Positions 1 through 64,000 of a stretch of 64,000 nt of DNA are shown one piece after another. Under the pieces are notes generated by a model that saw nothing but the letters and a program-made list of their open reading frames with translations, did no database searches and was not told the DNA's origin. The stretch's first letter is position 1. Every line of letters starts with the position of its first letter. This stretch comes from Escherichia coli (GTDB taxonomy: Bacteria; Pseudomonadota; Gammaproteobacteria; Enterobacterales; Enterobacteriaceae). Both the position numbers and the translations under genes were made by a program. The stretch is from the NCBI GenBank assembly GCA_029351405.1, contig GCA_029351405.1_4841.1; one strand, given 5' to 3'.

Positions 1-96
1 ACCAAAACGGGCGCGTCGCCGTCCGCATCTATGGCGTACACACCGACGATCCCGTCCTCCTGCCTACGGACAAACTCCCATGGGCGAAGGTACTGA
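1..96 (+). CDS. 3' end of an upstream gene (5'-partial at window edge)
   Basis: Frame open from window start; stop TGA at 94-96 overlaps the ATG at 96 (TGATG coupling). Confidence 0.3.
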   Translation, partial: TKTGASPSASMAYTPTIPSSCLRTNSHGRRY

Positions 97-1556
97 TGCC
101 TGCTTCAAACGCCTCCTCTGCTGGTTTAGGTTGGTCTCCAACGGGTATCATTCCTGGTACTGAGGTTATGGGGTTCGCCCTTGACGAAGCATACCAGAAT
201 TTACGCATCACCTGGACTTGGACTGGTTCAAGTCCTACTGATGGTGCCGACACAAACCCACTGGCTCTCGGGCAGGTCGTTCAATCTGTGGAACGTCAGG
301 CGTACAACGCCGTCACTGACGTTCCTGTGAAACAAGAAGACGAACCACAACCAGATCCACAACCACCTGTTGGCGGGTATGATCCAGAGAAGTGGATGAC
401 AATCGCGCGTGGTGAATTGGGTATCAAGGAGTACGCCGGAAAGTTCAACAACAACCCGCGCATTATAGAATATCACAAGACAACCTCCCTTGGTGCTTCT
501 GAAGATGAAGTGTCGTGGTGTGCGGCGTTCGTGGGTTGGGTTATGATACAGGCTGGATACACGTCTACGCGCTCCGCTCTTGCCCGATCTTACCTTACAT
601 GGGGTACTGCACTGTCAGCACCACAATATGGCGCTATCGTAGTCTTCCGGCGTGGTAACAACCCCACATTTGGACACGTAGCGTTTGTGCAGAAGTTCGA
701 TGCAAACTATGTCTGGTGTATTGGTGGCAACCAATCCGATTCAGTGAAGGTTAGTCGTTTCAGACGTTCTTCGGTCTTGGGATATCGTTGGCCTGGTCCT
801 GCTAACACAGCCACAGCCGCGCCTGCGCAGCAGAATGGTAAATGGTCAGAACCTATCCCAGATCGTACTCCAAAGGAACAACCGACTCCGGCTCCTACTG
901 GGCGAGTACAGGATATTGACAACACTGGAGAAACCATGGTTCCGGCTGCGGGTGGATCTAAATACCCGTACAATAACGTCATGGTGTCCCGAGCTGGGCA
1001 TATTATGGAAGTGGATGACACCCCTGGCGGTGAACGTCTTCACTGGATGCATAAGTCTGGGTCTTACAAGCAAATGTTGCCGGATGGTGATGTGGTCAAC
1101 AAGTCCGTCAAAGACCACTATGACCTGACGATGTTCAACAAGCGTTATTATGTCGGCGGGGACCACAACCTGACGGTCAAAGGAACTGAAGTTCAGCGCA
1201 AGACAGGTGAGGTCTATCATTTGCATTCCAACAATTACTCCAACGTGGTTGCGGGCACAGCGCTGATGAAATTCAGTGACCTAGCTGAGTTTCAAGCACA
1301 GAATATTCTGCGCATTATCTGCGAGACTCTGGAGGTCGGCGGGACATTGAAGGTTCCTAAGATTCTAACGACTGAGATCATCGCTGACAAACTGACTGTC
1401 GCTCAGACGATCAATGGTAACATCATATATGCCGAAGGTGCTGGTCGCGCTTCTTCTCTGTCGGGTGCAACCCCTGCATCCCCTACGGGTCCGGGTGAGA
1501 TTGACATCAAGGCAGAATTAAAAGACAATGGTGGTAATTTCGGCACCAAAGAGTAA
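96..1556 (+). CDS. virion (baseplate/tail)-associated peptidoglycan hydrolase, NlpC/P60 or TIGR02594-like domain
   Basis: 486 aa; RBS GAAGG; WCAAFVGW...GHVAFV Cys/His signature; Pro-rich linker; directly upstream of the gp25 homolog. Confidence 0.6.
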   Translation: MPASNASSAGLGWSPTGIIPGTEVMGFALDEAYQNLRITWTWTGSSPTDGADTNPLALGQVVQSVERQAYNAVTDVPVKQEDEPQPDPQPPVGGYDPEKWMTIARGELGIKEYAGKFNNNPRIIEYHKTTSLGASEDEVSWCAAFVGWVMIQAGYTSTRSALARSYLTWGTALSAPQYGAIVVFRRGNNPTFGHVAFVQKFDANYVWCIGGNQSDSVKVSRFRRSSVLGYRWPGPANTATAAPAQQNGKWSEPIPDRTPKEQPTPAPTGRVQDIDNTGETMVPAAGGSKYPYNNVMVSRAGHIMEVDDTPGGERLHWMHKSGSYKQMLPDGDVVNKSVKDHYDLTMFNKRYYVGGDHNLTVKGTEVQRKTGEVYHLHSNNYSNVVAGTALMKFSDLAEFQAQNILRIICETLEVGGTLKVPKILTTEIIADKLTVAQTINGNIIYAEGAGRASSLSGATPASPTGPGEIDIKAELKDNGGNFGTKE

Positions 1557-1628
1557 GTTGGTATAAGTTTAGTGGCAGAGGGCAGCACGTCTCTCTGCTC
1601 CTTATAGGCATCCTGAGAGGATCGCGAA

Positions 1629-2009
1629 ATGAAAGAGTACAAAGATGTCGATCTGAAGTTCGGCATGCATCCGGTGACCAAAGATGTCACCATGAAATCA
1701 GGTGTATATGCTGTCTTACAATCCGTGCGGAATATCGTCATGTCTTCAGTCGGGGACTGGCCCACTTATCCTGGGATCGGCGCAGGGTTGTATAATCTCC
1801 TCGGAGAGAACACCACCCCAACGATTCAGGTAGATGTGAAGAACAAAGTAGAGGACGCTATCGCCCTGTATGAACCCAGAGCAGAGGTAGAAGAAGTCAC
1901 GGTGAGTCTGTCAGAGGATTACCATTCTCTGGGCGTGACCATCACATTCTATGTGGTCAACAATCCAGATCCAATAACAGACACCGTGTGGTTGAAAAGG
2001 ACGAATTAG
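1629..2009 (+). CDS. gp25: baseplate wedge subunit, T4 gp25-like
   Basis: 126 aa; YEPR and NNPDPI regions align with T4 gp25; SD GAGAGGA upstream. Confidence 0.85.
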   Translation: MKEYKDVDLKFGMHPVTKDVTMKSGVYAVLQSVRNIVMSSVGDWPTYPGIGAGLYNLLGENTTPTIQVDVKNKVEDAIALYEPRAEVEEVTVSLSEDYHSLGVTITFYVVNNPDPITDTVWLKRTN

Positions 2010-2356
2010 AGTTTCGTCCTGAATGCCGGAGCCACGACTAACATGAAGTGGCTCAATAACCTGAACATTTCTTTGCCGTTGAAGTGGTAGAGGATAATCA
2101 TCGGCCTGACGTCAACCACTGATCCCTCCAGCTTCTTGTTCAACATAAATCTGGAACCGACACTGACCTTCCCGCGCTCTTCGTCTCCTGGTTTGTCGTA
2201 GACCACGCAACTGGTGGCATAACCGATCTGAGATCCATCCTCAGACCGCAAGGGCAGCATATGCCCTTCAGACATCAGATGATGCAGGTTTTGGTATAAA
2301 CCTTTGTCTGGTATGGGGACTGCCAGCTGCATTCTCAACTCTTTGTAATCTTGCAT
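2006..2356 (-). CDS. hypothetical protein
   Basis: 116-aa ORF, ATG start, GGAG upstream; convergent with gp25. Confidence 0.5.
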   Translation of the reverse strand: MQDYKELRMQLAVPIPDKGLYQNLHHLMSEGHMLPLRSEDGSQIGYATSCVVYDKPGDEERGKVSVGSRFMLNKKLEGSVVDVRPMIILYHFNGKEMFRLLSHFMLVVAPAFRTKL

Positions 2357-2361
2357 GAGGA

Positions 2362-2823
2362 CTACTCCGCCAGGGTGATCACAACCATATTTAAGACTGT
2401 GTCGATAGCTCGGCCTGTTTCCTCTTCATGGAGGGTTTCGGCGCGGAGGTGCACGTCGGTGATGAAATTGTCGATGTGCATTGACGTCAGGTACGGGCGG
2501 TGCTGGCTGACCGGACGGTTGATCAGTACATAGTTACGCAGTGTGTTGAAGTCCTGCTGAGAGCACCCGGTGGTGTCAATGCGCAGGAAGCGTTCATTGT
2601 GGCTTGTCTTCAACTCAGTTACTTTGCCGAGGTAGACCAGAGGTCCATTGCGACCGATACGGAACATAACATCAACAACAGACTTGAAGATTTCGCGTTC
2701 AATCAGTGCGGTGGGTGACCAGCAGATCTCTTCTTTGTCGTCGGCGTACAGGGTGTCGATCACCAGAGGGAGTTGAATGTAACCGAAGTTGTGCAGTGGG
2801 TTGGTGAGTACCTTGTTTGTCAT
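2362..2823 (-). CDS. hypothetical early protein
   Basis: ATG at 2823 preceded by conserved leader TTGAAAGCAGGAACTATATC; the ORF-track N-terminal extension is the in-frame leader. Confidence 0.6.
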   Translation of the reverse strand: MTNKVLTNPLHNFGYIQLPLVIDTLYADDKEEICWSPTALIEREIFKSVVDVMFRIGRNGPLVYLGKVTELKTSHNERFLRIDTTGCSQQDFNTLRNYVLINRPVSQHRPYLTSMHIDNFITDVHLRAETLHEEETGRAIDTVLNMVVITLAE

Positions 2824-2873
2824 GATATAGTTCCTGCTTTCAATTTGTGGCGAATGCCAATGAATTACTGGGA

Positions 2874-2902
2874 AGTATAGGGGAGGGCGTTTCAAAAGTA
2901 AA
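2874..2902 (-). promoter_or_regulatory. early sigma70-like promoter (TTTACT-17-TATACT), PeSL-type cassette
   Basis: -35 and -10 hexamers with 17-nt spacer read on the minus strand; the same architecture recurs at 16126, 50399, 59009, 9190 and 31546. Confidence 0.5.
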
Positions 2903-2920
2903 GCCCCTCAATGAGGGGCT
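2902..2920 (-). terminator. stem-loop (gcccctc / gaggggc) abutting the early promoter
   Basis: 7-bp GC stem followed on the minus strand by a U-rich tract that overlaps the -35; lies after the glutaredoxin gene stop. Confidence 0.45.
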
Positions 2921-2928
2921 TTGACAGA

Positions 2929-3153
2929 TCAGCGTTTGAGGCTGGCGGCGAGTCCATTAACGTCGGTCACGGTCTGGTCAGCGAGGACGATTACAGGCAT
3001 CGACACGCGCGGCTTACCCGTCAACTGCTGAAGTTCTTCCAGCCGGTAATCTTTGTCCAGCTTGAGGATCTTGTGTTCCAGCCCTTTCATTTTGCACAGA
3101 TTTTCGGCTGTTACACACTGAGCGCAACCTTGTTTGGAATAGATCGTAATCAT
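2929..3153 (-). CDS. nrdH: glutaredoxin-like protein (NrdH/NrdC type)
   Basis: 74 aa; CAQC redox motif near N-terminus; immediately downstream of nrdB; SD AAAGGTGAG. Confidence 0.8.
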   Translation of the reverse strand: MITIYSKQGCAQCVTAENLCKMKGLEHKILKLDKDYRLEELQQLTGKPRVSMPVIVLADQTVTDVNGLAASLKR

Positions 3154-3162
3154 TTCTCACCT

Positions 3163-4266
3163 TTAAGCGAATTTGAGGCCATCGGATACCGAACCAGTCA
3201 GTACACCCATCAGATAATCAGGAGCTTCCGCTTCCTGCAACGCGTACTGCATTGCCTTATTATCTAGCCAGTCATTAATCCATGGAACTGGGTTCTCCTT
3301 GCGAGGTTCACCGGGATATGGGTGCCCGATAGCGCCCATCCGGTGGGTTGCCAGCCAGTCTACCATCTGATGAAGGATCTTGGCGTTCAGCCCCAGGATG
3401 GAACCGTCTTTGAACAGGTAGTTCGCCCACTCCTTCTCTTGATGAACCACGTCCAGGAACATCTGGGTCATCTCACCACGCAGTTCCTCACGGATGATTG
3501 CAAAGTCGGGGTCCATACCAGGCAGGCGGTTTAGTAGCGTCTGGGTCAGTATCAGGTGATCCTGCTCATCACGGGCGATCTGTCGAATGATTTTGGCATT
3601 GCCTTCCATCTTCTTCTGGAACTGTGTGAATGCCCAAGAGCACGCAAAGGACACGTAGAAGCGGATGCCTTCCAGTGTGTTGGCAGCAAACAGAGCACGC
3701 CAGAATGCGCGTTTGGCATTCATCAGATCTTCTCGGGTGAAGATGCGTCCGGCCATACGCATGCCACTGTACTGTACCATGTCATCGTAGTACACACTGA
3801 TCTGGTGAGCACAGTCCACGATCTCTGCAACATCCAGTACATGGTCAAACACGATACCTGGATCGTTCACAGTGTTGCGCAAAATGTGGGTGTACGATAA
3901 AGAGTGAATGGCTTCCTGGCGCGTCCATTCAAGGACAGCAAACTGCATTTCAGGGGTAGACGCCCATGGACCAAACGCCTCGAAAGGAGCCGCACCCTGG
4001 ATAGAGTCCAGCATGGTCTGGCGCTTCAGGTTGCTGAAGTAGACATGTTTCTCTGCTTCGTTCAGAGTAGCGAAGTCTGCCTTGTCCTTGGTGATGTCCA
4101 CCTCTTCAGGACGCCAGAATTGACTGAGACCTTTCTCATACCACTTCTGTACGAATGGCCAGGCCACGACATCGTAACGCTGGATGCTCACTGGGTCGCC
4201 GAAGAACGGTAGACCAGTGTTGTCCGAGCTTGGGTCGAATACGGAGAATTGTTTCTGTTCGCTCAT
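3163..4266 (-). CDS. nrdB: ribonucleotide reductase class Ia beta subunit
   Basis: 367 aa with R2-type di-iron sequence features; uninterrupted reading frame (no intron). Confidence 0.95.
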   Translation of the reverse strand: MSEQKQFSVFDPSSDNTGLPFFGDPVSIQRYDVVAWPFVQKWYEKGLSQFWRPEEVDITKDKADFATLNEAEKHVYFSNLKRQTMLDSIQGAAPFEAFGPWASTPEMQFAVLEWTRQEAIHSLSYTHILRNTVNDPGIVFDHVLDVAEIVDCAHQISVYYDDMVQYSGMRMAGRIFTREDLMNAKRAFWRALFAANTLEGIRFYVSFACSWAFTQFQKKMEGNAKIIRQIARDEQDHLILTQTLLNRLPGMDPDFAIIREELRGEMTQMFLDVVHQEKEWANYLFKDGSILGLNAKILHQMVDWLATHRMGAIGHPYPGEPRKENPVPWINDWLDNKAMQYALQEAEAPDYLMGVLTGSVSDGLKFA

Positions 4267-4283
4267 GTTTCTTTCCTGATTAA

Positions 4284-4306
4284 TAAGGGGTGATCGCTCA
4301 CCCCTG
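4284..4306 (-). promoter_or_regulatory. intercistronic stem-loop between nrdA and nrdB
   Basis: ggggtga-tcgc-tcacccc hairpin 20 nt upstream of the nrdB RBS; weak U-tract; possible attenuator or processing site. Confidence 0.3.
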
Positions 4307-4336
4307 ATGATATAACGGTAGTAGGTTTAGACCAAT

Positions 4337-6619
4337 TTATACAACACAGCTATCGCACTGAGTTTCCTCAGCCTGTTTCAACTCTTCGTCTTCCTTGGCG
4401 TCCTTGTTTGTGTTGTAATACAGAGTCTTGCCACCCCACATATAGAATGACAGGATATCCTGCATCATCTTGGCACGAGGGATCTTGCTGTCAGGGTACT
4501 TCTCTGGGTCATACCACGTGTTGGTACTGATGGACTGGTCAACCCAGCGCTGGATGACAGCAGCGGTCTTCAGGTACTCAATACAGTCCAGATCCCACTT
4601 GAGGTCATACATCGGTCCAAGGGTCTCAACGTCCGGGACGACCTGCTTATAAGTGCCGTCCTTGCTACCCTTGATGCTCACCAAGCCCTTCGGTGGCTCA
4701 ATGCCGTTCGTTGCGTTGAGGACCTGTGAGGAGCTTTCGGTAGGGGCTACTGCCAGCAGGGTAGCGTTGCGGATACCATAGGTCTTCAGATTATCCTTCA
4801 ACTCATCCCAATCCAGCCCATATGCCATGCCTTCCGGCTTCTTGCCATTTGGTAGGATATCAAGTGGAAGAGGCTGAAGGTCGGCGGTGACCTGCCCATT
4901 ATTGTGGATGGTTCCGCGTTTACACGCCCCGAACTTCATAGCCAGACGGTTGGATGCCTTGACCAGATAGAAGTGCAGGTGTGCCATCCACGTATCCAGC
5001 ATTTCAAGACCAGCTGGTGAGCCATAGCCCGTGAAGTTCTTGGCCAAGAAGTGAGCCACGTTCACGATACCAACACCCAGAGGACGATAGTCTTCAACAG
5101 CTTTACGAGCCTGAATCGCTGGATAGTCCTGATATTCCAACAGCATGTCCAGCGCAGACACCAACACGAACGCAACGTCTTCCATTTCCGTAGGATCTTC
5201 GAACGCCGTCAGGTTAAAGGAAGCTAGGGTGCACAGAGCCACGCGCCCGTTTTCATCGTTGTACTGCTCAAACTCACGGGTCGGCAGGGCGATTTCTAAA
5301 CAAAGATTTGAAGAATAAATCGTGTCTAGGTTGAATGGACTGTATTCATTCATGTGATCGACAAATGCGATGTAGATGCGGCCTGTGTCTGAACGCTGGT
5401 CTAACAGCATCTGGAACACCTCTTCTGCCTGCAACTTTTTAGCACGAACCAAACCAGCATCAGCGGCCTTGATCATGTTCTCATACAGAGTACGGAACTT
5501 GTCAACGTCAGCGAAGTATGCTTCATACATTTCGCGGTTGTCTTTCGGGTCGAACAGATACAGAGGCTGCTTGGCAACAAGGCGCTCAAACATCACGCGG
5601 TTGATCTGAATGCCATAGTCGATACGGCGTTCGCGGTTTTCTTCAGTACCACGGTTGTTCTTCAGAACAACGACGTCATCGAACTGGTAATGCCACAGAG
5701 GGATGTATGCTGTTGCTGCACCACCACGAATGCCGCCCTGAGAGCACGATTTGAGTGCCCCAGTGAGATACTTGATGAACGGGATCAGGCCTGTGTGAAC
5801 CATCTCTCCGCCGCGAATAGGACTACCAATCCCACGGATTGCCCCGACGTCGAAGCCGATACCCGCACGTTTGGAGACATAGTCAACGATGGTCTTGGCT
5901 GTTGCGTTGATAGAGTTCAGGGTGTCATCAGTCTTGATTAACACACAGGAACTGAACTGACGAGTAGGAGTACGAACACCTGCCATAATCGGGGTGGGAA
6001 GACTGAACTTGCCTGTGCTGGCATATTCATAGAACTTTTTCACCATCTCCAGGCGGCTGTCTTTGTCCCAGTTAGAGAACAACGCCATGGCTATGCCCAT
6101 GTACATGACCTGTGGGGTTTCGTAGAAGATCTTGCTGTCTTTCTTGGAACGGTCGCGCAACAGGTACTTCTCAGTCAGCTGACCCATGGCCGCCCACGTG
6201 AAGTTCTTATCGCGTTTGTGATTGATGACATCGTTCAGCTCGTTGAACTCTTCGGTCGTGTAGAGATCAAGGAACTCACGATCATACACGCGCTGTTTGA
6301 TGTTCTTGACGAAGATGTCCAGCAGGTGAGGCGGCTTGTACTGACCGTAGACAGCCTTGCGCAGATCATACGACTTCAGACGAGCAGCCACATACTGGTA
6401 ATTGGGTTTGTCTACAGAGATCAGTGAAGCTGCAGCCTGGATGAGGATATCCTGAATGCGATCTGTTCTCATGTTGTCGGTGAACTGAATCTTCGATGCA
6501 GCGATCACCTCTGACATTGACACACCAGACAGGCCATCACATGCGCGGTCTACGACTGCGTGTAGTTTCTCAATATCAAATGGGACAGAAGATCCGTCAC
6601 GTTTTATAACGTTAATCAT
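4337..6619 (-). CDS. nrdA: ribonucleotide reductase class Ia alpha subunit
   Basis: 760 aa; N-terminal ATP-cone-like region and R1 length; SD GAGGAA. Confidence 0.95.
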   Translation of the reverse strand: MINVIKRDGSSVPFDIEKLHAVVDRACDGLSGVSMSEVIAASKIQFTDNMRTDRIQDILIQAAASLISVDKPNYQYVAARLKSYDLRKAVYGQYKPPHLLDIFVKNIKQRVYDREFLDLYTTEEFNELNDVINHKRDKNFTWAAMGQLTEKYLLRDRSKKDSKIFYETPQVMYMGIAMALFSNWDKDSRLEMVKKFYEYASTGKFSLPTPIMAGVRTPTRQFSSCVLIKTDDTLNSINATAKTIVDYVSKRAGIGFDVGAIRGIGSPIRGGEMVHTGLIPFIKYLTGALKSCSQGGIRGGAATAYIPLWHYQFDDVVVLKNNRGTEENRERRIDYGIQINRVMFERLVAKQPLYLFDPKDNREMYEAYFADVDKFRTLYENMIKAADAGLVRAKKLQAEEVFQMLLDQRSDTGRIYIAFVDHMNEYSPFNLDTIYSSNLCLEIALPTREFEQYNDENGRVALCTLASFNLTAFEDPTEMEDVAFVLVSALDMLLEYQDYPAIQARKAVEDYRPLGVGIVNVAHFLAKNFTGYGSPAGLEMLDTWMAHLHFYLVKASNRLAMKFGACKRGTIHNNGQVTADLQPLPLDILPNGKKPEGMAYGLDWDELKDNLKTYGIRNATLLAVAPTESSSQVLNATNGIEPPKGLVSIKGSKDGTYKQVVPDVETLGPMYDLKWDLDCIEYLKTAAVIQRWVDQSISTNTWYDPEKYPDSKIPRAKMMQDILSFYMWGGKTLYYNTNKDAKEDEELKQAEETQCDSCVV

Positions 6620-6702
6620 GGTGTTCCTCGGGTTTGTTTACGCAGGTTTTATTATACGCCGCCCTCATAGATTGAAGGCGGCAGGGAGGGTTGGCGGGTT
6701 AC

Positions 6703-7545
6703 TTAAATGTCGTACAGATCGTTGACTTCCAGCATCAGGCGGGTGAAGTCGCCGCGCCCGTTGCGGTCAGACTTGTCGAACTCGATGACACTGAAAGGCT
6801 GAACCCATTCAGGGTACTCATCGCCGACGCCAACACCATCGATCTTCAGGGTTCCGGCCTCCAGCTTGGCGTTGAAGTCGCGGAAGGAACTGACGTACTT
6901 TTCAAGGGCGCTGTCGCGCAGGCGCTTGTTAGACTGTTTGATGTCACCGTTGACGAAGATGTAAGTCGAGTCGGATGCGCGGGTCAGTAGGTTCTTCAGC
7001 TGCTCCATATCACATTCCTGCGCTTCTTCAATGATCAGGAAGGTGTCGTCGAAGGTCATCCCCTTGATGGTCTCCAGATCCTGGATCTCAATGATCCGCT
7101 TCTCCCACAGATAGTTGAAGAAACCGTCGCTACCTGTGTCAGTCTTCAGCACCTTCTTCAGCGTCTGAATCAGGGGCATCAGATATGGCATCAGCTTTTC
7201 GTATGTGTCGCCAGGGCGGAAGCCTGCAGTCTGGCCTGTTGGCAGCGGAGAGCGCGTGATGACGATCTTGCTGACCACTTTATCGATCAGGAGCTTGGCG
7301 GCGGCTGAGGCACCACAGTACGATTTACCTGTGCCTGCCGGACCGATTGCGATGGTGAGGTTTTCTTCAAGAGCAGATTGATACGCGAGGTTCTGATTTT
7401 CTGAGAGGCCATTGAACGGAGCGATTCTGAAGTCACCTTTAGAGAACTTCATCCAGTCATCTTCTTTCTGAATTGTCTCTTTCTTACGTGCTGACTTGGT
7501 CTTGCCCGCTGGCTTCTTACTTACAACTTTGGTGGCAGATTGCAT
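6703..7545 (-). CDS. phoH: PhoH-like ATPase
   Basis: 280 aa; Walker A GPAGTGKS; typical PhoH length. Confidence 0.9.
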   Translation of the reverse strand: MQSATKVVSKKPAGKTKSARKKETIQKEDDWMKFSKGDFRIAPFNGLSENQNLAYQSALEENLTIAIGPAGTGKSYCGASAAAKLLIDKVVSKIVITRSPLPTGQTAGFRPGDTYEKLMPYLMPLIQTLKKVLKTDTGSDGFFNYLWEKRIIEIQDLETIKGMTFDDTFLIIEEAQECDMEQLKNLLTRASDSTYIFVNGDIKQSNKRLRDSALEKYVSSFRDFNAKLEAGTLKIDGVGVGDEYPEWVQPFSVIEFDKSDRNGRGDFTRLMLEVNDLYDI

Positions 7546-7623
7546 GGGAACCTTCCTATATCTCAGGGTGTCATCACCTCTAATTAAGGTGACAACCCCA
7601 GCATACCTGAGGATTGGATAAAG

Positions 7624-7645
7624 AAAAGGCCGTTTCCGGCCTTTG
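7624..7645 (-). terminator. rho-independent terminator after the endolysin gene
   Basis: ggccg-tttc-cggcc hairpin followed by UUUUCUUU on the minus strand. Confidence 0.5.
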
Positions 7646-7647
7646 AG

Positions 7648-8442
7648 TTAACTGAAACTCTTGTATGCTGCTGCGAGCTTCGTGTCGTACTGGTTCTTGG
7701 CATACGCCGGACCATTATAGCGCCGCGCAAACTCAGCCCAGTTCTTGTCCTTCAGAGCCTGCCAGAGCTTGGCGTCAGCCTTGATGAACTTCACGAATGC
7801 CATCAAATGAGCACGTTCTCCTGTCAGGAAGTCGTTGAACATCTCCTTGGCGTTGGCATATCCACAGACCTGGCAGTTGAATCCCATGATCTGGAAGAGA
7901 CCGTAAGAGGCGCTCTCGTACGCACAATCCTCGTCGATGTTGATCGCTGCATGAAGTCGATCCAACTCCGCGTCGCCGCCCGTGTACCCGCCTGCGGAAG
8001 GGCTGACCAACGTCGGGTACATATGTCCCATGGCATTCGCCCGAGCCTGTCCGAACTTCGCCATCAGCTTCTTATACATGATGTGGCGCTCAAATAATGT
8101 CTTGATCTTACCTGATTTGGTGAAGCCCGTGCCGCGCGACTCAACCTGATTCACCGCCTTGACAGAGGCAAGGTCAACACCCAGATCGTTAGCAGCATCA
8201 ATCAGGTCTGACTCAGTTAGATGATCCTGATGGGCGTCTCCGGCGTTGCGAATAGCATAGGAGGTCTTTGGACCCACGATACCATCAATGACAAGTCCCG
8301 CACCCGCCTGAACCGTCTTGACGGCGTTCTCTGTTACCTTGCCAAAGATACCATCAGCGACGAGGGTGAAGCCGATTTTGTTGAGGCTATTCTGAAGTGC
8401 CTTCACTTCAGTGCCACGGTTGCCAAGTTTTAGAATGGCCAT
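7648..8442 (-). CDS. endolysin (peptidoglycan-binding domain plus muramidase-like domain)
   Basis: PG_binding-like N-terminus (LKLGNRGTEVKALQ...); C-terminal FARRYNGP region; ATG at 8442 with SD GGAGG (ORF-track start at 8457 is GTG). Confidence 0.8.
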   Translation of the reverse strand: MAILKLGNRGTEVKALQNSLNKIGFTLVADGIFGKVTENAVKTVQAGAGLVIDGIVGPKTSYAIRNAGDAHQDHLTESDLIDAANDLGVDLASVKAVNQVESRGTGFTKSGKIKTLFERHIMYKKLMAKFGQARANAMGHMYPTLVSPSAGGYTGGDAELDRLHAAINIDEDCAYESASYGLFQIMGFNCQVCGYANAKEMFNDFLTGERAHLMAFVKFIKADAKLWQALKDKNWAEFARRYNGPAYAKNQYDTKLAAAYKSFS

Positions 8443-8471
8443 AAGAAATACCTCCACAATGAATGCAGAGG

Positions 8472-8479
8472 TATTTAAA
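8472..8479 (-). promoter_or_regulatory. candidate late promoter box (TTTAAATA)
   Basis: 30 nt upstream of the endolysin ATG; one mismatch to TATAAATA. Confidence 0.3.
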
Positions 8480-8627
8480 GTGAAAGTGAACTACTCGAGA
8501 AACTGAGGGAAAACTTTGTTCGGAATGTGGTCAGCAACCCAGAGAGCGCCTAAAGATGATTGAATGACTGTGATCTCCTCCCAAGACCTGATAGGGGGAG
8601 TTGCCTCCCCTATGTTACACGTCGGGA

Positions 8628-9116
8628 TTAGGCCAGTTTGCTCACCAGAGCTTCAACTGCGTCGGCGCTCAGTTTACCCATTTTGACGTACTGAGCTTTT
8701 GCTTCGCCGCCAACTGCTTTCACGATGTCGGTGTTGTCGTACCCCTTCTTAGGGAAGACCATCACAGAGAAGGAACCGTTGTTCAGCGGGTTCAGCTGGA
8801 TGCGACCTTTACCGACTACGATGGTGCCGTAAGTTTCGGTGTTTGCTTCGACAATGTGGATGTCGTGACCCAGGTTTTTCAGCATACCAACTTTGTCGGC
8901 AGTCTTAGCAACCACAGCTTTGTCAACCACAACCTGCTCTACCAGGGTGAAGCCGTTAGTCGATTTCACTTTACCGTTCAGCAGGTTCATGAAGGAAGTT
9001 TTGCCACCAGTGAAGCCAGCCGCCTGAGCGATGCGGAACATTTCAACTTTAGCAACTTCGGTGTTCAGTTCGAAAGAGATGGTGCCGTTGGTGATCAGAG
9101 TTTTGGTAGTAGCCAT
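8628..9116 (-). CDS. hypothetical early protein
   Basis: 162 aa; SD GAGGAA; strong early promoter upstream. Confidence 0.65.
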   Translation of the reverse strand: MATTKTLITNGTISFELNTEVAKVEMFRIAQAAGFTGGKTSFMNLLNGKVKSTNGFTLVEQVVVDKAVVAKTADKVGMLKNLGHDIHIVEANTETYGTIVVGKGRIQLNPLNNGSFSVMVFPKKGYDNTDIVKAVGGEAKAQYVKMGKLSADAVEALVSKLA

Positions 9117-9189
9117 GATGTAATTCCTCATAATGTAGTTGGTTCATTTCACTTTTCATTCGGCGGTGTGTTGCCGCCCTATGTGAACT

Positions 9190-9218
9190 ATAATAGTGCA
9201 TCATTATTGAAGAGTAAA
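9190..9218 (-). promoter_or_regulatory. early sigma70-like promoter (CTTTACT-17-TATTAT)
   Basis: Hexamers with 17-nt spacer about 75 nt upstream of the 9116 start. Confidence 0.5.
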
Positions 9219-9256
9219 GTCTTTTTCAATAATTTTTTAAAATATTTTTGAAGTAT

Positions 9257-9283
9257 TTTAAAAGGCCTCATTCGACGAGGCCT
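9257..9283 (-). terminator. rho-independent terminator
   Basis: ggcctc / gaggcc hairpin followed by UUUUAAAAU on the minus strand. Confidence 0.45.
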
Positions 9284-9311
9284 GGAGGGAGGTGATGTGA
9301 AGTAAAAAGTT

Positions 9312-9518
9312 TTAGCTCGGGCGAAATCTTACAAACTCGCGAGCCAATTCGGCCTGCTCAGCACTGATAGGAACTCCATGGAAGTCCACCTGACCATTCT
9401 TCCAGCCGTGGATGAAACTCGGGGACTCTTCCCCAGATAGGACATACCCCTCACGAGATTTCAAGTACCCCCGCAGGATCTCTCCGTCGTCCAGTTTGTT
9501 CAGTTCTTCTAACGTCAT
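9312..9518 (-). CDS. hypothetical protein
   Basis: 68-aa ORF; SD GAGGAAAG; overlaps the primase stop. Confidence 0.55.
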   Translation of the reverse strand: MTLEELNKLDDGEILRGYLKSREGYVLSGEESPSFIHGWKNGQVDFHGVPISAEQAELAREFVRFRPS

Positions 9519-10573
9519 CGCACTTTCCTCAGTTCAGCGAATTGTAATGATGCGGCCATACCTTGGTAAACGTTCTTGGCGATCAGCTTCAGGAGGTCTT
9601 GTATGGACATGTTGCCCTTTGATGGCATGACCATGTCGTTGATATCCTTCCAAGGAACGTCTGGTGGGAACAGTACAACTTTGACACCTTTATCTATCAT
9701 CTTCTGAATACCGTCACACACCTGCGGGTTCCGGTACTGATTATCAGGGATATAAATGTCGCCCTTCACGCTCAGTAGATCAGCATCGGCCGATGCAAGA
9801 CAGTTGGGTAGGAACAGGCTGTCAATCGGACCTTCCACAACCAGCTTGGTCTTGTGAATGTTCACCCGGTCTTCACCATACACCTTAGTGTCTTCATCCT
9901 TGGGCTTGACTGTTGCGTAGCGCAGTGTCGCACTCTTGTCGAATGCACGCCCCTGAACGATCTTCATGCGACCATCCTGAGTCCAGAACGGAATCACCAG
10001 CCGCTCATCGTCGGGGATCTTCAGCTGCTTCTCAGGGTTCGTTTCGAACTGGAGTAGATCCTGGCGGAAGTGCTGTGTGTAATATAGGAGGGTCAAAGTG
10101 CTCTCCGGCAGTCCACGCCACTGTACGTACTGTCGAGCCTTATGGTCAGGCGGTAGCAGATCAAGCCGTAGCATATTGCCGAGGAGGCTCTCGTCGCGTT
10201 TCGCCGCCACTGAGCCAATACGGGCGGTCTGTGTCAGCTTTGGCAACGGCTTCAGGGAAGGAAGTGGTCTGCCCGACGTATCACCCAGCAGACGGAACTT
10301 CTCCATGTTGTACTCTGTTGAGAGGCGTTCGTCGAACTTCTTCAGCCAGAACTCAAATGACCAGCCATTCATCTGGTTGCAGTTGTGGCACTTGAACCGG
10401 AAGCAGTCATTATCTCGATCGAAGAAAAAATAACCGCGTCGCTTATTAGCACTTTTGAGAGAATCTCCACAAAGCGGGCATCTAAAATTTGCGACAGACC
10501 CAACGCGTTCCCACTTGAATTTATCGAGTCTGGGAGCAACGTAATTTATGAATTGTTCATCAAGAAATTTCAT
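9515..10573 (-). CDS. gp61: DNA primase, T4 gp61-like
   Basis: Zinc ribbon CPLCG...CHNC plus TOPRIM (VVEGPIDSLF); ATG at 10573 overlaps the upstream stop (TAATG). Confidence 0.85.
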   Translation of the reverse strand: MKFLDEQFINYVAPRLDKFKWERVGSVANFRCPLCGDSLKSANKRRGYFFFDRDNDCFRFKCHNCNQMNGWSFEFWLKKFDERLSTEYNMEKFRLLGDTSGRPLPSLKPLPKLTQTARIGSVAAKRDESLLGNMLRLDLLPPDHKARQYVQWRGLPESTLTLLYYTQHFRQDLLQFETNPEKQLKIPDDERLVIPFWTQDGRMKIVQGRAFDKSATLRYATVKPKDEDTKVYGEDRVNIHKTKLVVEGPIDSLFLPNCLASADADLLSVKGDIYIPDNQYRNPQVCDGIQKMIDKGVKVVLFPPDVPWKDINDMVMPSKGNMSIQDLLKLIAKNVYQGMAASLQFAELRKVR

Positions 10574-11184
10574 TAGATCTTCGGCCTCTGGAACACTTCG
10601 GTCACAGTATAGTCTACACCACGACTTTGAGCTATACACAGTTGTCGCCAAGCCCCATACAGGATATTCTGCTCCCCGGCAGTGTTGCGCTCAAAGTGGG
10701 CGAAGCCGTCGAGGAGTTTCATGTAGCTGCGCATAAGCTGGGTAACGGTTCTTCCTCTCTTGATCTGTTCATCAAGGTACTTCTGATAATGCTCTGGTGA
10801 TGACAATGAAGAGTACTTCATGTCTGGCACATGAACTGGCATCAGGGACTTGCGGGGTGTGAAGTAGAACAACCCCCACTTTGGTGGCAGGTCTTCAACC
10901 CTGATCACGTCCTGAGGGCAGACATAAAAGCGGTATGCGCCCATGCCCGTCGTCGGATCCATGCGATGAGGCTTCTTCTTGTCGGTAAGGAAATCAGAGC
11001 GAGACACCTTCACTTCCATCAGGATAGAGCAACCGCCGGAACGGAACCCGATGGCATCAGGTGATTCTTTGTTGTCAAACGAATTTGGCTCGATGAAGAC
11101 AGCGCCGCAGTTCATGCGACCGCGCAGGTAGTTGGCCGCGATTTCACATCCTTCGCGGTGTGACGGGATAAAGATTTTGCTCAT
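10573..11184 (-). CDS. PD-(D/E)xK nuclease-like protein
   Basis: 203 aa; PDAIGF...ILMEVK motif; SD AAGGAAAGGA. Confidence 0.55.
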   Translation of the reverse strand: MSKIFIPSHREGCEIAANYLRGRMNCGAVFIEPNSFDNKESPDAIGFRSGGCSILMEVKVSRSDFLTDKKKPHRMDPTTGMGAYRFYVCPQDVIRVEDLPPKWGLFYFTPRKSLMPVHVPDMKYSSLSSPEHYQKYLDEQIKRGRTVTQLMRSYMKLLDGFAHFERNTAGEQNILYGAWRQLCIAQSRGVDYTVTEVFQRPKI

Positions 11185-11241
11185 TGTCCTTTCCTTTTGG
11201 TGAATAATGAGCAAAATTATATGCCTTTATTTCGTATTGAC

Positions 11242-11595
11242 TTACGACAGCTGCTTCAGTTTGTAGATCGTCTGATAGCACAGTGTCTTGATTTCATCAA
11301 GCGTGTTCTGAAGGTGGGAGTCACACTGCTTGTAGATGCCATCGACGTCTATCACCACACTGTTAATATAGGAGATAGGGTCTGGGTTGTAGAGCTTGAT
11401 GTTCTCGAATGATGGAACATACTGACCACCCGCACCGATGTATGCTTCGGTAAACGTGTCCAGCAAGCCCTCCAGTTCCCCGTAGAACTCCCCGAGTGCC
11501 TTGTGCTTGGCATAGGATGTTGTAACGAAGTGCAAGGCATGAGAGTGGGCTATAGCAAGCAGTCCACGGTTGATGAAAATACTCGCATTGACCAT
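11242..11595 (-). CDS. hypothetical protein
   Basis: 117 aa; SD GAGGA. Confidence 0.6.
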   Translation of the reverse strand: MVNASIFINRGLLAIAHSHALHFVTTSYAKHKALGEFYGELEGLLDTFTEAYIGAGGQYVPSFENIKLYNPDPISYINSVVIDVDGIYKQCDSHLQNTLDEIKTLCYQTIYKLKQLS

Positions 11596-11617
11596 GATGT
11601 TGTCCTCAGAAAAAGAA

Positions 11618-11639
11618 ATCCCCCTGTATTTAGGGGGAT
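11618..11639 (-). terminator. stem-loop with U-tract carrying a CTAAATA box in its loop
   Basis: 7-bp stem (tcccccT / Aggggga) followed by UUUCUUUUUCU on the minus strand. Confidence 0.45.
11627..11633 (-). promoter_or_regulatory. candidate late promoter box CTAAATA
   Basis: 32 nt upstream of the 11595 start; same heptamer precedes gp18, gp19 and gp22. Confidence 0.4.
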
Positions 11640-11688
11640 CCAGTTACAGACCAAGTTCTTTCGTCGTGGCGTCGTCTAGTGCAACCTC

Positions 11689-12258
11689 CTAGACAGGCTT
11701 AACACCGAGGAACTTGGCAATGTCAGCAGCCAGGTTTTTACCCTTGCTGATATCATGCTCCTTGCCGTTGCAGGTGACGATCACATACGGGTCATCTTCA
11801 CCACCGAAGTTCACGGTGATCGCCTTGCCGATGCCAGGGATGCCAGAGTATTCGAACTCAGTACGACCACTCTTGCGAGACTTGCCAGCACCCAGTGCTT
11901 TACCGATCATCTTGTCCATGTTCGCCAGTTCCTGAGCATAGGATTCGGTCACCTGGCCTTTGTCGGCAGACTTGCCAAAGAAGAATTCGAAGCCGTCATG
12001 GACAGCAACGACTTCCTGACCTTGGGAAATACCGTGAGTCTGATCCGGAGTCAGCTTCACCTTGATGGTGTTGCCGTTGGTTAACTCCAGGTTGTAGACA
12101 TCCGCCTGATTGTCAGGAGTGATCTGGGTCACGGTAGCGCCGGAACACCACTGGGTGCCGTCAGCTTGCTTGGTGATGGATACGGTCTTACCCTGGACAC
12201 CAGCATGGGTCTGAGGTTTAGCGGCTTGTTCTTTAAAATATTCGATAAACGGTTTCAT
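11689..12258 (-). CDS. hypothetical late protein
   Basis: 189 aa; SD GAGGAG; perfect TATAAATA 24 nt upstream. Confidence 0.65.
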   Translation of the reverse strand: MKPFIEYFKEQAAKPQTHAGVQGKTVSITKQADGTQWCSGATVTQITPDNQADVYNLELTNGNTIKVKLTPDQTHGISQGQEVVAVHDGFEFFFGKSADKGQVTESYAQELANMDKMIGKALGAGKSRKSGRTEFEYSGIPGIGKAITVNFGGEDDPYVIVTCNGKEHDISKGKNLAADIAKFLGVKPV

Positions 12259-12282
12259 CTTAATCTCCTCGGGGATTTCAGT

Positions 12283-12290
12283 TATTTATA
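12283..12290 (-). promoter_or_regulatory. T4-type late promoter TATAAATA
   Basis: Exact octamer on the minus strand upstream of the 12258 start. Confidence 0.5.
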
Positions 12291-12306
12291 AGCCCCCGAA
12301 GGGGCT
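12291..12306 (-). terminator. stem-loop (gcccc-cgaa-ggggc) after the large-protein gene
   Basis: Hairpin directly after the 12315 stop and abutting the late promoter box; weak U-tract. Confidence 0.35.
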
Positions 12307-12314
12307 TTCGATGA

Positions 12315-15300
12315 TCAGATCTTAATCTGCATGTTGCCACCCAGGGACTGCTCGTACTCGCTGTATGCGCCTTCCCCGTAGTCTCGTGCCCACTGGTCAG
12401 ACTGCTGGGCGCTATCCAGAGTCATCAGGTTTGGTTCAGTCGGGTTGTAACCCTTGGACTTCGCATCCCGGTACAGAGTCTGCAGGTACTGGTTGGCGCG
12501 GTCAATCTGAGCTTTGAACTCGCGATATGCCCCTTCAGTTGTGTTGCGGCGGAAGGTGATATCCCAGTCCACGTTCAGAGTCTGGCCATCACGGCTTGCA
12601 TAGATCTGCCAATCCAGGTCGCGACCTTTTGGTGCGTTGTCGCGGATGGAGTCGGCGTATGCCGCAAGGTCGACACCAGTCTTCTTCGCAGTACTCGACT
12701 CTTTCTCCAGTCTCTCGGTTTCTTTGGACAGGATACCCAACATAAATTCATTAGTGCGGCGATCCGCCATGTCGTACCCGCGCCAAAGGACTGAACCGTT
12801 GTTGTCAACAGAAATGTCGTCCAAAAATACTTGTTTCGGATTATGCGACGTGCTTTTCAGAGTTTGCATATTCCGAGATATCATTTCCATATTAGAAGAA
12901 ATTTCATCGATCAATGCCTGAACAATGTCTTTCTTCAAAGGAAGTTCATATGTCTTCGGATTGTTCAGCAGCCGCCCTTTCTGGGAGATCATCGGTGTGA
13001 ACGCGACTTTTCCTTTGTCGTAGTAATAGGTCACATTCGTGGTCAATACAGCACCATCATACTTCCCAGTTTTCGGGAAATTGACGCCAGACCAAGTGAT
13101 GGACATACCGTTGACAGTCTCACCAAACACCATGGCGTTGCTTGGCATCTTCAGGGTTCCAGAGTTGACCAGATCAGCGCCTTGGGCATTCAGGTCGATA
13201 GAACCATAGATGGCCCCGGTAATACGATCTTTCAGCATCAGGGTCTTGTCGCCCTTCTCTGGGATGATTTCCAGCGGGTGCTTGCCACGCGGAGGCTCTT
13301 TGATGAGTTCCAGCAGAGCAGTGTTCCCAGGCTTCACACGATTCAGGACAGCGTCGGACACTGTCAGAGTCCAGTTTGCGGTTTCCACATAACCCCAGCC
13401 CCGAGAACGGCGAATGGCTTTGATAGGATATGGAGCGCTTGTTGGAACTGCGCTAATTTCCCATTTGCCAGTGTACTGGGTCTTGGCAACCTCAAAGATG
13501 GACGCAATTACCGCATTGGCGACGTCACGGGCGCTACCTTTGGCCACGCTCTCCTCTTCAGCAATTTCGCTGAAAACTGAGTATTGAACGAAACCAGCGA
13601 GGACGTTTGTGAAGTTGACAACGATAACCAACCCGCCTGCCGTCGTGTAACGACCAGCGCCCACGCGACGGATGTTTTCACCAGGAAGAATAGAAGTGTC
13701 CAGCCCAACGTTGGTATCAATGATACCCAGAACACGAGCGATGAAACCGCTGTCACGTAATTGATCAACACTGGTTGCACCCTCGGTCGAATCCGATGCG
13801 GATTTAGACACTTTGTTCAACTTGATAGAGACAAGAGTTTCCCCGTTGACACCGATGATATCCCATTCAGTACCCTGCTCGTTCGAGATGCGGGCAATCT
13901 TGCGCTTTGAATTGATGGCACCTTCGTAACGCCCGTTTTTGACCACAACAGAGGCAGTAGCAGCATCAGTAGCACTTGCTGCATTTGAAAAGTCTGGGTC
14001 AGAAATACTGATGTCGACGTCACCGTTTTGAGAACGCATGCGAACACCGTTTTTGAATCGTTCCACGTTTACTTCTCGAGCACCAAGTCGTTTGGCATCA
14101 ATAACAGCAGTTCCAGAACCGATAATGTTGGCTGGGTTATTTCTGTCTGAACTGTTTTGAGAACCTTTCCAAAATTTTGTGGACGCTGTGGTGAAATCAT
14201 TCAGGATACTGATAGGGACTTGTGGTAATTTCAACTGACGAGCAATGAAATCAGCACTTTGCCCACGCACAGGTTTCTCATTCATGTATGCGCCAACATA
14301 CACGCCCGGCTCATTGTAGTGGGGAGCGATATTTGCCGTGACTAAGCGACCTTTTTCTTTCCCCGCCCACACTAACATTGGTTGAGTGGCATCGGCTTTT
14401 GTGAGTTTCCAACCGTTGTCATTGCTGGTGTCATTGCTGGTGTCATTGCTGGTGTCAACGTCCACCACCAGAATTATCTGAGCACCTTTCTTGAAAGTGT
14501 ACTGATCGTACATGCCTTTCTTCTGTTTGGTCATGGACGCACCGACCAAGTCTTGGTTGGTGAAGCCGCGCTTCATATTCCAAGATACCTCAGTCCCGTC
14601 TGGATATTTGTCAAAATCATAACCATAGAATGCGGCTACTTCTTTCGAACCGCTTATCAGGCGGACGTAGTTTCCACGAATCGGGTCTCGCCCGCTCTTC
14701 AACTCCAGACCAGTGTCCGAGCTGTTGTACCACTCGCGGTTGACTTCGATTTCAGAAGAACCAGCCCCAACTCCCACATCCGAAGTATTATTCTGAACCG
14801 GAACGTCGCCGACCTTGTCTGGATCATCCCAGGTGATACCCTGCATCTTCGGACCGTCGAATACCTGAGCCGGATCTTTACCCTTGCGGACCAGCCACAC
14901 ATAACCACGGTCAGGGACAGGCGCGTAGGTCAGGTCCATGACATTCAGTTTCTGTTTCAGACCGGACTGGCGGATAATCTTAGGAATCAGGGTCATACCG
15001 CGATCCAGTGCTTTCTTGGAGAAGTTGACAGCAAAGCCATCGATGGTCTTGCCCAGAGGAGTCGCCATGAATTGTTTGGTCGCTTCGATCATGCTGGCAA
15101 TAACGCGCATTGGGTTCTTGAAGCGAGCGATGGCGTCAGGATAGACGGAGCCGCGCTTCTGGCCGATGAAAACCTGACGAACGCTCTTGCCCAGCCCCTG
15201 AGGGGTATAGAACTGAATACGGTATTCCTTTTCATCTTCGTCGACGAAGGTGAAGAACACATCGCCTGCGTTCTTCTTACCCATGGTCAGCTCATACGGA

Positions 15301-15368
15301 GCGGAGTTGAACGCTTCGTCCAACTGATCTCTTTCCTGCATGAACTGGAGGAAACTTAGCTTTGACAT
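12315..15368 (-). CDS. large hypothetical protein (1017 aa)
   Basis: Long ORF; SD AGGAGA; contains a DTSN x3 tandem repeat. Confidence 0.75.
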   Translation of the reverse strand: MSKLSFLQFMQERDQLDEAFNSAPYELTMGKKNAGDVFFTFVDEDEKEYRIQFYTPQGLGKSVRQVFIGQKRGSVYPDAIARFKNPMRVIASMIEATKQFMATPLGKTIDGFAVNFSKKALDRGMTLIPKIIRQSGLKQKLNVMDLTYAPVPDRGYVWLVRKGKDPAQVFDGPKMQGITWDDPDKVGDVPVQNNTSDVGVGAGSSEIEVNREWYNSSDTGLELKSGRDPIRGNYVRLISGSKEVAAFYGYDFDKYPDGTEVSWNMKRGFTNQDLVGASMTKQKKGMYDQYTFKKGAQIILVVDVDTSNDTSNDTSNDNGWKLTKADATQPMLVWAGKEKGRLVTANIAPHYNEPGVYVGAYMNEKPVRGQSADFIARQLKLPQVPISILNDFTTASTKFWKGSQNSSDRNNPANIIGSGTAVIDAKRLGAREVNVERFKNGVRMRSQNGDVDISISDPDFSNAASATDAATASVVVKNGRYEGAINSKRKIARISNEQGTEWDIIGVNGETLVSIKLNKVSKSASDSTEGATSVDQLRDSGFIARVLGIIDTNVGLDTSILPGENIRRVGAGRYTTAGGLVIVVNFTNVLAGFVQYSVFSEIAEEESVAKGSARDVANAVIASIFEVAKTQYTGKWEISAVPTSAPYPIKAIRRSRGWGYVETANWTLTVSDAVLNRVKPGNTALLELIKEPPRGKHPLEIIPEKGDKTLMLKDRITGAIYGSIDLNAQGADLVNSGTLKMPSNAMVFGETVNGMSITWSGVNFPKTGKYDGAVLTTNVTYYYDKGKVAFTPMISQKGRLLNNPKTYELPLKKDIVQALIDEISSNMEMISRNMQTLKSTSHNPKQVFLDDISVDNNGSVLWRGYDMADRRTNEFMLGILSKETERLEKESSTAKKTGVDLAAYADSIRDNAPKGRDLDWQIYASRDGQTLNVDWDITFRRNTTEGAYREFKAQIDRANQYLQTLYRDAKSKGYNPTEPNLMTLDSAQQSDQWARDYGEGAYSEYEQSLGGNMQIKI
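14417..14456 (-). repeat. 12-bp tandem repeat (gtcattgctggt) x3.3 inside the 1017-aa gene
   Basis: Three perfect units plus a partial; encodes DTSNDTSNDTSN. Confidence 0.8.
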
Positions 15369-15443
15369 TTTATATCTCCTGATTGAATTAACGGCGATTT
15401 CTTCTAATTAGCGAAACCAAAAGGGAGCGTCAGCCCCCTTATC

Positions 15444-15779
15444 TTATTTTTGAACTTGGGCTACAGACATCGCCCAGAGCGGGAGGGTGTGGGGGTCCAG
15501 GGCTTCCAGTAGATATTCGACGCGCTCTGACATGATACCTTCAGGGAAGTTTACTTCTTCTGGTTCGTTGTTGGCCGTCCAACCCAAGGTCAGTCCTTCA
15601 GCGTGATGGATGATATAAACGAAGTCGCCCGATTCGTAGTCCTTTTCCATCAGGTCGAAGAACGCTTCCATTTCTTCGTCGGAGAAGTAGTAGATGCGAG
15701 GTACGGAGCCGTCAGCAAAGTGTTCAGCACCCTGGAAGGCAAACATGTCATCGGCGGTGAAGTTCTTGAGTTGTGTCAT
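15444..15779 (-). CDS. hypothetical early protein
   Basis: 111 aa; conserved leader GAAGGAACTATATC-ATG. Confidence 0.6.
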   Translation of the reverse strand: MTQLKNFTADDMFAFQGAEHFADGSVPRIYYFSDEEMEAFFDLMEKDYESGDFVYIIHHAEGLTLGWTANNEPEEVNFPEGIMSERVEYLLEALDPHTLPLWAMSVAQVQK

Positions 15780-15801
15780 GATATAGTTCCTTCGGTTCAA
15801 A

Positions 15802-16077
15802 TTAACGGCGGAAAGGGCGGTTTGCGTTTTCGCGGTTAGACCAATTCTTTTCAGCCCGAGCGATAGCCGCTGGACTCCATTCGCGCTCCCACTCTTTGTC
15901 TACTTCAGCCTGGTTGGCAGGCTCTACCATTTCAACGCCAGGGAAGTCGCATGACATGATTTCGCGCAGCTGGGCAGCTGGGGCGGTCTGGGCGTGGATC
16001 AATTCTTCGCCGTCGTAAACCTTGGCCATCAGGTATTTCTGACCGTGGCGGATATATGCGTCGAGGATAATTTTCAT
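15802..16077 (-). CDS. hypothetical early protein
   Basis: 91 aa; conserved leader TTGAAAAGCAGGAACTACACC-ATG; PeSL promoter upstream. Confidence 0.6.
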   Translation of the reverse strand: MKIILDAYIRHGQKYLMAKVYDGEELIHAQTAPAAQLREIMSCDFPGVEMVEPANQAEVDKEWEREWSPAAIARAEKNWSNRENANRPFRR

Positions 16078-16125
16078 GGTGTAGTTCCTGCTTTTCAAGT
16101 TGGTGTTGTACTGCTTATGGAATGA

Positions 16126-16154
16126 AGTATAGGGAAGGATATTGAAGAAGTAAA
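16126..16154 (-). promoter_or_regulatory. early sigma70-like promoter (TTTACT-17-TATACT), PeSL-type cassette
   Basis: Hexamers with 17-nt spacer; near-identical to the cassettes at 2874 and 50399. Confidence 0.5.
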
Positions 16155-16171
16155 GGGGCGAAAGCCCCTTT
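16152..16171 (-). terminator. stem-loop with GAAA tetraloop abutting the early promoter
   Basis: aaaggggc-gaaa-gccccttt; T-rich on both sides. Confidence 0.45.
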
Positions 16172-16192
16172 TATTGAATTATTTTTACGGCG

Positions 16193-16822
16193 TCAGCTCA
16201 CAACCGGAATGTGGGATCGAATACCTGCGATGATGTCCTTCAGCTGAGGCTTCCATCCACCCACCAAACGGGGTAGAGCGATAGCACCAGGCTGGACCAA
16301 AATGATGTCGCTGCCTGTGATATTGTGCTGAGGGAACTGGGCGAGGTACTGCTCCATTGTGACACCCTCATCAATCAGAACCGCACCGACGTCAGACGAT
16401 GCGTAGGTTGCACCCAGACCGTCAACGCCCCATGCCAAGATGCCCCAGTCAGGGATGTTGGCTTCAGATGTGATGGTGAATCCAAACACGGTGTTCAGCG
16501 ATGTAAAGGAGTAGACATCGTGGGTGAGGTCATGCACCAGATACCCCTTGGCCAGCATATCGGCAAAGATCGCGTCTGTATCGCCAGCAGCCGGAGTCGG
16601 CACAGTAAACAACAGCTCACCCTCAGGAGGAGCAGGGTATGTTCTGAGGGCATAGAGGCACCATGCGTCAATACACTTCTTGATAAATGCCTCTGGTGCG
16701 ACATAATCGGCAAGGCGAACCGTGCCTGAGTACTCGGATACGATGATGCCTTCCTTCGCGCCCTGTAGAGCGATGAAGACCAAGATATGTTCATATCCGG
16801 TCTGAGATGGAGTGATGTTCAT
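16193..16822 (-). CDS. hypothetical protein
   Basis: 209 aa; ATG overlaps the upstream stop (TAATG). Confidence 0.6.
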   Translation of the reverse strand: MNITPSQTGYEHILVFIALQGAKEGIIVSEYSGTVRLADYVAPEAFIKKCIDAWCLYALRTYPAPPEGELLFTVPTPAAGDTDAIFADMLAKGYLVHDLTHDVYSFTSLNTVFGFTITSEANIPDWGILAWGVDGLGATYASSDVGAVLIDEGVTMEQYLAQFPQHNITGSDIILVQPGAIALPRLVGGWKPQLKDIIAGIRSHIPVVS

Positions 16823-17436
16823 TATCTTGTCCTCTTCAGTTTCTCTATCGTGTGCTTGTTCATGGCGATCACCCGAGGATCTACCTCGGAGATGGTCCGG
16901 CCTTTGAAGGACACACATTTCTGAAGATATTTAGCTTTCTTCACGACGTCAGCGGCATAAGCGTTCGATGCAGGATTACGGGCAAAGCCAGCATTGTAAG
17001 AGGAGAGGGATTTGCGGATATTCTGATTGTGATAGGTCAGCCAGAACTGCATCTCATCGAGGGCGGCTTGCGCGGCATATTCTTGGTCGGTCAGCAACTT
17101 TATGGCGACATTGGCATAGCACTTGCGATTCTTACAACCTTCGCGATCACCAACTGTCTTCACCTTGTTCTGAAAGGCTCCCATGTTGGCCGCCTTGAGG
17201 CCGTATCGCATTGACACTACATCTTCGCCAGCGCGGCTCTCACGCCAAGATATGGCGGCCAGAGTGTAGCCAAGATCTTGTGTCTTGCCCACGTGATAGG
17301 CGGTTGCCATCGTATTAAGTTGTTGCTCGGAGAAATTATAAACACATTGGCTTGTATTTTGGGAAGCGTGCACATTCCCGCTGGCAATGGTAAAGGTCAC
17401 GGACAAGGCCATGGCCTTCAACGTTGTCATCGTCAT
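16822..17436 (-). CDS. secreted protein with signal peptide, possibly lytic-transglycosylase-like
   Basis: N-terminal signal peptide (MTMTTLKAMALSVTFTIASGNVHA); WRESRAGED resembles the SLT catalytic region; SD AAGGAA. Confidence 0.55.
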   Translation of the reverse strand: MTMTTLKAMALSVTFTIASGNVHASQNTSQCVYNFSEQQLNTMATAYHVGKTQDLGYTLAAISWRESRAGEDVVSMRYGLKAANMGAFQNKVKTVGDREGCKNRKCYANVAIKLLTDQEYAAQAALDEMQFWLTYHNQNIRKSLSSYNAGFARNPASNAYAADVVKKAKYLQKCVSFKGRTISEVDPRVIAMNKHTIEKLKRTR

Positions 17437-17503
17437 GATGGCGTTCCTTATGTTTTGTCGACTTGCAGCTCGCTTGAGCCTCCTGACAGGGGGTTAAAAG
17501 ATA

Positions 17504-17529
17504 AAGGGCACGTGATATTTAGTGCCCTT
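17504..17529 (-). terminator. rho-independent terminator
   Basis: 8-bp stem (aagggcac / gtgccctt) followed by UUUAUCUUUU on the minus strand. Confidence 0.5.
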
Positions 17530-17534
17530 CAGCC

Positions 17535-17819
17535 TCATTCGTAGATGAGGTGGTAGGATTCCTCGATACACTCCAGCCAGCCGTAGACGAACTGTAGAGG
17601 GTCATCCCATGCCGTCTTGGTCGCGACGGTAAAGTTGCCGTCCAGGATCTGCATATCTTGGTACTTGTTGAAAGCGAGTACAGCATCAACCACAATCAGA
17701 CCGCCCTGCTCAAGATAACGATTCGGAGTGACGGTCACTTGGTAATGAGGATTCCTGCGATTCCATATCTCCACAGCAATGTCACAGGATTCCTGAATTT
17801 CATCTTTGTTTTCTGACAT
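17535..17819 (-). CDS. hypothetical protein
   Basis: 94-aa ORF with ATG start. Confidence 0.55.
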   Translation of the reverse strand: MSENKDEIQESCDIAVEIWNRRNPHYQVTVTPNRYLEQGGLIVVDAVLAFNKYQDMQILDGNFTVATKTAWDDPLQFVYGWLECIEESYHLIYE

Positions 17820-18129
17820 ACGTTTGTCTCAGATGTTCGGTAAAGGATTTACCCAGCTTGCGGAATAGTTTAATACGACCAATGACTTTGACGTAAACAT
17901 CTCCGTGGCAGGGGCGCGGCTTACACCAGCACCCCAATACCTTCCCGTCAAGATCAAGGAGTTCATCCTCAGTGATATCCCCTTCAATCAGGCGCACATA
18001 CAGGTCGTCCTCAAACAGTTCGATACAGACGCCTCGTCCATGGTCTTTGACCTCAAACGGGTTTCCCCATTTACCAGGCCGACCAATGTAGACGTCATAT
18101 GGCTCCTTCTTGAAGTGGACGACTTTCAT
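17800..18129 (-). CDS. DUF4326-like protein
   Basis: 109 aa; GNPF and C-terminal HGD motifs; ATG overlaps the upstream stop. Confidence 0.6.
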   Translation of the reverse strand: MKVVHFKKEPYDVYIGRPGKWGNPFEVKDHGRGVCIELFEDDLYVRLIEGDITEDELLDLDGKVLGCWCKPRPCHGDVYVKVIGRIKLFRKLGKSFTEHLRQTYVRKQR

Positions 18130-18290
18130 TTCAGGATTTGACCTGCAAGTAGATAACAGAACCAGACAGAGAACCCGAGATACCCCAGTGCTTTCAGGTA
18201 GTTTTTCCTTTCGACTTCACGAGAAAACGCAACGATGTCAATGATGCATGCAAAGACCAGGATTGCGAGTTTAATTTGTTCGTAGTTCAT
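18126..18290 (-). CDS. small membrane protein (54 aa), not in the ORF track
   Basis: ATG 2 nt after the gp46 stop; SD AAGGAT; two hydrophobic segments; stop overlaps the next ATG. Confidence 0.4.
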   Translation of the reverse strand: MNYEQIKLAILVFACIIDIVAFSREVERKNYLKALGYLGFSVWFCYLLAGQILK

Positions 18291-18292
18291 GA

Positions 18293-20638
18293 TCAATCCT
18301 TATTGATAACTTCGGTCAGGCCGTTGCGCAGGCCATAGCGAATATTGTGTTGGAAGTATTCCTGGAACTCCTGCTCACGCTGGCTGATGACAAACAGGTT
18401 GTTCCCGCCGAACTTATGCTTCAACATCTCAACCGATTCCTGCACCCCGCGCTCGCTCATGTTCTCAAGGATCTCGTCCAGCACGAACAGGTTACATTGT
18501 ACAGACGCCTTGAGGTTAGCCACATCGCGCAGGGCTAATGTCACAGCCAGGTTCAGACGACTGCGCTGACCAGTAGACAGGGAGAAGATACTCTGTCCTT
18601 TGCGGCCTGCTGCGCTCATGGTGATCTCAAAGGTATCGTCAACAACGATGTCCAAGAACATGTTGAGGGCTTCAAGATACTCGTTGATCTTGCTATTGAG
18701 GAATGGCAGATACAGGGCGATGATACGCGCCTTGGTCTGGTCATCTTTCAAGAAGAACAGCAGGTGCTGTAAGTCCTGGAGTTCCTGGTCGGCATCCTCG
18801 CGGCGCTGGTATAGATCCTCCAGTTCACCCTCCAACGCAGCGATAGAGTTCTCTAGGTCGGTGGTAGGTGTTGGCTGTACAGCCAGTTTACGCTCCAGAT
18901 CGGCAATAGACGCCACGAGAGGAGCACGACGGGCTTTCAGCTCGGCGATCTTATCATCGACGGCTTTAATCCCGCTGACGGCATTCTCTCGCGTTTGTTG
19001 TAGTGACGCAGTGATGTCTTCAAAACGAACGTTCAGTGCCTTGCGGATGTCAAGGATCTTCTGTTGGCATTCACGGTTCAGCGAATTACACTCAATCGTG
19101 GCGGCATCATGAAAACCTTGAATATCACGGCGCAGCTGCTTGATGTTGTCAACGATTTCGTCGGCCTGCTTGCGCATTGCATCCAGTTCAGCATCCAACA
19201 CAGCAATGTCAGCAACCAGCTTGTCGTCCTGGGCTTTGTGGTCATCGATCAGGACATTGATATCGGCGGTAACTTTGTCCAGTTGATCTAACTTCGACTG
19301 CAGTTCCTGGATCTGAGGATTGTACTCGCTTTCAATACGCGCCTTGGTGTCATCAGACACTAGTTGGGTACATGTTGGGCAAGTCCCCATGTCGTGGAAG
19401 CGCTTGATGGCCGACTGATGCCCATCCATTTCGGTCTGGAACTTGATACGGAAGTTTTCACCCTGTTGACGGCGCTGGATAGCAGCGTTCAGGGCGTCCA
19501 GGTTTGTGTTGCGCTCGGTGAGCAGAGTGTTCTTGCGTTCGGCCACTGTAAAGGCGCGGTCACGCAAGACCTGAAGATCATGCTCCGCAGTAGACACTTC
19601 GATGCGCTCATAATCGTCAGCCTTGTCCTGCGCGGCGTCCTTCACCGCCTGGATCTTGGTATCAAAGTCTTTCTTGACAGCCTCGATCTCCACCATGGAT
19701 TCATCATGCAGGCGGCTTTCTACCGTCTTCATTTCCTGGCTGGCTTCGAACTCAACCGCAGCGAGACGGGTGCGCTCTTCATTCTGGGAAGCGATGTCAG
19801 CATCCAGGGCATTCAGGGCTTCCTGTTGCTGTACAAGGATATCGGCCGACTGCTGTTGGATCAGGGCGTTGGATTGCTCGATCTGCTGAAGCTGCGTCTT
19901 CTTGTTGGTGTGGTCAACAACCTTCAGTGCGCATTCGTTAGATATAGAGTCCAGAGTTGCATTTGTCCTTTTGATGGCGGCCTTGACATCTTCGTTCATC
20001 AGGCTGAAGAAGCCCAAGTCCCAGATAGTCTCCACCATCGCGCGGCGGTCGGCTGTGTACATCTCCGTGAACGGAATGAACTTCTCTTTACCCAGCACCA
20101 GAGAGTTCTCAAACATCTTCTGGTCCACGCCGATGAGATTCACGATGTACTTGTTCATGTCGGCTTTGGCTGCTTCGTTATCGATCTGCAACCACTTGCC
20201 GTCCACCATCTGGTAGACTTCAACAAAGTCAGGTTTAATGCCACGGCGAACCTTCCATTCGCTACCACGGCAGGCAAACTCCACCTCACCCACACATTCC
20301 TTGCGGCTTTGTGAGTTAACCAGGCCTGCCTTCTTCTCCTTCTTGCTGTATGTGTCGTTGTACAGTACGAAAAACAGCAGCCATACCAACATCGTGGATT
20401 TACCCGCGCCGTTGTCATCAGACGTGACAAGGGTGGCCGGGTTGCGCTGATAATCAATCTCCATGAACTGATTGCCGATGGAGCGGAAGTTCTTGGCGCG
20501 GCCTTTGCGGAAGGTCAGTTTGTGTGTAACAACGTTACGCACTTCAAATGGGACTTCAACCTCGACCGGGGCGTCGGCTTCCTTCAAAAGATTACCAAAT
20601 TTGGTCAAGATATCTGTGCTCTGAGTCATGTTATGCAT
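18293..20638 (-). CDS. gp46: recombination endonuclease subunit, T4 gp46-like (Rad50/SbcC family)
   Basis: 781 aa; Walker A NGAGKST; long coiled-coil with CPTC zinc hook; C-terminal signature/Walker B region. Confidence 0.9.
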   Translation of the reverse strand: MHNMTQSTDILTKFGNLLKEADAPVEVEVPFEVRNVVTHKLTFRKGRAKNFRSIGNQFMEIDYQRNPATLVTSDDNGAGKSTMLVWLLFFVLYNDTYSKKEKKAGLVNSQSRKECVGEVEFACRGSEWKVRRGIKPDFVEVYQMVDGKWLQIDNEAAKADMNKYIVNLIGVDQKMFENSLVLGKEKFIPFTEMYTADRRAMVETIWDLGFFSLMNEDVKAAIKRTNATLDSISNECALKVVDHTNKKTQLQQIEQSNALIQQQSADILVQQQEALNALDADIASQNEERTRLAAVEFEASQEMKTVESRLHDESMVEIEAVKKDFDTKIQAVKDAAQDKADDYERIEVSTAEHDLQVLRDRAFTVAERKNTLLTERNTNLDALNAAIQRRQQGENFRIKFQTEMDGHQSAIKRFHDMGTCPTCTQLVSDDTKARIESEYNPQIQELQSKLDQLDKVTADINVLIDDHKAQDDKLVADIAVLDAELDAMRKQADEIVDNIKQLRRDIQGFHDAATIECNSLNRECQQKILDIRKALNVRFEDITASLQQTRENAVSGIKAVDDKIAELKARRAPLVASIADLERKLAVQPTPTTDLENSIAALEGELEDLYQRREDADQELQDLQHLLFFLKDDQTKARIIALYLPFLNSKINEYLEALNMFLDIVVDDTFEITMSAAGRKGQSIFSLSTGQRSRLNLAVTLALRDVANLKASVQCNLFVLDEILENMSERGVQESVEMLKHKFGGNNLFVISQREQEFQEYFQHNIRYGLRNGLTEVINKD

Positions 20639-21746
20639 CCAGTTTGTTCAGGCGTTGTTGGGCAGCATTATAGAAGTGCTCTGCCAGTTTACAGACGTTG
20701 TCGGGGCGCTGAATGTTGTTCCCGGCGCGGATATCCTTCTTCAGGACTTCCACCGCATCGGTCGCCACCATCTCTTCGGTGACCTCAACCTTCTCGGCAG
20801 CAACAGTAATCGTCCGGTCGATGAAGTTGTAGTCAATACACTTGCATCGCTTCATGGCATCACAGAACTTTTCATAATGCTTAGCATTGTCACGGTTCTG
20901 TACAATAACCTTAACGATTTGCCCTTCAATACCCAAGCCTGTGTTCAACCATTCCGGGTCGATCCAATTACCTTCTTCATCAGAGGACAACTTGGTGTAA
21001 TCATATTCCACATAGCGGAACAGCGTCTGGTGCTCGGCGTTCGGGATAAAGATCTCACCACCACGCATGTCGTCTACATAGAAGCCACGATTGGTCCCGT
21101 CTTTGTAGTCTTCCCAGTTCAGGTGATACGGAGTCCCAATATATTGAATGTTACCTTCCATCGAACGGGTATGGAAATGCCCCGTGTCGACCCTGGTAAA
21201 CTTGGAAAGCAGCGCAACGTCGATCTGACCGTGATCACAAGTAGAAGACTGGTACATTTTGAACCCCGCCAGCTCCAGATGCGCAAAACAGTACTCGGCG
21301 TCTGTATCCTGTATCGCTTTAATAGACGCATCATAGTTCTCCTTGTTGATCCAAGGCAGCAGCAGAGTCTTGACACCCTCGATCATCACTTCGGTCGGTT
21401 CGCTGTAATAGCAGTACACATCCGGGTCGAGTTCGTTCAGGTAGGATGGCCAGTTGATGCGGTTGGACTCTTCCAGGGTGATGTCATGGTTGCCCACGAT
21501 GCCATTCCACTTGATACCAGCCGCTTTCAACGCAGGGGTGAGTTCATCCTTCAGCCAGTCTTTGTCGCGCCCGTACATGAATTTGCGGACATCAAACGTA
21601 TCACCGAACTGCCAGACCTCTTTGATATCAGAGTCGGCAAGTTCAGGAATGAAATAATTGATGAGATAGTTCTTGATGAAGTCGCGAACGTATCGAGAAC
21701 CATTACGGCTCCCGATATGCAGATCGCCAATTTTAGCAATCGCCAT
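20631..21746 (-). CDS. gp47: recombination endonuclease subunit, T4 gp47-like (Mre11/SbcD family)
   Basis: 371 aa; phosphoesterase motifs GDLHIG, GNHD, GHFH. Confidence 0.9.
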   Translation of the reverse strand: MAIAKIGDLHIGSRNGSRYVRDFIKNYLINYFIPELADSDIKEVWQFGDTFDVRKFMYGRDKDWLKDELTPALKAAGIKWNGIVGNHDITLEESNRINWPSYLNELDPDVYCYYSEPTEVMIEGVKTLLLPWINKENYDASIKAIQDTDAEYCFAHLELAGFKMYQSSTCDHGQIDVALLSKFTRVDTGHFHTRSMEGNIQYIGTPYHLNWEDYKDGTNRGFYVDDMRGGEIFIPNAEHQTLFRYVEYDYTKLSSDEEGNWIDPEWLNTGLGIEGQIVKVIVQNRDNAKHYEKFCDAMKRCKCIDYNFIDRTITVAAEKVEVTEEMVATDAVEVLKKDIRAGNNIQRPDNVCKLAEHFYNAAQQRLNKLDA

Positions 21747-22524
21747 TGTTCTTTTTCTCCCGTTCTTCTAATCTTTGTTTGAGGGCTTCCCAATCTGGTT
21801 CCATCGCACAGATATCATCTTCCAGATTGAATTGGGTTTTGCCAAAGTCCTGATCTGAATTGTCTTCGGCCTGCGCTGTTACCGTATTCTTAGCCTGCGC
21901 CATGTATTGAAGTATGCCTTTCGCAATCTTTTTATTCGATTCTGCGAGACGAGCCGCCTCCACCTTCTCTCGTTCCTTTTGCCTTTGAGCGTCCTTTTTG
22001 TTCTCAAAGTTGCCGATACGTTCACGGAAGTCCATGCCAATTCCTGTAGCATCAACAAAGACCTCTTGTTGGAAGTCGGGATCGTCTGCCAGGCCTGCGA
22101 ACCCACCCGCCTCTTCAAATGAGCGCAATTTAATGTACGTGTGCTCTTCTTCGATGTTCAGTTTACGAGCAAATGATCGATCAGCACACATGGTCACCCA
22201 AGAGAAGAAGTTGATCTTCCCTTTCTTTCCAATGTGTTCGACGTCAAATGTGTGGAGGTAGCGCAAGATGTTGACTATTGCTTCAGAGACCATGTCTTCA
22301 CGGAAGGGATAGTCGCGATAGTTGTAGCGGGTGCTCATCTTGGTGATGATGCGCTGGACCTGTAGAGCAACATAGTTGGGGATCTTTGGAAGCCTGGTGC
22401 CTTCAGCTAGAGCCTTCTTACGAGCAGGGATCCAATCACGCAGGATGCTGATGACACGCTCGTTATCTTCGTCTGTGAAATATTTGACGACATTCTCCCC
22501 TCTGTCCACGAAGTTCATTCCCAT
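21733..22524 (-). CDS. gp55: late-transcription sigma factor, T4 gp55-like
   Basis: 263 aa; aligns with T4 gp55 (DW...HTFD region); T4 synteny 55-47-46. Confidence 0.8.
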   Translation of the reverse strand: MGMNFVDRGENVVKYFTDEDNERVISILRDWIPARKKALAEGTRLPKIPNYVALQVQRIITKMSTRYNYRDYPFREDMVSEAIVNILRYLHTFDVEHIGKKGKINFFSWVTMCADRSFARKLNIEEEHTYIKLRSFEEAGGFAGLADDPDFQQEVFVDATGIGMDFRERIGNFENKKDAQRQKEREKVEAARLAESNKKIAKGILQYMAQAKNTVTAQAEDNSDQDFGKTQFNLEDDICAMEPDWEALKQRLEEREKKNNGDC

Positions 22525-22535
22525 TATGATAGCCC

Positions 22536-23063
22536 TCAGATACCGATAAATTCATCAAAAGATCCAACAACCTTCTTCACCGAGATATTGTCATTCTCAA
22601 TCAGGAAGTTGCTGTCGTTTTTGGCTGCTGTGGCCCAGTCATCGGCAAGTTCGTTGCCTTCGTGCCCCGCATGACCCTTAACCCATTTTAGTTCAACATC
22701 ACAAATTGAACAAACGAGATCATAGATTCTGAACAGATCTTTGATGAGTTCAACGTTCTTTTCTGGAAACCCCTGATACTCCCACTTCGCTCGCCATTCG
22801 GTGACGCTCTTGATGGCATATTGGCTGTCAGACCAAATTGTTGCCTTTGGTATTCTGCGCTCACCCTTTCCTGAGAATGCCCACAGTAGCTTCAATGCGT
22901 TGGTCACACCCAACAACTCGGCGATATTGTTAGTGGACGGGGGAGGTAGATGACCGAAGAACACCTTCCATTGCATACCCGTTATTGGCCTGATGACAAA
23001 TGCCCATCCTGCGGCCTGGTTGGTCTTCGGGTTAGAACCCCCGTCAGAATAAATTTCTATCAT
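22536..23063 (-). CDS. rnhA: ribonuclease HI (host rnhA type)
   Basis: MIEIYSDGG N-terminus and WVKGHAGHEGNELAD signature; ATG at 23063. Confidence 0.85.
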   Translation of the reverse strand: MIEIYSDGGSNPKTNQAAGWAFVIRPITGMQWKVFFGHLPPPSTNNIAELLGVTNALKLLWAFSGKGERRIPKATIWSDSQYAIKSVTEWRAKWEYQGFPEKNVELIKDLFRIYDLVCSICDVELKWVKGHAGHEGNELADDWATAAKNDSNFLIENDNISVKKVVGSFDEFIGI

Positions 23064-23065
23064 GA

Positions 23066-23073
23066 TATAAATA
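23066..23073 (+). promoter_or_regulatory. T4-type late promoter TATAAATA on the plus strand
   Basis: Exact octamer 35 nt upstream of the plus-strand ATG at 23109; overlaps the rnhA start on the other strand. Confidence 0.45.
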
Positions 23074-23108
23074 TCCCAAACTGGTTTTATAGAAAGAGGA
23101 ATGAAACT

Positions 23109-23876
23109 ATGGCACCCCGCGCATATCGTTTCAGTCTCACCGCCCCGCAGATTGAGCAATTGCTCCTCTCTATCTATGATGCTATCAAGTCAGAAGATAT
23201 CATCTATGATTATGCTGCAGGTGGGACTGCTGGACAAGTCGCAGCAGCGTCTGCTGTCAAGAACATGTGGTTGAAGCTCAACGAGATGGTGACAGGCCAA
23301 GGTCTCAAAGATGCCATCAACGATGCAGAAGACAGCAACGTGTTCACCGACTATTATAAGTCTTTACTGGATCGCGAAGGCTGGAAATTTATTGGATCTC
23401 CAGCAGATGAACTTCAGCGAGGCGACATCGATACCTCGAACTTCAAAGGTGGTGAGGTCATTCTACTTCAGAAGAACGCTTCGGGCAACCCAGAATTCCA
23501 ATACTGGAAGCGAACCCCTGTTGCTGGGGGTGATCCTACCTTTGCATGGGCTTCGGTCTATGAAGGGAACTCCAATGATTCCAGCATAGAGATTCCCGTG
23601 GTTGGCACCAGCGTACTCAAGGACATCCCCAAGGCACTCTTCCATATGATCGAGTTCAGAGTGCATGTCTACGATGAGACACTGGGTCATTGGCAAGACA
23701 CCGATGGGAAGGTAGGGTATCGTGGCGAGGATCTGATCTACAGTGTCTATAACCATATTCAGACCAAACCTCTCGCCACCATTGACTTCAGCCAAGATAC
23801 GGACAATATGACGGTTTCTGTGACGTCGTTGGAACCGAATGTCAAATGTCATCTGTCCTTCGTTGCGGGTTACTAA
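23109..23876 (+). CDS. hypothetical late protein (plus strand)
   Basis: 255 aa; SD AGGAA; convergent 4-nt overlap with the helicase gene. Confidence 0.6.
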   Translation: MAPRAYRFSLTAPQIEQLLLSIYDAIKSEDIIYDYAAGGTAGQVAAASAVKNMWLKLNEMVTGQGLKDAINDAEDSNVFTDYYKSLLDREGWKFIGSPADELQRGDIDTSNFKGGEVILLQKNASGNPEFQYWKRTPVAGGDPTFAWASVYEGNSNDSSIEIPVVGTSVLKDIPKALFHMIEFRVHVYDETLGHWQDTDGKVGYRGEDLIYSVYNHIQTKPLATIDFSQDTDNMTVSVTSLEPNVKCHLSFVAGY

Positions 23877-25591
23877 ACCTCAAACACGGCATCAGTGAAC
23901 CAAGCGGGGAAGAACTCTGGGTTGCGCATCATCAGTGATTCAAAAGAAGAATCAAGGATGTACGTCGCAGCCCAGTCATTCACGCCCCTGACCGAACGCC
24001 CACACATCTGAACGATACGCAGTACCGCCATCCTGAAGTACGCCGATGGGTCCACACTGTTGACGTGGGCCACCAGAGGATCACCAAGGTAATCGTATGG
24101 CACCTTGATCAAGATCTGAAATCGACTATAATCGCCTTTGAAGTCATACCCCTCTTCCATGGCCGGACTGGCGATGACACAAGGCGTCTTCGTCCTGAAC
24201 GCGTGTTCCATGATGTCCATCAGAGCCTTACGGGTACGAGGAACGTGAATCATATTCCGGTACTTACTGAACTTTTGTAGAGCCAGGGCGCGGTCATAAC
24301 TCACGGTGTGGATGATACCAGACTGCCCAGGGTGGAATGCGATGATTTCATCCACGTATTCGGCCAGCTTCTTCATCTCATAGTCACCCATGTTCGCCGT
24401 CATCTTCATGATGGGCATGTAGTTGACTTTCCGGTTCTCAATCGGGATAGGATTGCCGATCTGTATCTTGTGGTACTCACCCTCACGGATACCCAGTGAC
24501 CGGGCGTACGAGTCAATCCCACAAATGGTCGCCGACATGTGAACGTGGTAGTCACCCTTGCGGAACAGACCGAACTGGGATACATCAGAGGCGATGACAG
24601 GCTTGAACTGAATCATACCCTTGTCCTTCTCCTGTACGATGAAAGTGCTGGCGTTGGTCTGCCCCATGATACCACAGTAGTCGCTGAGGTTGTGAAGAGT
24701 ATCAATAATATCAGACAGCTTCATCACCTGGGCTTCAGTCAGGCGCTCGTCTTCTACCAGTTCCTCAAGAGTTTCCAGCAGGGATTCAACCTTGCCGTGT
24801 AGTTCATCAAATATCGCATGCATCTCACCAGACAGGGAATACAGCTTGCCCAATTCATAGTTCTCTGTGCGCCTGATGATATCCTTGATGGTCTCCACGA
24901 TAGGCACTCCCTCGGGGATCGTAAGCAGCCCTTCCACAGCCTTTGTGCTGTATTCCATGATAGTATGCTCTAGGAGCGTAGAGGGCATTTTATGACACTC
25001 GTCAAGGATCAGCATATCGGCGCGGTTTTCCGGCTTCATACAGATCGTCGTGCACATCTCCACCATCATGGCGGCGTTGGTGCAGCGCAAGGAGGAGACG
25101 TCGGTCCACTGTCGACGCGCCTGAACATATGGGCAACGATTCTTACTACAGTGGCCATCACGGCATGCCATACGACACTGAATGGCGTTGTAGTATAGGT
25201 CGGGACTGATGTGGCAACGATAGTTCTTCTTGCCCTTCAGGATGTCTATCGCCACGGCTTTCTCTGCTGCATACTGATCCTGTAAACCTTTGGTCGGCGT
25301 CGTGATAGACGTGCGAAACTGACCATACGGGTTGTGCTCAAGAACCAAATGGCGAAGCACGTTATGGATGGTAGTGCCGATGAGGGATTTACCCACACCA
25401 GTCGGAGCCTCGATGATCACGTGTTTGAATTTCTTATTCACAAGGGCATCAATGGCTTCAACGATGCACTCCATCTGGCCGGGGTTGGCGGTGTCATACG
25501 GGAAGAACTCAGTGGCAAGAGACTTGATGCGGTCTATGCTGACTGGTCCGACGCCGTCAAGCGCCTTGGTATATTGGTTGAATGCTGTCAC
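23873..25591 (-). CDS. ATP-dependent helicase, XPD/DinG family with Fe-S cluster cysteines
   Basis: Walker A PTGVGKS, DECH box, four-Cys cluster; GTG start with SD AGGAGGAAG. Confidence 0.8.
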   Translation of the reverse strand: MTAFNQYTKALDGVGPVSIDRIKSLATEFFPYDTANPGQMECIVEAIDALVNKKFKHVIIEAPTGVGKSLIGTTIHNVLRHLVLEHNPYGQFRTSITTPTKGLQDQYAAEKAVAIDILKGKKNYRCHISPDLYYNAIQCRMACRDGHCSKNRCPYVQARRQWTDVSSLRCTNAAMMVEMCTTICMKPENRADMLILDECHKMPSTLLEHTIMEYSTKAVEGLLTIPEGVPIVETIKDIIRRTENYELGKLYSLSGEMHAIFDELHGKVESLLETLEELVEDERLTEAQVMKLSDIIDTLHNLSDYCGIMGQTNASTFIVQEKDKGMIQFKPVIASDVSQFGLFRKGDYHVHMSATICGIDSYARSLGIREGEYHKIQIGNPIPIENRKVNYMPIMKMTANMGDYEMKKLAEYVDEIIAFHPGQSGIIHTVSYDRALALQKFSKYRNMIHVPRTRKALMDIMEHAFRTKTPCVIASPAMEEGYDFKGDYSRFQILIKVPYDYLGDPLVAHVNSVDPSAYFRMAVLRIVQMCGRSVRGVNDWAATYILDSSFESLMMRNPEFFPAWFTDAVFEV

Positions 25592-25641
25592 TTTCTTCCT
25601 CCTATGGGATTCGCCTATAGTTTACCCGATCCCCAAGAACG

Positions 25642-25670
25642 AAAAAGCCGGAGTACAATGCTCCGGCTTT
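25642..25670 (-). terminator. rho-independent terminator after the HU gene
   Basis: gccggag / ctccggc stem followed by UUUUUCGUU on the minus strand. Confidence 0.5.
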
Positions 25671-25719
25671 CTCTTTTGCCATGCCCTGATTACAGAGCCT
25701 GGCCGCGCGTCAGATAGAA

Positions 25720-25998
25720 TTACTTGCCGTTGGCAGCGTTCTTCAGACCTTCGCCCACTTTGAATTTCACAACGTTTTTCGCCGCGATCTGAATGGTCTG
25801 GCCGTTCAGAGGGTTGCGACCTTCACGCGCTTCTTGGTGTTTCACTTCGAACGCACCGAAGCCGACCAGCTGTACAGATGCGCCTGCAGCAACTGCAGTC
25901 TTAACACCGTCGATAAAGGATGCCACTACTTTCTCCGCTTCGCCTTTGGTGATATTCTGGGTCGAAGCAATGTGGGCAACAAATTCAGTACGATTCAT
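25720..25998 (-). CDS. hup: HU/IHF-family DNA-binding protein
   Basis: 92 aa; GFGAFEV...REGRNPLNGQ signature arm; SD GGAGAAA. Confidence 0.9.
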   Translation of the reverse strand: MNRTEFVAHIASTQNITKGEAEKVVASFIDGVKTAVAAGASVQLVGFGAFEVKHQEAREGRNPLNGQTIQIAAKNVVKFKVGEGLKNAANGK

Positions 25999-26091
25999 CT
26001 AGATTTCTCCGTTGGGTTAATGTTTACTTTCATGTTCACTACAAGAGGACTACAGCTTACCTAACAAAACATATTGAATAAAGCGAAATTA

Positions 26092-26340
26092 TTAGCCTTT
26101 CACCACGTCTTCAGTCGTTATCGTGCCATAACATCCACAGCGTTCACAAATCACTCTGACGCAAGGCTTAAAAGTCTGAATATTAGACACAGGAACGTTC
26201 ACCGCCTTTGAAGAAACCTGCATTTCGCGGACTTTAACCCGTTGTTCGGCCAGGCGCTCATCGTCCAAGAAGGTGATCGTCTTGTGAGGACAACGCATTG
26301 ACGATTCACCAACCCAGATTATTGCCATGTTGGGACTCAT
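26092..26340 (-). CDS. small zinc-ribbon protein
   Basis: 82 aa; Cys pairs near both ends; ATGA overlap with the upstream gene. Confidence 0.55.
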   Translation of the reverse strand: MSPNMAIIWVGESSMRCPHKTITFLDDERLAEQRVKVREMQVSSKAVNVPVSNIQTFKPCVRVICERCGCYGTITTEDVVKG

Positions 26341-26615
26341 GATTTGACCTCCGATTTGGAGATTAACGATTCCATCTCCTGACGACCAATGACAGTCTCA
26401 ACTTTGTCTTCTTCAACCATCATTTCATTCAGAAGATCGTACCCCAGGACTTGTACACCAAAAGACTTTTTGTTCAGTTCTGCCTCAATATTGAGAACTC
26501 GCTGAACCGTCAGGCCACCGGAAGAGGACGGTACTGGATAGAAGGCGGAACGCACTTGAACACACCCATTTACGCTGTAACGAACCAGCAAGACATCACA
26601 CCATACACCAGCCAT
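26337..26615 (-). CDS. hypothetical protein
   Basis: 92 aa; SD GGAGGTG. Confidence 0.55.
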   Translation of the reverse strand: MAGVWCDVLLVRYSVNGCVQVRSAFYPVPSSSGGLTVQRVLNIEAELNKKSFGVQVLGYDLLNEMMVEEDKVETVIGRQEMESLISKSEVKS

Positions 26616-26616
26616 G

Positions 26617-27279
26617 TTACACCTCCACCGCGTGAGACTTCAGGAGTTCATCAATCTCTTTCTGTCCCATGTATGAGAACGGGGTGCGCTGGTAGAACGC
26701 CCAGAGTACTAACTGGACAACAGCACGGGAACGGGTTTCGGCCGTCATCACCAGGCCACTGAAATGAGGAGACTCAGCTGTCCATTGTATCTCTTCGCCC
26801 AGGTCTTGATTACAGGTCACCGAGATGCGGAACTTGTTGCACAGATTGTCGACTTCTTTGTACGCATCGGTAGACACACGAAGTTGTTCCGCATGTGCCC
26901 ACGGAGTTGTGACGATTCTTTCACCCATCACTTTATCAGAGATAAACCAATCAATACATTCGGTAAACTCACTAAAATGGTCGATACGATAAATGCAGTC
27001 TCCCCCTTCCATAGAACGCATGGCATGATAGCGAGCGTCGATTTCGTTGTTGTGCATCGCGTTGAAGTCGATGAACACGCGACGCGCCAGCACAACATCT
27101 TCTGGTTGAAGTGCCAGGAAATCGTTCAGGCGGCTATAATGGAGGACATTGGAACCGTCGTGGCCACGTGTGCAATATGCGTAATGGCTACCGATACGGG
27201 CGTGGGCAATATAAGACAACGGGGCGAAGAATAATCCGTCAGGATCAGGACCGACGATAATAGAATAAAGTTTTTCCAT
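26617..27279 (-). CDS. hypothetical early protein
   Basis: 220 aa; leader GACTATATC-ATG variant. Confidence 0.6.
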   Translation of the reverse strand: MEKLYSIIVGPDPDGLFFAPLSYIAHARIGSHYAYCTRGHDGSNVLHYSRLNDFLALQPEDVVLARRVFIDFNAMHNNEIDARYHAMRSMEGGDCIYRIDHFSEFTECIDWFISDKVMGERIVTTPWAHAEQLRVSTDAYKEVDNLCNKFRISVTCNQDLGEEIQWTAESPHFSGLVMTAETRSRAVVQLVLWAFYQRTPFSYMGQKEIDELLKSHAVEV

Positions 27280-27335
27280 GATATAGTCACTCAAATGAAA
27301 GGGCAGCTTTATGATAAGCCGCCCGAGGTTATTGA

Positions 27336-28202
27336 TTATTGGAAATCGCCAACATACATGTTCAGCTTGTCGTCCCAATTCAGAACGACACGGATCGTTC
27401 CGGTATCTTCTGGGAAGGTCAGTTTGTCACACATGGCGCGATTAACATAAGTCCCGCTCTGGTTGACGTTGTAGTCCTTGCCTTGCATGATACCAAAACG
27501 CTTGAAGTCGCGAGTGACCATCATGTTCAACGTGGTCCACGGAATGATGTCACGCAAGGCTTTGCACAGGACGATCTTGCCATCCGACCTGAACGACACA
27601 AACAGCTCGTTGGCGATACGACGGCGAGTAGGCGGTTCAAGTTCACGCAGGGAAATGAATTGTGAATTCTTTACCTTTTCTGCCAGCGCCTGTACTTCTG
27701 CTGGATCCGGCTTGAACGGCTCCACTGAAGAGTCAGACTTCATCACAACATCACCCTTGCGCTTCTCAACCAATTGCTTCACAGCCTTTTGACTCACGGG
27801 CGGGAGGTATTTGGACTTAGGAACAACCGCTGGCTTGATGACAGGGCTTGCATCTGGTTTCGCCTTTGGGGTACTCCGAGCCGCACGCAGCTTTTCCTGG
27901 GCTTGTAGAATGCGCTCTTGACGAGAAAGCGGAGCCTTTGGGGTGATCTTCGTACTGAAGTCAGAAACTCCGACCCAGTCACCCTGGTCGTTGCGCTTGG
28001 CGACCAGAGTCAGTTTGTGGATGATACCCTGAAGTTTGCTCTCACGTAAGTTGTCGGCATACCAGAACTTCGCGCCCATCTCGAACTTCTCGGCGAAGAT
28101 CACGCGAGCGTCTTCGTGTACCAACATAACTTTGGCTGCGTTGGGGGCAAAAGCCTTATTCTTTTCGATAATCGCCGCAGCGATTGTTTTGGTCAGGAGC
28201 AT
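27336..28202 (-). CDS. hypothetical protein
   Basis: 288 aa; ATG at 28202 with SD GAAGGAA. Confidence 0.6.
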   Translation of the reverse strand: MLLTKTIAAAIIEKNKAFAPNAAKVMLVHEDARVIFAEKFEMGAKFWYADNLRESKLQGIIHKLTLVAKRNDQGDWVGVSDFSTKITPKAPLSRQERILQAQEKLRAARSTPKAKPDASPVIKPAVVPKSKYLPPVSQKAVKQLVEKRKGDVVMKSDSSVEPFKPDPAEVQALAEKVKNSQFISLRELEPPTRRRIANELFVSFRSDGKIVLCKALRDIIPWTTLNMMVTRDFKRFGIMQGKDYNVNQSGTYVNRAMCDKLTFPEDTGTIRVVLNWDDKLNMYVGDFQ

Positions 28203-28241
28203 CACAGTGTATTCCTTCAGTTCACAATGTAGGGCTAAATT

Positions 28242-28568
28242 TTAACCCGAAACTTTATTTTGAAATCCGACAAAGTCCTGGGCAATTCCCCGGCAATACA
28301 TCAGGTCTTTCTTCGTTTGTGCACTGTTGTCAGCCGCAGTCAGCATCATGGGAAGGTCCAGCGCATTCTCTATCTGATCAACACTGAACAGATCAAGGCG
28401 CTTCAGCTCTCCCTCGAAGTCAGACAGTAGGATAGATGTGTCTTTGTCATCTGGGTGGAACTGCTGATACGTCTCCATCCATGCCACACATGTGTTCAGT
28501 TTGGACGGTGGCGCAGCGTTTACACACCCGGCTATCAGTACCAACAAGAGCAGGATTTTACATTTCAT
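28242..28568 (-). CDS. putative lipoprotein
   Basis: MKCKILLLLVLIAGC signal with lipobox LIAGC; SD AAGGAGAA; start overlaps the upstream stop. Confidence 0.6.
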   Translation of the reverse strand: MKCKILLLLVLIAGCVNAAPPSKLNTCVAWMETYQQFHPDDKDTSILLSDFEGELKRLDLFSVDQIENALDLPMMLTAADNSAQTKKDLMYCRGIAQDFVGFQNKVSG

Positions 28569-29254
28569 CACTCGTTCTCCTTCATCATATTGTCGCAGTC
28601 AACGCGAGTCTGCTGGAGTTCGCGTGACATGCGAGGATCATCAAGGTTCACGCTCAGATTCGTGGCCAGGTCTTTCAGACCGTTCTGAACCCTGTCTTCA
28701 AAGTAATAATCGTTCTCAACCAACCAGGCTCTGAGACCGAGAGCGCGAGTGCGCCATTCCTTCTTCAGGACGCGATCAGAGGTCTGCGTAGCGCTGTATT
28801 CGAATACTTTGATGCACTGGTTGCCATCGTTGATAAGGTTCAGGTGGCGGCGACCAACCTGCACACCCTTCTGTAATGCCGGAGAAGGGAGCGAACGACA
28901 CTGTCTTACGGTCATTCGGCCTTGGGTGCCCATACGCCCAGTCATGATTAAATCGCCAGCCTCCATGCCTCCACGGTTAAATTCGTCGTCATTGAGGTAG
29001 CCCTTGAGGTTATAGGCTCCCTGTTTGTAACGGTTGAACTCAATTCCGGCATTGACGACAGCAGTGGAGACGTTGCCTGTGTTCCAGAGTTCAGCGAAGT
29101 TCTCTATGGAACCAGACTTGTCGATGGCAACCGCCTGGGAGAACCCAGCACAATAGGAAAGGTCGGACCACAGTTTATCACCTGTGGAGTTCAGATTGGC
29201 AGCGGCGGGTAATGCCAGACCAGCCAGCACAACCCCGAGGATTAAACGTTTCAT
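28568..29254 (-). CDS. secreted or membrane-anchored protein (signal peptide)
   Basis: ATG at 29254 with SD AAGGAGAA; N-terminus MKRLILGVVLAGLALPAAA. Confidence 0.6.
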   Translation of the reverse strand: MKRLILGVVLAGLALPAAANLNSTGDKLWSDLSYCAGFSQAVAIDKSGSIENFAELWNTGNVSTAVVNAGIEFNRYKQGAYNLKGYLNDDEFNRGGMEAGDLIMTGRMGTQGRMTVRQCRSLPSPALQKGVQVGRRHLNLINDGNQCIKVFEYSATQTSDRVLKKEWRTRALGLRAWLVENDYYFEDRVQNGLKDLATNLSVNLDDPRMSRELQQTRVDCDNMMKENE

Positions 29255-29282
29255 GGTGATTCTCCTTATTTCATTGGATGAA

Positions 29283-29311
29283 ATGATAGGCGGCTCACCA
29301 TGTTGAGTAAA
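29283..29311 (-). promoter_or_regulatory. candidate early promoter (TTTACT-17-TATCAT)
   Basis: Hexamers with 17-nt spacer upstream of the 29254 start. Confidence 0.35.
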
Positions 29312-29333
29312 GGGTTTCAATAAACTATCGTAT

Positions 29334-29783
29334 TCAGAAACGGGTATCGCTGACCGTTCTGTATCGCACACCCTGAAACTGTTTAGCGAGTTTAACAAAT
29401 TCCATCGCTGGTAAATCAACTTTGTAGACCTTCATGCGCTGTTTGCCGTCCATGTTCAACGCAGCGACAAATCGGTGTGAGCCGTCAACAACGTAATTGT
29501 CAGAAGACACCCAAACCCGACCCATAGGTTTCTTATTTCTGATGTTCTTCATGATCTTCCAGACCTTCATCTTGTTGATTTCGTTCTGGGTAAGACGAAG
29601 CATTTTGATGGGCACTTGCGCAGCATCTATGGACACGCCGTTGTCTTCAAGATATTTGTGAAAATCTTCTTGTTTGTCGGCATCGATTTGCGGCATAGAA
29701 GAACGAGAAAGCCCGAGGTTCCCAACAGGAATCCTCAGGCCGTTAATGATGTTCAACCAGTCAATAAAAGATGTAAGGAACAT
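29334..29783 (-). CDS. ParB-like nuclease domain protein
   Basis: 149 aa; VVDGSHRFVAAL resembles the ParB/Srx N-domain motif; SD GAGGTG. Confidence 0.55.
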   Translation of the reverse strand: MFLTSFIDWLNIINGLRIPVGNLGLSRSSMPQIDADKQEDFHKYLEDNGVSIDAAQVPIKMLRLTQNEINKMKVWKIMKNIRNKKPMGRVWVSSDNYVVDGSHRFVAALNMDGKQRMKVYKVDLPAMEFVKLAKQFQGVRYRTVSDTRF

Positions 29784-29815
29784 GACACACCTCGGGATAT
29801 AGGGTTATCCCTTAG

Positions 29816-30007
29816 TTAGCGCATCCATCGATCCTTTCTCTCTTTCTCCTTGCGTTCGCGACGTTTCTGGTCGGATCGGAATAACCAATAGAAGAAGTTC
29901 CCACCCAAGATGAAAACCACCGCGATTATTACTAGGACACCCTTCACAATTTCCCAAACCAATTCTTTATCCAAATTACACCTCGTCTTCTTCAGGTCCA
30001 CCGTCAA
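29816..30007 (-). CDS. possible small membrane protein (start uncertain, non-ATG)
   Basis: Hydrophobic core VLVIIAVVFILGGNFFYWLF; only TTG/GTG starts available; overlaps the neighbouring ORF. Confidence 0.25.
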   Translation of the reverse strand: MTVDLKKTRCNLDKELVWEIVKGVLVIIAVVFILGGNFFYWLFRSDQKRRERKEKERKDRWMR

Positions 30008-30263
30008 TCAGGATACGAGCGGTGTCGAAAGTTTCCCCACCCGTGTTCAACAGCTTGGTTAGATCATCAAGAGTACCGACAGGACCAAGATCAGCCTGGC
30101 GGAGAACGAACTCTAGAAGCCCGTAGAGCGCTGATTGGAAACGGGAGTTGTCGATATCGTTCTTGACTTCCATCAGGCGGACAACATTGGCAGACTGGAC
30201 ATAACTCAGCTGAGTCTTACCTTTTGCCATGTCTTTCACGGAACGGCGTTGTTCAGGCGTCAT
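29976..30263 (-). CDS. hypothetical protein
   Basis: 95 aa; ATGA overlap with the upstream gene. Confidence 0.55.
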   Translation of the reverse strand: MTPEQRRSVKDMAKGKTQLSYVQSANVVRLMEVKNDIDNSRFQSALYGLLEFVLRQADLGPVGTLDDLTKLLNTGGETFDTARILIDGGPEEDEV

Positions 30264-30637
30264 AATGTTCCACCCCCGACAGAGATCAAGAACTCTTCTT
30301 GCATGGTCTTGACCGGGTGGTGGTTTCGGATTTCGATCATGAAGCCCCAGCCGCCGTCGGCGACGTTGCCAAAGGTCTTGACGCCAAAGGACTTCGTCCC
30401 GTTGGAGCAGGAATAGATGTCCAGGACGTATGGGCTACCCTGATTGTCGATCCCACGATTCACGTCTTCTGATACGCAGCGCTCAATCATCTTCCCGTTC
30501 TTATACAGAACGAGGTCTTGGCCATACGCCTTGAAAGCATAAACACCGTTGGTAGACACTCCGGTGATGACAGGAGGGGCGGAAACAGCAGCAAAGGAAG
30601 CGCCTAGCAGGGCAACAGCGAGGATTAACTTTTTCAT
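30260..30637 (-). CDS. secreted protein (signal peptide)
   Basis: MKKLILAVALLGASFAAVSA signal peptide; conserved leader ...GACTATATC-ATG. Confidence 0.6.
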   Translation of the reverse strand: MKKLILAVALLGASFAAVSAPPVITGVSTNGVYAFKAYGQDLVLYKNGKMIERCVSEDVNRGIDNQGSPYVLDIYSCSNGTKSFGVKTFGNVADGGWGFMIEIRNHHPVKTMQEEFLISVGGGTL

Positions 30638-30661
30638 GATATAGTCTCTTGGTTTCAAATG

Positions 30662-30683
30662 GGCGGGGTATGATTACCCCGCC
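30662..30683 (-). repeat. GC-rich leader stem-loop (ggcggggta-tgat-taccccgcc), family member
   Basis: 9-bp stem; related copies at 31223, 43148 and 31960; loop is the reverse complement of the 31223 copy. Confidence 0.5.
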
Positions 30684-30689
30684 GTGGGT

Positions 30690-31196
30690 TTATAGAGTAA
30701 CAAGTGATACGGTAAAAACCATCGTCCCGTCTGTTGCCATTTTTCTTGAAACTGGTATGACGCGAGGCTGGCAGAATATCCATTCTTTCTCCATGGACGC
30801 CAAGTCCAGCATATCCATTTCTGATTCATCGCCTTTGTTCACAAATTTTTCTAGAGAACCATAGACATTAAGCCCCTCCGGGAGTCCGTTTCGATGTTTG
30901 TAACAAATGCGGGCAACAGCTTTGGTTCCGTACGATTTAGAAAATTGTTTGGCCACATGCTTCAGTTCACTGAAGCTAAGACAAGAATCCCATGTCTGGA
31001 ACATGTCGCCTCGTTCAAACATCATCTCTAAACGCGCAACGTCCTCTTTAGGCAGCCCGCGATAAAGTGTGGTCGTCTGTGGTTCGCGTAATTCTTGCAC
31101 CAGATCACGGACGGCAGGGGAAACAGTACCGGGGCGCATTATGTGGGACTTATCATGGACGAGGTAAAATAAATCTTGAATTTGTTGATCGGTCAT
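30690..31196 (-). CDS. putative ADP-ribosyltransferase (R-S-E type, ModA/ModB-like)
   Basis: 168 aa; YRG ... SFS ... EKEWIF spacing matches the R / S-x-S / E-x-E triad; conserved early leader. Confidence 0.45.
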   Translation of the reverse strand: MTDQQIQDLFYLVHDKSHIMRPGTVSPAVRDLVQELREPQTTTLYRGLPKEDVARLEMMFERGDMFQTWDSCLSFSELKHVAKQFSKSYGTKAVARICYKHRNGLPEGLNVYGSLEKFVNKGDESEMDMLDLASMEKEWIFCQPRVIPVSRKMATDGTMVFTVSLVTL

Positions 31197-31222
31197 GGTA
31201 TAGTTCCTGCATTTCAAATAGA

Positions 31223-31240
31223 CGGGGTAATCATACCCCG
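31223..31240 (-). repeat. GC-rich leader stem-loop (cggggta-atca-taccccg), family member
   Basis: Same stem as the 30662 copy with inverted loop. Confidence 0.5.
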
Positions 31241-31302
31241 CCCAAAGTTATAGAATTAACTGATGTGCTTCAGAAGAGCGAAGAGGATCGCGGCCTTGGC
31301 CT

Positions 31303-31494
31303 TTACCTTTCCCACGATACCTGTCTCGACATCAACTTCTTCAGCAACCCACTCTTTCCCTTCTTGCTGATGATAACGTCACGACGCTGTGCGTAGACTT
31401 CTTTGGTCGCATACACACGACGGAACCCTTTAGCGCGGAGCAAGCCCCAATTGCGATCAATTTCTACTGAGGTTTCTACCATTTTGTTCTTCAT
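31303..31494 (-). CDS. small basic protein
   Basis: 63 aa; leader TTGAAAGGTAAGATTATAAC-ATG. Confidence 0.5.
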   Translation of the reverse strand: MKNKMVETSVEIDRNWGLLRAKGFRRVYATKEVYAQRRDVIISKKGKSGLLKKLMSRQVSWER

Positions 31495-31545
31495 GTTATA
31501 ATCTTACCTTTCAACCCGGTGAACCCATCGTTCGCCAGTTATTGA

Positions 31546-31574
31546 ATAATAGGACATTCCTTAGAGGAAGTAAA
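31546..31574 (-). promoter_or_regulatory. early sigma70-like promoter (GTTTACT-17-TATTAT)
   Basis: Hexamers with 17-nt spacer immediately 3' of the terminator hairpin (PeSL architecture). Confidence 0.5.
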
Positions 31575-31590
31575 CCCCTAAAAGTAAAAA

Positions 31591-31610
31591 TCCCCAACGT
31601 TTGTTGGGGA
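31591..31610 (-). terminator. rho-independent terminator ending the vWA / ACP-like operon
   Basis: tccccaac / gttgggga 8-bp stem followed by UUUUUACUUUU on the minus strand. Confidence 0.55.
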
Positions 31611-31616
31611 CTTCTG

Positions 31617-31940
31617 TTATTTGCGCAGGGCAACTACGAGTTCAGCGAGTTCACCCATGGTCGGGTCATCACCTTTACTGCCCAGCCAACCATCGTCGAT
31701 TTCGACCTGAAACTCTTCTTCGAGGTCCATTACAATTTCGATAGCGTCCAGTTCATCACCGCCGAGGTCTTTCTTGGTACGGAGGCCAGCCAGCTTGTCC
31801 AGGGCGTCCTCGTTCTGAGATGCCACGTCGTCCAGCAATTTGCGCTTGTCATCGTCACGCCACAGATCCAAGTTCAGATTGTCAGTGGCGTACTGAGCCA
31901 GATGACGCATGACTTCAACATATGTTGGTTTGCTGCTCAT
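31617..31940 (-). CDS. acyl-carrier-protein-like protein lacking the phosphopantetheine serine (DSL replaced by DEL)
   Basis: 107 aa; DLGGDELDAIEIVMDLEEEFQVEI aligns with the E. coli ACP core [34 protein letters not shown]. Confidence 0.65.
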   Translation of the reverse strand: MSSKPTYVEVMRHLAQYATDNLNLDLWRDDDKRKLLDDVASQNEDALDKLAGLRTKKDLGGDELDAIEIVMDLEEEFQVEIDDGWLGSKGDDPTMGELAELVVALRK

Positions 31941-31982
31941 GCTACTTCTCCCAAAGAATGGCGGGTTGCCCCGCCCGTTGGA

Positions 31983-34184
31983 TTAGATTTTGATTTCTTT
32001 CTCTGTCAGTTCGGCAGTGACCTTGTACTTCACCCCATCCACTTCAACTTCCATGGTGGACTCTTCCAGGTCGAGGTCGGTGAACCAGCCATGACCAGCA
32101 ACGATACCATACACCACTTTAGACAGCGTCTTGTTCAGGGCGCGGACTTCGGTGATGGCCGCCTTGGTAGCAGCGTCGATCCAGTTTTCGATCAGCTGTT
32201 TCTGTAGGGCTTCAGGCACGGCAGTGATCATAGGAGACTTCACAAATGCTTCGTACTCTTTCAGAGCATTGGCGATGAACAAGTCACCAGCATTGAGTTT
32301 CTTGTTCTCGGCGATCTTCTTCTGTACTGCCGCGATGCTCGGTAGTGAAGATGCCCCGGCGATCTTAACGTTCAGCTCACGGCTCATGTAGACGTCCGTG
32401 GAGTCCTTCAGTTCGGTCTTCGGTGAGAAGCCGTAATCGCGGATGCCGTAGGAGGACAGGAACTCGGCCGCCTCAGCGCCGTACTGTACTGCCAGGCCTT
32501 TGGCGTTACCCTTACCAACCAGGGCGTCTCGATAGAACTTCAGTACCTTCTGCTTGCCTTTCAGGGCTTCCAGGCGGACATTATCCGCAAAGAACTGAGC
32601 AGCACTGATGTTCTTGACCATGGCGCGGTTGACCAGCGGTACGCTTTCCAGGTTCAGGATGAACACTTCCGGACCACCAAACACGTGGACGCCCATTTCG
32701 ATCAGCTTCTGTACAACTTCGATATCAGCCTTGAACGGCAGAGTCTTCACGTTAATGATACCGTCTTTGACGATGGTGTAGTTGCGCCACTGGAAAGTAT
32801 CCAGTTCTTCAGGCAGGCCAAACTTCTTCTGTGCGAATTCAGGCACAGCCACAGTACCGTGTTGAATTGTACGCACACTGATGTTCGGGCGCTCGGAGTT
32901 ATAGACCAAATCGCTGATTGGCACAACACCCAGGTCGTTGGTAGGTTCGAACGTCGGGTTCCACTCTTCGTGTTCTGCCAGCTTGAGAGCCAGGGCTTTA
33001 CGCTCTTCTTTGGACTGAGCATTCGCGATCTGTTCTGCCAGCTTGTCTTCGGTGTCGTCGGTTTTCTGCACAGTACCGCGCCCGATACTCTTATAGGAGA
33101 ACATCGGATGCTTGGTAGCAACAGGCACACCAGCTTCAGCCAGGTACGTCAGCACATCAACGACGGTTGTCGCATCTTCAGCCGGAACCATGTCATAGTC
33201 AATACCGTCAACGCCGCGCAGCTGGTCATCAACAATCGCCTGAACCAGATCGTTCTTGATGTTGGAGTAGTCCTGCTTGGTGAAGCAGTTGCTGTACTGT
33301 TTGATGAAGCGAACGTCGCCCGTCTTCTTCAGCGCAGCCCAAACCAGATCTGCGTCCATAGTGTGTACGCCGTAGAACGCCAGCACGTATGCCGCCTGGA
33401 TGTCCGTCAGGCTATCCATCTGGTCGATCATGTTAGGGTTTACAACCCACAGCTTGGTGACGCTCTCAGGGATGCTCACATAGCCGACCGGGTGAGAGTC
33501 ATCGTCCTGTACCGCCAGCACTGTTGCCACACCGTTTTCGACGTAGATTGCATGGGTGTAGATGACTGGGACATCAACTTTCACCTTCGGCACTGATGAC
33601 TTCAGCACGTTTTCCAGTTCGTTCTGGTATTCGGTCTGACCTTCGGCAAACACGTGAGTAGCACCGGAGCGTTCGGCCATCTGCGCCAGCAGTTCGCGGT
33701 TACAGTACCAGCCGTATTCGATAAATGTAATGTTATCGAAAGCAAATGGCAGGGTCTCAGCAACCAGTAAGATTTCGTTGGTACGCCAGCAGTTGTCATA
33801 ACCATCGGTCATGAATGCCAGGTTGTTGACGTAGCCAGGTTTCTTCAGGTCACGCGCAGTATCCATCGCCAGTTTCAATGGCTCAACGAAACCAGTACAG
33901 CCGGATGGTTGCAGGAAACGGTCGATCAGTTTGTTCAGCTCGCTCAGGTCAGATGCGACACCGATCTGACGCCCGGCAAATACCGTTCCGAAATCACCGC
34001 GAGATGAAAAGTAAAGGATGCTCACAGTATCTTCGGGTTTCACCAGGGAAGGTAGGTTCTCCTTCAGATGCTTACGGACTTCTGGAAGTGAACGATACAT
34101 GGAACCGGAGATATCCACAACGATTACATGGTTAGACGGCGCGACGGTCGCAACCGCATTCTTAAATGTTAATGATTCAATCAT
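31983..34184 (-). CDS. von Willebrand factor A domain protein
   Basis: 733 aa from the ATG at 34184; MIDAS-like VVDISGSM ... FMTDGYDN. Confidence 0.7.
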   Translation of the reverse strand: MIESLTFKNAVATVAPSNHVIVVDISGSMYRSLPEVRKHLKENLPSLVKPEDTVSILYFSSRGDFGTVFAGRQIGVASDLSELNKLIDRFLQPSGCTGFVEPLKLAMDTARDLKKPGYVNNLAFMTDGYDNCWRTNEILLVAETLPFAFDNITFIEYGWYCNRELLAQMAERSGATHVFAEGQTEYQNELENVLKSSVPKVKVDVPVIYTHAIYVENGVATVLAVQDDDSHPVGYVSIPESVTKLWVVNPNMIDQMDSLTDIQAAYVLAFYGVHTMDADLVWAALKKTGDVRFIKQYSNCFTKQDYSNIKNDLVQAIVDDQLRGVDGIDYDMVPAEDATTVVDVLTYLAEAGVPVATKHPMFSYKSIGRGTVQKTDDTEDKLAEQIANAQSKEERKALALKLAEHEEWNPTFEPTNDLGVVPISDLVYNSERPNISVRTIQHGTVAVPEFAQKKFGLPEELDTFQWRNYTIVKDGIINVKTLPFKADIEVVQKLIEMGVHVFGGPEVFILNLESVPLVNRAMVKNISAAQFFADNVRLEALKGKQKVLKFYRDALVGKGNAKGLAVQYGAEAAEFLSSYGIRDYGFSPKTELKDSTDVYMSRELNVKIAGASSLPSIAAVQKKIAENKKLNAGDLFIANALKEYEAFVKSPMITAVPEALQKQLIENWIDAATKAAITEVRALNKTLSKVVYGIVAGHGWFTDLDLEESTMEVEVDGVKYKVTAELTEKEIKI

Positions 34185-34353
34185 CGTTTTGACCTTTTTG
34201 GGCTTTGGAGTGTTTGGAGTTCGCGTCGGCGTTCTCCAGCATAGTTTCAATGAAATCCCGGTTGTTTTCCATTTGGGCGACCAGAACATCACTGGGGCGG
34301 AATGATTTGTCAAGACAATCAAGTCCGGCGCGTTTTAATTTGTTGTCGGTCAT
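34177..34353 (-). CDS. small hypothetical protein
   Basis: 58 aa from the ATG at 34353; overlaps the vWA start; first gene after the promoter at 34402-34429. Confidence 0.4.
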   Translation of the reverse strand: MTDNKLKRAGLDCLDKSFRPSDVLVAQMENNRDFIETMLENADANSKHSKAQKGQNDD

Positions 34354-34401
34354 CAGGCTCTCGTGAGTTATATTTCCCAACTATTTCAACATGGAACTAT
34401 T

Positions 34402-34429
34402 ATATTACGACAGGCGGTATTGATGTCAA
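34402..34429 (-). promoter_or_regulatory. sigma70-type promoter (TTGACA-16-TAATAT)
   Basis: Consensus -35 on the minus strand in a 150-bp AT-rich intergenic region upstream of the vWA / ACP-like operon. Confidence 0.45.
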
Positions 34430-34503
34430 TTAATATAATAAAAATACCCGATTGAATATAACCGGGCATTATATTATTGACAGGTTGAAATATTATTCAG
34501 AGC

Positions 34504-35376
34504 TTATTTAAAGGAGTCTACAATGGATTTGAAAATATAATCTTTGGAGCGCTGTTGTACCGGGAGTTCTCCATACGGAACCATGCAAGGGTGTTGTTTG
34601 GTCTGAGGGTCTTTGACTGGGCCATACACCCAACCCTCAGACTCCTTCTCCGCCATCCATCTCTCATGCGATTCGCTGGGCTTACGATCACCAGTGAGGT
34701 GGAAGATAACACCTTTGCAAGCGCTCTCACGTTGCCAGGCCGGAGATTGTTCCCAAGGCAGTTGAGAGTCGTCACCAACAGACTTACAGTATGCGCGGTT
34801 GGCTTCATGACAAATCTTGGCGATGCGCAGAACCAATGGCGAATAAGTGAGATCGAGTTTGGAGTTGGCGCGCAGGAAATCACTAACAGTCTTACGAGAT
34901 TTGGCGTTATGAGATTCAACAACAAGTTCCATGTCATCCGGCCCACAAACGAAAGACGCCAAGAAGCGCTCACCATTTTCCGCTCTGAACGTCACGTCCT
35001 GAATCATCACATTGAAGCCGAGGTGATAGGCCGGATAGAGGGCGCTACGTTCAACAGCGTATTGATCGATCCGGATCTCTGCCGTTTCCGTGGCTTTGGC
35101 CAACAGATCTTGTTCAACAAGCGCCCGGTACGTCTCGAGCTGCCACAGCTGGTCGAAGGTATTATTGTAGGAAATCTCTTTGCCCAGGGCTTCATCGAAG
35201 TTGGCAGGGTCTATGGATGTGCTGGGCTTGGTGCCGTGAACGACGAAGCCGTTATCCATCTTGAAATGACAAGTGATAGCCCGGTGACCGCCGACTTCGC
35301 GGTCTTCGTAAATCACCTCAGCGATATGTGACTTCAGGACTTCAGGAGTGAGTTTTATGCCAGTACGAGTTGTCAT
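34504..35376 (-). CDS. RyR-domain protein
   Basis: 290 aa; C-terminal ...HERWMAEKESEGWVYGPVKDPQTKQHPCMVPYGELP matches the RyR-domain consensus; SD AGGATAA. Confidence 0.65.
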   Translation of the reverse strand: MTTRTGIKLTPEVLKSHIAEVIYEDREVGGHRAITCHFKMDNGFVVHGTKPSTSIDPANFDEALGKEISYNNTFDQLWQLETYRALVEQDLLAKATETAEIRIDQYAVERSALYPAYHLGFNVMIQDVTFRAENGERFLASFVCGPDDMELVVESHNAKSRKTVSDFLRANSKLDLTYSPLVLRIAKICHEANRAYCKSVGDDSQLPWEQSPAWQRESACKGVIFHLTGDRKPSESHERWMAEKESEGWVYGPVKDPQTKQHPCMVPYGELPVQQRSKDYIFKSIVDSFK

Positions 35377-35384
35377 GTGTTATC

Positions 35385-35759
35385 CTATGATAGTTGTTTA
35401 CAGACCTCCACTACTTTACGACACATATCGATATTGAACAACCCAATATGACAATCGCGCTTCTTGATCCCCAGCTTATGCGCCAGCCAACTGTAAGCGT
35501 CGCTCCTGCTCAACTCTCCGCTTTTCCACAGTGGGTCAAACGATCTATGGGCTTCCTGCTTAGCAGCACGGAGAGCGGCATTCGCCATCCTTCCCAAAGG
35601 TTGTCTGCCGTCGCCATGGGCATGGCAACCGACACGGGCATCACATGGGGTACATACCCAGAACTTCAGATTGCGGAGGTCAGGACGATGAGGGTAGAGA
35701 ACATCACCACCGACGAATTCGGCTGGGAGGCCACAGTAATCACATATAACAGGTTCCAT
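35385..35759 (-). CDS. zinc-ribbon protein (CDYCG ... CTPCD)
   Basis: 124 aa from the ATG at 35759; two CxxC pairs; terminator hairpin immediately upstream. Confidence 0.55.
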   Translation of the reverse strand: MEPVICDYCGLPAEFVGGDVLYPHRPDLRNLKFWVCTPCDARVGCHAHGDGRQPLGRMANAALRAAKQEAHRSFDPLWKSGELSRSDAYSWLAHKLGIKKRDCHIGLFNIDMCRKVVEVCKQLS

Positions 35760-35777
35760 ATTCTTTGTCCAAAAGAA

Positions 35778-35796
35778 ACCCCGCACATGGCGGGGT
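35778..35796 (-). terminator. rho-independent terminator
   Basis: aaccccgc / gcggggtt stem followed by UUUCUUUUGG on the minus strand. Confidence 0.5.
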
Positions 35797-35819
35797 TGCT
35801 CAGGCCGAGGCCAACAGGG

Positions 35820-36191
35820 TTATTTCAGCAGCGCTTCCAGTTCTTCAATAGATTTGCCTTCCAGCTCCTGCTGTTTCTTACGCTGGATCAGCTCCAGGAT
35901 AACCTGGTTGTTCGCCTTACGCTCTGCCGCGTCTTTGATGTCGTCGCGTTCTTTCAGCTTAACACCGATGATGTGCTTGACAACGTCGAAGCGCAGCTGC
36001 AATTCGGAATCAACGTTGCTTTTGGTGCCAATGAAATCTTCTTCATCGGTTTCTGCTGCTTTCACCTGACGGCTCAGACCTTTCGCCATTTCGTTCAGGG
36101 CGGTCAGGCTCAGATCCCAAACCTGCTCAACAGACAGCAGACCTTTGTTAGACTCGAAGCGCAGTTTCAGACGGGTTACTTTATCAAACAT
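35820..36191 (-). CDS. hypothetical coiled-coil protein
   Basis: 123 aa; SD GAGGATAG. Confidence 0.6.
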   Translation of the reverse strand: MFDKVTRLKLRFESNKGLLSVEQVWDLSLTALNEMAKGLSRQVKAAETDEEDFIGTKSNVDSELQLRFDVVKHIIGVKLKERDDIKDAAERKANNQVILELIQRKKQQELEGKSIEELEALLK

Positions 36192-36235
36192 TTTACTATC
36201 CTCAATGATGAATGGGTCACAATTTCAAATCAGGT

Positions 36236-38254
36236 TTAGAACACAACTTTCACAGTGCGGTTGAACGAGCCGCTCACCTTCACGAACACGTGGTTGCGTT
36301 GGGTGGTAGAGAAGCCCAGACCGGACAGCTGCTCAGTGCTTGGCTGTACTTTAATCTTACCACCTAACATTTCAAAAACCTTGCGGTGTTTATCAAGTTC
36401 CGGCTTCAGATATTCGTTATAGAAGCCACGGGTGCCGACAGGGTTAGCACAACCTTCCAGGATGAAGAACACGTGCTTGTTGCCAGTCTGCTCACCGTCC
36501 CAATGGTTTGGTGAGTTCAGAACCAGCTGTACCTTCTGGAAGACCGAGGTCTTGATGCCCCAGATTTCCTGAGAGCGAGCGTCGTCCTTCAGGGTAGAAC
36601 GGATGTCTACCACCTGACCAGCGCGGACATCAATCACAACAGCCAGAGTGCGATCTTTGTGCTTCAGACCAGGATGCGAAAAACGCTTGGTCTGGCCTTT
36701 GTATTCAACTTCGATTTCGAAGCCCATATCACAGGTTTCACGCTGGCTGAAGTTAGTGACATAGAACTCGTACAGACCATCACGCAGCTTGCGTTCATCG
36801 CTGAAGAAGATGTTCTCCACCGGGCGGCGGTTGGGATCAATGCCGTCCATACCGTTCATGTCGATATCCAGGGTTGCGCCAGTTGCCGAACGACGGTTGT
36901 GATAATACACGTGGTTGTGAAGAGGATCGTTCAGGCTCAGATCCAGGTCGTCGTTGTTATGCCAAGCCAGTGACACGCGGAGGAAGCTGTCGACATTGCC
37001 GCCTGCGGTCTTCACGCGCTCTTTGATAGAGTCGGCCACTTCGCCATTGTACGACCAGCTGAAGCCGTTGTTCCACTTGAACAGGTTAGGAGCGCCTGCG
37101 GTAGCCGGAGCGATCAGGGACATCAGGTTGCCAATGTGAGAGTTTTCGACCAGCACTTCCAGGGAATGCGCCTTTGGCAACACGTTGGTCAGGAAGTCGT
37201 CGATCGTGATCTCTTCAACCTTGTCCAGGGACTTGGTCGGAGTCTTCACTTCAGACGCCAGCTGAGCAAACGGGTCCATCTTCTTCTGAGCTGCCAGATC
37301 GGCGAACAGAACGTTGTTGATGGTCAGATCGTCATACACGGCATAACGGCGACCCAGTGAATCAGTCAGACCCAGCGCTTCGACTTCTTTCTGCGCGTTT
37401 TCAATCATAGACTTCGTGACCAGCGCGGTTGGGCGCTTGTAGTTCGTCGGAGCGACTTTGGTTTCAAAGGACTTCACGGCGGTTTCCAGATCCCGGCCTT
37501 CATTGAGGTCTACCAGCAGAGAGCCAATCACGGTATTACGAATGCCGTGAGGGGTATGACCGTTTGCACGGTAGCCAGTGCGCCAAGCCCACAGAGCGCG
37601 TTTCTCTTCTGCAGTTTGTTCGTACAGGGTCTTGTTCACCACAAACGCCTGCACTGCCGCTTTGTGCTCTTCACCGCGATACAGAGAATTCTGGTCGATC
37701 AATTCCAGAACGATTTCAGCCGATTCCAGAGACAGTTCACGCAGGCCGCGCTCAAACACTTCAATCGCCTGGCGGATTTCACCCTTCTTAGAAGCGATGG
37801 CATCTGCCCGCAGAACATAGCTGCCCAGCAGGTCGGTGTGGAAGTGGTTGTAGGTGCGGACAATACCGTCTTTCATTTCGTGATTCGACCCAACACCAAC
37901 TTTCTTGGTGTCGTTGAAGTACACGTCGACGATTGCGTGCTGCTTAACATACGCTGACAGCGCCGCAGCGACAACGTCATATTCGTTACCCAGCTGAATG
38001 TTATCCCAGATAGAGATCACGTTCAGGTCGGAGTCGATGGTGACCACACCGCCGATGTTACGGATGAATTGTTTACAGCAGGTGCAGTCGTGCTCGGTAC
38101 GCTCACGGTAGAGCGGGTTGGTACCAGCAGGGAAAGAAGACAGATACAGATCCCACAGAGCATCTTTATCGATGTTGGTCATGAACAGACCAGTTGCTGA
38201 CATGGCCAGCACGTTATTGTTGACAGCTACTGCGAAGGGCTTAAAATCTGACAT
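36236..38254 (-). CDS. large hypothetical protein (672 aa)
   Basis: SD AGGAAGA with ACATC-ATG leader; no motif I can assign. Confidence 0.7.
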   Translation of the reverse strand: MSDFKPFAVAVNNNVLAMSATGLFMTNIDKDALWDLYLSSFPAGTNPLYRERTEHDCTCCKQFIRNIGGVVTIDSDLNVISIWDNIQLGNEYDVVAAALSAYVKQHAIVDVYFNDTKKVGVGSNHEMKDGIVRTYNHFHTDLLGSYVLRADAIASKKGEIRQAIEVFERGLRELSLESAEIVLELIDQNSLYRGEEHKAAVQAFVVNKTLYEQTAEEKRALWAWRTGYRANGHTPHGIRNTVIGSLLVDLNEGRDLETAVKSFETKVAPTNYKRPTALVTKSMIENAQKEVEALGLTDSLGRRYAVYDDLTINNVLFADLAAQKKMDPFAQLASEVKTPTKSLDKVEEITIDDFLTNVLPKAHSLEVLVENSHIGNLMSLIAPATAGAPNLFKWNNGFSWSYNGEVADSIKERVKTAGGNVDSFLRVSLAWHNNDDLDLSLNDPLHNHVYYHNRRSATGATLDIDMNGMDGIDPNRRPVENIFFSDERKLRDGLYEFYVTNFSQRETCDMGFEIEVEYKGQTKRFSHPGLKHKDRTLAVVIDVRAGQVVDIRSTLKDDARSQEIWGIKTSVFQKVQLVLNSPNHWDGEQTGNKHVFFILEGCANPVGTRGFYNEYLKPELDKHRKVFEMLGGKIKVQPSTEQLSGLGFSTTQRNHVFVKVSGSFNRTVKVVF

Positions 38255-38368
38255 GATGTAATCTTCCTGTTTCAGTTCAAATGTGCGCCCCGTTTGCCAG
38301 GGCGCTTCGTTTAAGTGAGGTCAATATACGCTGGATTGAGTTATTGAAGAACGAAGTAAAGGGAATCT

Positions 38369-39592
38369 TTATTCAGGTTTCTTCAAACGGTCCAGCAAAT
38401 TGACGGAACCACGTTTGAGCACGACTTCATCACAGCGCTTTTTGTATTCCCCACCGCCGTCATAGCTGACCTTGCCCCGAGGTTTTTCACCGCGCCCAAC
38501 CGCCTCAACACAGCGGGTGTACTTGCTCAGTTCACAGAACATGTTCTCCAGCTGCATAACGTTCATGCACTGATCTACAGGCTCTTCAGCCGACCAGAAT
38601 TGCTCACGAACATACCCATATTGGGAATACACCGCGTCCTGATTGTCCCGCAACCAGAAGATGCATTCTTCATGCGTCATGCCATCTTTGTCCTGGAACA
38701 TCAGATCAATCCCTGCGCGACAGCCTGGTCCAGCAACCGTGAAGTGGTTCTCACTGAAAGGATATCCAGGAATGTACGTGAAATCAACCCAGATCTGATA
38801 GGCCAGGAATGGACCAAGCCCTTCGATGTCGTCATACATGCGCTGGTATACTTCCAGAGGAGTACCAAGGCGCAGCAAGTCATGGAAATAGTTTGGATAC
38901 TTGTTGACGAATGCCTTCAGAGAACGGATAACACGCATCGGCATGTATGGTTCCCATCCCTCGATGGTATATTCACCAGGATTCTCTTCGACCAGCTTTT
39001 TGGCGACCTTGTAGTCCATCTCGTCCACAATACCCTGGCCAACGCGATACACTTTCACCATCATCCCACCGAAGCGCTGCTCCTTGTGGTTGACAACCAG
39101 CTCAGGGAAAGCCAGGCATTGCTTCAGGCCGCCCGTGTTGAAGGCATTGGTGAATACCTTACCGCCGTCGGCCTCGAACTTCTGAAGTCGTTCGCGGGTT
39201 GCATCAAGGTTGATCTTGGCGAATTCTTTGATCGTCATCGCGCCGCCGATAGCCTGGATTGGATCCCAGAGGTTGAACATGCGGAACAACACGCAGTTGA
39301 ACATCTTGTCGGCCATACCCAGAGCATCGTTGTTGACGATGTTGTTGATCAGGTTGAGAGACTGCCTGTCGTGCTCTCTCCGGACATTACAGAACTTGAC
39401 CTGCCGTAATATGGGATTATCAGTCCAAGGAGCAGGAAGGCGCTGGACATCCTTCTTGACGTGGATCTGATAACGATCGCGCATCCATTCGTAAGACAGG
39501 CGGGTATGGGTCGGACTGAGAACCGGTTTGGCCGACTTTATCTTTTCTTCACGGACACCGCAGTACGGGACGTCTAGGGCTTTATCTTTCAT
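38369..39592 (-). CDS. hypothetical protein (407 aa)
   Basis: SD AAGAGGATA; function not recognisable from sequence. Confidence 0.7.
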   Translation of the reverse strand: MKDKALDVPYCGVREEKIKSAKPVLSPTHTRLSYEWMRDRYQIHVKKDVQRLPAPWTDNPILRQVKFCNVRREHDRQSLNLINNIVNNDALGMADKMFNCVLFRMFNLWDPIQAIGGAMTIKEFAKINLDATRERLQKFEADGGKVFTNAFNTGGLKQCLAFPELVVNHKEQRFGGMMVKVYRVGQGIVDEMDYKVAKKLVEENPGEYTIEGWEPYMPMRVIRSLKAFVNKYPNYFHDLLRLGTPLEVYQRMYDDIEGLGPFLAYQIWVDFTYIPGYPFSENHFTVAGPGCRAGIDLMFQDKDGMTHEECIFWLRDNQDAVYSQYGYVREQFWSAEEPVDQCMNVMQLENMFCELSKYTRCVEAVGRGEKPRGKVSYDGGGEYKKRCDEVVLKRGSVNLLDRLKKPE

Positions 39593-39610
39593 GGTATCCT
39601 CTTAGAATAC

Positions 39611-39636
39611 GAAAACAGAGGCCATTATAGCCTCTG
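39611..39636 (-). terminator. stem-loop with U-tract
   Basis: cagaggc / gcctctg stem followed by UUUUCGUAUUC on the minus strand; loop contains TATAAT. Confidence 0.4.
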
Positions 39637-39660
39637 TTGTTTAGTGAATAACTGTATATC

Positions 39661-40533
39661 TTAATCGATACGGGTCAGTTGGGTGATAGATGATTGCACT
39701 GGGCTGGCCACATAGATACGGACGTTGGCTTTCCATTCACCCCAGATCAACGGTAGAGTTGGAAAGTTGTCTTCATTGAAAACAAACACGGGAATGTAGC
39801 TCTCGACTGTTTCGCCAGAGAACGCCTGGAAGCCCATCTTGGTGTATCCCACGATCTCGTCAATAAAATCGAACGGCGCGTAGGCAACACCAGCATGTTC
39901 GTTGCATCCGAGTCGACCTGGGGTAGCCGTGCCCGTCAGAATGATTTCGGTGATCTGGCGCTTAGGCTCGGTGGTCAACATATCAGAGAAGTCAGGCTCT
40001 TTGAAGGTTGCCATGTTCTTCAGGAACTTGCCAGCCGGGTATTCTTTGCCGTCGACGGTGATGGTGTTCACCACTTTGATACACGCCTGAGGGAATTCCC
40101 CTTCGATGCGCAGACTTTCGCGTGGGAAGCCTTTGTTGTAGTAGTAATCCAGTGCTGGCACAACTTCACCTTCATTACGGATGAACTTGCTCATGTTAGA
40201 GGCATACACGCGTTGTAGGCATTCGTCACCGTCGAAACCAGCAATATGAGCCACACCGTCGTTGACTGTTGTGATGTCGCCCTGAGCATCCATGATCTGG
40301 CGCATAATGCCTTTGATGTCGACAACAACGGGTTCTTTCAGGACTCGCGGAGATGCAGTGAACTCAATTTTCACCTCATGGTCGAAATACGCCGCTTCCA
40401 GCAGTTCACGGGTTTCTTCCAGCACCAGTTTCGCCTGATTGCGGATCTTGTCAAAATTGGGCGACGTGACATCGCCCTTTGCATTACCGAAAGCCAGATT
40501 CAGATTCACGTTCTTAGAAAATGTAGTTGTCAT
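39661..40533 (-). CDS. hypothetical protein (290 aa), possibly MazG-like NTP pyrophosphohydrolase
   Basis: SD GGAG; N-terminal LVLEETRELLEAAYFDHE resembles the MazG EExxE helix (weak). Confidence 0.6.
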   Translation of the reverse strand: MTTTFSKNVNLNLAFGNAKGDVTSPNFDKIRNQAKLVLEETRELLEAAYFDHEVKIEFTASPRVLKEPVVVDIKGIMRQIMDAQGDITTVNDGVAHIAGFDGDECLQRVYASNMSKFIRNEGEVVPALDYYYNKGFPRESLRIEGEFPQACIKVVNTITVDGKEYPAGKFLKNMATFKEPDFSDMLTTEPKRQITEIILTGTATPGRLGCNEHAGVAYAPFDFIDEIVGYTKMGFQAFSGETVESYIPVFVFNEDNFPTLPLIWGEWKANVRIYVASPVQSSITQLTRID

Positions 40534-40549
40534 GATTTAGCGACTCCAG

Positions 40550-41014
40550 TTATTCGCTTTTGGCCTTTGTAGGCCGGATAATGTATTTTGGGACCAGCTT
40601 CCATTCAGGAACCTGATCGTGTTTAACCACTTTAATGCGTGACATATCAGCGGCTTCGGTGACCTGCTCAGGATGAATGACCTTCACCATGTTCCACTGC
40701 TCCAGCAGCTTGATGATTCGGTTCATCCTCAGGACATCTTCGCGGTTAAATCCGTTGTAATGCCCGTCCAGCATAAATAGATGCTTAAAGTGGACGATAT
40801 AATACTTACCACACTTATGAAGAATATGGCAAGTCTGATACAGAGTATTCGGCTCTTGGCGCGTGTTTACCCCAATTCGACTCAGTGTTTCCTTGATCCC
40901 CAGGAATATACCTGGCCGATCTTGGTTCAATTGAACTTCAACCATACAATCAACGATGCTGGCCTCATCGTTGACTGCTGAAATATTCAATATGTCTAGC
41001 GTATTACGCGCCAT
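40550..41014 (-). CDS. regA: translational repressor RegA
   Basis: Core aligns with T4 RegA (GIKETLSRIG ... LYQTCHILHKCGKYYIVHFK ... EWKLVPKYII); T4 synteny after 44/62; an alternative start at 40945 is possible. Confidence 0.85.
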   Translation of the reverse strand: MARNTLDILNISAVNDEASIVDCMVEVQLNQDRPGIFLGIKETLSRIGVNTRQEPNTLYQTCHILHKCGKYYIVHFKHLFMLDGHYNGFNREDVLRMNRIIKLLEQWNMVKVIHPEQVTEAADMSRIKVVKHDQVPEWKLVPKYIIRPTKAKSE

Positions 41015-41042
41015 GACTCATTCCCCTTTACAATAGTTTGAA

Positions 41043-41465
41043 CTACTTAGCCTTGCGCGGTTTCGCTTTGGCGTTCAGCTCAGTGCGTCTCATCTTCTCG
41101 CGTATCTCGGCCAGGACTTCCTTCGGCAAGAAACGGACGTACTCCGATGCCTTCTCCATGCTGATGTAGAAGTACTCTGAGAGTAACTTCACGTCAGGAT
41201 CAATCGGACCTTTCTTAGACCATTTGTCGTAGCGTTTCCGAGCCGGAATGGTGTAAAAGGCATATGACCATTGCATCCATGGAGTGATAGCATGTAGCTT
41301 ATTCATCTGTTGCGCAGCCACTAGAGTGTCTTTGCTCTGAGCTAAACCACGCCGCGTCATAAACGGGTCGAATCCTTTCAACACTTCTGGGTCATCAGAC
41401 CGCAAAAGGTTTTCTTTGCTGCTGTTCAGAGCAGCCAGGTAATCGAACAATCCAAGGGCGGCCAT
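41043..41465 (-). CDS. gp62: clamp loader small subunit, T4 gp62-like
   Basis: ARKRYDKWSK region aligns with T4 gp62 RGKRYGKWAK; ATG at 41465 just after the gp44 stop. Confidence 0.7.
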   Translation of the reverse strand: MAALGLFDYLAALNSSKENLLRSDDPEVLKGFDPFMTRRGLAQSKDTLVAAQQMNKLHAITPWMQWSYAFYTIPARKRYDKWSKKGPIDPDVKLLSEYFYISMEKASEYVRFLPKEVLAEIREKMRRTELNAKAKPRKAK

Positions 41466-41469
41466 AATA

Positions 41470-42459
41470 TCACTTCCACTTGATGTTGAGCATGACATTG
41501 GTCAGGAAAAACACAGCATGCAACCAGACATCGCCGACTTGGCGGTGTTCAATCTGAGACTGACCACATACGCACACCAGATCAGGGATAGACTCATTCT
41601 GAACCAACATTTGCTTCTCTTTATCCTGTGGCACACAGAACTGGAAGAAGCGGGAATAGAAGTCTTCAGTGATATAGTTCTGGTTGTCGGTCACCCACTG
41701 CTTCATCCCAGCCCAGTCATTATCCTTCAACATATTCACCAACATGCCCATATCGGCCGATTTTAACACAGCCAGTGCACGTTCGTCGATCTTGCCGTAA
41801 GTGGTGACGTTATCCTGTAGAACACCCATGATGCGGCGGTTATCAGGGAAATGGCGCTTGACAATAGCAGCCAACACAGGAGGGTCATACTCAACACCTT
41901 CGCTGCGAAGGATTTCAGCACAGCGGCGCATGAACTGAAGTTTGACCTCATCAGCCTCAGTCTCATTCCAGATAAAGTCGATTTCACGGCAACGAGAGCG
42001 CAGAGGTTCGTTCACACGTTGCTTGGCGTTGGTGGTCAGGATGAATGAACAGTTCTTGGAGACCTTCTCCACAATACCCTTCAGCGACTCCTGCGCCGCC
42101 ATAGACAGACGCTCTACTTCGTCGAGGATAACGACTTTGCGACCACCGAATACACTCACACCAGTAGAGTACTGAATCACGCGGTCACGGATAACGTCGA
42201 TACTGTTGTCCAGGGATGCGTTGATCATCAGTGGTTGCTTACAACCGATCTCGTTACACACAGCCAGGGCGGAGGTAGTCTTGCCAGTACCAGGCTGAGG
42301 GGAGTAGAACAGCATAGACGGGATGTTACCGTTGCCGCTGGTGATGTAGCCATGGATTTTAGCGCGGACGTCTTGAGGGATGATAATCTCGTCCAGGTTG
42401 TCAGGGCGGAAACGGTTCTCCCAGGCGTACTGGTCTTTTACAATCGTGATATTAGACAT
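41470..42459 (-). CDS. gp44: clamp loader large subunit, T4 gp44-like (AAA+ RFC family)
   Basis: 329 aa; Walker A SPQPGTGKTT; SRC-like motif; aligns with T4 gp44. Confidence 0.9.
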   Translation of the reverse strand: MSNITIVKDQYAWENRFRPDNLDEIIIPQDVRAKIHGYITSGNGNIPSMLFYSPQPGTGKTTSALAVCNEIGCKQPLMINASLDNSIDVIRDRVIQYSTGVSVFGGRKVVILDEVERLSMAAQESLKGIVEKVSKNCSFILTTNAKQRVNEPLRSRCREIDFIWNETEADEVKLQFMRRCAEILRSEGVEYDPPVLAAIVKRHFPDNRRIMGVLQDNVTTYGKIDERALAVLKSADMGMLVNMLKDNDWAGMKQWVTDNQNYITEDFYSRFFQFCVPQDKEKQMLVQNESIPDLVCVCGQSQIEHRQVGDVWLHAVFFLTNVMLNIKWK

Positions 42460-43115
42460 TATGTATTTCCATGATATAGTTTACAGAACAGAACCCAAGC
42501 GTCGTCATCATACGGGTTCCAGCCCTCTTTGAATTTGTTTAACATACTCGTTGCGGTGTTCTCTTTAATAGAGAACAAACGGGCAATTCTATGGCACCCA
42601 TCACCAGTAGAAACCCAGTGATCATACACTACCCCAGCCTTTAACCACATCGGTCTGGTGTTGTGTAGCAGCGCAGCCCCGGTGTCCCAGGGTTTTATTC
42701 CTGCGGCGGGGTGGCTTTTACCAGTTCTTCCGTGCATGGGATGAAGATTCCCAGACTTGCCCTTCAACCAACTCGAGACACCAACTCGGTGATGTTTAGG
42801 TCCCGCTGACCTACCGTTGGCGATACCACAACCCCGTGGCTGAAATGATTTGTTTAAACATTTTGGGTGATCAATGTTCTCACTAATCAACTGCTGCTCT
42901 CTCCAATATGCTTCTTCTGGGGAGTCAAACAGTTCTACGAATTCTACATCAAAGAAATCAGAACCTTTCTTAGATATGATTTCCTTGACTGTTTGTGAAG
43001 AAGTGAAATATGAAGTGAACAATTGTAAAGGATGTGCACCCAATTTCGTTCTAGAACCAAAATAGAAAGAACCATCCTTCCCTAACAAATGATATACAAA
43101 CGGTTGGTTCCTCAT
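42459..43115 (-). CDS. GIY-YIG homing endonuclease (seg-like) with NUMOD3-type repeats
   Basis: VYHLL ... FYFGSR GIY-YIG motifs, 10-aa spacing; C-terminal KGKSGNLHPMHGRTGKSHP repeats; inserted between gp45 and gp44; start at 43115 or 43139. Confidence 0.7.
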   Translation of the reverse strand: MRNQPFVYHLLGKDGSFYFGSRTKLGAHPLQLFTSYFTSSQTVKEIISKKGSDFFDVEFVELFDSPEEAYWREQQLISENIDHPKCLNKSFQPRGCGIANGRSAGPKHHRVGVSSWLKGKSGNLHPMHGRTGKSHPAAGIKPWDTGAALLHNTRPMWLKAGVVYDHWVSTGDGCHRIARLFSIKENTATSMLNKFKEGWNPYDDDAWVLFCKLYHGNT

Positions 43116-43147
43116 TTCAGCCTCGTGTAGAAGAATCATTTCAAATA

Positions 43148-43166
43148 GGCGGGGAACTCCCCCGCC
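43148..43166 (-). repeat. GC-rich leader stem-loop (ggcgggg-aactc-ccccgcc), family member
   Basis: 7-bp stem followed by TATTTGAAATG, as in the 30662 and 31223 copies. Confidence 0.4.
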
Positions 43167-43196
43167 CACACATTATAGCATCAGGCTGGAGATTGA

Positions 43197-43865
43197 TTAC
43201 TCAATCTGTGCGCCGACGAAGTAATTGATCGTCGCGTCGGATGATTGGAAGTTCACCATCTGTAGATCAGCACATGCACGCAGAGTGTAGTTGCCTTCGA
43301 TCATTTTCAGGTTGGCAACATCCAGCGGCATTACGAAGTCCGGCAGCGCGGTTTCGCCCAGCTCAACAGTGTAATTGTTGGAGTTGTCCAGGGTAGTGGT
43401 GGTTGCAACCAGGCGTGTTTTGCCACCCTGAGCAACCAGACGCACAGTCTTATGTCCTAGGGTAGAGCAGGCGCGGGTCAGTTCTTTCATCTTCTCTGGA
43501 GTGATGATCGCTTCAAAATCGACAGACGGCAGTTCAATGGTGTCAGCCGGAACAACAGTGAGTTCTTTAGCAGAACGCCAGAATTGCAGCTGAGAGCTTT
43601 CGCCTTTCAACAGGATGTAGTCCTGATGGAATTCGGCTTTGGCACCTTTGAAGGAAGGTAGGCGCTGGATGGCCAGAAGTTTGGTCAGGTCCAGAATCGG
43701 GAACTCAAACGGGAAGTCTTCTTCGATCTGCGCCACGGCGATCACAGTAGAAGAATCATTAATACTGCGCAGCATCTTGCCCGGTGTCAGAACGATAGAT
43801 GGGTTGATGGTCTCAAAGTTGGCCAGCAACTGAAGTGTACGTTCAGAGAGAGTGATCTCTTGCAT
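43197..43865 (-). CDS. gp45: sliding clamp, T4 gp45-like
   Basis: 222 aa; N-terminal region aligns with T4 gp45; SD GAGGA. Confidence 0.9.
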   Translation of the reverse strand: MQEITLSERTLQLLANFETINPSIVLTPGKMLRSINDSSTVIAVAQIEEDFPFEFPILDLTKLLAIQRLPSFKGAKAEFHQDYILLKGESSQLQFWRSAKELTVVPADTIELPSVDFEAIITPEKMKELTRACSTLGHKTVRLVAQGGKTRLVATTTTLDNSNNYTVELGETALPDFVMPLDVANLKMIEGNYTLRACADLQMVNFQSSDATINYFVGAQIE

Positions 43866-44207
43866 TTGTATGTATCCTCAAAATATAGTGGGGGTTCAAG
43901 TCATGTTTGACGCAATCTAGTATCGCTGTGTTTTGCTTATAGAACAAGTGGCAAATTGCGCTACGCGTTATTAATAAATGCCTTCGGCATTTATGGACTT
44001 TATTAAAGATAATAACCTTTATTAATCCTATTCGCTTCGCTCATAAAACAAATACTCGTTGTTCGCTAACGCTCACAACTCGTATAATACCACGCCGTTG
44101 TTCAACAAGAAAGCAGTTTTTATTCAACAGCAAAAATAATTTATTTGGTCTAAACATGCACGCGAAATAATATGTATGTCATGTTAACCAACACACGAGA
44201 GTAATAT

Positions 44208-44552
44208 ATGAAACAGTTCGTAGGATTATACGCAGTTGGGTGTAGTAAGCCAGACGCCAACACCCCAGTTTATCTGACACAGCTGGCGTCAGACAAGAAC
44301 TTACCATCGGAACCGCGATTTGTCCCCCTTGGCTTGATGACAGGCCTGAAAGTTGGTCTGTATGTCGGCGTTGTGACGTTTGAAAACGGCATCGAAGCGA
44401 AGGTTCTGCCATTCAAATTGGGTAGTGAACAAATGCTGAAGGATACGATCAGTGAACACCTGAACTCACAATGTCTGGCTTCTCTGGATAAATTGTTCGG
44501 CGTAGTATCTGATGAAGGCGAGGCCACCCCCGCCTATGTGAATCAAGATTAA
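44208..44552 (+). CDS. hypothetical protein (plus strand)
   Basis: 114-aa ORF after a 342-bp AT-rich intergenic region; SD GAGAG. Confidence 0.5.
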   Translation: MKQFVGLYAVGCSKPDANTPVYLTQLASDKNLPSEPRFVPLGLMTGLKVGLYVGVVTFENGIEAKVLPFKLGSEQMLKDTISEHLNSQCLASLDKLFGVVSDEGEATPAYVNQD

Positions 44553-46057
44553 TCGTGATTACCCAGCGCCACCTTCATGAACTCCACAGGGTGGCGCTCT
44601 GCCAGGTAAAACTTGTAACGCTCATGAGAGTGCCTAAGAGCGTGGTTCGTGCTGGCGTTATACGATGCATCATCAACTAAGTCCCATATCCACGCAACGT
44701 CCTTAGAGGAGTGCTGACGCATCAGACGACCCAATGTCTGTATGACGCGGATATATGACTTGCTCGGGTGTGCCAGTACAAGGTGGTGCAGCTTCTTGAT
44801 TGACACACCCTGCTGCATTGTTCCGTATGATGCTAACAGGGTGATGTCCTCTCCATCCTCCATCGCTTTCTGTATGCGACGGCGGTCTTCTATCTTCACT
44901 TCCCCGTTGATGACAAACACGTTGGGCTTGACTGCGCTCAGCATATCATACACGACCATCATGTGACCATCAATACGCTCGAACATGATGGCCACGTTTC
45001 CTTTCAGATTCAGTGCCATCTTGGCGATCAGTTCGTTGCGGGACTGGTGTGTAATAAGGTATTCTATTTCCTTGGAATAATCCCCGTCCAGACCAACGGC
45101 ATCCGCCGGAGTGTGCTTCAGCTGAATCATCTTCACTTTGATGTCAGTGGCGTACCCGAGATTGATAAGGTCGCGAGCCGTGATGATCTTATGGTACGCC
45201 CCGAAGTGAGCCACCACCTGAAGCCCGGCAACTTTGGTGTTCGCCAGCGTACCTGTAACCCCCAGGCGCTGGTCGGCATAGATGCAGTTGTTTAGGATGT
45301 AAGACAGTTTATCAGACTTGGAGGTGTGCACTTCGTCCACCACGATATCACCGAACTGGTGGAACCATTCCTTCGGCTGGTCTTGAATGCCTTGCCATGT
45401 ACTGATGACGATTGGTTTGCTGATCTCCTTTGTCGCGCCCTCAAAAATCAGCTGGGTGTTAGCAACGGGCTTCCAATCACTGCCATGAGCATACTCTTCG
45501 AAGTTGTCGTACAGCTGAGTGACTAGGTGGATTGACGGCACCACGATAAGCGTCTTCAGAGGACTTTCGAGAGCTTCTCTGCGCCGCCTGTAGTACCGCG
45601 CCATGACATACAGAATAAAGGACTTACCGGCACTCGTAGCCAGTTCACAGACGCATCTGGTTTGACGCATAGCCTTGGCGATGGTGTCGTACTGGTAGTC
45701 ACGAGTCTCGGCATCGATATATTCGTGATTTTCGGTGCGGATCTTTGGATGCAGACTGTCGATGAAGTCACGGATTTCTTCATCTGGGATTTCCTGAATG
45801 TACTTCAGTGTCGGATCCAGTTCAATTGTGTATCCGTTGTTCTTACAGAACTTAAATACCTCAAACAGCAGACCGATATCGATTAGACCAGATGACTTGG
45901 TAAATAGGCGGACAACCCCGTCCCATTTAGAGAAGGGGTTGGGAACGAAGTTCGGGTCTTCGAATTTGAAGTAATCATTAAGTTCTTCCCTGATAGAAAG
46001 ATCTGCGATGCAACGCATGCGGACTTCGTTAACCTTAACAATCTGAATGTCTGCCAT
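44549..46057 (-). CDS. uvsW: UvsW-like SF2 helicase
   Basis: N-terminus and NLHHLVLAH motif align with T4 UvsW; Walker A TSAGKS, DEVH box; ATG at 46057 with SD GGGAGA. Confidence 0.85.
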   Translation of the reverse strand: MADIQIVKVNEVRMRCIADLSIREELNDYFKFEDPNFVPNPFSKWDGVVRLFTKSSGLIDIGLLFEVFKFCKNNGYTIELDPTLKYIQEIPDEEIRDFIDSLHPKIRTENHEYIDAETRDYQYDTIAKAMRQTRCVCELATSAGKSFILYVMARYYRRRREALESPLKTLIVVPSIHLVTQLYDNFEEYAHGSDWKPVANTQLIFEGATKEISKPIVISTWQGIQDQPKEWFHQFGDIVVDEVHTSKSDKLSYILNNCIYADQRLGVTGTLANTKVAGLQVVAHFGAYHKIITARDLINLGYATDIKVKMIQLKHTPADAVGLDGDYSKEIEYLITHQSRNELIAKMALNLKGNVAIMFERIDGHMMVVYDMLSAVKPNVFVINGEVKIEDRRRIQKAMEDGEDITLLASYGTMQQGVSIKKLHHLVLAHPSKSYIRVIQTLGRLMRQHSSKDVAWIWDLVDDASYNASTNHALRHSHERYKFYLAERHPVEFMKVALGNHD

Positions 46058-46085
46058 ACAAAATCTCCCAAGGATTATGGGGTAT

Positions 46086-46832
46086 TTAGTGATCCGGCCA
46101 GACTCCGTTTTGTTCTTTATCCATGCGATGATACAGACGAACACGCTCAAACATCTTTGTCAGAATGTCATCACGGTTGAACTCAATGATGGTTGGTAGA
46201 GGGGAAGACTCGTTGGCAATCACGTTGATGAGGCGGGTGATCTTGACACCGAACATCTGCTGGAACATGACCGAATATAAACACAGCTGGATACTGTAAT
46301 CCTCGATCATGCCCCGCGTCTTCATAGTGTTCGATGTCTTGAAGTCGATGACAGCAGGTTTACCCTCATAAACCCCGATAAGGTCTACACGACCTGCAAG
46401 ACCAAGCACCTCGCTATATAATGGGATCTCCTGAGCATAGATCTTTGTCATCTTGTTCAGGTAAGGGAACAGCTGCTTGAACATGAACATGTATTCGCCA
46501 GCCGCTTCCAACACTTCTTTCATTGGGCGGTTCTTTAGATACAGTTCACACGCAAGGTGCAGCTTCTCCCCTCGGTCAGCACAGCGCATGGTCTCAAGAT
46601 CAGCGGCCTCTGCGCCCAGCTTCTTCCTCCAAGACTCAAGCCATTCATGATCTCCAGTGCGTCCCAGCATAGTCGTGACGGATGTCAGTTTAACACCAGA
46701 CGGTGAAACGTAATGACGACCATTCTCCGTCGTAACACACTCCAGTTCCTTGTAAGGAAGTTCGTATTGCTGGAATGTGTAATGACGGTTTTCGAAGTCA
46801 TTCAGCTTGCGTAGATCCTGGAGAGATGCCAT
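46086..46832 (-). CDS. PD-(D/E)xK nuclease-like protein
   Basis: 248 aa; GRVDLIGVYEGKPAVIDFK motif; SD GAGGAT. Confidence 0.55.
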   Translation of the reverse strand: MASLQDLRKLNDFENRHYTFQQYELPYKELECVTTENGRHYVSPSGVKLTSVTTMLGRTGDHEWLESWRKKLGAEAADLETMRCADRGEKLHLACELYLKNRPMKEVLEAAGEYMFMFKQLFPYLNKMTKIYAQEIPLYSEVLGLAGRVDLIGVYEGKPAVIDFKTSNTMKTRGMIEDYSIQLCLYSVMFQQMFGVKITRLINVIANESSPLPTIIEFNRDDILTKMFERVRLYHRMDKEQNGVWPDH

Positions 46833-46847
46833 TATGTGTGATCCTCG

Positions 46848-47300
46848 TTATACACCATCAATATATTTTCTCCACTCAATAGCATTTTTCACTTCGTATC
46901 CCAGTTTGTTCAGGCGATCCAAACAAGTCTCTATGAACTTGACTTTTGCTTTTTGTTCTTGTAACAGAACAGACAACTCCACATAGTCATCGTCTGCTTT
47001 GACCCATGTATCCAGGTCAGACTTCAGGGGGCGAACCTTCAGGGGGCGCTCTGCGTAGATGTTAGGGGGTAACTCCCCTGCATAGTAGCGGCGCAGATAG
47101 AGATCGATCTGGCGGAAGCGTCCGTTGAGAAATTCAAGATAACGCCCCTCGCGCAGATAATGCCGCTGTACAGCCATCCAAGAGCGCCCGATTTTCAGCG
47201 AGATCTGGTCAAGGTTCATGTCTTCTGGGTCCACTGTGATCAGCGGCTCCAGTTCGTTCATGATGTCCTCGGTAGCCATTGTCTGTAGTTGTTCTTTCAT
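46848..47300 (-). CDS. uvsY: probable recombination mediator UvsY
   Basis: 150 aa; regional similarity to T4 UvsY (LRRYYAGE vs LDYYSG; C-terminal amphipathic region) and uvsW neighbourhood. Confidence 0.5.
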   Translation of the reverse strand: MKEQLQTMATEDIMNELEPLITVDPEDMNLDQISLKIGRSWMAVQRHYLREGRYLEFLNGRFRQIDLYLRRYYAGELPPNIYAERPLKVRPLKSDLDTWVKADDDYVELSVLLQEQKAKVKFIETCLDRLNKLGYEVKNAIEWRKYIDGV

Positions 47301-47330
47301 AAAATATCCCAGCTTGTCAATGTCATAGAA

Positions 47331-47843
47331 TTATACCGCATTTCGTGGATTAGAATCAATCGCCTTCCCACCAGATAGTGGAACCAGCTGTTGGAACTTG
47401 AAGGTCACTGTCGTCACCAGCTGAGGTACAGCCGCGTCTACGTCCACCAGTACGTTGTCCAAAGCAGTCGGGCGGGCTTCCTCCAGCACGAGAGTGAGGC
47501 CAATCGGTCGGTTGAGGTTATCCAGCAATTCAATGGTAATGTCCTTGCTGACAGGCAAATCCTTGCCGACGTTGCTGGTAATCCATTGGTGGATCTGTAA
47601 CCATGATTTCCAGTCCTCGTCTATAACGAAAGTAAATACGACGGGATCATAGGTTAAACGCTCTGAAGGTATAGAAACCAACACGTCACCAGGAGACGGA
47701 CCATCGATGCCTTCGGAGTACACCCCTGGTATACTGAAGTCGTGGATGTTACGGGTTAGGAGTACAAGGTCTCCGATAGTCAGACGCCACTTATCGGACG
47801 CCGCGAAATTAGGGTTTTCGTTCTTAAATTGTACGTTGGACAT
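47331..47843 (-). CDS. hypothetical protein
   Basis: 171 aa from the ATG at 47843 with SD AAAGGTG; the ORF-track extension to 48146 would overlap the divergent plus-strand gene. Confidence 0.5.
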   Translation of the reverse strand: MSNVQFKNENPNFAASDKWRLTIGDLVLLTRNIHDFSIPGVYSEGIDGPSPGDVLVSIPSERLTYDPVVFTFVIDEDWKSWLQIHQWITSNVGKDLPVSKDITIELLDNLNRPIGLTLVLEEARPTALDNVLVDVDAAVPQLVTTVTFKFQQLVPLSGGKAIDSNPRNAV

Positions 47844-47880
47844 AATAGCACCTTTACTGTGGAGATATTTTGTGACCCTG

Positions 47881-48522
47881 ATGCGCGGGATCAGTAGATT
47901 GTTGTTGGCATGCTCGATGCTCTTGTTTACGAGCTGTCGCATCTTTGTCACGCCAATAATTTCTGTTTCCGAACTCTGGAACCCAGAAGTGCGCACTGTA
48001 CCTGTGACGTTGTCGGCCAGCGTTCCCACTTGTAACAAGGGTATGCTGGACATCATCGTGCAAGAGTTCCAGCCCTTCCAGAAGCTCGTACCTTTAGGTT
48101 GCTTTGATGAGAACACGAGCACCCTCAAGCCATACTGGAAGACCACAATTCCTCTCCTGCGGCGTGGCGATGAAGGGAAGATTCCATACCTATCAGCAAG
48201 TATTTATTACTCTCAGAACAACAGCATCATTATCACCTTTAATCCATCATTCCATGCCAAGCTGAAGCAACACATAGTTGGGCGACTGGATACAACATCA
48301 GATATAATCGTGACGTTCAAGATCATGAATGACTCAGATAAACCAGTACGAATCGCAACTCAGGGTGTGTTCGTTAACAACGACGCGGTTGGAAATGGGA
48401 TGAGTATCTTTGAAGTTAACCCAGGGGGAACGATCTTGATCAGACTGAGTAATGTGGGTGTGAACTCCCTGCTGTTGGATGGCATCGAACCAGTGGGAGT
48501 TCTTCCGGCGCGGGAGCACTGA
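47881..48522 (+). CDS. putative lipoprotein (plus strand)
   Basis: MRGISRLLLACSMLLFTSC signal/lipobox-like N-terminus; a GTG at 47872 with GGAG 7 nt upstream is an alternative start. Confidence 0.5.
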   Translation: MRGISRLLLACSMLLFTSCRIFVTPIISVSELWNPEVRTVPVTLSASVPTCNKGMLDIIVQEFQPFQKLVPLGCFDENTSTLKPYWKTTIPLLRRGDEGKIPYLSASIYYSQNNSIIITFNPSFHAKLKQHIVGRLDTTSDIIVTFKIMNDSDKPVRIATQGVFVNNDAVGNGMSIFEVNPGGTILIRLSNVGVNSLLLDGIEPVGVLPAREH

Positions 48523-49251
48523 TTACTTCAGCGCGTTCTTCAGATTATCGGAACCGATGCTGTTGATGACACCTCCGGCGCAGATATCTTTCGCCCACTC
48601 TGAGATCACGTTGGCGAAAGAGAAGTTAAGACACTTACCAACCATGTCTTGGATATGGGCTAACTCTGCTGCAATACCGTTCGTGATGTCCTGAGCAATA
48701 GAGGCTACTGATGCGACAGCAGTGTCGATGGCCTGAGTAACTTCAGCGGCCAGTGCCTGAATAGCATCAAGACCAGCACTGACACCCTGAGCTACCAACT
48801 CAGCCAGCTCATTCATCTTGTTTGTGATAGTTGTGAGAACACTTTGCATTGTGTTGATCCACTGTTTGCCGAGGTTCTGAATAACCCCAAATGCATTATT
48901 GATCAGATCACAGTTGTTCGGTTCTCGACCTATAGACTTCAGGGCGGACTTATACGACACAGATGTACCGATGCGGGAATATGCCTCGTTCACTGACTGG
49001 TAGCCATAGTTGTTCAAAGTAGTGATGCTGTCGTTGGCTGAGTTGAACATTGCTGTAGATTCGTTGAGTTTGGCTGTAGTCAACCCACCTGCCGTCAGCG
49101 CTTCCTGAATCTGCGTATTTCCGGTGTTAGCCAGTGACGCTGTAGTCGCCTTACCACTGGTGATTAACCCCTGTGAGGCGCTGCTGAGGGACGGGAGAGG
49201 ATTGGTAAAGGCGTTGCCCTGCGATAGGGCGTCATAGATCTGTGCGTTCAT
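48523..49251 (-). CDS. hypothetical late protein
   Basis: 242 aa, Ser/Thr/Ala/Asn-rich; no SD outside the upstream hairpin; CTAAATA box upstream. Confidence 0.6.
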   Translation of the reverse strand: MNAQIYDALSQGNAFTNPLPSLSSASQGLITSGKATTASLANTGNTQIQEALTAGGLTTAKLNESTAMFNSANDSITTLNNYGYQSVNEAYSRIGTSVSYKSALKSIGREPNNCDLINNAFGVIQNLGKQWINTMQSVLTTITNKMNELAELVAQGVSAGLDAIQALAAEVTQAIDTAVASVASIAQDITNGIAAELAHIQDMVGKCLNFSFANVISEWAKDICAGGVINSIGSDNLKNALK

Positions 49252-49260
49252 AAGAAAATA

Positions 49261-49279
49261 CCCCCATGGATGATGGGGG
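49261..49279 (-). promoter_or_regulatory. stem-loop that sequesters the probable SD of the 48523-49251 gene
   Basis: 7-bp stem cccccat / atggggg; the G-run is the only SD-like sequence, 9 nt from the ATG. Confidence 0.4.
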
Positions 49280-49280
49280 G

Positions 49281-49287
49281 TATTTAG
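49281..49287 (-). promoter_or_regulatory. candidate late promoter box CTAAATA
   Basis: Heptamer immediately 5' of the hairpin, 30 nt upstream of the ATG. Confidence 0.4.
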
Positions 49288-49290
49288 GGA

Positions 49291-49461
49291 TCATGGTAGT
49301 TTGTAAACGAAGTTGGACCAGAACTTACGAACAAACTTCTTGACATAAACCATTCGGTTGGCGTATTCCCCATCCTTCAGGTCATTGTAGGTCTCGATCC
49401 CTACCGCGCCCAAGAAGTACGCCGTGAAGATATAGCAGAACAGATTGATGACGACAAACAT
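49291..49461 (-). CDS. small membrane protein (56 aa), not in the ORF track
   Basis: ATG with SD GGAGATACATC; hydrophobic N-terminus MFVVINLFCYIFTAYFLGAV; translated by hand. Confidence 0.45.
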   Translation of the reverse strand: MFVVINLFCYIFTAYFLGAVGIETYNDLKDGEYANRMVYVKKFVRKFWSNFVYKLP

Positions 49462-49502
49462 GATGTATCTCCGCTGTGTGTACTCAAATTATTTATGATA
49501 TG

Positions 49503-49925
49503 TTACAAAAGACGCTTGGTCTTCGGCTTACCCATTAGAGTGATATCCACAGGGAGGCCAGCTTTCTTGCAACGGTTGATCATGTCCAGGGTGCCAGTGG
49601 ACGAACCATCCCACATCGCAATCGGATACACTTCCAGCTTGGTCTGCCTGACGAGATCCAATGCCTTGTCTAACATGTCCTGATTGCGTTTGTTGCCCAT
49701 CCCTTTCCCATACTTTTCATAATAGCTCGGAGGTATTGGCATAGGAGTGATATGAACATAATTGATTTCAGCCCAATCACGGCAAATCGTGTCGACACCC
49801 GTGGCCTCACCCTCAATCAGTGTATAGACCTCACGAGGATCCAAGAGTTCGTCCAGCTTGGCGAATACCTTATCCCGCTCGGTGATTGAGCGGGAACCCG
49901 TAATGAGAACGATATACTTCTTCAT
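49503..49925 (-). CDS. hypothetical protein, possibly SLOG/YspA-like fold
   Basis: 140 aa from the ATG at 49925; KKYIVLITGSRS N-terminus. Confidence 0.5.
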   Translation of the reverse strand: MKKYIVLITGSRSITERDKVFAKLDELLDPREVYTLIEGEATGVDTICRDWAEINYVHITPMPIPPSYYEKYGKGMGNKRNQDMLDKALDLVRQTKLEVYPIAMWDGSSTGTLDMINRCKKAGLPVDITLMGKPKTKRLL

Positions 49926-49929
49926 AGAA

Positions 49930-50250
49930 TCACAGCGCCCCAAGATTGCCGATTACGTACAGGGAGCACAGAGGAGTGCCTGACGAACGAGGTTCGATCG
50001 TCATCCCGCTCAGGCGGATCAGTTCCAGTAAGCCGTCAGTGGTCTGATACGCGCGTGTCGAACCGTTCGGTCGATATAGCTCCAGCTCAGTTCGCCCTTC
50101 CTTTATTGCATTGCGAATGCGAGTGAACACGCTGTGGTCGCCGAATTTCTGTTTCAGAATATCCAGTTTGGTGGTCAGGCGGCGACGCGATTTGCGCGCA
50201 CGAGGGTTCTCTTTTACGACCGCTTCTAAAATCGGGATGCTGTTAGTCAT
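49930..50250 (-). CDS. hypothetical protein
   Basis: 106 aa; SD AGAGGAC. Confidence 0.55.
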   Translation of the reverse strand: MTNSIPILEAVVKENPRARKSRRRLTTKLDILKQKFGDHSVFTRIRNAIKEGRTELELYRPNGSTRAYQTTDGLLELIRLSGMTIEPRSSGTPLCSLYVIGNLGAL

Positions 50251-50277
50251 GATAAAGTCCTCTATTTGTAGGGGATA

Positions 50278-50298
50278 GGGTATGCGGTTAACATACCC
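50278..50298 (-). repeat. leader stem-loop (gggtatg / cataccc), family member
   Basis: 7-bp stem inside the 200-bp intergenic region. Confidence 0.35.
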
Positions 50299-50398
50299 TG
50301 TTCAAAGGTTTAGAACAAATTGCTGCAATGTTACTTTGTAACGAGAGTGGTGATAGTTCCTTCATTTCAGAGTCAGTGTTGTGCTGCTTATGGAATGA

Positions 50399-50426
50399 AG
50401 TATATGGGGTTTATTGAAGAAGTAAA
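50399..50426 (-). promoter_or_regulatory. orphan PeSL-type early promoter (TTTACT-16-TATACT) whose downstream start codon is lost
   Basis: Promoter and leader nearly identical to the 16126 cassette, but the leader reads GGAACTATCACCAC instead of GGAACTATATCATG. Confidence 0.4.
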
Positions 50427-50451
50427 CCCCGTTTATTGAATAAATTTAAAT

Positions 50452-50688
50452 TTATTTGAAGCGATCAGGAAGGGTGTCGTGAACCTCGGCGCTCAGCACC
50501 AGAAACTTACCATCCGTCGTTGGGAAGCAATAGTCTTTCTTGATGTGACGCAAGTGTTCAGCTACAGCTGCCACGCAGTCATCTGTCACGTCGGTCTTCT
50601 CACCAACCCACATGCTGGTTTTAGTGTTCAACCTGCCCTGGAATATAGTACCAGTGAGAGGACTTGTGCCGATCTTTTTGATAATCAT
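50452..50688 (-). CDS. hypothetical protein
   Basis: 78 aa; SD TGAGGT. Confidence 0.55.
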   Translation of the reverse strand: MIIKKIGTSPLTGTIFQGRLNTKTSMWVGEKTDVTDDCVAAVAEHLRHIKKDYCFPTTDGKFLVLSAEVHDTLPDRFK

Positions 50689-50696
50689 GTTTGACC

Positions 50697-51140
50697 TCAG
50701 TTGTTAATGCGGAACAGTTGTGGATAACCACCTGGATGCCCTTCTCCGGTCACGAAGACCTCGTACCGGGCACCTTTAACCAAACCGGGCAAATTGCCTG
50801 AGTCGAGCAGATAGCGGATTTTATCCATAGTGTCCATCCAGGACTTAGCAGGTTCAGCTTCAGCCTCTCCACGATTGAGGACGAGTTCACCTTCAGAATA
50901 ATACTTCCCGCTGTCCTTCATGTAGTACAGCTTGATATGGATATACTGAGGGGATGGGACCAAACGCCAGCCGTCATCAATCAGATCCTGGCGATCATTA
51001 TCCAGGGACTGGTAATCGATCTCACCAGACGCCAGACCATAGCTGCGCATGTAGCGGAACTTCTCAACACGGTCTTTCACGTCAGAGATGAAGAACTCCT
51101 TCGCGGCTGGACTGATAAAAATGTATTTCTCTTTTGACAT
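50697..51140 (-). CDS. hypothetical early protein
   Basis: 147 aa; conserved leader TTTGAAAGGAAGGAACTATATC-ATG overlapping the upstream stop. Confidence 0.6.
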   Translation of the reverse strand: MSKEKYIFISPAAKEFFISDVKDRVEKFRYMRSYGLASGEIDYQSLDNDRQDLIDDGWRLVPSPQYIHIKLYYMKDSGKYYSEGELVLNRGEAEAEPAKSWMDTMDKIRYLLDSGNLPGLVKGARYEVFVTGEGHPGGYPQLFRINN

Positions 51141-51157
51141 GATATAGTTCCTTCCTT

Positions 51158-51382
51158 TCAAAGAATGATGTGTTTGTCGATATCGGACTGCGTTGCAATC
51201 TCCCAGCGGACGATGTTCTCGGTTGTGATGAAATCACGGTTCAGGTGAGAGGCTGGCACATACACCAATGTGTTGACCATGAAGTAGCGCTGCTCATTGT
51301 TCCAGGAGTCAACATAAGCCTCAATAAGGCACACTTCGATCACTTCGCCTTTCGGATTCTTCACAGTCTTTTTCAGATACAT
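51158..51382 (-). CDS. hypothetical protein (start uncertain)
   Basis: ATG at 51382 with SD GAGGG preferred; the ORF-track start at 51469 overlaps the upstream gene. Confidence 0.45.
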   Translation of the reverse strand: MYLKKTVKNPKGEVIEVCLIEAYVDSWNNEQRYFMVNTLVYVPASHLNRDFITTENIVRWEIATQSDIDKHIIL

Positions 51383-51441
51383 GACACAGCCCTCGGTAGT
51401 AGACGGGGCAATAATACCTCTCACCCCGTTATTGAAAACTG

Positions 51442-51642
51442 TTATCCTTCTTGTTCTTCCCAACCCCATTCATCTTCCCAAGACTGGCGAGGGGTCTTGC
51501 CCGCTTCGTAATCATCACGCCAGGCGTCGGCGTCGGCGGCTGAACCGCCCTGGCTTTTCGCGACTTTGCACAATACGTCGTGCCACTCACGGAAAGTGGA
51601 GTTGGCGACTGTGGTGTTTACAGAATCTTCTTTCAGGCTCAT
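51442..51642 (-). CDS. small acidic protein
   Basis: 66 aa from the ATG at 51642 with SD GAGGAAA; Trp/Glu-rich C-terminus. Confidence 0.5.
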   Translation of the reverse strand: MSLKEDSVNTTVANSTFREWHDVLCKVAKSQGGSAADADAWRDDYEAGKTPRQSWEDEWGWEEQEG

Positions 51643-51664
51643 TGTGATTTCCTCGATTAATAGA

Positions 51665-51682
51665 GAGGGTAATAATACCCTC
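51665..51682 (-). repeat. leader stem-loop (gagggta-ataa-taccctc), family member
   Basis: 7-bp stem upstream of the 51642 RBS. Confidence 0.35.
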
Positions 51683-51701
51683 ATGCAATCTTTGAAACTC
51701 T

Positions 51702-52034
51702 TTATCCAGCCAAAGTCATATTCTGGGAACCAACCCCATCTTCACATTCTGGATGACATGAAGTGCCCAGTTTTTCATGGATCACATCCAGATGGGTAAA
51801 GATAGCGTCGATGATATCGTCTTGGTCAGACTGGACGTCAATCACCAAGCCGACCAGACCAGGCGCGGCCATTTCTTTATCTTCACCTTTCTGAGCGGTT
51901 GGGTAATCACCGTCGAGTTGGATACGGATGTTTCTGATATTAGTAAGGAGGTTGCACAAACGCTCTTTATGAGAACGAGCATTGACCAAGATTTGGGACA
52001 CGGATTGTGTTGGTGATACGAGGTTGCTTGACAT
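51702..52034 (-). CDS. hypothetical protein
   Basis: 110 aa; SD ACAGGAG lies in the 3' arm of an 11-bp inverted repeat. Confidence 0.55.
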   Translation of the reverse strand: MSSNLVSPTQSVSQILVNARSHKERLCNLLTNIRNIRIQLDGDYPTAQKGEDKEMAAPGLVGLVIDVQSDQDDIIDAIFTHLDVIHEKLGTSCHPECEDGVGSQNMTLAG

Positions 52035-52044
52035 GATTTATACT

Positions 52045-52080
52045 CCTGTTGTATGGTTGACCGTACAAGCATACAACAGG
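52045..52080 (-). repeat. perfect 11-bp inverted repeat (cctgttgtatg / catacaacagg), 14-nt loop, overlapping the SD of the 51702-52034 gene
   Basis: Arms at 52045-52055 and 52070-52080; no U-tract, so not a simple terminator. Confidence 0.6.
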
Positions 52081-52126
52081 CAGGTGTATTGAACAACGCG
52101 GGTATTAAATCGACACGATAAAGGAA

Positions 52127-52354
52127 TTAACTCGGAATGTGTCTAGCGATCTTCTTGTTGATGTCGTCTAGCAGAATATTCATCGTATCTTTGCAGACCT
52201 CTACAGCCAATATCGATTTGGAATTCATGAATGAGCTGAAGATACCAGATTTCAAACGCCTCAACTCCTTTTCCGCTTCTTCAATCTGTCCCATGATGTA
52301 TTTCTTCGCGCCCTGTAGCTCTATAGCACGGATGTCTATTTCTTTATCGTTCAT
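52127..52354 (-). CDS. hypothetical protein
   Basis: 75 aa from the ATG at 52354 with SD GGAGGT. Confidence 0.5.
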   Translation of the reverse strand: MNDKEIDIRAIELQGAKKYIMGQIEEAEKELRRLKSGIFSSFMNSKSILAVEVCKDTMNILLDDINKKIARHIPS

Positions 52355-52404
52355 GATGACCTCCAATTAGTTTGGCACATCATATAGCGAATCCACATAA
52401 TGAA

Positions 52405-52427
52405 AAACCCCGCCGAAGCGGGGTTTT
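52405..52427 (-). terminator. rho-independent terminator after gp23 (ccccgc-cgaa-gcgggg + U-tract)
   Basis: 6-bp GC stem with flanking A/U extension and UUUUU; the same 22-mer occurs after gp18. Confidence 0.7.
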
Positions 52428-52446
52428 GTAGGACCAGCCTGTTAGA

Positions 52447-53778
52447 TTAGAACAAGCCTTTGATCAGCCCTTTACGGAAGTACACGTTGCTGTCCTGGGC
52501 GATACCGTCCGCAGTCACATAGACCTGTGGATCCTGGTTCGCTGGGATCTGAACGAATGGGTTAGCACAAATCCCGTAGCGGGTCTTGAACGCCATACGT
52601 GGCGCGAAGGTGGTTTCACCCTGGGTGCGGTACATTTCCAGCGGCACATACGGCGCGAAGAAGATACCAGCATCCAGCGCGGTCGCGCCTTTGTATGCCA
52701 GGGTGATGTACTCTGCTACTGCATACGGGTCGATGTAAACGCGCATGCCGTTAGACAGAACACCAGCGAAGGTCTGACCAGTTGGGTCAATCGCCAGCTT
52801 GGTGTTTTCCTGCAGCGCCGGAGCATAATCCAGCATGCCGGACATCGCCAGAGCGGATGCTACGTTCGGAGAGCACAGAACACGGTTGCCTTTACCACGA
52901 CGGGTGTCAACACCGATGCCGTTCGCTTCAACTTCCAGCATGAAAGTCATGTACTTCCATTTTTCCAGCGCCCAACGACCGGAGATGTCAGTGGAGATGT
53001 CTACGATACCGTTGGTGCCGAATTTTTTGAAGCGTACTGCGCTGAAGTTCATGGTGCGGATAAACTCACGGTTCATCTCTGCCTGAATTTCAGTTACCAT
53101 CACGTCGGACAGGATGCTGTCAACGTCTTCGCCGTGGATCGCCATCATGTCCTGGCGCAGTTCGTGGCTGTAGTCAGCGTACAGGCCGCGAGACTTCGCA
53201 GTCACGGTTGCTTTCTGAACGGTGATACCGACACGTGCCCATGGGTTGGTGGTGGTGCCCAGCAGTTCAGCGTCGGTAGATGGCATGCCTTTACCGATGG
53301 TGGTGGTAGCAGCGCCGGAACCTTCGATCTCAGTCTGGGTAAAGCCAGATGGGTCGCCAGCCTGAGCAGTGCCGTCACCAGAATAGCCAGAATCAGCTTC
53401 CTGCATGAACAGTTCTTTACGGGACTGTGCAGTGTTGGAACCGTCTGCAACACCTTGGCGAGCACGCAGTGCGAAGATCTGACCGTCAGGACCAGACAGC
53501 GGCTGAACGCCGAAGAAGTCCATCGCGATGTTGACCGGAGCCAGACGTTTGGCCATGTCGATCAGGACTGGCTGCCATTTGCCCACAGAGGCGTTCACGG
53601 AGCCAGGAGCGTCGGATTCGCCCAGGTTTTTGGCGTTCCACTCAGCCTGGTTTTGCAGCAGACGGACGGCAACGTTTTCGGCAGAAAGCGGCTGGATGCT
53701 TTCAGATTCTTTCTGAAGAACCGGCAGCCACTGCTCGCGCATTTGTTCGGTAACAAGTTTCTTAGCCATGATGGTCAT
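52447..53778 (-). CDS. gp23: major capsid protein, T4 gp23-like
   Basis: 443 aa; MTI N-terminus; NIAMDFFGVQPLSGPDGQIFALRA aligns with T4 gp23. Confidence 0.95.
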   Translation of the reverse strand: MTIMAKKLVTEQMREQWLPVLQKESESIQPLSAENVAVRLLQNQAEWNAKNLGESDAPGSVNASVGKWQPVLIDMAKRLAPVNIAMDFFGVQPLSGPDGQIFALRARQGVADGSNTAQSRKELFMQEADSGYSGDGTAQAGDPSGFTQTEIEGSGAATTTIGKGMPSTDAELLGTTTNPWARVGITVQKATVTAKSRGLYADYSHELRQDMMAIHGEDVDSILSDVMVTEIQAEMNREFIRTMNFSAVRFKKFGTNGIVDISTDISGRWALEKWKYMTFMLEVEANGIGVDTRRGKGNRVLCSPNVASALAMSGMLDYAPALQENTKLAIDPTGQTFAGVLSNGMRVYIDPYAVAEYITLAYKGATALDAGIFFAPYVPLEMYRTQGETTFAPRMAFKTRYGICANPFVQIPANQDPQVYVTADGIAQDSNVYFRKGLIKGLF

Positions 53779-53827
53779 TCCTTACATTGATATTCAGTTA
53801 AGTTGAAATTACTTAGTAGTTCAAAAT

Positions 53828-53850
53828 CAAGCCCCCTTTCGAGGGCTGTG
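53828..53850 (-). terminator. stem-loop with GAAA loop after gp22
   Basis: GCCCUC-GAAA-GGGGGC (one G-U pair) followed by UUGAUUUUG on the minus strand. Confidence 0.4.
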
Positions 53851-53860
53851 GCTGCTAAAA

Positions 53861-54715
53861 TTAGCCGTTGATGCCGAAGCGACGATTATAGTCGGCCAAC
53901 TGACGCTTGATAGATTCTTTCAGCTCTTTGTCTGTTTCGTCTTCATCGTCATTGTCATCGCCTTCTTTCTTAGGCTTTTTGCCTTCTTCGACTTTACCAT
54001 CTTTGTTGTCGTCATCGCCGTCTTTACCGCCGACTTTGTCCTGGAAGTCATCGTCATCGTCATCACCTTCTTTCTTCACGGACTTACCTTCTACCAGGTT
54101 GCGGAAGGTGTGTACGCGGGAAGCGAATTCGCTTTCGGTGGTGAACTGCACAGCTTCCAGCAGATTGACAACCGTTGCTTTCTTGGTGTCGACCATACCT
54201 TCACAGACACGGGCGATCACAGAGTCACGCAGAGTCGCATTCGCGGCTTCTTTGATTTGACGGTTTTCGCTTTCGGCAATCGCAGCACGTCGTTCTGCTT
54301 CGGTCAGGCGGGCAGTCAGCGCAGCGATCTGGCCGTTTTCGTCGGTGGCAAAGTTAATACCAGCTTCTTTCAGAACACCAGTCAGGCCAGTCAGCAGATT
54401 TTCAGCCGCTTCACGTTTGATCTGAGCATCGATTGCAGGAGCGTTCTTGTTAGCCCACTCTTCTACAACCGCGTTCAGGAAGCCATCGACTTTGGTCGCG
54501 ATTTCCATCAAGTGAGACTCTTTCAGCTGAGCAATCTCAGCCTGATGAGCTTCAACCAGACGCAGGCGCTCAATGTTGGCAGCGTTTTCGGTTTCTTGAA
54601 TAGCGGTCAGGCGAGCGGCTTCTACTTTAGATTCCAGCAGACCAGATACTTTATCCAGGAAGTCGGTGCTGAGGCCGTTAACACCCTCAAACAGTTTTTG
54701 CAATTCAGGTTTCAT
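53861..54715 (-). CDS. gp22: prohead scaffold/core protein, T4 gp22-like
   Basis: 284 aa, alpha-helical, highly acidic C-terminus; position between gp21 and gp23. Confidence 0.8.
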   Translation of the reverse strand: MKPELQKLFEGVNGLSTDFLDKVSGLLESKVEAARLTAIQETENAANIERLRLVEAHQAEIAQLKESHLMEIATKVDGFLNAVVEEWANKNAPAIDAQIKREAAENLLTGLTGVLKEAGINFATDENGQIAALTARLTEAERRAAIAESENRQIKEAANATLRDSVIARVCEGMVDTKKATVVNLLEAVQFTTESEFASRVHTFRNLVEGKSVKKEGDDDDDDFQDKVGGKDGDDDNKDGKVEEGKKPKKEGDDNDDEDETDKELKESIKRQLADYNRRFGING

Positions 54716-54742
54716 GATTGTTTCCTTCTGAACGATTTTCAG

Positions 54743-54749
54743 TATTTAG
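54743..54749 (-). promoter_or_regulatory. late promoter box CTAAATA upstream of gp22
   Basis: tcaCTAAATAc 28 nt upstream of the ATG, then SD AGAAGGAAA. Confidence 0.5.
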
Positions 54750-54752
54750 TGA

Positions 54753-54766
54753 GGCTGAATTCAGCC
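54753..54766 (-). terminator. palindromic stem-loop (ggctgaattcagcc) at the gp21 stop
   Basis: 14-bp palindrome directly 5' of the late promoter box. Confidence 0.35.
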
Positions 54767-55429
54767 CAGATGTTTCAATGCGATATCGAGGCGGCGCAGG
54801 AAGTCGTCTTCTAACTGAATATTGGTTTTCACCAATGAATCGACCACATGCCCCTTAATGTCCTTAGGAACCCAAATTCCTGAAGATTCATCAAGCTGCC
54901 ATTCCACAGATTCGCTCACAGCCTTTACATAACAAACTTGTCCAGAAGGACGGTCGACTGCATCAACAGCAGTGAGCATAAAGCCGGGTTGAACGTCATC
55001 ATAGCCGTTCACTGACTTGGTCTCACCAAGGCCACGTGTAGACACGGCCAGGTTGAAGTCTGCTTCAGCCAGAGCACGAATGATCTGACCTTTCGGTGTA
55101 TTCAGGATCCGCGCTCGACCGATAGCGTTGGTGCCTTCCCAGCGCAAAGATTCGGTTTTGAGTGCAGCGTGTTCGATATCGGGGAAAGGATAATCCGGAT
55201 GCTTGAGTTCACCGATTGCACGACGATCCTGGATATACTCTTTGTCGTATGCTTCGACAGCAGGGATACCCACCTTTTGGAGATCGTAGTTGCGACCATT
55301 ACGGTTCACCTGGTTACACATCACGAATGGACCTTCGATGTACATGGCTTTTCCGCCAGTAGCCGTGGCCGCTTCACCAATCTGAAGGTCTTTCCCTATC
55401 GCAGTGATCTCACGCAACAGTTTCATCAT
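54761..55429 (-). CDS. gp21: prohead core protease, T4 gp21-like
   Basis: 222 aa; position and sequence similarity to T4 gp21. Confidence 0.85.
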   Translation of the reverse strand: MMKLLREITAIGKDLQIGEAATATGGKAMYIEGPFVMCNQVNRNGRNYDLQKVGIPAVEAYDKEYIQDRRAIGELKHPDYPFPDIEHAALKTESLRWEGTNAIGRARILNTPKGQIIRALAEADFNLAVSTRGLGETKSVNGYDDVQPGFMLTAVDAVDRPSGQVCYVKAVSESVEWQLDESSGIWVPKDIKGHVVDSLVKTNIQLEDDFLRRLDIALKHLG

Positions 55430-55436
55430 TCGCTCC

Positions 55437-55742
55437 TTAACTCAGTCCCATCATACGACGGAACTTCATTGCTTTTTTCTTACGACGCTCGATTTTGCGC
55501 TGGTATCCCATACCCATGCGTTTCTTGGCTCGGATCGCCTTGCGGTTGCCCAGCTTGCGAGTACGGCGCTCACTGGCGACCATCACCTCACAACGGGAAC
55601 CATCCGCAGACAGTTTGAAACCAGGAGCACACTGCAGACGGCGACGGCGTTTGCCTTTTGCGTTCACCTTGTCAATGACTTTCTGCTCATCCATGCGGGA
55701 AGCCAGGAAATCAGCGAACGTTGCAACTTCTTCGATTTCCAT
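55437..55742 (-). CDS. gp68: prohead core protein, gp68-like (highly basic)
   Basis: 101 aa; Arg/Lys-rich; T4 synteny between gp67 and gp21; SD AAGAGGAA. Confidence 0.5.
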   Translation of the reverse strand: MEIEEVATFADFLASRMDEQKVIDKVNAKGKRRRRLQCAPGFKLSADGSRCEVMVASERRTRKLGNRKAIRAKKRMGMGYQRKIERRKKKAMKFRRMMGLS

Positions 55743-55754
55743 GATACATTCCTC

Positions 55755-55931
55755 TTACTGGTCGTCGCCGAAAGGACCCATGTCTTGGCTCAGGGAGTTC
55801 AAGACATATTCAGTGCCCTGCTGGACCAGTTCTTGGGCGCGAGCGGACAGTTCCATTTCGCATTCAGCAGTAGCGGCATCAGTATCACCAGCGATGATTG
55901 CTTTTACCAGATCGATAGCGGCCATGTTCAT
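55755..55931 (-). CDS. gp67: prohead core protein, gp67-like
   Basis: 58 aa from the ATG at 55931 with SD AGAGGA; small acidic protein after the portal gene. Confidence 0.5.
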   Translation of the reverse strand: MNMAAIDLVKAIIAGDTDAATAECEMELSARAQELVQQGTEYVLNSLSQDMGPFGDDQ

Positions 55932-55962
55932 ATCCTCTAAATGTTTTCTATACTTAGTCGAA

Positions 55963-57657
55963 TTATTCTTCACCACCAGGAGGGTTAGTCGCTGGGATGA
56001 CGTTAGGTCTGAATTTCAGTGGACTGACTTCCCCGCTGCCGAAGCCGCCGGACTCATCTGCCTGCACTTCAGGGTATTTGCCTTCTTTCTTCTCTTTCTC
56101 GATCTTCTCTTGCTGGTCTTTGATGTCTTCATCGGACATACGCAGCAAATTGCGTTGAGCAAAATCGATAGAGAAGAGAGTGCCGATATATGGTTCGATC
56201 TGACCGAGAGCCGCCATACGCTGTGACAAGATTTCGTTCTCTTGTTGTTCACGGATGAAGCTGTCAGAAGTGAATTCGAACTTGACGAACGGCTTGATCT
56301 TCTCATTCCAGTCAGCCTGATCTGTAATGCCTTTCAATATCAGCTGGCGGCGCAGAAGTTCCAGGAAGATACCAGAAGAATAACGACGGCGCAGGCTCGC
56401 ACAGAACTTGTTGAAGCGCAGTTCTTCCTGTGTGATTTCAGCAAGATTGGAACCACCGATGTTGATGGAACCTTCCTCTTGCAGGCGGCTCTTAGGGATC
56501 ATCAGAGCCTCGTAGAGCTTCTCGCGGAAGTATACCACATGATCCATTTGACCCAGTTGATCGCCACCGCCTACGTTGGAGATCTCGGTTGCGTTCTGCC
56601 CTTCGCGACGTGGTAGCCAGTAGTCCTCAGCGATACCCATCAAATGAGTGTTACCAGCCACCTTACCAGTGGTGCGATCATACGCCAGACGGTTCTTGAA
56701 TTTGCCCATCATGGCTTGCATGTATTCTTCGGCCGACTTCTTACCCAGCGTACCCACGTCGAGATAGAACGCTCGCTTCTCAGGAGCACGTGTGATCGCA
56801 TAGATTACCGTTGCATCTTCAGTTGTAACAAGGTTGTTCAGGGGACGGATAGCCGGGTTCAGCAGGCTTGGCACAACCCCATTCGCCAGAGGCTCTTCAC
56901 CACTGTCCAGATACACTATGCTCTCATCATCAAACACCAGCTCTTGCTGTGACGGTTGGAAGTTCTGAGACGTACCGGACTGGCCAGTGAATTGGTTGCG
57001 GTTGTAGTTCGGGTTGTAGTAGTATTGAAGTTTTACGTCATTGATGACTTCGATACCGTCGCGCATCGCTTTTTGAACGATGTATACAGGACGGATACAG
57101 CGTGAGTCCATCATGATGAGTTTGGCGATACCCGCTTTCTTGTTCTTCGGGTCCACTACAACGTGGAATGCCTGACGGCCTTCAATATACCATTTGCGGA
57201 TCTTCTGATACGCCGTGTTGTCAAAGTCAAGGAGATGCATGATCTCTTTGAATGCGTCAGTGATCTTCTCTTTGACTTCTTCTGTGATACCATCTACCTT
57301 TTCCAGGTTGATGGTTACAGGAGTCTCTTCCTCTTCACAAGTGACGACGTCGTTGACAATGATATCCACAGCCTTACGAATCTCAGGCTGCTGAGCCATA
57401 GACTGGTACTCTTCGACCAGCTGTTTGACGTTGAGCAACTCATTCTCAACACCAACGAAATTGAATGTGTTCGCGCCGCCCTGGAGGATGATGGAACCAT
57501 CCTGAGAATCGTCCAGCGCAACAACAGTCGCTTTTGAAAGCAACTTCTCTTCTTGGTTCGTGACCATCTTGTCGGTATCAATCGGCGCTTCTACTTTGCC
57601 GCCTCTACCGAACAGGCCGAAGAACCCATTTCCGAATGCACCATTACCGAATGCCAT
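55963..57657 (-). CDS. gp20: portal vertex protein, T4 gp20-like
   Basis: 564 aa; VIYAITRAPEKRAFYLDVG ... EDYWLPRREG align with T4 gp20. Confidence 0.95.
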   Translation of the reverse strand: MAFGNGAFGNGFFGLFGRGGKVEAPIDTDKMVTNQEEKLLSKATVVALDDSQDGSIILQGGANTFNFVGVENELLNVKQLVEEYQSMAQQPEIRKAVDIIVNDVVTCEEEETPVTINLEKVDGITEEVKEKITDAFKEIMHLLDFDNTAYQKIRKWYIEGRQAFHVVVDPKNKKAGIAKLIMMDSRCIRPVYIVQKAMRDGIEVINDVKLQYYYNPNYNRNQFTGQSGTSQNFQPSQQELVFDDESIVYLDSGEEPLANGVVPSLLNPAIRPLNNLVTTEDATVIYAITRAPEKRAFYLDVGTLGKKSAEEYMQAMMGKFKNRLAYDRTTGKVAGNTHLMGIAEDYWLPRREGQNATEISNVGGGDQLGQMDHVVYFREKLYEALMIPKSRLQEEGSINIGGSNLAEITQEELRFNKFCASLRRRYSSGIFLELLRRQLILKGITDQADWNEKIKPFVKFEFTSDSFIREQQENEILSQRMAALGQIEPYIGTLFSIDFAQRNLLRMSDEDIKDQQEKIEKEKKEGKYPEVQADESGGFGSGEVSPLKFRPNVIPATNPPGGEE

Positions 57658-57681
57658 GATTAAGTCCTCAACATTTTCTTG

Positions 57682-57688
57682 TAATTAG
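57682..57688 (-). promoter_or_regulatory. candidate late promoter box (CTAATTA variant) upstream of gp20
   Basis: ccctcaCTAATTAc 25 nt upstream of the ATG, adjacent to a terminator hairpin. Confidence 0.3.
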
Positions 57689-57691
57689 TGA

Positions 57692-57709
57692 GGGGGAATA
57701 AGATCCCCC
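57692..57709 (-). terminator. stem-loop after gp19 (ggggga / tccccc)
   Basis: 6-bp stem just downstream of the gp19 stop at 57723; weak U-tract. Confidence 0.4.
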
Positions 57710-57722
57710 AGCACTGAGGACA

Positions 57723-58256
57723 TTAGAGAGACTTGTCTGAGATGGCCTGGAAGTAACGCAGGTCAACAGTGAACTGAGTATAAGAGTCCATTGCAGACAT
57801 GTCCAGTTCCAGCTGACCGAGGTTCTGAGGCCAGGTGCCCTGAAGGGTCCAAGTCTTGGTGACGTTGTCATTCGCATCCAGCAGTTCCATGATTACATCA
57901 CGGAAATAATCATCTGGGTTAGCAGACGCACGGTTGTTGTTGCTGCCGTTGATATACTGCTGCCAGACTTCGAATGCGTTGTACGGGGCGTTGTCCACAA
58001 CGTTGATAAACGTTACAGGCAGAGCCTCGAAGCGGCGGTCACCTGGGAATGGAAGTTCACGACCACCCCATGGGACGAGTATTTCCCCGAGCTGGCCTGT
58101 TGGGGTATTTGTGGTCACCGCCAACAGCGAAACATCACGGATAGTATCGCTTCCAGCCACGAAGGAAGGGAAGTTAACAGTCACACGCCAACGGTGTTGG
58201 CGCTGAACGCCACCCCCGCGTGACATAGCTGCTCTGAATTCATTAACTGTAGCCAT
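57723..58256 (-). CDS. gp19: tail tube protein, T4 gp19-like
   Basis: 177 aa; position after gp18; SD AGAGGAGA. Confidence 0.85.
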   Translation of the reverse strand: MATVNEFRAAMSRGGGVQRQHRWRVTVNFPSFVAGSDTIRDVSLLAVTTNTPTGQLGEILVPWGGRELPFPGDRRFEALPVTFINVVDNAPYNAFEVWQQYINGSNNNRASANPDDYFRDVIMELLDANDNVTKTWTLQGTWPQNLGQLELDMSAMDSYTQFTVDLRYFQAISDKSL

Positions 58257-58282
58257 GGTCGTTCTCCTCTGAATAGTGTAAA

Positions 58283-58289
58283 TATTTAG
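58283..58289 (-). promoter_or_regulatory. late promoter box CTAAATA upstream of gp19
   Basis: aaaCTAAATAttt 27 nt upstream of the ATG. Confidence 0.5.
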
Positions 58290-58570
58290 TTTTGAAATAA
58301 ATGGGGGTTAAAATACTCCAAAGTGAAGATATTTATTATGTCATTCCCCGATAAAAATTATTCATGCTGGGAACGATGAAACGCAATCCGGGTTTGTTGG
58401 ATAACATCCGACGACCGAAACTGAATGCCGCTCTTGGGTTGATAGTAAACTCAGGAAAGAGAAATTCCTTAAACTTGGATACGATGTAGAAGGTAAAACA
58501 GAGGATATGCTGGCGATAGAAGCCGGGTTGGGGCGTATCTGGGGGTGTGGTCTTATCCGGTATGAACAGG

Positions 58571-58597
58571 AAAACTAAAACCCCGCCTCAGCGGGGT
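58571..58597 (-). terminator. rho-independent terminator
   Basis: ccccgc-ctca-gcgggg hairpin followed by UUUUAGUUUU on the minus strand. Confidence 0.55.
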
Positions 58598-58603
58598 AAA
58601 CTA

Positions 58604-58960
58604 CTATTTGCGAATGCCAACCTGAGCATAATACACATGATAATCACCGTGGGTACGGAAGCTGGTGAGGTGGAAGGTGACGAGGTGGCTCCCGAAAGCT
58701 ACAACTTTGGTATCTGGGGAGCATAAATCATTAGTTAGTTCACCCAGAACCTTACCACAAAACTCCCCAACAATAGCGTTAAATCTGTCAATGTGTGGAC
58801 TGGTCACCGTCATTGGACCAACATCTGCACAGTAGATCCCTTTTATCATCTTTCCCTGGCTGTCGCGTACTGGCTTTGCAGGCTGGTAAGGGTTGACGCG
58901 GCGTTTCAGGTTACAGAGGCCGATTTCTTTCAGGATAGCGTTAATTTCGGTCTTGGTCAT
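58604..58960 (-). CDS. hypothetical early protein inserted between gp18 and gp19
   Basis: 118 aa; conserved leader TTGAAACGAAGGATCTATATC-ATG; own early promoter. Confidence 0.6.
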   Translation of the reverse strand: MTKTEINAILKEIGLCNLKRRVNPYQPAKPVRDSQGKMIKGIYCADVGPMTVTSPHIDRFNAIVGEFCGKVLGELTNDLCSPDTKVVAFGSHLVTFHLTSFRTHGDYHVYYAQVGIRK

Positions 58961-59008
58961 GATATAGATCCTTCGTTTCAAGTTGGTGTCGTACTGCTTA
59001 TGTTTAGA

Positions 59009-59036
59009 ATTATACGTGAGTTATTGAAGAAGTAAA
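59009..59036 (-). promoter_or_regulatory. early sigma70-like promoter (TTTACT-16-TATAAT), PeSL-type
   Basis: Perfect -10; spacer tcttcaataactcacg shared with the other cassettes. Confidence 0.5.
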
Positions 59037-59065
59037 GTAATTCAATAAAATAATCTGGAAAATTT

Positions 59066-59088
59066 AAAACCCCGCCGAAGCGGGGTTT
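59066..59088 (-). terminator. rho-independent terminator after gp18 (same hairpin as after gp23)
   Basis: ccccgc-cgaa-gcgggg followed by UUUUAAAUU on the minus strand. Confidence 0.7.
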
Positions 59089-59093
59089 GTTTA

Positions 59094-60989
59094 TCAGGAA
59101 GCGGCTACGATACCACCGCCAGTTTCGATCTCGCTGAACTCCATGTCCGGACGTACCGCAGCAAAGTCCAGATACACCCAGTTGATGGAGTATTCTGGTT
59201 TCAGCCAGATACCCGCGACCATCTGGTTCGCAGCGATAACATCAGCGGTGTTATTGTCCTCGTCACACTTCACCATCCCGTCATAGATCGCGCCCATGTT
59301 GGCCAACTGGCGGATATATGGGCGGACAGCGTTGCTGAACAACCCACGAGTGAATGCATCGTTGTTCTCACCAAGGTAGTATTTGGCGATGGCTGCGATA
59401 TTCTGCTCTGCCATAATGAACAGACCACGAACGTTGATGCGGTCGAACGCAGATGGGCGGGTCAGGCCAGTCTTGTCGCCGTACAACACGATGCCTTCGT
59501 TGGAGAAGGTGACGATGCTGTTGATCTGGTTGCGATACAGCACAGCACGCTCATCAGAAGACGCAGACCACGCCATTCGATTATAGTTGTTGTATTTACC
59601 ACGGTTGTGGAACGCTGGAGATTTGTAGATACCCGCGATTTCAATGCTTCGCGCCCAAACACCTGCGGTGCCGCCACAAGCCGGAATCCAACGCATTTTG
59701 TCGTTGTACTTGTCGTACACATACGCCCAGTTGTCATCCATGAAGAAGTAGGAGGAGTCGCGAACAAGGCTTTCACGCCAGGCCACAACATCATCCATCT
59801 CACGGCCACGGTTTCCGACGACCGTATCGCGAAGAGGAGACACAAAGGACACTGTGTCTTTACGCTCAGTGGACAGGTCGATCAGTGCCTGCTGCTCAAT
59901 CAGTTCTTCACAGAAACCGAACACTGGCTTGGCATCATACGCTTCGGCGTTGTTCAGTGCCTGGATAGCCGCAACACGGTTCCCAGTGTAATCGTCTACA
60001 CCACCTTCGAGTTCAATGACACCAGCAGCCAGGGTAGTGGCGAAGGTGTACACCCAATTTGAGGTGCCGTTGATCACGTCTTTGAAGTACGCATTGGATC
60101 CATCAGATTTCTTAGAACCCTGAGCGGTCTGCACCAGTTCATACTTCTCGATGATCGTACCGGAAGCGCCAACAGTGGTGACGGCAGCGGTAGCAGTCAG
60201 ACCATTCGCGTCTGGAACAATCGCAGTCGCAGCCTGAGGACCGATTGCTTTGTGGGTGACGGTGACGGTGTTGGACTTCACGACAACAGAAGAATACACG
60301 TCAGACAGAGACGTCAGCGCGGTTCCGATCTTTGTCGCCAGAGTCGCCGGAGTATCAGCGTCAGTGTACGCCACGGCTTCCCCAGCAACAGAGATGGAAC
60401 CAGCAGCGGTGGCAGTACCGGATACAGAGATACGATCAACCTGGCTAACAGCGCCAGAAGAGTCTGTGATGCGACCTACTTTGTCAACGATGGCGATATG
60501 GTACTCGCCAGCCTGCGGAGCATATGCGAAGTTGTTACGGAATTCCCAGGTCGGGAACAGTGCAGCATCACAGATGTTCACAGCAATGTCGTTACCCAGA
60601 GAGCCAGCATAGCGGCCTGTCCAAGTAATAGACGCAGATGGGGACGCAGTTTCGAAGTCTAGTTTGTTGCGGATAAGGATTGCAGTCTGACCTTTGGTTA
60701 CAGCGTTGCGTGCCGCCGGACCGACCACACGGGTCACCCATGCAACAGAGCTGTAAGACAGGAAGTCAGCAATCACCAAGAAGTCGGTGGCAGTTGCATC
60801 GTTTGGCTTGAAGAATTTCTTTACCAGACCAGTTTCGCCACCAGTGACCAACACAGGGAGTTCTGCTTCACCCCATTGGAATTTGCCGACAGTCGCACCC
60901 TGAACAACAACGGATGGAGACGTCTGAAGCGTGGCATCACGCTCAGTCCACTGTACGGACGGCGCAACGCTGAAGCTTTGAGTTGCCAT
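59094..60989 (-). CDS. gp18: tail sheath protein, T4 gp18-like
   Basis: 631 aa from the ATG at 60989 (SD AGAAGGAA); GKFQWG and C-terminal FDRINVRGLF align with T4 gp18. Confidence 0.9.
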   Translation of the reverse strand: MATQSFSVAPSVQWTERDATLQTSPSVVVQGATVGKFQWGEAELPVLVTGGETGLVKKFFKPNDATATDFLVIADFLSYSSVAWVTRVVGPAARNAVTKGQTAILIRNKLDFETASPSASITWTGRYAGSLGNDIAVNICDAALFPTWEFRNNFAYAPQAGEYHIAIVDKVGRITDSSGAVSQVDRISVSGTATAAGSISVAGEAVAYTDADTPATLATKIGTALTSLSDVYSSVVVKSNTVTVTHKAIGPQAATAIVPDANGLTATAAVTTVGASGTIIEKYELVQTAQGSKKSDGSNAYFKDVINGTSNWVYTFATTLAAGVIELEGGVDDYTGNRVAAIQALNNAEAYDAKPVFGFCEELIEQQALIDLSTERKDTVSFVSPLRDTVVGNRGREMDDVVAWRESLVRDSSYFFMDDNWAYVYDKYNDKMRWIPACGGTAGVWARSIEIAGIYKSPAFHNRGKYNNYNRMAWSASSDERAVLYRNQINSIVTFSNEGIVLYGDKTGLTRPSAFDRINVRGLFIMAEQNIAAIAKYYLGENNDAFTRGLFSNAVRPYIRQLANMGAIYDGMVKCDEDNNTADVIAANQMVAGIWLKPEYSINWVYLDFAAVRPDMEFSEIETGGGIVAAS

Positions 60990-61031
60990 AATCTTATTCC
61001 TTCTCTGTAGAGTTTCGCTCAATTTGAAAGA

Positions 61032-61038
61032 TATTTAG
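61032..61038 (-). promoter_or_regulatory. late promoter box CTAAATA upstream of gp18
   Basis: tcaCTAAATAtc 43 nt upstream of the ATG. Confidence 0.5.
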
Positions 61039-61041
61039 TGA

Positions 61042-63252
61042 TCACCGTCTCAGCCATTCTTCCATAGACATACCAGAGTGTTCATCATAAACCTGAATTC
61101 CACCGAACCCTGGGATGTTCTCCACAGAGTGAGGATCTGGCGTCGACATCATACCCCCAAATGGTAGCATCTGTGATTCTTCCATCGCAGACAACCGTCC
61201 TCTCATGTCCGCAGAGATATTTGAATTGGTGAGATCACTAAACCATTCTTGTTTCACCGCCCATGCATACAACACGAGGGGCATTACACAGTCATCATGA
61301 CAACCATCATCGGCTTCATACCTTGTTCCAGTCCATACGAATGTACTGAGTTCATCTATCGTGTCCTGGTCATCTATCACCAGCATTTCACGTTCAATCA
61401 GGGCTTTCAGGTTGGCACAGCCGTTTGTGCGCACCTTCTTGTTGGTATTGATACCAGGTTCAGGGCGGCGACCACCGATTCTCTTGCCTGTGCCCTTGGT
61501 ATCTGTTGTGGTGAAGATGATCTCGGGATATTCAATTTCCTGGTATAGAATTGTGATTACCTGACCACCCACGTCGTTGTTGGTCTCGACTAGCATCGGG
61601 CACGTTCCATACTTCTCGCCCATATCGGCGATTGTGTACGCATACATCATTGGAGGTATCGTGTTATTTCGATACTTGGCTGCGATCTTGTGAGGATAGT
61701 CTGTGATGTCGATAATGGTCAGCACAGAATAATCCCCTTCGACACCCTTGCCTGTATCTGCGATACCCATATAGATGCGCTTAGGATCGTAGTCGTGATA
61801 AATCTTGGTGAACTCGTTCGGCTCCTGATACAGCTTCGAGGTCATCTTGTCCAGACACTTGGCAGGTATCAGTGATCCCACAGAACCACGGAACTTAATA
61901 CCAAATTCTTGATCGAAACGTGCATCACCCAGCTTCGCCCTTTGTTTGGATTCCCAGTCTGGATCTTTGGTGTACGTTGGAACACGATACCATGGGACCT
62001 CTGTGAGTTTGAAGTCGTTGTATTGTGGATGTTCTGGGTTCGCCTTGGTGACGATGTCGTAGAACAACCCGCGCTGACCTTTCGGCGTACTGGTCAGAAT
62101 ACAACGTGAAGTCTCTGCAGATGCAATCGCCGGGAATGTAGACTCCCAGAATTCAAAGTCGTTTTCAATGAACGCCACTTCGTCCACATACAGGAGCGAT
62201 ACAGATCGACCACGGATGGAGTCGGAAGATGTCGCATAGGCGTAGATCTTTGATCCGTTTTCGAACTCGATCAGCGTGGAACCGAACTTCTCACAACCCT
62301 GTTGGAGGAAGAATGGCAAATCTTGATATGCTTTGCGAATACGATCTAGGATTTCAATCGCCTGCTTCTCTTTGTTCGCCAGTACTGCGATCTCTTTGTC
62401 AGAGTGGAACATGGCATACCAGAGCAGGAACGCTGCCACGACAGTCGTGTTGTGGCTGAGGAAGCCGTTGGTGTAGTAGCGCTGATCACTAGATTTCACC
62501 TGTAGGTCATACATGTGATGCGTCTCACCAGTCTGCCAAACCTCACGGATTTCTTCTGGACCTTCTGATGTCATGATGTATGACCCAGCATTCAGGTCTT
62601 TGGCAAATATCTCCTTCATTTCCGGGGTGAAGAATATGTGTTCGTCGGCCACGTTAATTCGCCGCCCAGTAACAGTCACAATAACGAATTCCGCATATTT
62701 CTTCGTCTTATGCGCTGCGATAACCGGAACCCAGCCACTATCGGATTGCACAAAGTAACGTTTGCCGAAGCGGCTGTCCACAAACTTGTCATGGTTGCCA
62801 ATGGTATTCAGCGGCACAGCGTGATTGACGTCCTCGAAACGGCTGTGAAGCTCCCCTATGGTCAGGAGCAACTGCTCTTGGCTGAGAGTATCGTAAACTG
62901 TGACAAGCGTGTCACCTTTTACACATTTCCCAGACTGACGAGCCTGGACGACCGCATTGAATCGATAGTCCTGGAAGTCATGGAACAACTGCTTCTGATA
63001 ATCGTGCATGTCAAAGAGGATGAAGCCTTTATCGATGGTCGTGATCTTGTAGTAGTTGGCGGCGAAGTAATGGGCGTCCATCGCGCACTCGACGAACTCC
63101 GATTCCTGCTCATCTGTTAGCATCAACTCCACACGAGGAGCACGCACAGACGGCTTGCGCATGAACGTTTGGTCCATACGCAGTCTGACGTCTTCTGTCT
63201 TAAACCCCGTCTTGAGCGGGGCATATTCTACATCACGCTTCTGATACGCCAT
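61042..63252 (-). CDS. gp17: terminase large subunit, T4 gp17-like, interrupted by a mini-intein
   Basis: Walker A reads VVQARQSGK[intein]TTVVAAF; C-terminal nuclease region; ATG at 63252 with SD GGAAGAAGG, overlapping the gp16 end. Confidence 0.9.
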   Translation of the reverse strand: MAYQKRDVEYAPLKTGFKTEDVRLRMDQTFMRKPSVRAPRVELMLTDEQESEFVECAMDAHYFAANYYKITTIDKGFILFDMHDYQKQLFHDFQDYRFNAVVQARQSGKCVKGDTLVTVYDTLSQEQLLLTIGELHSRFEDVNHAVPLNTIGNHDKFVDSRFGKRYFVQSDSGWVPVIAAHKTKKYAEFVIVTVTGRRINVADEHIFFTPEMKEIFAKDLNAGSYIMTSEGPEEIREVWQTGETHHMYDLQVKSSDQRYYTNGFLSHNTTVVAAFLLWYAMFHSDKEIAVLANKEKQAIEILDRIRKAYQDLPFFLQQGCEKFGSTLIEFENGSKIYAYATSSDSIRGRSVSLLYVDEVAFIENDFEFWESTFPAIASAETSRCILTSTPKGQRGLFYDIVTKANPEHPQYNDFKLTEVPWYRVPTYTKDPDWESKQRAKLGDARFDQEFGIKFRGSVGSLIPAKCLDKMTSKLYQEPNEFTKIYHDYDPKRIYMGIADTGKGVEGDYSVLTIIDITDYPHKIAAKYRNNTIPPMMYAYTIADMGEKYGTCPMLVETNNDVGGQVITILYQEIEYPEIIFTTTDTKGTGKRIGGRRPEPGINTNKKVRTNGCANLKALIEREMLVIDDQDTIDELSTFVWTGTRYEADDGCHDDCVMPLVLYAWAVKQEWFSDLTNSNISADMRGRLSAMEESQMLPFGGMMSTPDPHSVENIPGFGGIQVYDEHSGMSMEEWLRR
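62449..62925 (-). mobile_element. mini-intein (159 aa) in the terminase P-loop
   Basis: Starts CVKGDTLVTV, ends GFLSHN, +1 residue Thr; boundary codons checked by hand; too short for a homing-endonuclease domain. Confidence 0.75.
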
Positions 63253-63949
63253 CGTCTTCACCTTCTTCCTTCGGCTCTGCCTGAACGTCGATTACATCTT
63301 CTTCGGGATCAGGTCCTTTGGATGCAGCTTTCGCTGCAGTACGTTCTTCAGCACGTTTACGGGCGTCTTCGATGGTCTTCAGTAGATCACGAGAAGACCT
63401 GGCCTGTTTACCGACGTTGACCGTGGTTGTGCCATCAGGGGACGTGGTGACCTCGACGGTTGTTTCGTCTCCAGGAGGTGGCTCTCTGTCGCCCGTGACC
63501 GCCTTGATAGTTTTCTGGTTCTCCATCAGGTCTTTGTTCAGACCGCGCATGAGTTCACCCAACTCTTTGAAGACTGTGAAAGCACGGGGTGCTTCAGTCG
63601 TCGTCGCAAGTTTGGCTGCCTGTCCCATCATGAACATCGTGGCTTCCTGCATGGCATAAGTCGTGTCACGGATGCGTTTGTAGTCGGTGGTGGCATCAGT
63701 GTCTTCGAAGTCTGGAACCTTAGATTCCTTGGGCTTCAGCTCTTCTGGGTCCAATGAAGGAGGAAACACCACAGGCTCATACCCCGCAGTCTCATACCCC
63801 GCAGGCTTTTCACCCAACCATTCGCCTGTATCCGGATCGTAATCTTTTCCGGCCATAGGCGAGGTCTTCTCCATGACTTCTTGAGCGACCTCATCCCGCG
63901 CTTGGATAGCACTGAGGGTGGATAATAGGCGTTCTGACATAGCACTCAT
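63233..63949 (-). CDS. gp16: terminase small subunit, T4 gp16-like
   Basis: About 238 aa; central region resembles T4 gp16; acidic C-terminus; overlaps the gp17 start; ATG at 63949 with SD GGAG. Confidence 0.6.
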   Translation of the reverse strand: MSAMSERLLSTLSAIQARDEVAQEVMEKTSPMAGKDYDPDTGEWLGEKPAGYETAGYEPVVFPPSLDPEELKPKESKVPDFEDTDATTDYKRIRDTTYAMQEATMFMMGQAAKLATTTEAPRAFTVFKELGELMRGLNKDLMENQKTIKAVTGDREPPPGDETTVEVTTSPDGTTTVNVGKQARSSRDLLKTIEDARKRAEERTAAKAASKGPDPEEDVIDVQAEPKEEGEDDGVSEA

Positions 63950-64000
63950 AATCAATCTCCAGGATGATGTACACCGTCTTTGTCAACACGGAACCACTCC

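What the first reader, a model, noticed from the sequence alone, without database searches (positions are those of the whole stretch)
49259..49290. Late promoter box next to a hairpin that sequesters the only Shine-Dalgarno of a late gene
Upstream of the 48523-49251 gene the minus strand reads CCCTAAATA-CCCCCCAT-CATCC-ATGGGGG-UAUUUUCUU-AUG. The G-run that would act as SD is paired in a 7-bp stem, and the CTAAATA box lies immediately 5' of the stem, so a transcript started from that box would begin inside the 5' arm and leave the SD free, whereas read-through transcripts would hide it. This is the logic known for T4 late genes such as e. A similar arrangement (box inside a terminator hairpin) is at 11618-11639.
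Basis: partly seen in the sequence, partly recalled or inferred. Interest (0 to 1): 0.5.

Follow-up and report, generated by a model that had tools for sequence, protein, structure and literature searches.

The report
Late promoter nested in SD-masking hairpin
A 39-base gap between two phage genes packs a late-promoter box, a terminator-like RNA hairpin and the next gene's only ribosome-binding site so that, by prediction, only transcripts started at that promoter expose the site; this is the classic phage T4 lysozyme-gene trick, reused many times in a different phage family.

Summary
On the minus strand, 49252-49290 reads tcc-CTAAATA-CCCCCC-AT-catcc-AT-GGGGG-TATTTTCTT before the ATG of gene 48523-49251. 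The stem is longer than reported: 12 pairs, AAAUACCCCC(C)AU with AUGGGGGUAUUU.

The window is an Ackermannviridae (ViI-like) phage. CTAAATAcCcc is that family's published hallmark motif. The gene encodes a DUF7217 protein whose LIMEstone1 orthologue was found in virions.

- **Conservation:** the hairpin, the SD inside it, the U-rich tail and the abutting upstream stop codon are kept in seven genera. All 115 alignment cells pair, and three pairs show changes on both sides.
- **Energetics:** opening the SD costs about 15-16 kcal/mol on a long leader and about 5-7 on a leader starting at the T4-type +1.
- **Recurrence:** the design recurs at nine or more late-type genes, including the endolysin at 8440-8479. 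In every case the SD pairs with the five bases after TAAATA (promoter -5 to -1).
- **Precedent:** a T-even lysozyme (gene e) leader has the same composite.

Best reading: a T4 gene-e-type element that also looks like an intrinsic terminator. No transcript or translation data exist. It is a new member of a known kind, of moderate interest.

The parts
49291..49461 (-). Upstream co-directional 56-aa ORF, a small hydrophobic-N-terminus protein (phrog_4845). Its TGA stop (49291-49293) lies 5 nt before the hairpin.
   Evidence: The ORF and its abutting stop are conserved in all genera examined, and it is present but unannotated in Bue1.
49281..49287 (-). CTAAATA box, a putative gp55-type late promoter -10 element. 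With the next four C it forms CTAAATACCCC (49277-49287), the ViI-like hallmark motif.
   Evidence: TAAATA is invariant in 10 orthologues.
49275..49280 (-). C-run, the anti-SD. It occupies promoter positions about -5 to -1/+1 under T4 spacing, so it is transcribed only on RNAs started upstream.
49273..49285 (-). 5' arm of the hairpin (AAAUACCCCCCAU).
49268..49272 (-). Loop (CAUCC). It varies in sequence and length among genera.
49256..49267 (-). 3' arm of the hairpin (AUGGGGGUAUUU).
49261..49265 (-). GGGGG, the only Shine-Dalgarno candidate, 9 nt before the AUG and fully paired in the hairpin.
   Evidence: Menlow annotators placed the RBS inside the annotated terminator.
49252..49260 (-). UAUUUUCUU, a U-rich tail (terminator-like) that doubles as the SD-AUG spacer.
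48523..49251 (-). Regulated gene: a 242-aa DUF7217 protein (phrog_2114). Its LIMEstone1 orthologue is a mass-spectrometry-confirmed virion protein.
49490..49497 (-). CATAAATA box 28 nt before the 56-aa ORF, a possible late promoter for the upstream transcript. It is not conserved in Taipeivirus or Miltonvirus.
8440..8479 (-). Sibling element before the endolysin gene (7648-8442): TTTAAATA, CCUCU(G) anti-SD, loop, GGAGG SD, UAUUUCUU, AUG.
46055..46089 (-). Weaker sibling before the UvsW-type helicase gene: CTAAATACCCC ... GGGAG AUUUUGU AUG.
11617..11640 (-). Terminator hairpin with CTAAATA in its loop. The SD lies outside the hairpin, so this is promoter-in-terminator only.
   Evidence: (Ag3 Torf105)
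21733..22524 (-). gp55-type late sigma factor gene, the machinery expected to read the box.
   Evidence: phrog_234, E = 3e-52
51411..52093 (-). Stretch bounded by two sigma70-like TTCAAT-N14-TAnnnT promoters (52068-52093 and 51411-51436) facing the hairpin. They are candidate sources of read-through transcripts.

Best explanation
The 39-nt spacer is a composite regulatory element of the T4 gene-e type.

On the DNA, TAAATA is the -10-like box of a gp55-dependent late promoter. The five to six C that follow it lie at about -5 to -1.

On any RNA started upstream, the box and C-run are transcribed and pair with GGGGGUAUUU. Such RNAs could come from the presumed early sigma70-like promoters at 52093 and 51436, or from the box at 49495. 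The resulting 12-bp hairpin, followed by UAUUUUCUU, should terminate many of these transcripts. On those that read through, it buries the only SD of the DUF7217 virion-protein gene.

RNA started at the element's own promoter begins at the last C or first A of the 5' arm. It lacks the anti-SD, cannot form the terminator or mask, and is translated.

What is shown: the sequence anatomy, its conservation and covariation, the predicted energies, the recurrence of the design, and the presence of the late sigma gene. What is inferred: promoter activity, the start site, termination, and differential translation.
For: - **Anatomy:** confirmed by direct reading and folding.
- **Known motif:** CTAAATAcCcc is a published family hallmark and this site is listed in EspM4VN. 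CTAAATA is enriched 9 versus 3.3, and the boxes at 61037, 58288 and 54748 lie 26-42 nt upstream of the tail sheath, tail tube and scaffold genes.
- **Machinery:** gp55-like sigma and gp45-like clamp genes are in the window.
- **Late status:** the LIMEstone1 orthologue (ORF129, listed as 25.03 kDa; the sequence computes to 25.02 kDa) is a virion protein by mass spectrometry.
- **Conservation:** in 10 distinct orthologous spacers from seven genera, all 115 cells pair. Three pairs change on both sides. No shuffle of 500 reaches the observed pairing or covariation score, and slid controls pair at 38-60%.
- **Energetics:** SD opening costs 12-19.5 kcal/mol on long leaders and 2.4-9.2 on short ones across orthologues. 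The T-even gene e leader gives 13.9 versus 1.4.
- **Predicted start:** the sixth base after the box is a purine in 7 of 9 orthologues.
- **Recurrence:** at nine sites (endolysin, tailspikes, neck protein and others) the SD core pairs with box offsets +1 to +5. At the weak UvsW site one partner is offset -1. The arms differ between sites: CCCC:GGGG, CCUCU:GGAGG, CCUUC:GAGGG, UCCUC:GAGGA.
- **Statistics:** 19 EspM4VN genes with a box have more SD masking than 111 without (p = 1.2e-4). They also show more relief on truncation at the predicted start (p = 6.8e-5; 9/19 versus 16/111 gain at least 5 kcal/mol, p = 0.002).
- **Strand:** most stems contain 1-2 G-U pairs, which fits an RNA of the sense strand rather than a DNA palindrome.
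- **Precedent:** the T4 cases are documented, and the same composite sits before a T4-lysozyme homologue.
Against: - No transcript 5' ends, RNA-seq or translation data for any Ackermannviridae phage were found.
- The -5 to -1 segment is C-rich, whereas T4 late promoters are AT-rich there. This could weaken promoter opening, and it means promoter activity cannot be taken for granted.
- The short leader is not fully free. A G-U-rich alternative pairing of GGGGG with UUCUU still costs 5-9 kcal/mol in some orthologues.
- If the hairpin terminates efficiently, read-through RNAs may be too rare for SD masking to matter.
- The upstream ORF has its own late-type box in several genera, so the contrast may not be early versus late.
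- A ribosome terminating 5 nt upstream of the stem could partly melt it.
- Eight of the 12 pairs never vary, and the covariation rests mainly on two divergent genera (Bue1 and phiMAM1).
Confidence: 0.65

Rival explanations
1. The hairpin is simply an intrinsic terminator ending the upstream transcription unit, with a late promoter packed against it to save space. The SD sits in the 3' arm by compaction, and masking has no regulatory consequence.
For: - It has a GC-rich stem, a 5-nt loop and a tail with 7 U in 9, directly after a co-directional stop codon.
- The consensus scan picks it up.
- It is annotated as a terminator in KWBSE43-6 (ARNOLD, -14.7) and Menlow.
- The U-rich tail is kept in all genera.
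- The sibling at 11617-11640 is a terminator with a box but no SD inside.
Against: - Sibling sites with the same box/anti-SD/SD register have 11-21-nt loops or no U-tract, so they are poor terminators. Examples are EspM4VN 65378, 70605 and 53620.
- The exact +1 to +5 register at nine sites is not needed for termination.
- No alternative SD exists in any orthologue.
- The two functions are compatible, so this is a rival only in its 'nothing but a terminator' form.
Confidence: 0.2
2. Translational coupling. On polycistronic RNA the hairpin is opened by ribosomes finishing the 56-aa ORF, so the DUF7217 protein is made in proportion to translation of the small ORF. The box is not the main source of translated mRNA.
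For: - The stop codon lies 0-8 nt before the stem in every genus, and overlaps the box in Bue1 (TAATAAATA).
- Several sibling sites also sit 2-12 nt after a co-directional stop.
Against: - By the usual ribosome footprint (own knowledge: about 9 nt beyond the stop codon), a terminating ribosome here would open only the A-U base of the stem. The 7-bp CCCCCAU:AUGGGGG core would remain.
- EspM4VN 82415 has no close co-directional upstream ORF, and at the window endolysin site the nearest upstream stop noted lies about 150 nt from the box.
- It does not explain why the anti-SD always occupies box +1 to +5.
Confidence: 0.1
3. A DNA-level inverted repeat (a protein-binding site or cruciform affecting promoter opening), or a chance palindrome.
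For: The arms are an inverted repeat that includes the box itself. GATC is enriched just upstream of boxes.
Against: - Spacing between the arms varies from 4 to 21 nt among sites and genera.
- Stems contain G-U pairs that would be A-C mismatches on the other strand.
- The 3' arm is always the SD at a fixed distance from a start codon.
- Conservation and covariation argue against chance.
Confidence: 0.03

Closest known systems
Phage T4 gene e (lysozyme) leader (McPheeters et al. 1986, as reviewed in PMC3014915)
   Same: A late-promoter box lies in the DNA that encodes the 5' strand of a hairpin burying the SD. Long (early) transcripts are poorly translated, about 100-fold less, while transcripts from the late promoter lack the 5' strand. 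A T-even lysozyme leader fetched here reads AATAAATA-CCCCU-auauaa-GGGGGUAU-u-AUG, the same box + C-run / G-run SD composite in the same register.
   Different: The phage family differs (Ackermannviridae), and so does the gene (a DUF7217 virion protein, not a lysin). The box is CTAAATA rather than TATAAATA. A longer U-rich tail gives full terminator anatomy. A co-directional ORF stops 5 nt upstream. None of this has been tested experimentally here.
T4-type homing-endonuclease and other hairpins (I-TevI, I-TevII/III, segB, Aeh1 mobE, soc, gene 49)
   Same: The RBS is sequestered on early or middle read-through RNA, and a late promoter is placed so that late RNA cannot form the structure.
   Different: Those are individual cases with unrelated sequences. 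Here one fixed sequence solution (TAAATA + pyrimidine anti-SD, SD + UAU) is reused at many genes.
ViI-like / Ackermannviridae hallmark motif CTAAATAcCcc
   Same: The finding is one listed instance of this motif (EspM4VN positions 98591-98601).
   Different: The papers I could read treat it only as a conserved regulatory motif. I found no statement that its C-rich tail pairs with the downstream SD. The original 'Viunalikevirus' paper could not be read, so this may have been noted there.
Rho-independent terminators with embedded promoters in ViI-like genomes (Ag3 Torf098, Torf105, Torf069/Porf067)
   Same: A hairpin plus T-run overlaps a promoter element. The endolysin sibling and the 11617-11640 site appear in the Ag3 terminator list.
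   Different: The Ag3 list does not include the orf175/orf174 spacer, and it does not connect these terminators with promoters or SD masking.

Membership tests
T4-type (gp55-dependent) late promoter | 8-bp TATAAATA-like box about one helical turn upstream of the start (-13 to -6), with no -35 element | tested here: met
   CCTAAATA matches 6 of 8 positions. TAAATA is invariant in 10 orthologues, while position 2 varies (C, T, A). Numbering is from PMC2988020.
T4-type (gp55-dependent) late promoter | The genome encodes gp55 late sigma, gp33 and the gp45 clamp | tested here: met
   gp55-like at 21733-22524 (phrog_234, 3e-52) and gp45-like at 43197-43865 (phrog_223). gp33 was not looked for in the window; homologues of all three are reported for Ag3.
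T4-type (gp55-dependent) late promoter | AT-rich segment immediately downstream of the box | tested here: not met
   The segment is CCCCC(C) here. T4 is AT-rich there. Boxes before the tail tube, sheath and scaffold genes are AT-rich.
T4-type (gp55-dependent) late promoter | Mapped late transcript 5' end about 6 nt after the box | not testable with these tools
   No transcriptome of an Ackermannviridae phage was found.
T4 gene-e-type SD-sequestering leader | SD and/or AUG base-paired in a stable helix on the long transcript | tested here: met
   GGGGG is fully paired. Opening it costs 15-16 kcal/mol.
T4 gene-e-type SD-sequestering leader | The late promoter lies in DNA encoding the 5' strand, so late RNA lacks it | tested here: met
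   The SD's partners are box offsets +1 to +5, and the predicted +1 is at 49275/49274. The cost drops to 5-7 kcal/mol. This rests on T4 spacing, not on mapped ends.
T4 gene-e-type SD-sequestering leader | Upstream-initiated transcripts read into the element | tested here: inconclusive
   A co-directional ORF ends 5 nt before the stem. Sigma70-like promoters at 52093 and 51436 face it, with no strong terminator between them and the hairpin. There are no RNA data.
T4 gene-e-type SD-sequestering leader | Lower translation from long RNA than from short RNA | not testable with these tools
   This needs reporter or toeprint assays.
Intrinsic (rho-independent) terminator | GC-rich stem, 3-8-nt loop, U-rich tail, downstream of a co-directional gene | tested here: met
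   The core stem has 7 pairs (5 G-C), the loop is 5 nt, and the tail is UAUUUUCUU. It is annotated as a terminator in KWBSE43-6 and Menlow.
Intrinsic (rho-independent) terminator | Transcripts end in the U-tract | not testable with these tools
   This needs 3'-end mapping or in vitro transcription.
ViI-like hallmark motif CTAAATAcCcc | Exact 11-mer in an intergenic position upstream of a gene | tested here: met
   CTAAATACCCC lies at 49287-49277. The orthologous EspM4VN site is listed in PMC7283392.

The most novel reading that the evidence does not exclude
The C-rich tail of the family's hallmark motif CTAAATAcCcc is an anti-Shine-Dalgarno sequence, not a promoter determinant. Ackermannviridae, and T4-like phages more widely, would then use a genome-wide grammar. 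Promoters of both classes (late TAAATA boxes, and sigma70-like TTCAAT-N14-TATAAT promoters such as 52093) are nested in hairpins whose 3' arm carries the next gene's SD. Each such gene would be translated only from RNA started at its own promoter. That would insulate transcription units translationally, even among co-transcribed late genes such as the tailspikes, rather than merely separating early from late.
Probability: 0.4. Interest if true: 0.55.

Novelty: new member of a known kind. Interest (0 to 1): 0.4.

Why it matters
- It gives a concrete, testable meaning to a motif that has served only as a taxonomic hallmark of ViI-like phages. The 'cCcc' tail would be an anti-SD.
- It shows that the T4 lysozyme-leader device extends beyond T-even phages: a whole family reuses it with one fixed sequence solution. 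The genes include the endolysin and the tailspikes, which matter for phage therapy and engineering.
- It has practical consequences for annotation and engineering:
  - These elements are inconsistently annotated, as terminators or as an RBS inside a terminator.
  - Homopolymer length changes in the arms cause wrong start-codon calls, as in fGh-Ecl02.
  - Anyone placing these genes behind a foreign promoter would carry the mask along and get little protein.

Tried and rejected
- **Literature searches that led nowhere:**
  - 'CTAAATA' alone was far too general.
  - The 'Viunalikevirus' paper (PMC4174289) is not held.
  - No Ackermannviridae transcriptome or RNA-seq paper was found.
- **Rfam:** no family matches anywhere in the window at gathering score.
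- **Stop-codon read-through fusion of the 56-aa ORF and DUF7217:** the two are in frame in the window. I rejected this because C/G-run length differences put them out of frame in close relatives such as Ag3 (38-nt spacer).
- **An upstream in-frame start inside the hairpin:** fGh-Ecl02 is annotated this way, and EspM4VN has an in-frame ATG there. I rejected it because the frame is not conserved and no in-frame start exists in the window.
- **DNA-level palindrome or protein site:** rejected on variable arm spacing and G-U pairs.
- **IMG/VR scan for TAAATACCCC-N3-30-GGGGTAT:**
  - It cannot be used for statistics.
  - It did yield the T-even lysozyme leader, head-tail adaptor genes of marine T4-like contigs and Kuttervirus tailspike sites.
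- **Felixounavirus-type homologue (SUSP1):** the gene sits among tRNA genes with no such element.

Full report
**1. The observation.**
The minus strand between the stop of ORF 49291-49461 and the ATG at 49251 reads tcc-CTAAATA-CCCCCC-AT-CATCC-AT-GGGGG-TATTTTCTT. The stem is longer than reported. The box's AAAUA pairs with the UAUUU that follows the G-run, giving about 12 pairs with one bulged C. The 61-nt segment folds at -16.2 kcal/mol, z = -2.85, and 3 of 200 shuffles fold as well. The GGGGG run holds the only G residues in the spacer, so it is the only possible SD.

**2. What the window is.**
The region is 90-98% identical to Ackermannviridae (ViI-like) phages such as AV101, fGh-Ecl02 and Ag3.
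- The downstream gene (48523-49251) encodes a 242-aa DUF7217 / phrog_2114 protein. Its LIMEstone1 orthologue computes to 25.02 kDa. That matches ORF129, listed as a 25.03-kDa 'unknown structural protein' confirmed in virions by mass spectrometry. The 'late gene' label is therefore reasonable.
- The upstream ORF encodes a 56-aa protein with a hydrophobic N-terminus.
- The window itself encodes a gp55-type late sigma factor (21733-22524) and a gp45-type clamp (43197-43865).

**3. The box.**
CTAAATAcCcc is a published 'unique regulatory motif' of these phages. The EspM4VN paper lists positions 98591-98601, which is this very site, 24 nt before the orthologous gene.

In the window CTAAATA occurs 9 times against 3.3 expected, and 8 of the 9 are on the minus strand, the strand carrying every late-type gene examined here. 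TAAATA boxes lie 24-42 nt before the tail sheath, tail tube, scaffold, endolysin, UvsW-helicase and other genes.

In T4 the TATAAATA box spans -13 to -6. That puts the +1 at the sixth base after the box, here 49275 (C) or 49274 (A). In 7 of 9 orthologues that base is a purine.

**4. Conservation of the hairpin.**
I compared orthologous spacers from Agtrevirus, Limestonevirus, Kuttervirus (CBA120), Taipeivirus, the IME250 lineage, Miltonvirus (phiMAM1) and Nezavisimistyvirus (Bue1). All keep the same order: stop codon, NTAAATA, pyrimidine run, variable stem top and loop, G-run, UAUUUU(C/A/U)UU, AUG.

On a 10-sequence alignment:

| Measure | Result |
|---|---|
| Cells forming standard pairs | 115 of 115 |
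| Pairs that never vary | 8 of 12 |
| Pairs with changes on both sides | 3 (C-G to U-A; A-U to G-C; U-A to C-G or A-U) |
| Shuffles reaching the observed pairing or covariation score | 0 of 500 |
| Pairing when the 3' partner is slid 1-3 columns | 38-60% |

The covariation comes mainly from Bue1 and phiMAM1, so it is real but thin. Close relatives differ in the length of the C and G runs (6/5, 5/5, 5/4, 4/5). This shifts the reading frame, which shows the spacer is non-coding.

**5. Energetics.**
Opening the SD costs 14.5-16 kcal/mol on leaders that start anywhere upstream of the box. It costs 5-7 kcal/mol on leaders starting at 49276-49274. Across orthologues the figures are 12-19.5 versus 2.4-9.2. 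The residual cost comes from a G-U-rich alternative pairing of GGGGG with the UUCUU tail, so the short leader is more open but not fully free.

**6. The design recurs.**
I surveyed the window and 99.5 kb of the related phage EspM4VN. The same composite precedes all of the following genes:
- the endolysin (window 8440-8479; PG_binding_1 + muramidase);
- two tailspike/tail-fibre genes;
- a neck/head-closure gene;
- gene_90, gene_72 and gene_105;
- more weakly, the UvsW helicase gene (46055-46089).

At all nine sites the SD core pairs with the bases at offsets +1 to +5 after TAAATA (the weak UvsW site has one partner at offset -1). The arms differ between sites: CCCC:GGGG, CCUCU:GGAGG, CCUUC:GAGGG, UCCUC:GAGGA. 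Loops range from 4 to 21 nt with unrelated sequences. These are therefore not copies of one repeat. They are one solution reached at different genes.

Comparing 19 EspM4VN genes that have a box with 111 that do not:

| Measure | With box | Without box | p |
|---|---|---|---|
| Median cost of opening the SD region | 8.0 kcal/mol | 4.8 kcal/mol | 1.2e-4 |
| Median relief on truncation at the predicted start | 5.0 kcal/mol | 1.1 kcal/mol | 6.8e-5 |
| Genes gaining at least 5 kcal/mol | 9 of 19 | 16 of 111 | 0.002 |

Boxes before the most abundant structural genes (tail tube, sheath, scaffold) have AT-rich downstream segments and no mask. The endolysin element is conserved in Kuttervirus, Taipeivirus and Miltonvirus. 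In Miltonvirus the arms are changed but still complementary (CCCUCUG:CAGAGGG).

**7. The T4 precedent is the same sequence solution.**
Reviews document that T4 genes e, soc, 49, I-TevI and others have their SD or AUG buried on long transcripts. They also document late promoters lying in the DNA for the 5' strand, with a 100-fold effect for gene e.

A 170.8-kb T-even contig found by pattern scan carries ggauaAUAAAUA-CCCCU-auauaa-GGGGGUAU-u-AUG in front of a T4-lysozyme homologue (MNIFEMLRIDEG...). Its register is identical, and its predicted costs are 13.9 versus 1.4 kcal/mol.

**8. Terminator and other readings.**
This particular copy also has full intrinsic-terminator anatomy: a short loop, a GC-rich core and 7 U in the 9-nt tail.
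- The consensus scan detects it.
- It is annotated as a terminator in KWBSE43-6 and Menlow. In Menlow the RBS is annotated inside the terminator.
- Two sigma70-like TTCAAT-N14-TAnnnT promoters at 52093 and 51436 face it, with no strong terminator between them and the hairpin.

It is therefore plausibly the end of an early unit. Termination and masking act in the same direction, and a transcript started at the box escapes both.

Because several siblings lack a U-tract or have long loops, masking rather than termination is the shared feature. Two caveats limit a strictly early-versus-late reading:
- The 56-aa ORF has its own CATAAATA box at 49490-49497 in Agtrevirus, Limestonevirus and Kuttervirus, though not in Taipeivirus or Miltonvirus.
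- The tailspike siblings follow other late genes.

The effect may therefore be 'own promoter only' translation.

A ribosome stopping 5 nt before the stem could partly open it, which would give translational coupling. By the usual footprint (own knowledge) it would not reach the 7-bp core.

**9. What is known and what is new.**
Already in the literature or in records:
- the mechanism (T4);
- the motif (ViI-like hallmark);
- scattered terminator and RBS annotations.

In the papers I could read, I did not find the link between them: that the motif's C-rich tail is the anti-SD of the following gene, reused in a fixed register at many genes including the endolysin. The founding 'Viunalikevirus' paper was not available.

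One difference from T4 needs an experiment. The -5 to -1 segment is C-rich, whereas T4 late promoters are AT-rich there.

**10. Verdict.**
It is a new member of a known kind, of moderate interest. Nothing here measures transcription starts, termination or translation.

Noticed in passing
window 8440-8479 (-), gene 7648-8442: The endolysin gene (PG_binding_1 + N-acetylmuramidase) carries the same composite: TTTAAATA, CCUCU anti-SD, GGAGG SD, UAUUUCUU, AUG. Predicted SD opening costs 16.9 kcal/mol on the long leader and 4.1 on the short one. It is conserved in Kuttervirus, Taipeivirus (annotated there as a terminator) and Miltonvirus. It is the functional counterpart of T4 gene e.
   Followed up: yes
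window 11617-11640 (-): A terminator hairpin (GATCCCCCT/AGGGGGATT plus a T-run) has CTAAATA in its loop. The predicted start falls in the 3' arm, and the SD (GAGGA) lies outside. The Ag3 paper lists it as terminator Torf105.
   Followed up: partly
window 52068-52093, 51411-51436, about 6650-6700 (-): Sigma70-like TTCAAT-N14-TAnnnT promoters (the family's other hallmark motif) are also nested in hairpins. At 52093 the -10 lies in the 5' arm/loop and the SD AGGAG lies in the 3' arm. At 51436 the -10 is in the loop. At 6676 the -35 is in a terminator loop. The logic matches the late boxes. EspM4VN shows more cases (39521, 54821, 8887, 95318).
   Followed up: partly
window 61037, 49286, 46088, 11632 (-), 958 (+): GATC lies within 10 nt upstream of TAAATA at 5 of 23 sites, against a 3.9% background. 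It could be an upstream promoter element or related to Dam sites. It is unexplained.
   Followed up: partly
window 49261-49280; L001 (fGh-Ecl02) 3024-3794; L017 (EspM4VN) about 45590-45626: The C-run and G-run vary in length among close relatives (6/5, 5/5, 5/4, 4/5). This changes the frame and has led to a CDS wrongly extended through the hairpin in fGh-Ecl02. In EspM4VN it creates an in-frame ATG inside the hairpin.
   Followed up: partly
L013 (Erwinia phage Bue1) about 470-665: The conserved small membrane-protein ORF upstream of the hairpin is present but not annotated in the Bue1 record. Its TAATAA stops overlap the late box.
   Followed up: partly
window 46055-46089 (-), gene 44549-46057: A CTAAATACCCC box with a weak mask precedes the UvsW-type helicase gene. 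In EspM4VN this gene is annotated as two CDSs (gene_137 and gene_138).
   Followed up: no
window 42459-43169 (-): A homing-endonuclease-like ORF sits between the sliding-clamp gene (43197-43865) and the clamp-loader gene (41470-42459).
   Followed up: no
L138 (EspM4VN record 16886-16920), outside the window: Two divergent late-type boxes are each other's reverse complement (CCTAAATAG...CTATTTAGG). They lie between the gp48-side baseplate gene and the gp4 head-completion gene, so either transcript could form the same hairpin.
   Followed up: no
L132, L075, L024, L117 (IMG/VR contigs of 9-10 kb): Contigs carrying a head-tail adaptor (phrog_211) gene have a perfect TATAAATA box followed by CCCC, with GGGGUAUUUUU-AUG downstream. 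The same composite therefore occurs outside Ackermannviridae and T-even phages.
   Followed up: partly
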